This document shows, piece by piece, positions 1 to 28,468 of a stretch of DNA of 28,468 nt. The stretch comes from an uncultured Clostridium sp. (lineage in GTDB: Bacteria; Bacillota; Clostridia; Oscillospirales; Acutalibacteraceae). Both the position numbers and the translations under genes were made by a program. The stretch is from assembly GCA_964519325.1 (NCBI GenBank), contig CAZFHQ010000002.1:1-28468 (forward strand), in the 5' to 3' direction. Within the stretch, counting starts at the first letter, position 1. Every line of letters starts with the position of its first letter. Below the pieces are notes generated by a model. The model ran no database searches. It saw only the letters and a program-made list of their open reading frames with translations, and was not told the origin of the DNA.

Positions 1-308
1 AGTATGAGGCCGCCCACGGCACCGTGCAGCGCCATTACTACAAGCACCTGAAGGGCGAAAAGACCTCCACCAACTCGGTCGCCACCCTGTTTGCCTGGAC
101 TGGCGCCCTGCGCAAAAGAGGCGAGCTGGACAACACGCCGGACCTCATGGCCTTTGCCGATAAGCTGGAGCGGGCAACCATCCAGACGATCGAAGACGGC
201 ATTATGACCGGCGACCTGGCCGCCCTCTCCACCCTGGAGAATAAGCAGGTCGTCACCACAGAAGAATTCCTGCTCGCGATCAAGGGCCGGTTGGAAGCGA
301 TCCTGTAA
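1..308 (+). CDS. icd: NADP-dependent isocitrate dehydrogenase, C-terminal part (5' end outside window)
   Basis: Frame from nt 3 reads [12 protein letters not shown]...[12 protein letters not shown]...IMTGDLA, the conserved C-terminal motifs of type II NADP-IDH. Confidence 0.92.
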
Positions 309-346
309 CAGCAGGGGCATTTGATGATTTGGAGATGAAATGAACC

Positions 347-988
347 ATGGCGAAACGTGACAATATTTCCATGTCGGTGATCCGCAGGCTGCCGCGCTAT
401 TACCGTTATCTTACCGAACTGATGCAGCGCAATATCACCCGGATCTCCTCCAAGGAGCTGTCCATCAAAATGGGGCTGACCGCATCCCAGATCCGGCAGG
501 ATCTCAACTGCTTTGGCGGCTTCGGCCAACAGGGCTATGGCTATATTGTAGACCAGCTGCGGGATGAAATTGCGCAGATCCTTGGCTTGAACCGATCCAA
601 AAAAGCGGTCGTTCTCGGTGCGGGCAACCTGGGGCAAGCTGTTGCGGCTTACCTGCAGTTTGAAACGCGGGGATTCCATCTTGTCGGCATTTTTGACAAC
701 AACCCGAACATCATCGGCACCACGGTATTTGACGAAACAAAGGTGCTGGACGTTGCGGGGCTGGTGGCCTTTTGCGAACGGGAAAAGCCGGAAATGGCTG
801 TGCTGTGTACGCCAAAGGAGCCTGCCGACCTGCTGGTAGAGCAGGTGTATCAATGCGGCATCCGCGCGTTTTGGAATTTCAGCCACTTTAACATCTCCAG
901 AAAATACAAGGACGTGATCGTGGAGGCTGTCCACCTGAACGACAGCCTGATGACGCTCAGTTATCTGATGAGCGACCGCGAAGCATAA
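347..988 (+). CDS. rex: Redox-sensing transcriptional repressor Rex
   Basis: ISMSVIRRLPRYYRYL N-terminus, winged helix QIRQDLNCFGGFGQQGYGY, Rossmann VLGAGNLGQA, C-terminal AFWNFS...VEAVHL. Confidence 0.95.
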   Translation: MAKRDNISMSVIRRLPRYYRYLTELMQRNITRISSKELSIKMGLTASQIRQDLNCFGGFGQQGYGYIVDQLRDEIAQILGLNRSKKAVVLGAGNLGQAVAAYLQFETRGFHLVGIFDNNPNIIGTTVFDETKVLDVAGLVAFCEREKPEMAVLCTPKEPADLLVEQVYQCGIRAFWNFSHFNISRKYKDVIVEAVHLNDSLMTLSYLMSDREA

Positions 989-1010
989 AAACGCCCGCCT
1001 TTCCTGCAAG

Positions 1011-1043
1011 AGCAGCCTGATGGTTTCATCGGGCTGCTTTTTT
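1011..1043 (+). terminator. Rho-independent terminator after icd-rex
   Basis: AGCAGCCTGATG-GTTT-CATCGGGCTGCT hairpin followed by a T run. Confidence 0.8.
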
Positions 1044-1172
1044 GTTGCCTGTTTCACAGCAAGCGCCAGCGCTGCCCACAGGCAAAGTGACGTTTTTGTT
1101 ATGGAAAAGTCACCGTTCTGTAAGATTCCTCCTGTAACATAAAACCATCAAACAGGAAAGGACTGCTCCATT

Positions 1173-1283
1173 ATGAAAAACCCAACTGCTGCGAAAGCCC
1201 GCCGCGGCGCCATGTTCTTTGCCGCTATCCTCGTGTTTTTCGCGTTCATGCCCCAACTTCCGCCCCGCCGCCGTTTCCCATAA
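1173..1283 (+). CDS. Putative 36-aa small peptide MKNPTAAKARRGAMFFAAILVFFAFMPQLPPRRRFP (below ORF-track cutoff)
   Basis: AGGAAAGGA RBS about 10 nt before ATG 1173; basic N-terminus, hydrophobic core, Pro/Arg tail. No homology evidence. Confidence 0.35.
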   Translation: MKNPTAAKARRGAMFFAAILVFFAFMPQLPPRRRFP

Positions 1284-1390
1284 TCGCCCAAAGCCGCGCC
1301 ATTTCGCGCGCTGTGCGGCGAATTGGTTATGAAACAGCCACTGGCCTGGAAGCGGCCAGGCACACCAGAAAGACAAGGAAGGAAAAACAG

Positions 1391-2119
1391 ATGAAAAAGA
1401 CAAGGAACAAAAAAACGGGGCATTGGCCCGCTATGCTCTCGGCAGCGTTTCTCTTGCTGACGCTGATCCCCGGCGTCTTTATTTTTTGGGGGTGCGGCGG
1501 CGATAACACACCCGCCGCGCTCCAAGCCTTGCGGCAGCGCAACCCGGAAACCGCCGACTTTGTTGCCGCTTATTCCCAGGAAGCCGGCAAGCGCCATACC
1601 ATCGACCTCTCCGGCGAATACACACCGGGCCAGATCCCCCTGTTTCTCCAGTGGGACATCCGCTGGGGCTATGAGATGTACGGCGGCGACTACCTGGCCC
1701 TGACGGGCTGCGGGCCGACCTGCCTTTCCATGGTAGCCGTCGGGCTGACCGGCAACACCGCTTATGACCCGCTGACAGTGGCCAACTTTGCCGAACAAAA
1801 CGGCTATTACTGCGCCGGCTCCGGTTCCTATTGGAGCTTGATCAGCGAGGGCTGTGGGCAGTTTGGCCTGGCCGCAGAGGAGCTGCCGCTGGACGAAACC
1901 GTCATCCGCTCCCATCTGCAAGGGGGCGATCCCATCATTTGCGCCGTGGGCGCTGGCGATTTCACAACGGACGGACACTTCCTTGTGCTCACCGGCGTCA
2001 ACGCTGACGGTACGATCACCCTCCATGATCCCAACAGCCGCATCAACAGCCAAAAAAGCTGGGACTTGCAGCGCGTTATGAGCCAAATCAGCAACCTGTG
2101 GGCGCTCCGCGCCGTTTAG
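1391..2119 (+). CDS. C39-like (papain-fold) cysteine peptidase lipoprotein, paralog 1
   Basis: AAGGAAGGA RBS before ATG 1391; signal peptide ending in a non-canonical lipobox FWGC; FLQWD, GCGPTC, GHF and HDPNS give the Q/C/H/D catalytic set typical of Peptidase_C39_2-type proteins. Confidence 0.85.
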   Translation: MKKTRNKKTGHWPAMLSAAFLLLTLIPGVFIFWGCGGDNTPAALQALRQRNPETADFVAAYSQEAGKRHTIDLSGEYTPGQIPLFLQWDIRWGYEMYGGDYLALTGCGPTCLSMVAVGLTGNTAYDPLTVANFAEQNGYYCAGSGSYWSLISEGCGQFGLAAEELPLDETVIRSHLQGGDPIICAVGAGDFTTDGHFLVLTGVNADGTITLHDPNSRINSQKSWDLQRVMSQISNLWALRAV

Positions 2120-3104
2120 CTGGAAGCGCCACCAACCCAAGGCCCCCGTCCAGCACCGAACCTGGTACAAGGCGGATGACAAAACTGTAGCAATTTATTC
2201 ATAGTTTCCTAAAAACTATTTGTTATACTTTTGACGAAAGCAGGGCAACCTGTAATAGATAGGGTTGTTCCGTCCCCGCGCCCTACAGCCTCCCAAGGAA
2301 AGGATGACAAACGATGCGACCGACCAACTACAGCAAACCAGGCAGTCCGCGGCTTGCCGCGGCGGTGATCGCCCTGTTGTGCGCCACGATCCCCTGTATC
2401 GTGCTGTTCGCGGGCTGCTCCGGCAGCGGGAACGCCCCCTCCAGTGAAACTGCCGGCAGCGCCGTCGAAAGCTCGCAGGCAGCGATCGACGCCATCAACC
2501 TGAGCAGCCTGCCCGACTCGCTGGTGGAAAAGCTGGAAAAATATCCGGAGACAGCGGAGTTTGCGGCAGCCTATGAGCAAGAGCACAACAAGCATCATGA
2601 AATTGATTTGACCGGCGACTATACGCCGGGAGAGATCCCGTTCCTGCTTCAGTGGGACGTCCGCTGGGGCTATGAGATGTACGGCGAGGACATGATCGGG
2701 ATCAATGGCTGCGGGCCGACCTGCCTCTCCATGGTGCTGGTAGGGCTGACCGGCAACACCGCTTATGACCCGCTGACAGTGGCCAACTTTGCCGAACAAA
2801 ACGGCTACTATTGCAGCGGAGCCGGCTCTTACTTCTCCCTGATGGACAGCGGCGCCGCCCAGTTAGGGCTTTATTCTGAGGAACTGCCGCTGGACGAAAC
2901 CGTTATCCGCTCCCATCTGCAAGGGGGCGACCCAATTATCTGCGTTGTGGGCGAAGGGGACTTCACCACCGGCAGCCATTTCATTGTGCTCACCGGCGTC
3001 AACGCTGACGGTACCATCACCCTCCATGACCCCAACAGCCGCATCAACAGCCAAAAAAGCTGGGACTTGCAGCGCGTTATGAGCCAAATCAGCAACCTGT
3101 GGGC
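1649..3104 (+). repeat. Mosaic direct repeat between the two peptidase genes (constant 1001-bp offset)
   Basis: 1649-1685 vs 2650-2686 (1 mismatch/37), 1706-1734 vs 2707-2735 (1/29), 1742-1806 vs 2743-2807 (0/65), 1883-1929 vs 2884-2930 (1/47), 1983-2103 vs 2984-3104 (2/121), aligned by eye. Confidence 0.9.
2220..2237 (+). promoter_or_regulatory. Extended -10 promoter (TGtTATACT) overlapped by a Rex-like operator
   Basis: TTGTTAT-ACTT-TTGACGA vs clostridial Rex consensus TTGTTAA-N4-TTAACAA (11/14); TGTTATACT at 2221-2229. Confidence 0.4.
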
Positions 3105-3126
3105 TTTCTCCGTTGCGGGGGGCTGA
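2314..3126 (+). CDS. C39-like cysteine peptidase lipoprotein, paralog 2
   Basis: GGAAAGGA RBS; signal peptide with lipobox FAGC and Ser/Ala linker; LLQWD, GCGPTC, SHF, HDPNS. Confidence 0.85.
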   Translation: MRPTNYSKPGSPRLAAAVIALLCATIPCIVLFAGCSGSGNAPSSETAGSAVESSQAAIDAINLSSLPDSLVEKLEKYPETAEFAAAYEQEHNKHHEIDLTGDYTPGEIPFLLQWDVRWGYEMYGEDMIGINGCGPTCLSMVLVGLTGNTAYDPLTVANFAEQNGYYCSGAGSYFSLMDSGAAQLGLYSEELPLDETVIRSHLQGGDPIICVVGEGDFTTGSHFIVLTGVNADGTITLHDPNSRINSQKSWDLQRVMSQISNLWAFSVAGG

Positions 3127-3135
3127 CCGCAAAGC

Positions 3136-3171
3136 AAAAAGACGATGGAAACAGATTCCATCGTCTTTTTT
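3136..3171. terminator. Bidirectional terminator between convergent genes
   Basis: AAAAA-GACGATGGAA-ACAGA-TTCCATCGTC-TTTTTT. Confidence 0.85.
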
Positions 3172-3182
3172 CATTTACAGAA

Positions 3183-3734
3183 TTATTTTTGATAATAGCC
3201 CGGTTTCCCAACGCCCAGGGCCGACCAGTGGGACGCTTGCCAGCGCTCCAGAGCCACGTCCTCGTCGGTGTTCGGTTCTCTGCCGGAATCTCGGACTTCT
3301 TGGATGAGATTCTCCACGTCCTGCGGGGTGCTGTCCCGGTAAAGGCTGATACCCAGGGTGCAGAAGGCGTAACGGTATTCCGCTTGACTGGCGTCAATGT
3401 CGTCGCCGTTTTGCCCATGAAGCAGCTGATAAACCGTGTCCGCGTCTGCCCGCAGGGGATAGATGCCGAACAGCTTAGGCTGGAGGGTACTGTCCGCGCC
3501 GCCGAGAAACTCGATGCATTCCACCCGTCCTTCCTTGTCAAACCGGACGGCAATATCACTGCCCTGATAGAAGATGTGATCCGCATCCTCCGGCTCTCCG
3601 AGGACAGCCCGCACCTGCTCAAATGTGTCGCCGAAGCGCAGGGCGCCGCCCGCCCACCGGATGCCCTCCAGCGGTGTGACGGCCACCGCCTGACAGGACG
3701 GCCGCCCTTTCTTTTTTCGCACTGTCACTTTCAT
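3183..3734 (-). CDS. Hypothetical protein (183 aa)
   Basis: AGGAGG RBS and ATG 3734 overlapping the stop of the upstream gene (ATGA); globular composition with TPLEGI..LRFGDTFEQVRAVLGEP. Family not recognised. Confidence 0.75.
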   Translation of the reverse strand: MKVTVRKKKGRPSCQAVAVTPLEGIRWAGGALRFGDTFEQVRAVLGEPEDADHIFYQGSDIAVRFDKEGRVECIEFLGGADSTLQPKLFGIYPLRADADTVYQLLHGQNGDDIDASQAEYRYAFCTLGISLYRDSTPQDVENLIQEVRDSGREPNTDEDVALERWQASHWSALGVGKPGYYQK

Positions 3735-4153
3735 TTGGCTTCCTCCTGGAACAGCACCTGCTCCACAATTGCCGCCGCGTCCCGCACACAATCCGGACAG
3801 GTGTGCAGCACCGTTCCCGTTTCCACGCCTTTGATCTCCTTACAGATGACAGAGCCGCCTGCCCGCTCGGCAAAAGCGTTCATCAGCGCCTTGGAAAGCC
3901 GGTAGGTGCTGCCCTTGCTGTCCGGCTGTTCCAGGCGCGCGCTGCTGTTCTGCAGGCCGGCCAGCACACAGGCGGCGGCAATCGCCCCGCAGGTACCCTC
4001 CATATTGCCCATGCCCAAGCCAAGCCCCTCGGTCAGGCGGAACATGGTTGCTTCATCAAGGCCGACCAGGTCACAATAAGTGCAGGCCACCGCCTGCGCG
4101 CAGTTGTAGCCCTGTTTGTGCCTTTGCACAGCAGCTTCCACTCTGGTTTTCAT
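3731..4153 (-). CDS. C_GCAxxG_C_C family putative redox-active protein
   Basis: AAGGAGGAG RBS; YNCAQAV, GTCGAIAAA, VICKEI, CPDCV motifs. Confidence 0.85.
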   Translation of the reverse strand: MKTRVEAAVQRHKQGYNCAQAVACTYCDLVGLDEATMFRLTEGLGLGMGNMEGTCGAIAAACVLAGLQNSSARLEQPDSKGSTYRLSKALMNAFAERAGGSVICKEIKGVETGTVLHTCPDCVRDAAAIVEQVLFQEEAK

Positions 4154-4178
4154 GGTGATCTCCTCCTTTTCCCGCTGC

Positions 4179-4203
4179 AAAAACAGCCGGACGATCGTCC
4201 GGC
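4179..4203 (-). terminator. Likely terminator after pyrG
   Basis: Perfect palindrome GCCGGACGATCGTCCGGC (4186-4203) followed by TGTTTTT on the minus strand. Confidence 0.6.
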
Positions 4204-4229
4204 CATCCTTGCATCACACAATCCAGTTG

Positions 4230-5831
4230 TTATGCCCGCTGGGCTTTGGCATCCTGCGCCGCTTTGACAAAGCTCTGGAACAAAGGGTGCGGATGATTCG
4301 GCCGGGATTTAAACTCCGGATGGAACTGCACCGCCAGGTACCACGGATGGTCCGGCAGCTCCATCATCTCCACAATGTGGTTGTCTGGGGAACGGCCGCA
4401 GAACACAACGCCCGCTTTCTCCAGATCCTCCCGGTAATCGTTGTTCACCTCAAAGCGGTGGCGGTGGCGCTCATACACCAGCGGCTCGCCGTAGATCCGC
4501 TCCGCCATAGACCCTGGCAGCAGCTTGCAGGGGTACCGGCCCAGGCGCATGGTGCCGCCAAGCTGCACCACTTCCTTTTGCTCCGGCATCAGGTCGATGA
4601 CATGGTTGGTGCTCTGGGGGTCCAGCTCCGCGGAGTTGGCGTCGGCAAGGCCCAGCACGTTGCGGCTATATTCCACCACCGCAAGCTGCATCCCCAGGCA
4701 GATGCCAAAGAACGGCACCTTGTTTTCCCGGCAGTAACGGATGGCCTCGATCTTGCCCTCGACGCCCCGCTGGCCAAACCCGCCCGGCACCAGGACGCCG
4801 TCGGCGTTCTGCAGCACCTCCGCCACGTTGTCGGCGGTGATGTCCTCCGAATCAATCCAGTCGATGTTGACCTTCACCTTGTTGCCAATGCCGCCGTGGG
4901 TCAGCGCTTCCGCCACGCTGAGATAGGAATCGCGGAGGTCTACATATTTGCCTACCACCGCAATCGTCACTGTCTCCGCTACGGTCGTCGCCGTGTTGAC
5001 CATCGCCACCCAGTCTGCCAGATCGGGGCCGGCGGTGTCCAGGCCAAAGTGCTTGCAGACAATATCGTCCAACCGCTCGTCCCGCAGGGCCAGCGGCACC
5101 GCGTACAGGGATGGCAGGTCCAGGTTCTGGATCACATGGCTCTCCGGCACATTACAGAACAGGGCGATTTTTTTCTTGTCGTCCTCGGTGATCTTCTGCT
5201 CGGCGCGCAGCACGATCACATCCGGCTGGATGCCGATGGACAGCAGCTCCTTCACGCTGTGCTGGGTCGGCTTTGTTTTGTGCTCGCCGGAAGCGGAGAG
5301 GTACGGCACCAGCGTCACATGGAGGAACAGGCAGTTGGCGCGGCCCACCTCAGCGGCAAACTGGCGGATCGCTTCCAGGAAGGGCTGGCTTTCAATATCG
5401 CCCACCGTGCCGCCGATCTCTACAATGGACACGTCCACATTATCCTGGGAAATGTGCTTTTTGATCTCGTTTGTGATGTGGGGGATCACCTGCACCGTGC
5501 CGCCGTTGTACAGGCCGTTGCGCTCATTCTGGAGCACGTTCCAGTAAATCCTGCCAGAGGTCACATTGCTGTTCTGCGACAGGTTCTCGTCGATGAAGCG
5601 CTCGTAGTGGCCCAGGTCCAGATCTGTCTCCGCGCCGTCCTCTGTCACGAATACCTCGCCGTGCTGAATGGGATTCATGGTGCCGGGGTCCACATTCAAG
5701 TAGGGGTCAAACTTTTGCATGGTTACTTTCAGCCCTCTTGCCTTGAGCAACCGGCCCAATGATGCGGCTGTGATTCCCTTGCCCAATCCGGAAACAACAC
5801 CGCCTGTCACAAAGATATATTTCGCAGACAT
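4230..5831 (-). CDS. pyrG: CTP synthase
   Basis: [29 protein letters not shown], glutaminase GICLGMQ, HRHRFE, QFHPEF; AGGAGG RBS. Confidence 0.98.
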
Positions 5832-5869
5832 ACGTTCCTCCTATTTTCCGCCAAACGGCATTAAAATGC

Positions 5870-5917
5870 AAAACAAAGAGGCTCCCGTGACCAATTACCA
5901 TTTAACTGAACGGGAGC
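5870..5917 (-). promoter_or_regulatory. pyrG leader attenuator-like hairpin
   Basis: GCUCCCGU-UCAGUUA/UAAUUGG-uc-ACGGGAGC followed by CUCUUUGUUUU, between promoter and RBS. Confidence 0.55.
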
Positions 5918-5933
5918 AAAAATAATACATTTC

Positions 5934-5963
5934 ATTATATATCGTTTTGTCGCAGGTTGTCAA
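5934..5963 (-). promoter_or_regulatory. SigA promoter of pyrG
   Basis: TTGACA-18 bp-TATAAT on the minus strand. Confidence 0.75.
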
Positions 5964-6004
5964 TAATCTCACAGAAATAGTTTTGGAAAACCGCCAAAAA
6001 ATTG

Positions 6005-6844
6005 CTATCCCTGATAAGTTTCAAAGGTAATGCGCTCGATCCTGTAATCGTCGCTGACCGGCGCGTCGTTCGCGTCAGTCTCCGCCGCGGCAATGGCGTC
6101 GACCACATCCATGCCCTCAAACACCTGGCCAAATACCGTGTGGCCCAGGCCGGTGGTAGTGTAAGCGCCGTCCAGCGTTGGGTTGCCGCCGTTTTCCTCA
6201 TACAGCGCCTTGACCTCGTCCGTCACCTTGCTCATGTCCGGCCAGCTGCCATAGCTCTGGGTAAAGCGCTCCGGATCGCTCAAATACACCTGCTCATAAA
6301 CCTGCTGAAAATAGCTCCACCCGCTGAAGGACTCCGCCGGCGTCTGGTTAATGAAAAACTGGGTGGTGTTGGTATCCGGCTGCATAATGTTTGCCATGGA
6401 GACCGCGCCCCGCAGGTTCAGCAGCGACTCGCTGAACTCGTCCTCAAAATACCCGCCGTAAATGCTGGTGCTGTCGCTCTGTCCGGTCTGGATCATAAAG
6501 CCGTCGATGATCCGGTGGAAATCCAGCCCGTCATAGACGCCTGCCTCCGCAAGCTGCTTAAAGTTCGCCACCGTTTTGGGCGCCTGCTCCGGGAAAAGCC
6601 GCAGCTTGATGGCGCCCTGGGTCGTCTCGATCACAGCGATCTCCTCGCCGATCTCCGGCGGGTCGAGCTGGTCGCCCGCCTTTTGAATCTCCGCCGTGAC
6701 CGCGGCGCTGTTCTCCGCCTGGCTGCTCACCGGCGACGTCTCCTCCGGCGCCGTGCTGCCGGTATCGGCGCTGCCGCAGCCGGCCAGCGCCACGGCGCAC
6801 CCGAGCAGCGCGGCCAGCATACCTGCTATCATTGGTTTGCGCAT
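6005..6844 (-). CDS. Cyclophilin-type peptidyl-prolyl isomerase lipoprotein
   Basis: AGGAGG RBS before ATG 6844; lipobox LAGC; APKTVANF, YDGLDFHRIIDGFMIQ, RGAVSMAN, QFFI, HTVFGQVFEGMDVVDAI. Confidence 0.9.
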   Translation of the reverse strand: MRKPMIAGMLAALLGCAVALAGCGSADTGSTAPEETSPVSSQAENSAAVTAEIQKAGDQLDPPEIGEEIAVIETTQGAIKLRLFPEQAPKTVANFKQLAEAGVYDGLDFHRIIDGFMIQTGQSDSTSIYGGYFEDEFSESLLNLRGAVSMANIMQPDTNTTQFFINQTPAESFSGWSYFQQVYEQVYLSDPERFTQSYGSWPDMSKVTDEVKALYEENGGNPTLDGAYTTTGLGHTVFGQVFEGMDVVDAIAAAETDANDAPVSDDYRIERITFETYQG

Positions 6845-6881
6845 TGGGATCCCTCCTGAAATTGTCATGTTTATTATGTTC

Positions 6882-6910
6882 ATTCTACCGAAATCCCGTT
6901 GGATTATCAA
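6882..6910 (-). promoter_or_regulatory. SigA promoter of the cyclophilin gene
   Basis: TTGATA-17 bp-TAGAAT on the minus strand. Confidence 0.7.
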
Positions 6911-6980
6911 GTGTATTTTCGCATTTTCCCCGCTGGGACAGCATATAGATAACTGGACTAGAATAAGGGAGGCTAACAGA

Positions 6981-7901
6981 ATGAGCAACTACTATCCGGA
7001 GGGCCGGCTGATCGACACGCCGCAAAATAAAGCCGCGCTGTTCAATCAGTCTGCCCTTGCAGAGGCCTGCCGTGACGGACAGATCCTGGAAGCGCGTGCT
7101 GTCGTGTGTGACAGTGAACATAATTTGATCGTAGACTTAGGCTGCATGAAGGGGATCATCCCCAGGGAGGAAAGCGCCATCGGTATTCGGGAAGGCACAG
7201 TGCGGGACATCGCCATCATCTCCCGCGTCAACCGGCCGGTATGCTTTGTGGTCACCGGCTTTGCCGCCGCGGCGGACGGCGCCGCTGTGGCCATGCTCTC
7301 CCGCAGGCTGGCCCAGGAGCAGTGCCGGCAGGCTTACATTGCCGGCCTTTCCGCCGGCGACGTGATCGACGCCACCGTGACCCACCTGGAAGCCTTTGGC
7401 GTATTTGCCGACATTGGCTGCGGGCTGATCTCCCTCCTGCCCATCGACGCGATCTCTATTTCCCGCATCAACCACCCGCGGGAACGCTTTCACGTTGGCA
7501 TGGAGATCAAGGCGGTAGTCAAAACCATTGAGGACAGCCGGATCACCCTCACGCACAAAGAGCTGCTGGGTACCTGGGAGGAAAACGCCGCACGGTTCTC
7601 CACCGGCGAGACCGTAGCGGGCATCGTCCGGTCAGTGGAGCCTTACGGCATTTTTATCGAGCTGGCCCCCAACCTGGCCGGCCTGGCAGAGCCAAAGGAG
7701 GGCGTCCTGCCGGGGCAGCAGGCCAGCGTCTACATCAAAAACATGATCCCCTCCCGCATGAAGGTAAAGCTCATCATTATCGACACCTTCGACTGCCCGC
7801 CCCACCCGGAGAAGCCCGTCTATTATTTTTCCGGCAGCCACATGGATACGTTCGACTACGCGCCGGAAAACTGCGAAAAAAAGATTACAACGGTATTCTA
7901 G
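6981..7901 (+). CDS. S1 RNA-binding domain protein (RpsA-like, about three S1 repeats)
   Basis: AGGGAGG RBS before ATG 6981; S1 motifs GDVIDATVTHLEAFGVFADIG and GETVAGIVRSVEPYGIFIEL. Confidence 0.85.
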   Translation: MSNYYPEGRLIDTPQNKAALFNQSALAEACRDGQILEARAVVCDSEHNLIVDLGCMKGIIPREESAIGIREGTVRDIAIISRVNRPVCFVVTGFAAAADGAAVAMLSRRLAQEQCRQAYIAGLSAGDVIDATVTHLEAFGVFADIGCGLISLLPIDAISISRINHPRERFHVGMEIKAVVKTIEDSRITLTHKELLGTWEENAARFSTGETVAGIVRSVEPYGIFIELAPNLAGLAEPKEGVLPGQQASVYIKNMIPSRMKVKLIIIDTFDCPPHPEKPVYYFSGSHMDTFDYAPENCEKKITTVF

Positions 7902-7937
7902 CGCCTGACAAAGCGTCGGAAATGTGGACAAAACCGC

Positions 7938-7966
7938 TTGTTAACCTGTGCCGGACATTTTATAAT
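7938..7966 (+). promoter_or_regulatory. SigA promoter of the small lipoprotein gene
   Basis: TTGTTA-17 bp-TATAAT, 20 nt before ATG 7987. Confidence 0.6.
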
Positions 7967-7986
7967 GGGGGAAGCAGGAACAGATT

Positions 7987-8441
7987 ATGAAAAAGCAAAG
8001 CAAATGGATCGCGCTGGCCGCCATGCTGGCCATAGCCGCGGCAGCGGTTACAGGCTGCGGAGCGGAAACGGAACCGGCCGCGAGCGCGCCAACCAGCACA
8101 GGGAACGCCATATCGGCGGATGAGAGCGCGGCGCCGGACGCAATGGACGTGCGGATTATCCTGAAGCCGGACTGCACCGGTAGATTGACCGGAACGGCAG
8201 CGTAACGGCAGTAGAGTATGTGCTGGAGGAACGCACACCGATCGCATGCATTTTCACGGTAATAGACGGCACGGGTTCCGCCCCCAATACGCCGACAAAA
8301 GTTATCATGCAGTACGACAAAGAAAAGAACACGCTGACCTGCCCCAACGGCCCAGAGTCCAACGCCAACGCCGACTTTACCTTTACCAAAGCGCTGGCGG
8401 AACCGGACGCCGGCAACGACAGCTTATCTGCGGCGGAATGA
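7987..8441 (+). pseudogene. Probably frameshifted ~151-aa lipoprotein (ORFs 7987-8205 and 8220-8441)
   Basis: First ORF has a signal peptide and lipobox VTGC; adding one base at about 8183 joins it to a frame open from 8184 to 8441. Confidence 0.55.
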
Positions 8442-8461
8442 CCCCGCAAACCGACGAAAAC

Positions 8462-8499
8462 AAAAAGGCGAAATCACAACCGGTGTGATTTCGCTTTTT
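8462..8499. terminator. Bidirectional terminator
   Basis: AAAAAG-GCGAAATCACA-ACCGG-TGTGATTTCGC-TTTTT between convergent genes. Confidence 0.85.
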
Positions 8500-8516
8500 C
8501 TATGCCGAAGAAAGCC

Positions 8517-10127
8517 CTATTCCTTCGTAACCGCGGATAAGATCATCTCAGCGCACTTGATGCCGTCCACCGCCGCCGACACAATGCCGCCAGCGTAACC
8601 GGCGCCCTCGCCGCAGGGATACAGCCCCGCCAGCGATACCGATTGCAGCCGTTCATTCCGCAGCAGCCGCACCGGCGCGGAGCTGCGGGTTTCCACAGCG
8701 GTCAGCAGCGCGTCCGGATAGGCAAAGCCCGCCAGCCGCTGATCCATCCGCCGGATGCCCTCGGCCATGGACTCCGCCGCAAAATCCGGCAGCAGCTCCC
8801 AAAGGTCGCTTGGCGCCACCCCGCGCTGATAGGTAGGCCGGACGTCGCCAAAGTGGGTGGACTGCCGCTTTTGCAGAAAATCCTCTACCCGCTGGGCAGG
8901 CGCTTTGTAACCGCCGCCGCCAAGCTGAAACGCCGCCCGCTCCAGCCGCCGCTGCAGCTCCATCCCCGCCAGGGGCGCCGTGCTGCCAAAGTCCTCCGGC
9001 CCAACGCCTACCAGCAGCGCGGCGTTTGCGTTTTCGCCGTCGCGGGCAAAATTGCTCATCCCGTTGGTGGCGACCATCCCCTCCTCAGAAGCCGCGGCCA
9101 CCACCTCGCCGCCGGGACACATGCAAAAGGTATAGACACCCCGACCGTTCGGCAGATGCGCCGCCAGCTTATACTCCGCCGCGCCCAACGCCGGATGCCC
9201 GGCAAACAGGCCATACTGCGCCAGGTTGATCACCCGCTGGGGATGCTCGATCCGCGCGCCGATGGAAAAGGCCTTCTGATCCATGGCCAGCCCCATGCGA
9301 TCCAGCATTTCATAGGTATCCCTGGCGCTGTGGCCAATGGCCAAAACCAGGTGGCCGGTTTCCACAACCCGCTCCCCCTGCGGGCCGCAGATCACCGCCG
9401 CTGTCACCGCGCCGCCCTTTGCGCGGATTCCGGCCAGCTGGGTGTCAAACAGCACCGTGCCGCCCAGCCGCCGGATCGTTTCCCGAATGGCACGCACAGT
9501 CTGGGGCAGCCGATCCGTACCCACATGGGGGTGGGACTGATATAGAATTTCTGCCGGCGCGCCGGCTTGATGCAGCTCCTCCAGCACCTTGCGGATCCGG
9601 CAGTCCTTGGTGCCGGTGTTCAGCTTGCCGTCGGAGAAGGTCCCCGCGCCGCCCTCGCCAAACTGAACGTTGCACTGCGTATTCAGCGCACCGGTCTGCC
9701 AGAAGCGCTCCACCTGCCTTTGCCGGTCCTCCACCGAGCCGCCCCGCTCCACAACGATGGGGCATTGCCCCGCCTGCGCCAAAATCAAAGCGGCAAACAT
9801 GCCCGCCGGGCCAAATCCCACGACAACCGGACGCTTTTCCAGCTTGCCGCAGGATGGCAGGTCATAACGGTATGGCTGCACAACAGCCGACTTTCGATCC
9901 CGCGCTTTGGCAAACACAGCCTGCTCCCGCGCTACGGTAACGTCCACCGTGCAGCGGAATACGATATGCTCTTTTTTGCGGGCGTCCACCGATTGCTTCA
10001 CCAATGCAATCTGTTGGATCTGCCCGACGGCGCACCGCAGGCGCCTGGCCGCCTGCTTTTTCAAATATTCCAGCACCGCCTGCTGGGGGATCTCCAGCGG
10101 CAGCACGATCTCTGAAATCCGGATCAT
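8517..10127 (-). CDS. FAD/NAD(P)-dependent oxidoreductase (COG2509-like uncharacterised dehydrogenase)
   Basis: VVVGFGPAGMFAAL, QFGEGGAGTFSDGKL, VYTFCMCPGG, GEGAGYAGGIVSAAVDG; GAGGAG RBS; start overlaps the upstream stop. Confidence 0.88.
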   Translation of the reverse strand: MIRISEIVLPLEIPQQAVLEYLKKQAARRLRCAVGQIQQIALVKQSVDARKKEHIVFRCTVDVTVAREQAVFAKARDRKSAVVQPYRYDLPSCGKLEKRPVVVGFGPAGMFAALILAQAGQCPIVVERGGSVEDRQRQVERFWQTGALNTQCNVQFGEGGAGTFSDGKLNTGTKDCRIRKVLEELHQAGAPAEILYQSHPHVGTDRLPQTVRAIRETIRRLGGTVLFDTQLAGIRAKGGAVTAAVICGPQGERVVETGHLVLAIGHSARDTYEMLDRMGLAMDQKAFSIGARIEHPQRVINLAQYGLFAGHPALGAAEYKLAAHLPNGRGVYTFCMCPGGEVVAAASEEGMVATNGMSNFARDGENANAALLVGVGPEDFGSTAPLAGMELQRRLERAAFQLGGGGYKAPAQRVEDFLQKRQSTHFGDVRPTYQRGVAPSDLWELLPDFAAESMAEGIRRMDQRLAGFAYPDALLTAVETRSSAPVRLLRNERLQSVSLAGLYPCGEGAGYAGGIVSAAVDGIKCAEMILSAVTKE

Positions 10128-11398
10128 CTGTTCTTCTCCTCGCCCAACGCATTGGCGCAGGCCTGGCCGGCGGCAATGCCGGTGCTCCACGCCCAATGCA
10201 GATTAAACCCGCCGCAGTCACCGTACAGGTCGATCAGCTCGCCGGTGAGGTACAGCCCGCCGCACCGTTTTGACTCCATGGTGCGGTTGTCAATTTCCGC
10301 GCCGCAAACGCCGCCGGCGGTGACTTGGGCGCTCTCCCAGCCCATGCTGCCAGTAATGGGAAAACGGAAATGCTTTACGGTTTCCGCGATCCGCCCGCAC
10401 CGGTCATAGCCGCAGGCTCCCGCCCGTTTGGGCAGGGCGCCGCCCAGCGCGGCTTTCACAACCGCCTGGCCCACCCGCTGGTTCACACAGCCGCACAGCA
10501 GCTCAATGGGCGGCAAATTGCCATACCGCTTGCTTTGGGCCGCAATCTGCTTTGTAAGCGGCTCCATCTGCCAGTCCGGCATCAGGTCCAACTCCAGCTC
10601 CACCGGTACGCCCTGGGCCAGCAGCTGATTGATCCGGCCGGACAGCTGGAATACGCAGATGCCAGAAAGCCCCTGCGCTGTAAACTGCACCTCGCCGTCC
10701 TCTGTCAGCGTGGGCGTCCCGTCCTCCAGCAGGGTCACGCGGGCTTGGCTGCGCATCCCTTTCAGGTTTTTCACGCGGGAAGGCTCCGACGTGACCTGTA
10801 CCAAAGCGGGCAGCTCCGGCGTGACGGTATGCCCCATTTGGCGGGCCAACGCCGTCCCGCTGCCGTCAGTACCCAGCTTGGGGGCCGCCCGCCCGCCTGC
10901 CGACAGGATCACCCGACGGGCCAGCCACTGCTCGCCATTCCGGTCGGTGACCGCAAAGCCCTCCCGGCGCCGCTCCAGCCTTGCCGCGGGGAAACCGCAC
11001 ACGACCTCCACCTGATACAGCGCCAGCTGCAGCCGCAGGATCTCCAGCACGGCGGCCGCCTGCGAATTATAGGGGTAGACCCTGCCCTCGCTGTCGCTGC
11101 GGCACAGCAGGCCCATCGTCTCAAACTGCCGGATCACCGCTTTGGCCGGAAACCGCGTCAGCAGCGGCGCGGCCCAGTCAGCCGCGCCGTGATAATGCGC
11201 CGGCGCAGCCGCCAAATTTGACAAATTACACCGGCCGTTCCCTGTGGCCAGCAGTTTTTTCCCAATCCGGTTTTCTTTTTCCAACAGGACAACGCGCCCT
11301 GGTTTTTTCTGCCTTTGCAGCGTTTGTGCCGCTGTGATCGCCGCCAGCATCCCAGAGGCCCCGCCGCCGATCACCGCAATTTGCGCTGTATGCGCCAT
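10124..11398 (-). CDS. HI0933/BaiN-like flavoprotein
   Basis: VIGGGASGM, GKKLLATGNGRCNLSN, GRVYP, LGTDGSG, AQVTAGGV, GELIDLYGDCGGFNLHWAWSTG. The start could be GTG 11407. Confidence 0.88.
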   Translation of the reverse strand: MAHTAQIAVIGGGASGMLAAITAAQTLQRQKKPGRVVLLEKENRIGKKLLATGNGRCNLSNLAAAPAHYHGAADWAAPLLTRFPAKAVIRQFETMGLLCRSDSEGRVYPYNSQAAAVLEILRLQLALYQVEVVCGFPAARLERRREGFAVTDRNGEQWLARRVILSAGGRAAPKLGTDGSGTALARQMGHTVTPELPALVQVTSEPSRVKNLKGMRSQARVTLLEDGTPTLTEDGEVQFTAQGLSGICVFQLSGRINQLLAQGVPVELELDLMPDWQMEPLTKQIAAQSKRYGNLPPIELLCGCVNQRVGQAVVKAALGGALPKRAGACGYDRCGRIAETVKHFRFPITGSMGWESAQVTAGGVCGAEIDNRTMESKRCGGLYLTGELIDLYGDCGGFNLHWAWSTGIAAGQACANALGEEKNR

Positions 11399-11475
11399 GG
11401 TATCCACCGCCTTTTCTTGTTTTTAGTATACAGGAAATTTAACAAAAAAGAAACATTTTATCGCCAGGTTTCCTA

Positions 11476-11526
11476 TTGACATTTGAAAGAGATGGTTATA
11501 AGATATTAACCGTTAAGTATTATAAC
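11476..11526 (+). promoter_or_regulatory. SigA promoter and palindromic operator of the marR-ABC operon
   Basis: TTGACA-17 bp-TAAGAT, overlapped by GTTATAA-gata-TTAAC-c-GTTAA-gta-TTATAAC. Confidence 0.6.
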
Positions 11527-11562
11527 TATTATATACCAAAACTAACGAAAGGAAGCGACGCA

Positions 11563-12117
11563 ATGGAACTTGACAACACCCCGCTGTATTTGCAGTTTTA
11601 TAACGCGATGCTGCGGCTGAAGCGCGTCACCAGGCGGATCCCCCCGCCTCGCAAGGGGATCTCCCATTTTGAGTTCATGTGCCTCAACGTGATCTCCAAT
11701 TACACAAGCGAGCACCCTGAGCTGCCGGGCATCAAGGCGTCCCTGCTCAGCGACATCACCCAGACCTCCCGGCCGGCGATCTCCCAGCACATCAATATTC
11801 TGGAAGAAAAAGGGCTGATCTGCCGCCGCGCATCGCGCAGCGACCGGAGGGTCACTTACCTTTGCCTGACGGAATCCGCCGGCGATTTCCTGGCGGGGAT
11901 GGAGGAAGACGCCATGCGCAATTTTCGGGTCATCTGCGACCAGCTTGGCCAGGAGGACACCCGCAAGGCCATTGCCATAGTGGCTAAGGTGTCCCGAATC
12001 ATCCTCTCCTGCTCCGCGCGGGAACCGGCCCAGCAGCCCCAGGCTGCCGCCGATGACACGTCCCGCACATCCGCGGACAACACAATACCCGAAAGAAAGG
12101 AAACCCTGTTGCAATGA
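11563..12117 (+). CDS. MarR family transcriptional regulator
   Basis: AAAGGAAG RBS before ATG 11563; ASLLSDITQTSRPAISQHINILEEKGLI..R..S.SDRRVTYLCLT wing motif. Confidence 0.85.
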   Translation: MELDNTPLYLQFYNAMLRLKRVTRRIPPPRKGISHFEFMCLNVISNYTSEHPELPGIKASLLSDITQTSRPAISQHINILEEKGLICRRASRSDRRVTYLCLTESAGDFLAGMEEDAMRNFRVICDQLGQEDTRKAIAIVAKVSRIILSCSAREPAQQPQAAADDTSRTSADNTIPERKETLLQ

Positions 12118-14354
12118 TAAAAGTTCTGCGATATTTAAAACCCCATCTTCTGTCGCTGATCGCAGCCATCCTGCTGATCGCCTGCACTGTTGTGGGCGAC
12201 CTGAGCCTGCCCACGCTCATGTCCAACATCATCAGCGTTGGCATCCAGCAAAGCGGCGTGGAGGACGCCGCGCCGGAGGCGGTCAGCGCCAACGGCTACG
12301 CGCTGATGACAACCTTTATGAGCGAAGAAGAACGCCAGCTCACAGCGGACAGCTACACCCTGGTGCAGGCTGACCCCAACAACAGCCTGGCGCAGAAATA
12401 TCCGCTGCTGGCCAGCCAGGACGTCTACATCCGCAAGGAGGTAGACAGCAATACGCTGGCGCGGCTTGACACTGCCTTTGGCGCTGCCACCATGACGTTC
12501 TATACCATTGCGGAGGAACAGTCCGCGCAGCAGGACGGCGCCGCAGAGGGTGCCTCTGCCGCGGAAGGGGAGGATACGGAAACCGCTTCCATTCCGTTAG
12601 ACACGATCTACCAGTCTCTGCCCATGCTGCAGCAAATCCCCCAGGCGCAAATCGACGCCGTGCGGGAGTCTGCCGCCTCCTCGCAGGAAACGCTCCAGGA
12701 ACAAATGGGCATTGCCATGGCAAAGAGCTTTTATGAGGAGCTTGGCATGGACACCGGCGCCATGCAGATGCGCTACATCATCTACGTCGGCGCTATCATG
12801 CTTGCCCTGACCCTGCTCAGCGGCGTGGCTACGGTCTTTGTATCCCTGCTCTCCTCCCGCATTGCCGCCGGCGTGGCCCGCGCCCTGCGCCGCGACGTGT
12901 TCCACAAGGTGAGCAACTTCTCCAACCATGAGTTCGATACCTTCTCCACCGCGTCCCTTATCACCCGCACCACCAACGACATCACCCAGGTGCAGATGAT
13001 GCTGACCATGGGCATCCGTCTGGCGTTTCAGGCGCCGCTCACCAGCATTGGCGGCGTGGTAATGGCGCTGAATAAAAGCGTTTCCCTCGGCTGGGTCATC
13101 GCGGTGTCCGTGCTGACGCTGCTGTGCCTGATCGGCGTTGTGTTTGTGATCGCCATGCCAAGGTTCACCAAGATGCAGAAGCTGGTTGACCGGATGAACC
13201 TGGTCGCCAGAGAGAACCTCAGCGGCATCATGGTCATCCGCGCTTTTGACAATGAAGAGTTTGAAAAAGGCCGCTACGATGTGGCCAACCAGAACCTGGC
13301 CAGCAACCAGCTGTTTGTGAACCGGCTGATGGTCACCCTGATGCCGGCCATGATGATCATTATGAACCTGACCTCGCTGACCATCGTATGGGTCGGCGCC
13401 CATCGAATTGCCGAGTCCGCCATGCAGATCGGCGATATGATCGCCTTTATGCAATATTCCATGCAGATCATCCTGTCCTTCCTGCTGATCGCCATGATGT
13501 TCATCCTGGTACCCCGCGCGGCTGTTTCCGCCAAGCGGATCCAGGAGGTGCTGGAAACAGAAAGCTCGGTGAAGGACCCTGCCCAGCCCGTCCCCTTTGA
13601 CGAGGCAAAAGCCGGCCTGGTAGAATTCCGGGACGTTTCCTTCCGTTACGGCGACGCCGACAACGATGTGATCGAGCACATTACCTTTACCGCGGAGCCG
13701 GGTAAAACCACCGCCTTCATCGGCGCTACCGGCTCCGGCAAGTCCACCCTGGTCAACCTGATCCCCCGGTTCTATGACTGCACGGAAGGCCAGGTCCTGG
13801 TCAACGGCGCAGATGTGCGGCAGGTTCGGCAGCACGACCTGCGGGAGCGCATTGGTTATGTGCCGCAAAAGGGTATCCTCCACAAAGGCACCATCGCCAG
13901 CAATATCGGCTACGGCGCGCCAAACGCCACCCGGGAGGACCTGAATACCGCCGCGGAGGTTGCCCAGGCCATGGACTTTATCAGCAAAAAAGAGAACGGC
14001 ATGGACAGCGAGATCGCTGCCGGCGGCACCAATGTTTCCGGCGGGCAGAAGCAGCGCCTCTCCATTGCCCGCGCTTTGGCGAAAAAGCCGGACGTCTATA
14101 TTTTTGACGACAGCTTTTCCGCGCTGGACTTCAAGACAGACGCCGCGCTGCGCCACGCCCTCAAGGGTTACACCGGCCACGCCACCGTTCTGATCGTCGC
14201 CCAGCGGGTCGGCACCATTTTGAACGCCGACCAGATCATCGTACTGGATCAAGGGAAAATTGCAGGCAAAGGCACCCACGCGGAGCTGCTCCGAACCTGC
14301 CCGGTCTATTATGAGATCGCTTCCTCCCAGCTGACAAAGGAGGAATTAGCATGA
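12114..14354 (+). CDS. Heterodimeric ABC exporter subunit A (TMD+NBD, degenerate site, TM287-like)
   Basis: Walker A GATGSGKST, signature VSGGQ, Walker B YIFDD (D for E), switch VAQR (Q for H); FSTASLITRTTND coupling helix. Confidence 0.93.
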   Translation: MIKVLRYLKPHLLSLIAAILLIACTVVGDLSLPTLMSNIISVGIQQSGVEDAAPEAVSANGYALMTTFMSEEERQLTADSYTLVQADPNNSLAQKYPLLASQDVYIRKEVDSNTLARLDTAFGAATMTFYTIAEEQSAQQDGAAEGASAAEGEDTETASIPLDTIYQSLPMLQQIPQAQIDAVRESAASSQETLQEQMGIAMAKSFYEELGMDTGAMQMRYIIYVGAIMLALTLLSGVATVFVSLLSSRIAAGVARALRRDVFHKVSNFSNHEFDTFSTASLITRTTNDITQVQMMLTMGIRLAFQAPLTSIGGVVMALNKSVSLGWVIAVSVLTLLCLIGVVFVIAMPRFTKMQKLVDRMNLVARENLSGIMVIRAFDNEEFEKGRYDVANQNLASNQLFVNRLMVTLMPAMMIIMNLTSLTIVWVGAHRIAESAMQIGDMIAFMQYSMQIILSFLLIAMMFILVPRAAVSAKRIQEVLETESSVKDPAQPVPFDEAKAGLVEFRDVSFRYGDADNDVIEHITFTAEPGKTTAFIGATGSGKSTLVNLIPRFYDCTEGQVLVNGADVRQVRQHDLRERIGYVPQKGILHKGTIASNIGYGAPNATREDLNTAAEVAQAMDFISKKENGMDSEIAAGGTNVSGGQKQRLSIARALAKKPDVYIFDDSFSALDFKTDAALRHALKGYTGHATVLIVAQRVGTILNADQIIVLDQGKIAGKGTHAELLRTCPVYYEIASSQLTKEELA

Positions 14355-16243
14355 GTATGAATCAACCCACAACGAACCGCCCAAGAGGGTCGCGCATGGG
14401 AGGCCCGATGCGGGGGCCTGGCGGCCCAAAGGCCAAGAACGCCAAGGGCGCGCTGCTCCGGCTGCTCCGGTATATCTCCCGCTACAAATTCACGATCCTG
14501 CTGGTCATGTTGTTTGCGGTCATTTCCACCGTTTTCAATATTATCGGCCCAAAGCTCCTGGGCCAGGCTACCACCACACTGGCGGAAGGCATTTCCAGCA
14601 TGGTGTCCGGCACCGGCGGCATCGACTTTGATACCATCGGCCTGCTTATGGTGATCCTCATTTGCCTGTATTGCGCCAGCGCCGCTTTCTCCTACCTGCA
14701 GGGCTACTTTATGTCCAAGGTCTCCATGCGGGTCACCTATGGCCTGCGCAAGGATATTTCCAACAAAATGCACCGCCTGCCGTTCCAGTATTACGACGGC
14801 ACCACCACCGGCGAGATCCTCTCCTATATCACCAACGACGTGGACGCGATCAACCAGAGCTTAAACCAAAGCCTGACCCAGATCATCACCTCTGTGACGA
14901 CGCTGGCCGGCATCCTGATCATGATGTTCTCCATCCACTGGGTACTCGCGCTGGCCACCCTGTGCATCATTCCCGTTTCCATGGTGCTGATCCTGCTGAT
15001 CGCCAAAATCTCGCAAAAGTACTTTAAGGCCCAGCAGGAATATTTGGGCCATGTGAACGGCCATGTGGAGGAGATGTATTCCAGCCACGTTGTCGTCAAG
15101 GCCTATAACGGGGAGGCCCGCTCTGAACAGACCTTCTCCAAATACAATGACACCCTGTATAAATCCGCCTGGAAATCCCAGTTCCTCTCCAGCCTGATGA
15201 TGCCGATCATGACCTTTGTGGGCAACCTGGGTTATGTGGTCGTGTGCATCCTGGGCGGCTACCTGGCGATTTCCGGCTCCATCTCCATTGGCGATATCCA
15301 GGCATTCCTCCAATATGTCCGGCAGTTCAACCAGCCGATCACCCAGGTGGCGCAGATCTCCAACATCATCCAGCAGACAGCCGCCGCCTCTGAGCGTGTC
15401 TTTGATTTTCTGGAAACGCCGGAGGAGATCCCGGACACCGACGCCCCGATACGGCTGGCCCGCGGCAGCGACCAGAACGGGATCGCCATAAAGGGCAGCG
15501 TAGAGTTTGACCATGTCCGCTTCGGCTACAATCCGGAACGCATCGTCATCAAGGACTTCTCCGCCAGCGTAAGCCCTGGCCAGAAGATCGCCATTGTCGG
15601 CCCGACCGGCGCCGGCAAAACCACCATGATCAAGCTGCTGATGCGGTTCTATGATGTAACCGGCGGCGCGATCCGCATCGACGGCCACGATATCCGGGAC
15701 TTCACCCGGGACGACCTGCGCTCCCTCTTTGGCATGGTGCTCCAGGACACCTGGCTCTACAACGCCTCCATCAAAGAGAATATCCGCTACGGCAAGCTGG
15801 ACGCCACCGATGAGGAGATCTACGCCGCGGCCAAAGCCGCCCAGGTGGATCACTTTGTCCACACCCTGCCCAACGGCTATGAGATGGAGCTGAACGAGGA
15901 CGCAAGCAATGTCTCCCAGGGGCAAAAGCAGCTGCTCACCATCGCCCGTGCTTTTCTGGCGAACCCGCAGATCCTGATCCTCGACGAGGCGACCAGCTCT
16001 GTCGACACCCGAACAGAAATCCTCATCCAAAAGGCCATGGATAACCTGATGAAGGACCGGACCAGCTTTGTTATCGCCCACCGGCTGTCCACCGTCCGCA
16101 ACGCCAACCTGATCCTTGTCATGCGGGACGGCGACATTGTGGAGCAGGGCAGCCACGACACACTGATGGAGCAGGGCGGCTTCTACGCTACCCTCTACAA
16201 CAGCCAGTTTGAGCCGGAAGAAGAGATTGCCGACAACCTGTGA
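14351..16243 (+). CDS. Heterodimeric ABC exporter subunit B (TMD+NBD, consensus site, TM288-like)
   Basis: Walker A GPTGAGKTT, non-canonical signature VSQGQ, Walker B ILILDE, IAHR switch; start overlaps the stop of subunit A. Confidence 0.93.
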   Translation: MSMNQPTTNRPRGSRMGGPMRGPGGPKAKNAKGALLRLLRYISRYKFTILLVMLFAVISTVFNIIGPKLLGQATTTLAEGISSMVSGTGGIDFDTIGLLMVILICLYCASAAFSYLQGYFMSKVSMRVTYGLRKDISNKMHRLPFQYYDGTTTGEILSYITNDVDAINQSLNQSLTQIITSVTTLAGILIMMFSIHWVLALATLCIIPVSMVLILLIAKISQKYFKAQQEYLGHVNGHVEEMYSSHVVVKAYNGEARSEQTFSKYNDTLYKSAWKSQFLSSLMMPIMTFVGNLGYVVVCILGGYLAISGSISIGDIQAFLQYVRQFNQPITQVAQISNIIQQTAAASERVFDFLETPEEIPDTDAPIRLARGSDQNGIAIKGSVEFDHVRFGYNPERIVIKDFSASVSPGQKIAIVGPTGAGKTTMIKLLMRFYDVTGGAIRIDGHDIRDFTRDDLRSLFGMVLQDTWLYNASIKENIRYGKLDATDEEIYAAAKAAQVDHFVHTLPNGYEMELNEDASNVSQGQKQLLTIARAFLANPQILILDEATSSVDTRTEILIQKAMDNLMKDRTSFVIAHRLSTVRNANLILVMRDGDIVEQGSHDTLMEQGGFYATLYNSQFEPEEEIADNL

Positions 16244-16392
16244 CAACTTTTCCTTACTCTGCAATAAAACAGGAGGCCCCCGCGTTATTGCTACGGGAAG
16301 CCTCCGGCGCCGGATCCCGTATATTCTGGGGTGCGAACGCCATATGAATGAACAACACAAAATTTAACATGATGGTATGAAGGAGAATGACC

Positions 16393-17013
16393 ATGAAAAA
16401 ACTTGCAGTTTTCTGCGCGGGCGCCATGCTGTGCGCCGCAATGCTGGCCGGCTGCGGCAGCGAATCTGAAAGCACCGATACCAGCGCTGTCACAAACGAT
16501 ACGTCCTCCGCGGCGGAAAGCGGCGCGGCGGCAGACGATGCGTCCGCAAGCACAGGCACAACCTCTGACGACGGCTCCGCCACAGGCGACATCACCGCTG
16601 AGGCAGCGCAAGAGATCGCCATCACCGCTGCCAACGCCAGCGACGCCACCGTTGTGAAATGCACGCTGGATTACGACACCGGTATCTATGTGTATGACAT
16701 TGAGCTGGTGGGCGGCGGCCAAAAGTTTGAGTTCGAGATCAACGCCGCGACCGGCGATATTCTGGAGCAGAAGCAGGAGGCAGTCACCAACAGCAGCTCC
16801 GGCGCCTCCGCTTCCATCAGCGCTGACGAAGCGCTGTCCATCGCGCAAAACGCCGCTGGCATCTCCGGCGGCACCGTGGTGAAAAACAACCTGGACTACG
16901 ATGACGGCCGCGCCGTTTACGAGATCGAAATTTACAACAACAATGTGGAGTATGAATTTGAGATCGACGCAAACACCGGCGCCATCATCGACCAAAGCCA
17001 GGAAATGCAGTAA
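16393..17013 (+). CDS. PepSY-domain lipoprotein (two PepSY repeats)
   Basis: AAGGAG RBS; lipobox LAGC; Ser/Ala/Asp linker; two repeats ITAEAAQEIA...VYDIEL...EFEINAATGDILE and ISADEALSIA...VYEIEI...EFEIDANTGAIID. Confidence 0.85.
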   Translation: MKKLAVFCAGAMLCAAMLAGCGSESESTDTSAVTNDTSSAAESGAAADDASASTGTTSDDGSATGDITAEAAQEIAITAANASDATVVKCTLDYDTGIYVYDIELVGGGQKFEFEINAATGDILEQKQEAVTNSSSGASASISADEALSIAQNAAGISGGTVVKNNLDYDDGRAVYEIEIYNNNVEYEFEIDANTGAIIDQSQEMQ

Positions 17014-17025
17014 ATCCATATCTTG

Positions 17026-17058
17026 TCCGCTGGGGCGCAATGCCCTGGCGGATTTTTT
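17026..17058 (+). terminator. Terminator after the PepSY gene
   Basis: TCCGCTGGGGC-GCAAT-GCCCTGGCGGA followed by TTTTTT. Confidence 0.75.
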
Positions 17059-17141
17059 ATTTCTATTACAGAAAAACGCTGAATTCGGGCAAACCCGCCG
17101 GAATGTCCCTGGTTTCCTTCTGTTCCGGCCGTTTGGAAGAT

Positions 17142-17170
17142 TTGACTTTTTAGAATGATGGGTATATGAT
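17142..17170 (+). promoter_or_regulatory. SigA promoter of the chromate transporter pair
   Basis: TTGACT-17 bp-TATGAT. Confidence 0.65.
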
Positions 17171-17212
17171 GGAAGATAAACCATAATTTTTCTAAGTTAG
17201 GATCTGTATGCC

Positions 17213-17776
17213 ATGAAGCTATGTCTCACCTTATTTTTAACCTTTGCCCGCATTGGCGCGTTCACCTTTGGCGGCGGCTATGCCATGCTGCCCCTGCTCC
17301 AAAAAGAGGTTGTGGAAAAGCGGGGCTGGGCCACCGAAGAAGAACTGATGGATTATTACGCCATCGGGCAATGTACGCCGGGCGTTATCGCCGTCAACAC
17401 AGCCACCTTTATTGGCTTTAAGAAAAGGAAGATCCCTGGGGCTATCGCCGCTACACTGGGAGTGATCGCGCCGTCGATCATCATCATTCTGGTGCTCGCG
17501 GCGTTCTTCAATCATTTTGCCGATTACGCCGTCGTGCAGCACGCCTTTAACGGTGTCCGGATCGCCGTGTGCGCCACGGTTGCCGTTTCCATCTACAAGC
17601 TGGCACGCAAGGGCATCGTCGATCTTATTACGGTTCTGATCTTGATCGCCGCTTTCTGCGCCATGGTATTTCTCAACATTTCTTCCATTTATATCATTGT
17701 CGGCGCGGCAATCGTCGGCATCGTCGCCCGGATCATCCAGCGCAACTGGAAAGCGAAAAGGGGGAAATCATCATGA
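17213..17776 (+). CDS. Short-chain chromate transporter (CHR family) subunit 1
   Basis: FARIGAFTFGGGYAMLP and AIGQCTPGVIAVNTATFIG CHR motifs. Confidence 0.9.
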   Translation: MKLCLTLFLTFARIGAFTFGGGYAMLPLLQKEVVEKRGWATEEELMDYYAIGQCTPGVIAVNTATFIGFKKRKIPGAIAATLGVIAPSIIIILVLAAFFNHFADYAVVQHAFNGVRIAVCATVAVSIYKLARKGIVDLITVLILIAAFCAMVFLNISSIYIIVGAAIVGIVARIIQRNWKAKRGKSS

Positions 17777-18336
17777 CGTACCTGACATTGGCTTATGAAT
17801 TTTTCAAGGTCGGCCTGTTTGCCATTGGCGGCGGCATGGCGACCATCCCGTTCCTGATGGATCTGGCGGAAACGCAGCCATGGTTCACACCGGAACAGCT
17901 GACGGACATGATCGCCGTCTCCGAGTCCACGCCCGGCCCCATCGGCATCAACATGTCCACCTATGCCGGCTTTAACGCCGGCGGTGTGCTGGGCGGGCTC
18001 ATCTCCACCTTTTCCCTGGTATTCCCGTCGGTGATCATCATCTGCGTTATCTCAAAATTCATGCAGAAGTTCCGCTCCAGCAAGCTGGTAGACGACGCGT
18101 TCTACGGGCTGCGTCCCGCCTCCGCCGCCATGATCGCCGGCGCGATGCTCCAGGTGCTGCTGCTCTCCCTGTTCCACACAGATTTATTTGGCGCTGTGCC
18201 GTGGTATCAGACGCTGAATATCGGCGGCATTATTTTGTTTGCCATTATTCTGGCCGCCGCCATTTTCCTGAAAAAGCTCCACCCGATCGTGTTTATTTTA
18301 GCCGGCGCGGCGGCGGGGATCGTTTTTCAGCTATAA
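17773..18336 (+). CDS. Short-chain chromate transporter (CHR family) subunit 2
   Basis: FFKVGLFAIGGGMATIP and IAVSESTPGPIGINMSTYAG; ATG 17773 overlaps the subunit 1 stop. Confidence 0.9.
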   Translation: MTYLTLAYEFFKVGLFAIGGGMATIPFLMDLAETQPWFTPEQLTDMIAVSESTPGPIGINMSTYAGFNAGGVLGGLISTFSLVFPSVIIICVISKFMQKFRSSKLVDDAFYGLRPASAAMIAGAMLQVLLLSLFHTDLFGAVPWYQTLNIGGIILFAIILAAAIFLKKLHPIVFILAGAAAGIVFQL

Positions 18337-18352
18337 CATGCGGAAAGAACGC

Positions 18353-18378
18353 AACCCCCTCCTTCCCTGGAGGGGGTT
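18353..18378 (+). terminator. Hairpin after the chr genes, possible terminator
   Basis: AACCCCCTCC-TTCCCT-GGAGGGGGTT with only a short T tail. Confidence 0.45.
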
Positions 18379-18437
18379 TCCCGTAAGGCCGCGCCTTGCG
18401 GCATGATCTGAACAACAACCCGCATGGCAAATCATGC

Positions 18438-18474
18438 AAAAGCAGCGTTCGGCCTCAGGCGCCGGACGCTGCTT
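18438..18474 (-). terminator. Terminator after spoIIE
   Basis: 14-bp stem AAGCAGCGTTCGGC/GCCGGACGCTGCTT ending in TTTT on the minus strand. Confidence 0.6.
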
Positions 18475-18488
18475 GCGTTATGGGGGTT

Positions 18489-20849
18489 CTATTGTAATCC
18501 AGATGCTCTTGGCGACAGCCGGATGACCAGCGCTGTAATGTCGTCATCCCGCCCGTCGGCGCGGTATTGCGCCGCCTTTTCCACGATCAGGTTGGCAAGC
18601 TGGCTTGGCTCGCTCCCTTTCCAGGTTTTAATGACCTGGGCTACCCACTCCTCTCCCGCGGCAACTGCCCCGTCAGAGAACATGACCAGCAGGTCACCTT
18701 CGCCAATCCGTGCGGACGTTTTGCAAAAAACAGCTTCTTCCAGGATCCCAACCGGCAGGGAGATGGCGTCCAGGCGGTGAACTGCATCGCCCTTGCGCAC
18801 ATAACTGATCGGCGCCCCTGCCTTCATCAGCTGGATTTCGCCGGTAAACAGATCAATCGCAGCGACATCCAGCGTGGACAGCGTCTCCGCGCCGGACTTG
18901 ACCATCAGCGCCGAATTGGTGATGTTCAGGGCGCAGTCAAAGCCGACCCCTGCCTGGATCAGCTTGGCCATAATGCCAGACGCCATCGCGCCGTCCACTG
19001 CCGCCCTGCCTCCTGTACCCATTCCATCGCTGATGATCGCGATCTGTTTGCCTGTGCCGTCGTCAAAGCACACACAGCTATCACCGCAGAGAGATGCATT
19101 TTTGCAGCTGTGCTGCGCCACCCCGAAAGCCGCCTTGTAAAGCGGCTTCTCTGCCATCTGAAAGTGGCACTTTTCGCCGGACACGCTGACGCAGGGAAAG
19201 CCGAATTCCCGCCCCGCCGCGCGGGCGATCCCCCGCAGCAGCGACGCCTTTGTCAGCTTATGCCGGTCCATGATGAGCGTTTCAATTTCGATCAGCATCC
19301 GTCCTTCCTTATTGATTTTGCAGCTTACATCAACAGGCGTGATGGCGCAGTCATGCAATACCCCGTTGATTTTCCTTGCCATCGCCGTGTCGAATTTTTC
19401 ATAGAGCTTCAGTTCGGTCGCCATGTCCCGCAGCAGCCTGCCCGTGGTGGCAAATTGGTCGGTGACGACCGCCCGCACCTGCCGCAGCTTGCGCTCCGCC
19501 GATTCCCTTGCCAGATACGCCTGATAGTTGCGGTTCACCGCCTCCACCAGGCTGTCCTGTTTGGCACAGCGCCCGGCAATGGATTCCGGCAGATCCTCCC
19601 TGGTGATCCGCCCCTCCACCCGCAGGGTTTCCGTCATGGCCTGGCACACCGCGGCAGTCTCCCTTTTGGCAACGCCCCAGCACAGCGCTCTTCCGGTACA
19701 GCTTTCGCAGGCGCTTTCCATCGTTTTGCGGTATACGCTTTCGATGGTTGTGGTATCCACCTGGTTCAGCCGTTCCGAAACGGCCTCCACCGATTCCGAA
19801 ACGTTCTCCAGCGCCTCCGCCGCCACGCCCAACCGCATGACCACCGCGCGGCGCAGCCCTCCGCTCTGGGCCAGCTGCACCGGCTGCCGGAACACTGCCG
19901 CCAGCCTGCTGCCGGTCTTTCGCGGCCAGATCACAAAGATCAGCGAGGACGCCATGACCTCATAGATGCCGTTCATGACCGCCGTAAAGCTGCCCACCTG
20001 CAGGCTGCCGATCCCATTGGCCACCACAAAGGCGACCGCCGCAGCTACACGCCCCAGCGGGGCAAACAGGCCGGCGATCAATCCCGCAAAGGCCAGCGCG
20101 CCGGAGATCCCGTTAATGCCGGACGTCGCCAGCCCAAACATGGCTCCGGCCACAATGCCGGAGAGGCTGCCGCCGATCACGCCGCCATATTGGCAGGAGA
20201 ACAAAATCATCAGCACTGCCGCCACGCGCCCCAGGGAGATGACCCCGATCTGCACGGTCGAGAGGGACAGGATCACCACGCCCAGGGACAGGATAACGCA
20301 GGTCAGCTCGCTTTGGCTCAAAGCGCCCGGCGGCTTGCCTTCCAGGATGACCCGGCTGGTCTGGGTGAAAAAATACACCGTACCGGCGCCCAGCACCGAT
20401 TCCGTGATGTATAAGATCCATGTCTGCGCGGGGGACCCGTCCAAGATGGCCTGGGATGCCCCGGTGAGCAGCACCGGAACGAAGGCAATGGCCGGACCAA
20501 ACAGCAGGCTGTCCTTGATCCGTGCCATTTCCCCCAAGGTCCAGCGAAGCACCACCAGCAGGAACAGCGCGGCCAGGTACCGCCCGGAGGGCTGCACCGC
20601 GCCGGGGATCAAATAGCCCGCGGCGCTGCCCAGTGCGGTGGCCCACATAGCGCCTCTGGGGCAGCCTGCCGCCGCTGCAACGCCAAAGGGCGCGTGCCTG
20701 CCAAAGACTACTCCTCTGGCGCAAATCAGCCCGGCGGTAAAGTAGGCGCCGTGCAGCACTGCCTTTTGCAGCGCCGCCGACTCCATCCATTTTTTGCGGA
20801 GCCATTCGCCTGATTCCGCAAATCGTTTTGGGACCGCTCTCTCTTTCAT
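18489..20849 (-). CDS. spoIIE: Stage II sporulation protein E (membrane PP2C phosphatase)
   Basis: About 10 N-terminal TM segments, central CESC..RALCW region, PP2C motifs CGD, ISDGMGTG, TLDV, FSDG, DDITALV; 786 aa; AAAGGA RBS. Confidence 0.9.
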   Translation of the reverse strand: MKERAVPKRFAESGEWLRKKWMESAALQKAVLHGAYFTAGLICARGVVFGRHAPFGVAAAAGCPRGAMWATALGSAAGYLIPGAVQPSGRYLAALFLLVVLRWTLGEMARIKDSLLFGPAIAFVPVLLTGASQAILDGSPAQTWILYITESVLGAGTVYFFTQTSRVILEGKPPGALSQSELTCVILSLGVVILSLSTVQIGVISLGRVAAVLMILFSCQYGGVIGGSLSGIVAGAMFGLATSGINGISGALAFAGLIAGLFAPLGRVAAAVAFVVANGIGSLQVGSFTAVMNGIYEVMASSLIFVIWPRKTGSRLAAVFRQPVQLAQSGGLRRAVVMRLGVAAEALENVSESVEAVSERLNQVDTTTIESVYRKTMESACESCTGRALCWGVAKRETAAVCQAMTETLRVEGRITREDLPESIAGRCAKQDSLVEAVNRNYQAYLARESAERKLRQVRAVVTDQFATTGRLLRDMATELKLYEKFDTAMARKINGVLHDCAITPVDVSCKINKEGRMLIEIETLIMDRHKLTKASLLRGIARAAGREFGFPCVSVSGEKCHFQMAEKPLYKAAFGVAQHSCKNASLCGDSCVCFDDGTGKQIAIISDGMGTGGRAAVDGAMASGIMAKLIQAGVGFDCALNITNSALMVKSGAETLSTLDVAAIDLFTGEIQLMKAGAPISYVRKGDAVHRLDAISLPVGILEEAVFCKTSARIGEGDLLVMFSDGAVAAGEEWVAQVIKTWKGSEPSQLANLIVEKAAQYRADGRDDDITALVIRLSPRASGLQ

Positions 20850-20987
20850 ACTACTTTCCTTTCCCGTTTCCTAATTTTTATCGTCCCGGACAAGGCTTTG
20901 CCTGTTGGGCAGCGGCTGGGCCGCAAGGGAAGCGCCAGGGTCCTTTTCCGTTCCCAATGGCCGTCGGCAAAGCTTGTCCTTATCTTT

Positions 20988-21020
20988 AGTATACTTATAG
21001 TATAAGGAAACTTTTGTCAC
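20988..21020 (-). promoter_or_regulatory. Candidate Spo0A-dependent spoIIE promoter
   Basis: GTGACA-21 bp-TATACT, with a 5/7 0A-box-like TGTCACA at the -35 region. Confidence 0.35.
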
Positions 21021-21170
21021 AACTCGCTGTACTATTTTGTGAGTTTTTGTCTGTCTGTGGCGGCGCGTCCTGCGAAAGAGCCCCGCTCCGCTCCCCTCCT
21101 GTATCATCGCACCGGGAAATGGAGAGCCGTGCGGGGAAATGGATTTATTTTCTTTTCACCGTCCGGCTGA

Positions 21171-21199
21171 TTGATTCCCGCCGCTGTTTGTGCTAAAAT
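21171..21199 (+). promoter_or_regulatory. SigA promoter of the aminotransferase-trpS operon
   Basis: TTGATT-17 bp-TAAAAT with an extended -10 TG. Confidence 0.7.
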
Positions 21200-21270
21200 A
21201 AATTTGATATGCGCTCGGCGCAGCAACATCAGTCAACTGAAATTCAGATTAAAGGAAGTAGAACAATACC

Positions 21271-22470
21271 ATGGATTATCAACTGGCGGACCGTGTGTCC
21301 TCGTTAAAACCGTCTGTGATCAGAGAGATCCTCAAATATTCCTCTGACCCAACTGTGATCTCCTTCTCCGCGGGGAACCCCGCGCCGGAGGCGTTCCCCA
21401 CGGAAGAAATTACAAAAATTTCCGATGCGATTCTGAAAAAGAACCCCATTGGCGCGTTGCAGTACAACTATACCGAGGGCTACCCGCCCCTGCGCAAGAC
21501 GCTAAAACAATATATGGCAAACAAGCACCACTCTTTTAAAGAGGAGCTGGATGAGCTCATCATCACCACCGGCGCGCAGCAGGTGATGGACCTGGCCACC
21601 AAGGTGCTGTGCAATGAGGGCGATGTGGTGCTGTGCGAGGCGCCCACCTTCATCGGCTCTCTGAATACCTTCCGCTCCTACAACGCCGTGCTGCGCGGCG
21701 TACCAATGGACGACGACGGCATCAATCTGGAGGCCCTGGAGCAGGCCATGGAAGAAAATCCCGGCGCGAAGCTGCTCTATGTGATCCCCAACTTCCAGAA
21801 CCCCTCCGGCATCACCATGAGCCTGGCAAAGCGGAAAGGCGTCTACGCCCTGGCCAAAAAGCACAACGTCATCATCCTGGAGGATAACCCCTATGGCGAC
21901 CTGCGGGTCTCCGGCGAGTTCCTTCCCAATATCAAGTCGATGGACGAGGACGGCATCGTGATCTACGCCGGCACCTTCTCCAAGGTTATCTCGCCCGGCC
22001 TGCGGGTGGGCTATGCCATCGCGCCAAAAGCGCTGATGCAGAAAATGATCGTGGGCAAGCAGTGCAGCGACGTACATACCACCATTTTGTCCCAGATCAT
22101 CTGCGATGAATACATCAACCAGTATGACTATGAAGCGCACCTGCAAAACCTGGTCCAGATTTACACCAAGAAATCTTCCCTGATGCTGGAGCAAATCGAA
22201 AAGCACCTGACCCCACTGGGCGTCACCCACAAAAAGGTGGAGGGCGGCCTGTTCGTCTGGTGTACCCTGCCGGACGCCATCGACATGATGGAATTTTGCA
22301 GCGCGGCAGTACAGCGCAAGGTCTGCGTGGTGCCGGGGAACGCCTTCCTCACCGATGAAACGGCGCCCTGCCAGTCGTTCCGCATGAACTTTTCCACCCC
22401 GACCGACGAGGACATCGTCAAGGGCGTGGAGATTCTCGGCCAGCTTGCAAAAGAAATGCTGGCCAAATAA
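21271..22470 (+). CDS. PLP-dependent class I/II aminotransferase (LysN/aromatic aminotransferase-like)
   Basis: ISFSAGNP, ITTGAQQ, YVIPNFQNPSG, ILEDNPYGDL, GTFSKVISPGLRVG (PLP lysine). Confidence 0.9.
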   Translation: MDYQLADRVSSLKPSVIREILKYSSDPTVISFSAGNPAPEAFPTEEITKISDAILKKNPIGALQYNYTEGYPPLRKTLKQYMANKHHSFKEELDELIITTGAQQVMDLATKVLCNEGDVVLCEAPTFIGSLNTFRSYNAVLRGVPMDDDGINLEALEQAMEENPGAKLLYVIPNFQNPSGITMSLAKRKGVYALAKKHNVIILEDNPYGDLRVSGEFLPNIKSMDEDGIVIYAGTFSKVISPGLRVGYAIAPKALMQKMIVGKQCSDVHTTILSQIICDEYINQYDYEAHLQNLVQIYTKKSSLMLEQIEKHLTPLGVTHKKVEGGLFVWCTLPDAIDMMEFCSAAVQRKVCVVPGNAFLTDETAPCQSFRMNFSTPTDEDIVKGVEILGQLAKEMLAK

Positions 22471-22488
22471 AGCACAGGAGGAGACAGC

Positions 22489-23520
22489 ATGACAGCGATC
22501 AATGGCGGCGCAGCCCAGCCGCCCCAAAAGAAAACCATCTTCAGCGCCATTCAGCCCAGCGGCACCATCACCCTGGGGAACTACCTGGGCGCGCTGCAAA
22601 ACTGGATCAAGCTCCAGGACGACTACGACTGCATCTTTGCCCTTGCGGATCTGCACGCCATCACCGTCCGGCAGGATCCGGCCGCCTTCCGCAAGAACAC
22701 CATCGAGGCATACGCCCTGTTGCTGGCCTGCGGCATCAATCCGGAAAAAAGCCCCTTCTTTATCCAGAGCCAGGTACAAACCCACGCTGAGCTGGCCTGG
22801 ATCCTCAACTGCTACACCCAGTTTGGCGAGCTTTCCCGCATGACCCAGTTCAAGGACAAATCCCAAAAGCACAGCGACAACATCAATGTGGGCCTGTTTG
22901 CCTACCCCAGCCTGATGGCGGCGGACATTCTGCTTTATCAGGCGGACATGGTGCCGGTAGGCGACGACCAAAAGCAGCACCTGGAACTGGCCCGCAACAT
23001 TGCGGAGCGGTTCAACGGGGTATACAGCCCCACCTTCACTGTGCCGGAGCCGTACATTGCCTCCACCGGCGCGCGGGTCATGTCCCTCCAGGACCCGACC
23101 CGCAAGATGTCCAAATCCGACGAAAACGCCAACGGCTGGATCGGCATGCTGGACAAGCCGGAGGACGTCATGCGAAAATTTAAGCGCGCTGTGACTGACA
23201 GCGAGGGCGGCGTTTATGTCGGCGAGGGCAAGGACGGCATCAACAACCTGATTGGCATTTACGGCTGCGTGACCGGCAAGACCGCCGACCAGATCGCCGC
23301 CGAGTTCGAGGGCAAGGGCTACGGCGATTTTAAGGCAGCTGTCGGCGAGGCCGTTGTGGAAACCCTGCGCCCAATTCAGGAACGCTTTGGCAAGCTGATG
23401 CAGGACAAAGCCTACCTGACAAAGTGCTACACGGAAAGCGCGCAGAAAGCCTTGTACCTCTCTGCCAAAACGCTGCGCAAGGTCATGAAAAAAATCGGCT
23501 TTATCCCCAAAGAGTTCTAG
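22489..23520 (+). CDS. trpS: Tryptophanyl-tRNA synthetase
   Basis: SAIQPSGTITLGNYLGA, MTQFKDK, YPSLMAADILLY, VPVGDDQKQHLELAR, KMSKS; AGGAGG RBS. Confidence 0.97.
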   Translation: MTAINGGAAQPPQKKTIFSAIQPSGTITLGNYLGALQNWIKLQDDYDCIFALADLHAITVRQDPAAFRKNTIEAYALLLACGINPEKSPFFIQSQVQTHAELAWILNCYTQFGELSRMTQFKDKSQKHSDNINVGLFAYPSLMAADILLYQADMVPVGDDQKQHLELARNIAERFNGVYSPTFTVPEPYIASTGARVMSLQDPTRKMSKSDENANGWIGMLDKPEDVMRKFKRAVTDSEGGVYVGEGKDGINNLIGIYGCVTGKTADQIAAEFEGKGYGDFKAAVGEAVVETLRPIQERFGKLMQDKAYLTKCYTESAQKALYLSAKTLRKVMKKIGFIPKEF

Positions 23521-23634
23521 GCCGGCCCGCAAGGGCGGACACCCGTTTCTCACACGCGGGGGAGAAGCTGTTCCTGTTCCCCGCTTACACAACCGCGCAT
23601 AATAACGGGAGCAGCCCCCGAATCGCACCAGCGC

Positions 23635-23796
23635 AAAAGTTTCGTCCACCTTTTCAAAGGTGGCGGGGATGGGAGGGGCAGCGCCCCTTCCTCGCAGGCC
23701 GCAGCCTGCGAAACGCCCTCCAAAAAAGATCAGGAAGGGAGATAAACAGTCCGGCAGACTGTTTCATCGTGGGGTACCCTGTCAAGGGGTTGCCGA
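23635..23796. repeat. Hairpin-dense intergenic element, possibly a REP/MITE-like dispersed repeat
   Basis: Consecutive stems CCACCTTTTCAAAGGTGG, GAGGGGC-AGC-GCCCCTT, TCGCAGGC-CGCA-GCCTGCGA, AAACAGTC-CGGCA-GACTGTTT. Only one copy is in this window. Confidence 0.4.
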
Positions 23797-23930
23797 GACA
23801 TTATTTGTTTCCATTCCGTTTGAACGGTAGTTCGGCTCTTTCGGCTGCGCTTTCCACATTCCTGGAGCAGCGGCCTCTTGTTCAGGTCCCGCATCATCTC
23901 AATAATAATAATGGACACATAAACACATAA

Positions 23931-23957
23931 AAAAGGAGCGGTAATCCCGCTCCTTTT
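23931..23957. terminator. Bidirectional terminator
   Basis: AAAAGGAGCGG-TAATC-CCGCTCCTTTT. Confidence 0.8.
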
Positions 23958-23976
23958 GCTTTGCTCAAATTCTATT

Positions 23977-24504
23977 TTATGCGTGTGTCTGCTCGTTTTC
24001 CTGCTCTGCCCGCTGGGCTGCCATGGCCTCGTCCAGGGCCTTGTTCCGCTTGCCGAAAATAAGACGGAAAATAAACCGCGCGACTGGCCCGCAGTAAAAG
24101 AACTGCCAGAAAAATGCCATTGGGAAGGCCAGCGCCGCCGTTTGCAGCCAAACGGCAAAGAAATCGCCGTTGTAGTCCTTGAAGAACAGCGTGCCGAAGA
24201 AGCTCATCACCGGACACATGATGGCCAGCGTGATGCCCGAAATCACCATGGTGATGAGAAACGGCTGGGCGCGGCGCACGTCGAGGGTGCGCTTCATCCC
24301 CCACTGGGCAACCCTGCCAACGATGAGCACCTCGATGACAAAGGCGATGGGCGCCATGATATACAGCTCGTTAAAGGCCTCCAGCAGGATGAAGCTGTGC
24401 ATCCCGCCAACGCTGATAGCAATGTTGTAGACGATCATCCCGTAGACCATGGGGATGACCATAATGATGGTGAAAATGACGTCCTGGAATTTGTTTCTGG
24501 GCAT
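23977..24504 (-). CDS. DUF2798-like integral membrane protein
   Basis: AAAGGAGG RBS before ATG 24504; about four TM helices; MPRNKFQDVIFT..M..M start and FP.AFF.Q....GP.AR.IFR end resemble Firmicute DUF2798 proteins. Confidence 0.7.
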   Translation of the reverse strand: MPRNKFQDVIFTIIMVIPMVYGMIVYNIAISVGGMHSFILLEAFNELYIMAPIAFVIEVLIVGRVAQWGMKRTLDVRRAQPFLITMVISGITLAIMCPVMSFFGTLFFKDYNGDFFAVWLQTAALAFPMAFFWQFFYCGPVARFIFRLIFGKRNKALDEAMAAQRAEQENEQTHA

Positions 24505-24639
24505 AAAAAATCCTCCTTTAAATGATAACAAAGTCTGTTCAAAGTGTGTTCAGAGACTTGTGTTGTTCGTTATCATCCAATGGAGGATGTGCGTTACCAA
24601 TACTTCACCAATATTCTGATTGCAATTTCTGTTAAATAT

Positions 24640-24668
24640 ATTCTCGCATATTTTAGTAATATTGTCAA
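24640..24668 (-). promoter_or_regulatory. Candidate promoter of the DUF2798-like gene
   Basis: TTGACA-17 bp-GAGAAT with an extended -10 TG. Confidence 0.5.
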
Positions 24669-24687
24669 GGGATTTTGGAAAAATAAC

Positions 24688-25881
24688 TTAATCTGTGGGG
24701 CAAATATAGTTAAGACTGCCCACTGTTTTGCCGCCGCGCAGAAAAATCCGCGGGACACGCTTGCCCACAATGCAAACCATCTCATAGTTGATGGTGCCGT
24801 TGCGCTCGGCCAGCTCGTCAACAGAAATGACCTCGTTCCCATCCTTGCCGAACACCGTCACTGTCATTCCGGTCTCCACGCCGTCAATGTCGGTCACATC
24901 CAGCATGAGCTGGTCCATACAAACCCGGCCCACCACCCTGGCCCGCTTGCCGCACACCAGCATATCCGCGTTGTCATGGAGCTTGCGGGGATAGCCGTCC
25001 GCGTAGCCGATGGGTACGGTCGCCAGCTTTGTCCTGCGGTTGGCTGTGAACACCCTGCCGTAACTGACCGACGTGTCCGGCTCCACGGTTTTCAGCATGG
25101 AGATCACCGTTTTCAGCTCCATGACCGGCCGCAAGGGCAGCTTGCTGTGAATGGCCCCAGAGGGATGCAAGCCATAAATAATGATGCCGGGCCGCACCAT
25201 GTCCAGGTGCGTCTCCGGGTAATCGCAGACCGCGCCGCTGTTGGCGCTGTGGCGATACCGGAAGGTGACGCCCCGCTGCCGGAGCTTCTCCACCGCGTCC
25301 AGAAAGCACCGGAACTGCTTTTGCGTGTAGCCGCTGCCCGCCGCGCCGTCATCCGCCACGGCAAAGTGGGTGAAGATCCCCTCGTGCTCCAGATGCTCCA
25401 GCCGGCAAACCGACTCGATCTCGTCGATGCTGCCCTTGTCCCGCCTGCTGTCCTGATACAAAAACCCGATGCGGCTCATGCCGGTGTCCACTTTCACATG
25501 CACCTTCACCGTCACGTTGGCCTGCTCAGCGCACGCTGCCAGCTCCCTGGCATAATCCATGGAGAACACCGCCTGGGAAATGTTCATCTGGCTCAGCTTT
25601 TCCGCCATGGAGGGCGGCGTATAGCCCAGAATCAAAATCGCGCCGGTGACGCCGCCGCTGCGGAGCTGCTCCGCCTCCTCAATGTTGGAAACGGCAAACC
25701 ACCTGGCGCCCAGCTCCTCCAGCGTGCGCGCGACAAAGACAGCGCCGTGGCCATAGCCGTCCGCCTTGACGACCCAGCAGATCTCCGTTTCCGGTTTGAC
25801 CGCGCGGCGGATCACCTCGTAATTATTTTGCAGGGCGTCCAGGTTGATCTCCGCCCAGGTCCGCTTCAAAAACTCGTTCAT
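24688..25881 (-). CDS. alr: Alanine racemase
   Basis: TWAEINLDALQNN, VVKADGYGHGA (PLP Lys), HVKVDTGMSRIG, HSANSG, MVRPGI, SYG, IGYADG, GRVCMDQ; ATGGAG RBS before ATG 25881. Confidence 0.95.
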   Translation of the reverse strand: MNEFLKRTWAEINLDALQNNYEVIRRAVKPETEICWVVKADGYGHGAVFVARTLEELGARWFAVSNIEEAEQLRSGGVTGAILILGYTPPSMAEKLSQMNISQAVFSMDYARELAACAEQANVTVKVHVKVDTGMSRIGFLYQDSRRDKGSIDEIESVCRLEHLEHEGIFTHFAVADDGAAGSGYTQKQFRCFLDAVEKLRQRGVTFRYRHSANSGAVCDYPETHLDMVRPGIIIYGLHPSGAIHSKLPLRPVMELKTVISMLKTVEPDTSVSYGRVFTANRRTKLATVPIGYADGYPRKLHDNADMLVCGKRARVVGRVCMDQLMLDVTDIDGVETGMTVTVFGKDGNEVISVDELAERNGTINYEMVCIVGKRVPRIFLRGGKTVGSLNYICPTD

Positions 25882-26004
25882 ATGCAATCTCCATTTTTTC
25901 AGTTCCAGCCGGCTCCGCCGCGCCGGATCGTTGACGATCTGCTTTCCATTATATGCCTCTGAAAAACAATAGTCAACCGTCTCGGCGCATTGTTCATCAA
26001 ACTG

Positions 26005-26033
26005 TAATTTTATGGAACACAGCCGCATAGAAT
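26005..26033 (+). promoter_or_regulatory. Candidate sigma-E (mother-cell) promoter
   Basis: TAATTTT-N14-CATAGAAT vs B. subtilis sigma-E consensus (approximately tcATAtt-N14-CATAcaaT). Confidence 0.4.
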
Positions 26034-26067
26034 ACTAGAGCGATATTGGGAAAAGGGGGCTTTGCAA

Positions 26068-26211
26068 ATGTATATTTCCCGGCGATGCTGCCCCGAACTG
26101 CTTCATCTGGACGATGCGCTGTATTGGTGCCTGTTCAGCTTTCTGGACTTCGGCGAAGATTTGGACGATATGATCTTTTATGGAGAAAGCTATTTTGTCA
26201 GCGAGCGGTAA
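26068..26211 (+). CDS. 47-aa small protein MYISRRCCPELLHLDDALYWCLFSFLDFGEDLDDMIFYGESYFVSER (below ORF-track cutoff)
   Basis: AAAGGGGG RBS before ATG 26068, own promoter candidate upstream and terminator downstream. Confidence 0.55.
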   Translation: MYISRRCCPELLHLDDALYWCLFSFLDFGEDLDDMIFYGESYFVSER

Positions 26212-26247
26212 CCCCTGCTGGCAGGCGGCAGAAGCGTAAAGAGCAAC

Positions 26248-26293
26248 AAAAAACACCCGGCGGGCGGGCAGCCTTGCCGAGTGTTTCTTTTTT
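26248..26293. terminator. Bidirectional terminator between the small ORF and purL
   Basis: AAAAAACAC-CCGGCGGGC...GCCTTGCCGA-GTGTTTCTTTTTT. Confidence 0.65.
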
Positions 26294-26351
26294 ACAATGT
26301 TATTTATAGCGCTATGAATTTCATATTGCTATGGATTTCAAATCGCTAAGA

Positions 26352-28468
26352 TTATTGAAAGTACCTGACGCCGGACTCAAAAATCTTCTGGTCCTTGTCG
26401 CCTGGGACATTCTTGTATAGATCGCGTCCCTTCCGCTCCGAGTGGGCCATCTTGCCAAAGACGCGGCCGTCCGGGCTGGTGATGCCCTCGATGGCGCAGA
26501 CAGAACCGTTGGGGTTCCACTCGATCTCGCTGCTCACCTTGCCGCACGGCGTGGTGTACTGGGTCGCCACCTGGCCGTTGGCGATCAGCCGCTCCAGCAT
26601 CGCTTCATCGGCCACAAAGCGGCCCTCACCGTGGGACACCGGCACACAGTGGACGTCGCCGGCCGCCACACCGGAGAGCCATGGGGACTTGACAGAGGTC
26701 ACCCTGGTGTAAACCATTCTGGAAACGTGGCGGGCGATCTTGTTGAAGGTCAACGTCGGGGAAGTCTCGGCCAGCTCGGTGATCTTGCCGTATGGCACCA
26801 GGCCCAGCTTGATGAGCGCCTGGAAGCCGTTGCAGATGCCCAGCATCAGGCCGTCCCGCTGCTCCAGCAGCTTGGTGATCTCCTCCGCGATCTTCGGGTT
26901 GCGGAAGGTGGTCGCGATGAATTTGCCGGAGCCGTCCGGCTCGTCGCCGCCGGAGAAGCCGCCGGGGAACATGACGATCTGCGCCTTGGAAACCGCACGG
27001 GCAATGTGCTCGATCGTTTCCTCTATGTCAGCAGAGGTCAGGTTTTTGACCACCAGGATCTCCGGCTGCGCGCCTGCTTGTTCAAATGCGCGGGCAGTGT
27101 CAACCTCACAGTTGGTGCCTGGAAATACCGGAATAAACACCCGCGGCTTGGCCGCCTTGATCGCCGGCGCCTTACCGCTCCGCTCGGCGTACAGCGGGAT
27201 CTCACGGCTGATCGGCGTTTCCTCTGCCTTCGATGGGAAGATTGGCTCTAAGGTGTTCATCCAACCGGCGCAAAGTGTCTCAAGAGACAGCGCAACATCG
27301 TCAATGGCGATGGCTTTTGCCTCGCTCGTCACACCGAGGATGACCGGCTCCAGCGCGGCGCCGACGGCCGCGTCATCGCGCAGCTCCACCACAAGCGCGC
27401 CGCTCTTTGGCGTGAACAGCAGCTCAGGGCAGCGGACGCCCGCGTCAAAGGCAAACCCGATGCCGTTGCCGAAGCACATCTTTGCCACGGCTGCCGCCAC
27501 GCCGCCTTCCTTGACGACAGAAGCGGACAGGATGCTGCCGTTTTCCATCATCTGGTGAACGGCGGCGTAGTACGCCTTCAGCTTCTCCCAATTCGGCAGG
27601 AGGGTGTCCGCCTCCTCCGGCAGGGGGAGATATGCCACCTTGGAACCGGCTTTGGTAAAGGCGGCGGAGATGGTCTTGCTCGCTTTGGTCATGCCCACGG
27701 CAAAGCTGACCAGCGTTGGCGGAACGTCGAGGCTCTCAAAGGAGCCGGACATACTGTCCTTGCCGCCGATGGCCGGCAAGCCAAGGCCCAGCTGGGCAGT
27801 GAGCGCGCCCAGCAGCGCCGCGGTCGGCTTGCCCCAGCGCTTTGCCTCGTCACGAAGACGCTCGAAATACTCCTGGAAGGTCAGCCTTGCCTTCAGCGGA
27901 TCCGCGCCGACAGCCGCCAGCTTGGAAACGCTCTCCACAACGGCATAGGCGGCGCTGTGGAAGGGGCTGAACCGCGCGATGCCCGGAATGTACCCGTAAC
28001 CCATCACGGTGGCGTCGTCTGTCTCGCCCTGCTCCAGCGGGATTTTTGCTACCATGGCTTCTTCCGGCGTCAGCTGATATTTGCCGGCAAAGGGCATCAG
28101 CACAGTACCCGCGCCGATGGACGCGTCAAACCGCTCCACCAGGCCCTTCTGGGAAGCGACCTCCAGACGGGCCAGGTTGTCCTGGAACGCTGCCCCGATG
28201 GACTTGCCCTGCAAACACTCCGGAATCTGATTGCGGTAGTTGTCCTCTGGGTTCGGCGCTGTGATATAGGCGCTTGCCTTCTGGGTCACGCCGTTTGTAT
28301 TGAGGAACGCACGGCTCAGATCCACGATCTGGTCGCCGCGCCATGTCATTTTCAGCCTTGGGTCAGCGGTCACAGTGGCAACGACCTGCGCGTTCAGGTT
28401 CTCCTTCTTCGCCTCCGCAATGAAGGTGTCCACATCCTTCGGGTCGAGGACGACGGCCATCCGCTCCT
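26352..28468 (-). CDS. purL: Phosphoribosylformylglycinamidine synthase, fused large type (5' end outside window)
   Basis: ERMAVV, IGGKDSMSG, FPGTNCE, PGGFSGGDEPDGSGK, GICNGFQAL, VSHGEGRF, KMAHSER. Confidence 0.95.
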   Translation of the reverse strand, partial: ERMAVVLDPKDVDTFIAEAKKENLNAQVVATVTADPRLKMTWRGDQIVDLSRAFLNTNGVTQKASAYITAPNPEDNYRNQIPECLQGKSIGAAFQDNLARLEVASQKGLVERFDASIGAGTVLMPFAGKYQLTPEEAMVAKIPLEQGETDDATVMGYGYIPGIARFSPFHSAAYAVVESVSKLAAVGADPLKARLTFQEYFERLRDEAKRWGKPTAALLGALTAQLGLGLPAIGGKDSMSGSFESLDVPPTLVSFAVGMTKASKTISAAFTKAGSKVAYLPLPEEADTLLPNWEKLKAYYAAVHQMMENGSILSASVVKEGGVAAAVAKMCFGNGIGFAFDAGVRCPELLFTPKSGALVVELRDDAAVGAALEPVILGVTSEAKAIAIDDVALSLETLCAGWMNTLEPIFPSKAEETPISREIPLYAERSGKAPAIKAAKPRVFIPVFPGTNCEVDTARAFEQAGAQPEILVVKNLTSADIEETIEHIARAVSKAQIVMFPGGFSGGDEPDGSGKFIATTFRNPKIAEEITKLLEQRDGLMLGICNGFQALIKLGLVPYGKITELAETSPTLTFNKIARHVSRMVYTRVTSVKSPWLSGVAAGDVHCVPVSHGEGRFVADEAMLERLIANGQVATQYTTPCGKVSSEIEWNPNGSVCAIEGITSPDGRVFGKMAHSERKGRDLYKNVPGDKDQKIFESGVRYFQ

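Follow-up and report, generated by a model that had tools for sequence, protein, structure and literature searches.

Islands of divergence that persist between duplicated genes under gene conversion are treated in the models of Teshima and Innan and are known from human RHD/RHCE, bacterial tufA/tufB and Helicobacter babA/babB. Under interlocus gene conversion, such islands were described in the GOT1 paralogues of Tigriopus (PMC3728101), and they were modelled for HMA4 in Arabidopsis halleri (bioRxiv 10.1101/2025.10.29.685298). The window analyzed here, a stretch of 28,468 nucleotides, carries two adjacent peptidase genes, A and B, which resemble converted tandem paralogues: tracts that are nearly the same even at synonymous sites alternate with tracts of old divergence, the paralogues are closer to each other than to their orthologues in the converted tracts only, and the divergent islands coincide with paralogue-specific residues. 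Unlike the systems cited above, A and B are bacterial C39_2 peptidases, and their several islands are unusually short (16-108 nt) and lie in a single 190-codon domain. The pair also resembles the spl operon of Staphylococcus aureus, where exported protease paralogues built on a common scaffold likewise stand side by side and differ mainly in segments adjoining the catalytic residues. It differs from this operon by its two copies, by its catalytic class, and by a shared scaffold that is due to recent conversion and not to conservation alone.

Two adjacent genes of the Peptidase_C39_2 family

The A and B proteins scored 45.7 and 50.5 bits, respectively, against Pfam PF13529 (Peptidase_C39_2; gathering threshold of 24 bits), and NCBIfam assigned no family to either of them. 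Peptidase_C39_2 comprises single-domain C39-like papain-fold peptidases, as classified in PMC10318531, and its solved relatives are 3erv from Bacillus anthracis and PeiR (8z4h). Besides an HMM score above the cut-off, A and B share with this family the Gln-Cys-His-Asp set, the papain-like fold and extra decorations relative to transporter-borne C39 domains. Residues Q87 (the oxyanion Gln), C107, H196 and D213 were invariant across 82 aligned homologues, and the AF2 model (pLDDT 93.6) places Cys107 at the N-terminus of a helix and His196 and Asp213 on strands. The top Foldseek matches were PeiR, PCAT1, ComA, LahT and 3erv (E 1e-6 to 1e-3). PeiR, a cell-wall (pseudo)murein endopeptidase, is the best solved match, but a weak one (E 3e-4, TM 0.46-0.49), and C107 is aligned to its C90, the residue mutated in entry 8z4n. 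The clostridial subfamily of A and B is set apart from other Peptidase_C39_2 members by an anchor at the N-terminus, either membrane or lipid, and by a helical linker that is conserved (PET..FV..Y motif). Pfam detected no cell-wall-binding domain in A or B.

Both proteins had been called lipoproteins in an earlier, sequence-only reading of this DNA, which is plausible. B, together with 10 orthologues, matches the PS51257-type lipobox pattern. A and its orthologue Ax carry FWGC, whose Trp at position -2 fails the strict pattern, though the Cys is kept in the 15 closest orthologues (it is missing in more distant members of the family). A and B are predicted to be membrane- or lipid-anchored extracytoplasmic papain-fold cysteine peptidases with a Gln-Cys-His-Asp set.

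The classical C39 domains of PCAT/AMS ABC exporters (PF03412; ComA, PCAT1, LahT) belong to the same clan and have the same fold as A and B, and in both groups a Cys at the start of a helix is followed by Gly, with His and Asp in the triad. Unlike these domains, A (242 aa) and B (270 aa) are not fused to an ABC exporter; each stands alone and carries an export signal of its own. The spacing between Gln and Cys, about 6 residues in classical C39 peptidases, is about 20 residues in A and B. Neither protein matched the PF03412 profile at E <= 0.01, and no bacteriocin cluster adjoins the two genes; the nearest ABC exporter genes (12114-16243) are 9 kb off and hold no C39 domain at E <= 1e-5. Considered as a gene for a double-glycine leader, the small ORF upstream of A encodes 36 aa and lies at the position where the peptidase starts in relatives.

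The start codon of A is backed by the 242-aa orthologue P0002, and the linker of B is 26 aa longer than that of A. The promoter-like element upstream of A (Table 1) contains an inverted repeat GTGAC-N17-GTCAC, a -35-like CTGTAA, a -10-like TAACAT and the RBS AGGAAAGGA, and by blastn and alignment it was also found upstream of C39 genes at orthologous loci. An Rfam search of positions 950-2400 returned sub-threshold chance matches only, and the element has no Rfam match. The degenerate copy of the element between A and B indicates that the duplicated unit took in the promoter. The ATG that starts the 36-codon ORF corresponds to the peptidase start codon in relatives, and tblastn found no homologue of this ORF in related loci. 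The hairpin downstream of B, which was not among the results of the consensus scan, is likely a terminator common to B and the convergent downstream gene. The source genome is a 70%-complete MAG of 178 contigs, and the 28-kb contig runs through both genes. A Peptidase_C39_2 search of the whole assembled genome found two full-length copies, which are A and B.

Table 1. Features of the A-B locus, with block coordinates in A and, where given, of the partner block in B (aa, amino acids; nt, nucleotides)
Feature	Position	Partner in B	Strand	Description
Conserved promoter/operator-like element	1086-1172		+	From blastn and alignment; putative function
36-codon hydrophobic ORF	1173-1283		+	Outside the mosaic
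Gene A	1391-2119		+	242 aa; from N to C: membrane helix with conserved Cys, helical linker, Peptidase_C39_2 papain-fold domain
Gene A catalytic codons	1649-1651, 1709-1711, 1976-1978, 2027-2029			Gln87, Cys107, His196, Asp213
D1, divergent block	1541-1648	2542-2649	+	Linker end and domain start; 40/108 nt differ
H1, converted block	1649-1685	2650-2686	+	1 mismatch/37 nt; Gln87 region
D2, divergent block	1686-1705		+	Seven codons before Cys107: GDYLALT (A) vs EDMIGIN (B)
H2, converted block	1706-1725	2707-2726	+	0 mismatches/20 nt; catalytic Cys107
D3, divergent mini-block	1726-1741		+	16 nt in catalytic helix around residue 116
H3, converted block	1742-1806	2743-2807	+	0 mismatches/65 nt
D4, divergent block	1807-1882		+	Middle loop and helices
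H4, converted block	1883-1929	2884-2930	+	1 mismatch/47 nt
D5, divergent block	1930-1982		+	Strand and loop before catalytic His196
H5, converted block	1983-2103	2984-3104	+	2 mismatches/121 nt; Asp213 and C-terminal strands
A-B intergenic region	2120-2313		+	Degenerate copy of upstream promoter-like element; RBS of B
Gene B	2314-3126		+	270 aa; lipobox signal peptide, linker, Peptidase_C39_2 domain
Gene B catalytic codons	2650-2652, 2710-2712, 2977-2979, 3028-3030			Gln113, Cys133, His222, Asp239
Hairpin GACGATGGAA ... TTCCATCGTC then T-run	3141-3172		.	3' of gene B; read directly from sequence

A mosaic that reaches synonymous sites

From about 1541 to 2107, A aligned with B without gaps at a codon-phased offset of 1001 bp, with 116 differences over 567 nt, and no alignment was possible between their signal and linker regions. 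Within the aligned part, five blocks (H) are 97-100% identical, and the four to five blocks between them (D) are about 40% different. The raw divergence between A and B is 1.4% in the H blocks vs 40% in the D blocks (third positions, 3% vs 68%), with a dS of 0.125 and a dN of 0.013 in H and a saturated dS and a dN of 0.33 in D. The edges of the H blocks are sharp, the neighbouring segments being 30-65% different, and H5 holds a 74-nt exact run (2030-2103) that is the longest exact repeat between the two genes. On realignment, the coordinates and numbers of the sequence-only reading hold for the constant offset without indels and for the five blocks, and the synonymous differences and peptide segments that it quoted from the divergent blocks are found in the sequence; its statement that the signal and linker regions are unrelated agrees with the above, and dS is not uniform along the genes. 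Its list of five blocks also stands, except that the second block is split by the mini-block D3, whose centre is residue 116, Ala in A (GCC) and Ax but Leu in B (CTG) and Bx.

Shuffling all sites in a permutation test gave P < 5e-5 both for the longest run of identity and for the sum of squared runs. The mosaic is present at synonymous sites as well, since both the sum of squares (P = 0.00025) and the longest run (P = 0.016) stood out when the same test was limited to the 144 conserved degenerate codons (42 synonymous differences). Compared with species X (see below) or within X, the H blocks showed a dS of 0.56-0.90 and 22-24% divergence in every such pair, and the family-wide column entropy is 1.39 in H vs 1.40 in D, indicating that the identity of the H blocks between A and B is not due to sequence constraint. 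At third positions, the excess divergence of A from B in the D blocks (68%) can be accommodated by an additive tree in which the branches of the window lineage are longer, and we do not take it as a sign of selection for divergence.

A second species and the order of events

Species X is the nearest relative judged by flanking genes (PyrG 90% identical vs 85% in G013, a genome of the same genus). It has a tandem of Ax (P0002) and Bx (P0014) in the same order, and the hypothetical and C_GCAxxG genes that come next are also the same. This pair was seen again on an independent single ENA scaffold (99.6% identical), the two strains being collinear. More distant relatives have syntenic loci with a single copy, and among 40 related genomes a close homologue was present in G013 only, as a single copy. 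Protein searches returned one B-type cluster only (P0014/P0219), and a search of genome contigs for more pairs yielded one distant Lachnospiraceae match (53% identity). Among 15 billion proteins, both window proteins were singletons, and the best B-type match was 62% identical. X shares the pair together with its order and synteny, so the two species separated after the duplication, and the earlier description of an old duplication is supported by this tandem pair and its flanking genes in a second species.

The comparison of grouping by genome and by paralogue concerns a single quartet with outgroups, the pair having been found in one other species (X, two strains). In this quartet, 24 sites join A with Ax and B with Bx and are clustered in the D blocks, and 31 sites join A with B and Ax with Bx and are clustered in the H blocks. 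The tree of the D partition grouped B with Bx (99/95) and, in the best tree, A with Ax, and the grouping of A with B was rejected, marginally (AU 0.036). In the tree of the H partition, A grouped with B (95/93), a result that is partly circular because the blocks were defined from A-B identity; the grouping of A with Ax was rejected (AU 0.005), and that of B with Bx was marginal (AU 0.052). This corresponds to the flip predicted for per-block trees by the sequence-only reading, with the D blocks grouping by paralogue and the H blocks by genome. In every H block, the sequence common to A and B is equidistant from Ax and Bx, and either gene may have been the donor in the conversions. The mosaic of conversion was not significant between Ax and Bx (longest run of 22 nt, P = 0.11; sum of squares, P = 0.03). 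Gene conversion between the copies, as had been proposed, is supported by the low A-B dS in the H blocks, as against the higher dS of these blocks between species and the saturated dS of the D blocks, and by the flip between trees, and the order of events was duplication, then speciation, then conversion. Separately, a similarity between A and Bx at 1610-1675 (6 differences over 66 nt) was considered and is no outlier, the minima in other pairs being 7-9.

Paralogue-specific residues and explanations of the mosaic

The residues treated as paralogue-specific are those at positions 51, 56, 103-105, 116, 148, 155, 158, 188, 194 and 195. Several residues of the D blocks distinguish the paralogues in both species. 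In D2, A103G, L104I and T105N are kept in the two species. In D4, W148F is found in B and Bx only, Trp being present in 78/78 relatives, and A and Ax have A155C and L158F as changes of their own. In D5, B and Bx have both retained Glu188 and Gly194, the family consensus being Pro188; A has Ala188/Asp194, Ax has Pro188/Thr194, and G195S occurs in window B only. The sites of W148F, A103G, P188E, A155C and L158F are 79-100% conserved in the 78 relatives, and each change is common to the X orthologue. Of the 16 residues that precede Cys107 and His196, 9/16 are unlike between the paralogues in the window and 8/16 in X, compared with 16% and 28% elsewhere, and only 3/16 and 4/16 are unlike between orthologues. 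The density of paralogue-specific residues is doubled immediately ahead of the catalytic Cys and His, a comparison for which the Fisher test in the window is partly circular. Tests free of this circularity gave weaker results (P sites vs crossed sites, 17:8, with a binomial P of 0.11; enrichment in X only, P = 0.085). The dN/dS between A and Ax in the D blocks is about 0.15. These patterns suggest that selection may keep two functions in A and B, and the two specificities proposed in the sequence-only reading are plausible.

We consider it likely that an old tandem duplication was followed by conversion in the window lineage, from which islands carrying paralogue-specific residues escaped. By this account, the unit, including its promoter, was duplicated before the window lineage split from X, its nearest sampled relative. 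Interlocus gene conversion, by homologous recombination of the non-reciprocal kind, later overwrote about 290 nt of catalytic-domain DNA in five blocks of the window lineage, so that the two enzyme scaffolds hardly differ today. It left out four to five short islands with residues that are paralogue-specific in both species, namely the linker-domain junction, the seven residues before Cys, one helix residue, the middle loop/helix and the loop before His. From their position in the chain and from general knowledge of the papain fold, these islands probably lie near the substrate cleft, and we infer that they persist because conversion of these segments would remove a difference in function, most probably one of substrate preference. 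The foremost candidate substrates of A and B are cell-wall peptides and exported proteins.

The mosaic alone cannot show which class of blocks is older, so that the H blocks might reflect the true, young age of the duplication, with the D blocks brought in from foreign alleles by recombination. This scenario is extremely improbable. X has the same genes, order, paralogue-specific N-termini, linkers and D-block residues, and a B-type donor would be needed for each of five separate imports and for the signal and linker region as a whole. The 15 billion proteins include no near-identical donor, the best B-type match being the one at 62%, and the GC3 of the D blocks (0.69-0.74) is inside the range of the neighbouring genes (0.69-0.80). 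Given a fragmented MAG as the source, one could also imagine that assembly or polishing mixed reads of the two copies and produced false identical blocks in the metagenome contig, which we find scarcely credible: at a true divergence of about 22%, as in X, reads would map uniquely and graphs would stay unmerged, sharp block edges stand beside 30-65% different segments, four single differences are scattered over the blocks in the way that a real conversion would leave them, the longest exact repeat (74 nt) can be crossed by reads or large k-mers, and the 28-kb contig continues through both genes.

If conversion is accepted, the islands could still have a neutral origin, with too many mismatches for strands to exchange or a heteroduplex to survive, and the two genes may then be functionally redundant. 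Such homology-limited conversion is possible but less likely. It agrees with the divergence between Ax and Bx, an unconverted proxy, which is lower in the regions matching H (22%) than in those matching D (32%), and with the five longest identity runs of this pair, of which three (22, 14 and 11 nt) are inside window H blocks and a fourth is on a block boundary; moreover, X taken by itself shows no more than a marginal excess of differences between paralogues around Cys and His. It does not explain well why paralogue-specific residues are kept across species whose synonymous sites are saturated, why some of them (W148F, P188E) replace residues that the family strongly conserves, why the Cys and His flanks differ so little between orthologues and by half between paralogues, or why islands of only 16-20 nt, with paralogue-specific codons at their centre, are left amid converted blocks, and across the family the entropy of the D columns does not exceed that of the H columns. 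The sequence-only reading also offered a module of surface-protease diversification, in which the genes would swap specificity cassettes to give variant proteases, as at antigenic-variation loci. The divergent segments are indeed short, discrete and bordered by identical DNA able to guide exchange, but we judge this very improbable, as the 70%-complete assembled genome has no silent cassettes besides the two full-length genes, the D blocks do not change places between paralogues in either species, crossed patterns are in the minority (8 vs 17) with no outlier window, and the two strains of X keep the same arrangement without reshuffling.

The A-B pair, carried by a gut-type, spore-forming bacterium, is a clear but ordinary instance of gene conversion between duplicates, a known phenomenon with no new mechanism, and the likely history of old duplication and later conversion makes it a clean, well-controlled bacterial case of islands surviving conversion, the X pair without a significant mosaic serving as the control. 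The family concerned is that of widespread exported cysteine peptidases of gut Clostridia, for which the practical value is modest. The islands flag about a dozen candidate specificity residues, including W148F, A103G/L104I/T105N, P188E, A155C and L158F. A further view, which we hold to be improbable, is that conversion is useful in itself, the common scaffold co-evolving in both enzymes, for example to serve one docking site or one cell-surface partner, while selection guards three to five very short islands that line the cleft and set two different substrate specificities. If true, the pair would be a natural map of specificity determinants in an uncharacterised clostridial C39_2 subfamily.

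Mosaic identity between genes A and B

The tandem C39-like peptidase genes A and B align without a gap over window positions 1541-2107, in shared codon phase and with 116 of 567 nt different, and the constant 1001-bp offset noticed in the sequence-only reading is therefore real. That reading also counted five blocks of 97-100% identity, which the alignment recovers (H blocks; see table); its second block is split by a 16-nt divergent mini-block centred on a single codon. Between the H blocks, the divergent stretches (D blocks) differ at ~40% of all sites; among third codon positions the figure is 68%. Shuffling the difference positions never reproduced the observed run structure (P < 5e-5), and the same test limited to the 144 codons at which the two genes share a degenerate amino acid gave P = 0.00025. 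The mosaic thus extends to synonymous sites, as had been claimed, and dS (Nei-Gojobori) is not uniform along the genes: 0.125 in H blocks and saturated in D blocks.

The closest database relatives are P0002 (68% identity to A) and P0014 (62% identity to B). Their contigs share 762 identical overlapping bases, and the joined locus consists of an A-type gene (P0002, hereafter Ax) then a B-type gene (P0014, Bx), with a convergent hypothetical gene and a C_GCAxxG gene on the 3' side as in the window. The whole arrangement is found on one contig of an independent ENA scaffold, 99.6% identical to the joined locus. Judged by the flanking genes, this species, X, is the closest of the available relatives (PyrG identity 90% vs 85% for a same-genus genome), and more distant relatives have just one member of the family at this Rex-to-PyrG locus.

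In the four-gene comparison, sites at which A equals Ax and B equals Bx (n=24) cluster in the linker, the stretch ahead of the catalytic Cys, the middle segment and the stretch ahead of the catalytic His; those at which A equals B and Ax equals Bx (n=31) concentrate in the H blocks, most strongly at the C-terminus. Protein trees built from these four sequences and 20 further homologues change their grouping with the partition, as the sequence-only reading had predicted. D blocks group by paralogue (B+Bx support 99/95, A+Ax in the best tree; a forced A+B grouping is worse by 21 log-likelihood units, AU 0.036) and H blocks by genome (A+B support 95/93; A+Ax rejected, AU 0.005; B+Bx borderline, AU 0.052). 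Since the H blocks of all pairs other than A-B are 22-24% different (dS 0.56-0.90) and column entropy across the family is equal in both classes (H 1.39 vs D 1.40), the H-block identity is not explicable by DNA or protein constraint. From the X tandem pair, the per-class trees and the dS contrast we infer, in agreement with the original proposal, that gene conversion acted after an older duplication of A and B. In the H regions the Ax-Bx distance is not above the orthologue distance, and no significant signal of a conversion mosaic was found between Ax and Bx within X. These data fit homogenisation until about the species split, then renewed conversion in the window lineage only.

It is unlikely that the identical blocks are an assembly artefact, since a true divergence of ~22% would not collapse, and the blocks have sharp edges, four scattered single differences inside them and a longest exact repeat of 74 nt. 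A recent duplication with imported divergent segments would be unparsimonious, because the paralogue-specific N-termini are common to both species and a close donor, looked for in protein databases, was not found.

The predicted peptidases and their locus

A and B score 45.7 and 50.5 bits against Pfam Peptidase_C39_2 (cut-off 24 bits), and a whole-genome family search turned up no further such gene in the assembly, a MAG of 1.27 Mb in 178 contigs, 70% complete. The AlphaFold2 model of A, computed from an alignment of 82 homologues, is confident (pLDDT 93.6) and displays an N-terminal membrane helix (residues 12-33), a helical linker and a papain-like core, in which helix 107-120 begins with Cys107, strand 196-203 opens with His196 and strand 209-213 ends with Asp213. 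Gln87, Cys107, His196 and Asp213 are invariant in 82/82 sequences. A PS51257-type lipobox is present in B; the FWGC of A fails the strict PS51257 pattern, but the Cys is kept in the 15 closest orthologues. The two products are best described as putative exported cysteine peptidases, membrane- or lipid-anchored. At the residue directly before the catalytic His, Gly195 of A corresponds to Ser221 of B (window 2974-2976); all 78 relatives compared, and also Bx, have this Gly, and the Ser, seen in window B alone, could alter or weaken catalysis.

We know of no member of this clostridial subfamily with a known substrate. The best solved structural match of A in Foldseek is a cell-wall isopeptidase, the pseudomurein endoisopeptidase PeiR (E 1e-6, TM 0.46-0.49), whose Cys90, mutated in entry 8z4n, aligns with Cys107; a papain-like toxin, the C39 domains of PCAT1, ComA and LahT, and the Bacillus anthracis C39-like protein 3erv follow. 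A tentative working guess is that A and B might cleave cell-wall peptides or exported proteins outside the cytoplasm. A review of the family (PMC10318531) describes C39_2 proteins as single-domain peptidases whose extra decorations are 'probably for substrate specificity', and gut-phage endolysins can contain the domain too (bioRxiv 10.64898/2026.04.25.720813). The genes around the pair are chromosomal housekeeping genes (isocitrate/isopropylmalate dehydrogenase family, Rex, C_GCAxxG protein, PyrG, SpoIIE, PurL); no bacteriocin cluster was found in this neighbourhood, nor a C39 domain in the ABC exporter pair 9 kb away.

At every orthologous locus a conserved element of ~95 nt lies 5' of the C39 genes. 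It contains an inverted repeat (GTGAC-N17-GTCAC), -35/-10-like hexamers and an RBS, AGGAAAGGA, has no match in Rfam, and looks like a shared promoter with an operator for a regulator. In the same-genus genome G013 the element is also found 5' of a distant second C39_2 gene, and degenerate copies precede B and Bx. This second gene, very different from the A/B-family gene of G013, sits between that gene and Rex; therefore the Rex-PyrG locus acquired C39-like genes more than once. A B homologue was not found in 12 of the 14 same-genus genomes searched. The ATG that opens a 36-codon hydrophobic ORF 5' of A serves relatives as the start codon of the peptidase, and A begins 107 nt after this ORF with its own RBS. 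With no homologue in the related loci, the ORF looks like a relic or a new leader ORF that arose through an insertion of 218 nt or a 5' rearrangement, and not like a conserved substrate gene. On the 3' side, the convergent hypothetical gene belongs to no Pfam family, is 38-42% identical among relatives and accompanies the peptidase genes in 4/5 loci examined, being absent from the P0009 locus. The longest ORF of this gene shares 61 nt with the C_GCAxxG gene, and the true start therefore probably lies further downstream.

Features of the A-B locus and related loci (window positions unless a locus is named)
Feature	Position	Strand	Details
~95-nt element	1086-1180		
36-codon ORF	1173-1283		hydrophobic
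Gene A	1391-2119	+	242 aa; RBS AGGAAGGA before start 1391; this start matches the 242-aa orthologue P0002
Identical block	1649-1685		37 nt, 1 mismatch
Identical block	1706-1725		20 nt, 0 mismatches
Divergent mini-block	1726-1741		16 nt; Ala116 in A, Leu in B
Identical block	1742-1806		65 nt, 0 mismatches
Identical block	1883-1929		47 nt, 1 mismatch
Identical block	1983-2103		121 nt, 2 mismatches; contains 74-nt exact run
Gene B	2314-3126	+	270 aa
Convergent hypothetical gene	3183-3791	-	longest ORF
C_GCAxxG gene	3731-4180	-	
~95-nt element, related locus L024	190-286		
~95-nt element, related locus L020	3570-3603		
~95-nt element, related locus L023	1335-1374		
~95-nt element, related locus L019	8506-8584 and 9294-9353		two copies
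Second C39_2 gene of G013, locus L019 (G013:C33)	8583-9272	-	229 aa; Pfam E 1e-25

Persistence of the divergent blocks

Enzymes of the papain fold line their substrate cleft with three segments: one preceding the nucleophile, a loop of the L domain and the residues leading up to the His. By chain position, the D blocks correspond to these segments. Paralogue-specific residues (N51Y, D56E, A103G, L104I, T105N, A116L, W148F, A155C, L158F, P188E and Gly194) are retained in both species, yet synonymous sites between the two are saturated. Several replace residues 79-100% conserved among 78 relatives, and Trp148 is invariant save in B and Bx. In the stretches immediately N-terminal to Cys107 and His196, 16 residues in all, the window paralogues disagree at 9/16 positions and those of X at 8/16; the counts between orthologues are only 3/16 and 4/16. 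Within the family these positions vary less than average (entropy 1.04 vs 1.43). The dN/dS of A-Ax in D blocks is ~0.15.

Selection keeping two specificities, as the sequence-only reading proposed, finds support in these retained residues and their enrichment before Cys107 and His196. However, A-B identity was itself the basis for delimiting the blocks, the flanking windows were picked with the data already seen, the enrichment in X alone is marginal (P = 0.085), and a neutral account also fits. Conversion limited by homology would yield much the same pattern with no selection at all: the X paralogues are already closer in H regions (22% vs 32%), which hold 3 of the 5 longest Ax-Bx identity seeds, a fourth lying on a block boundary. 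The evidence that selection holds the D islands is thus suggestive but not decisive. The reading's other proposal, that the copies exchange specificity cassettes as a surface-protease diversification module, is not supported, since the assembled genome has two copies only, every D block stays with its own paralogue in both species, crossed site patterns are a minority with no outlier window, and the two X strains are collinear.

That islands of divergence can persist despite interlocus gene conversion is already well documented (PMC3728101; bioRxiv 10.1101/2025.10.29.685298). The A-B pair is not a new kind of system; it is a tidy new example of such islands, in bacterial C39_2 peptidases and with a sister-species control.
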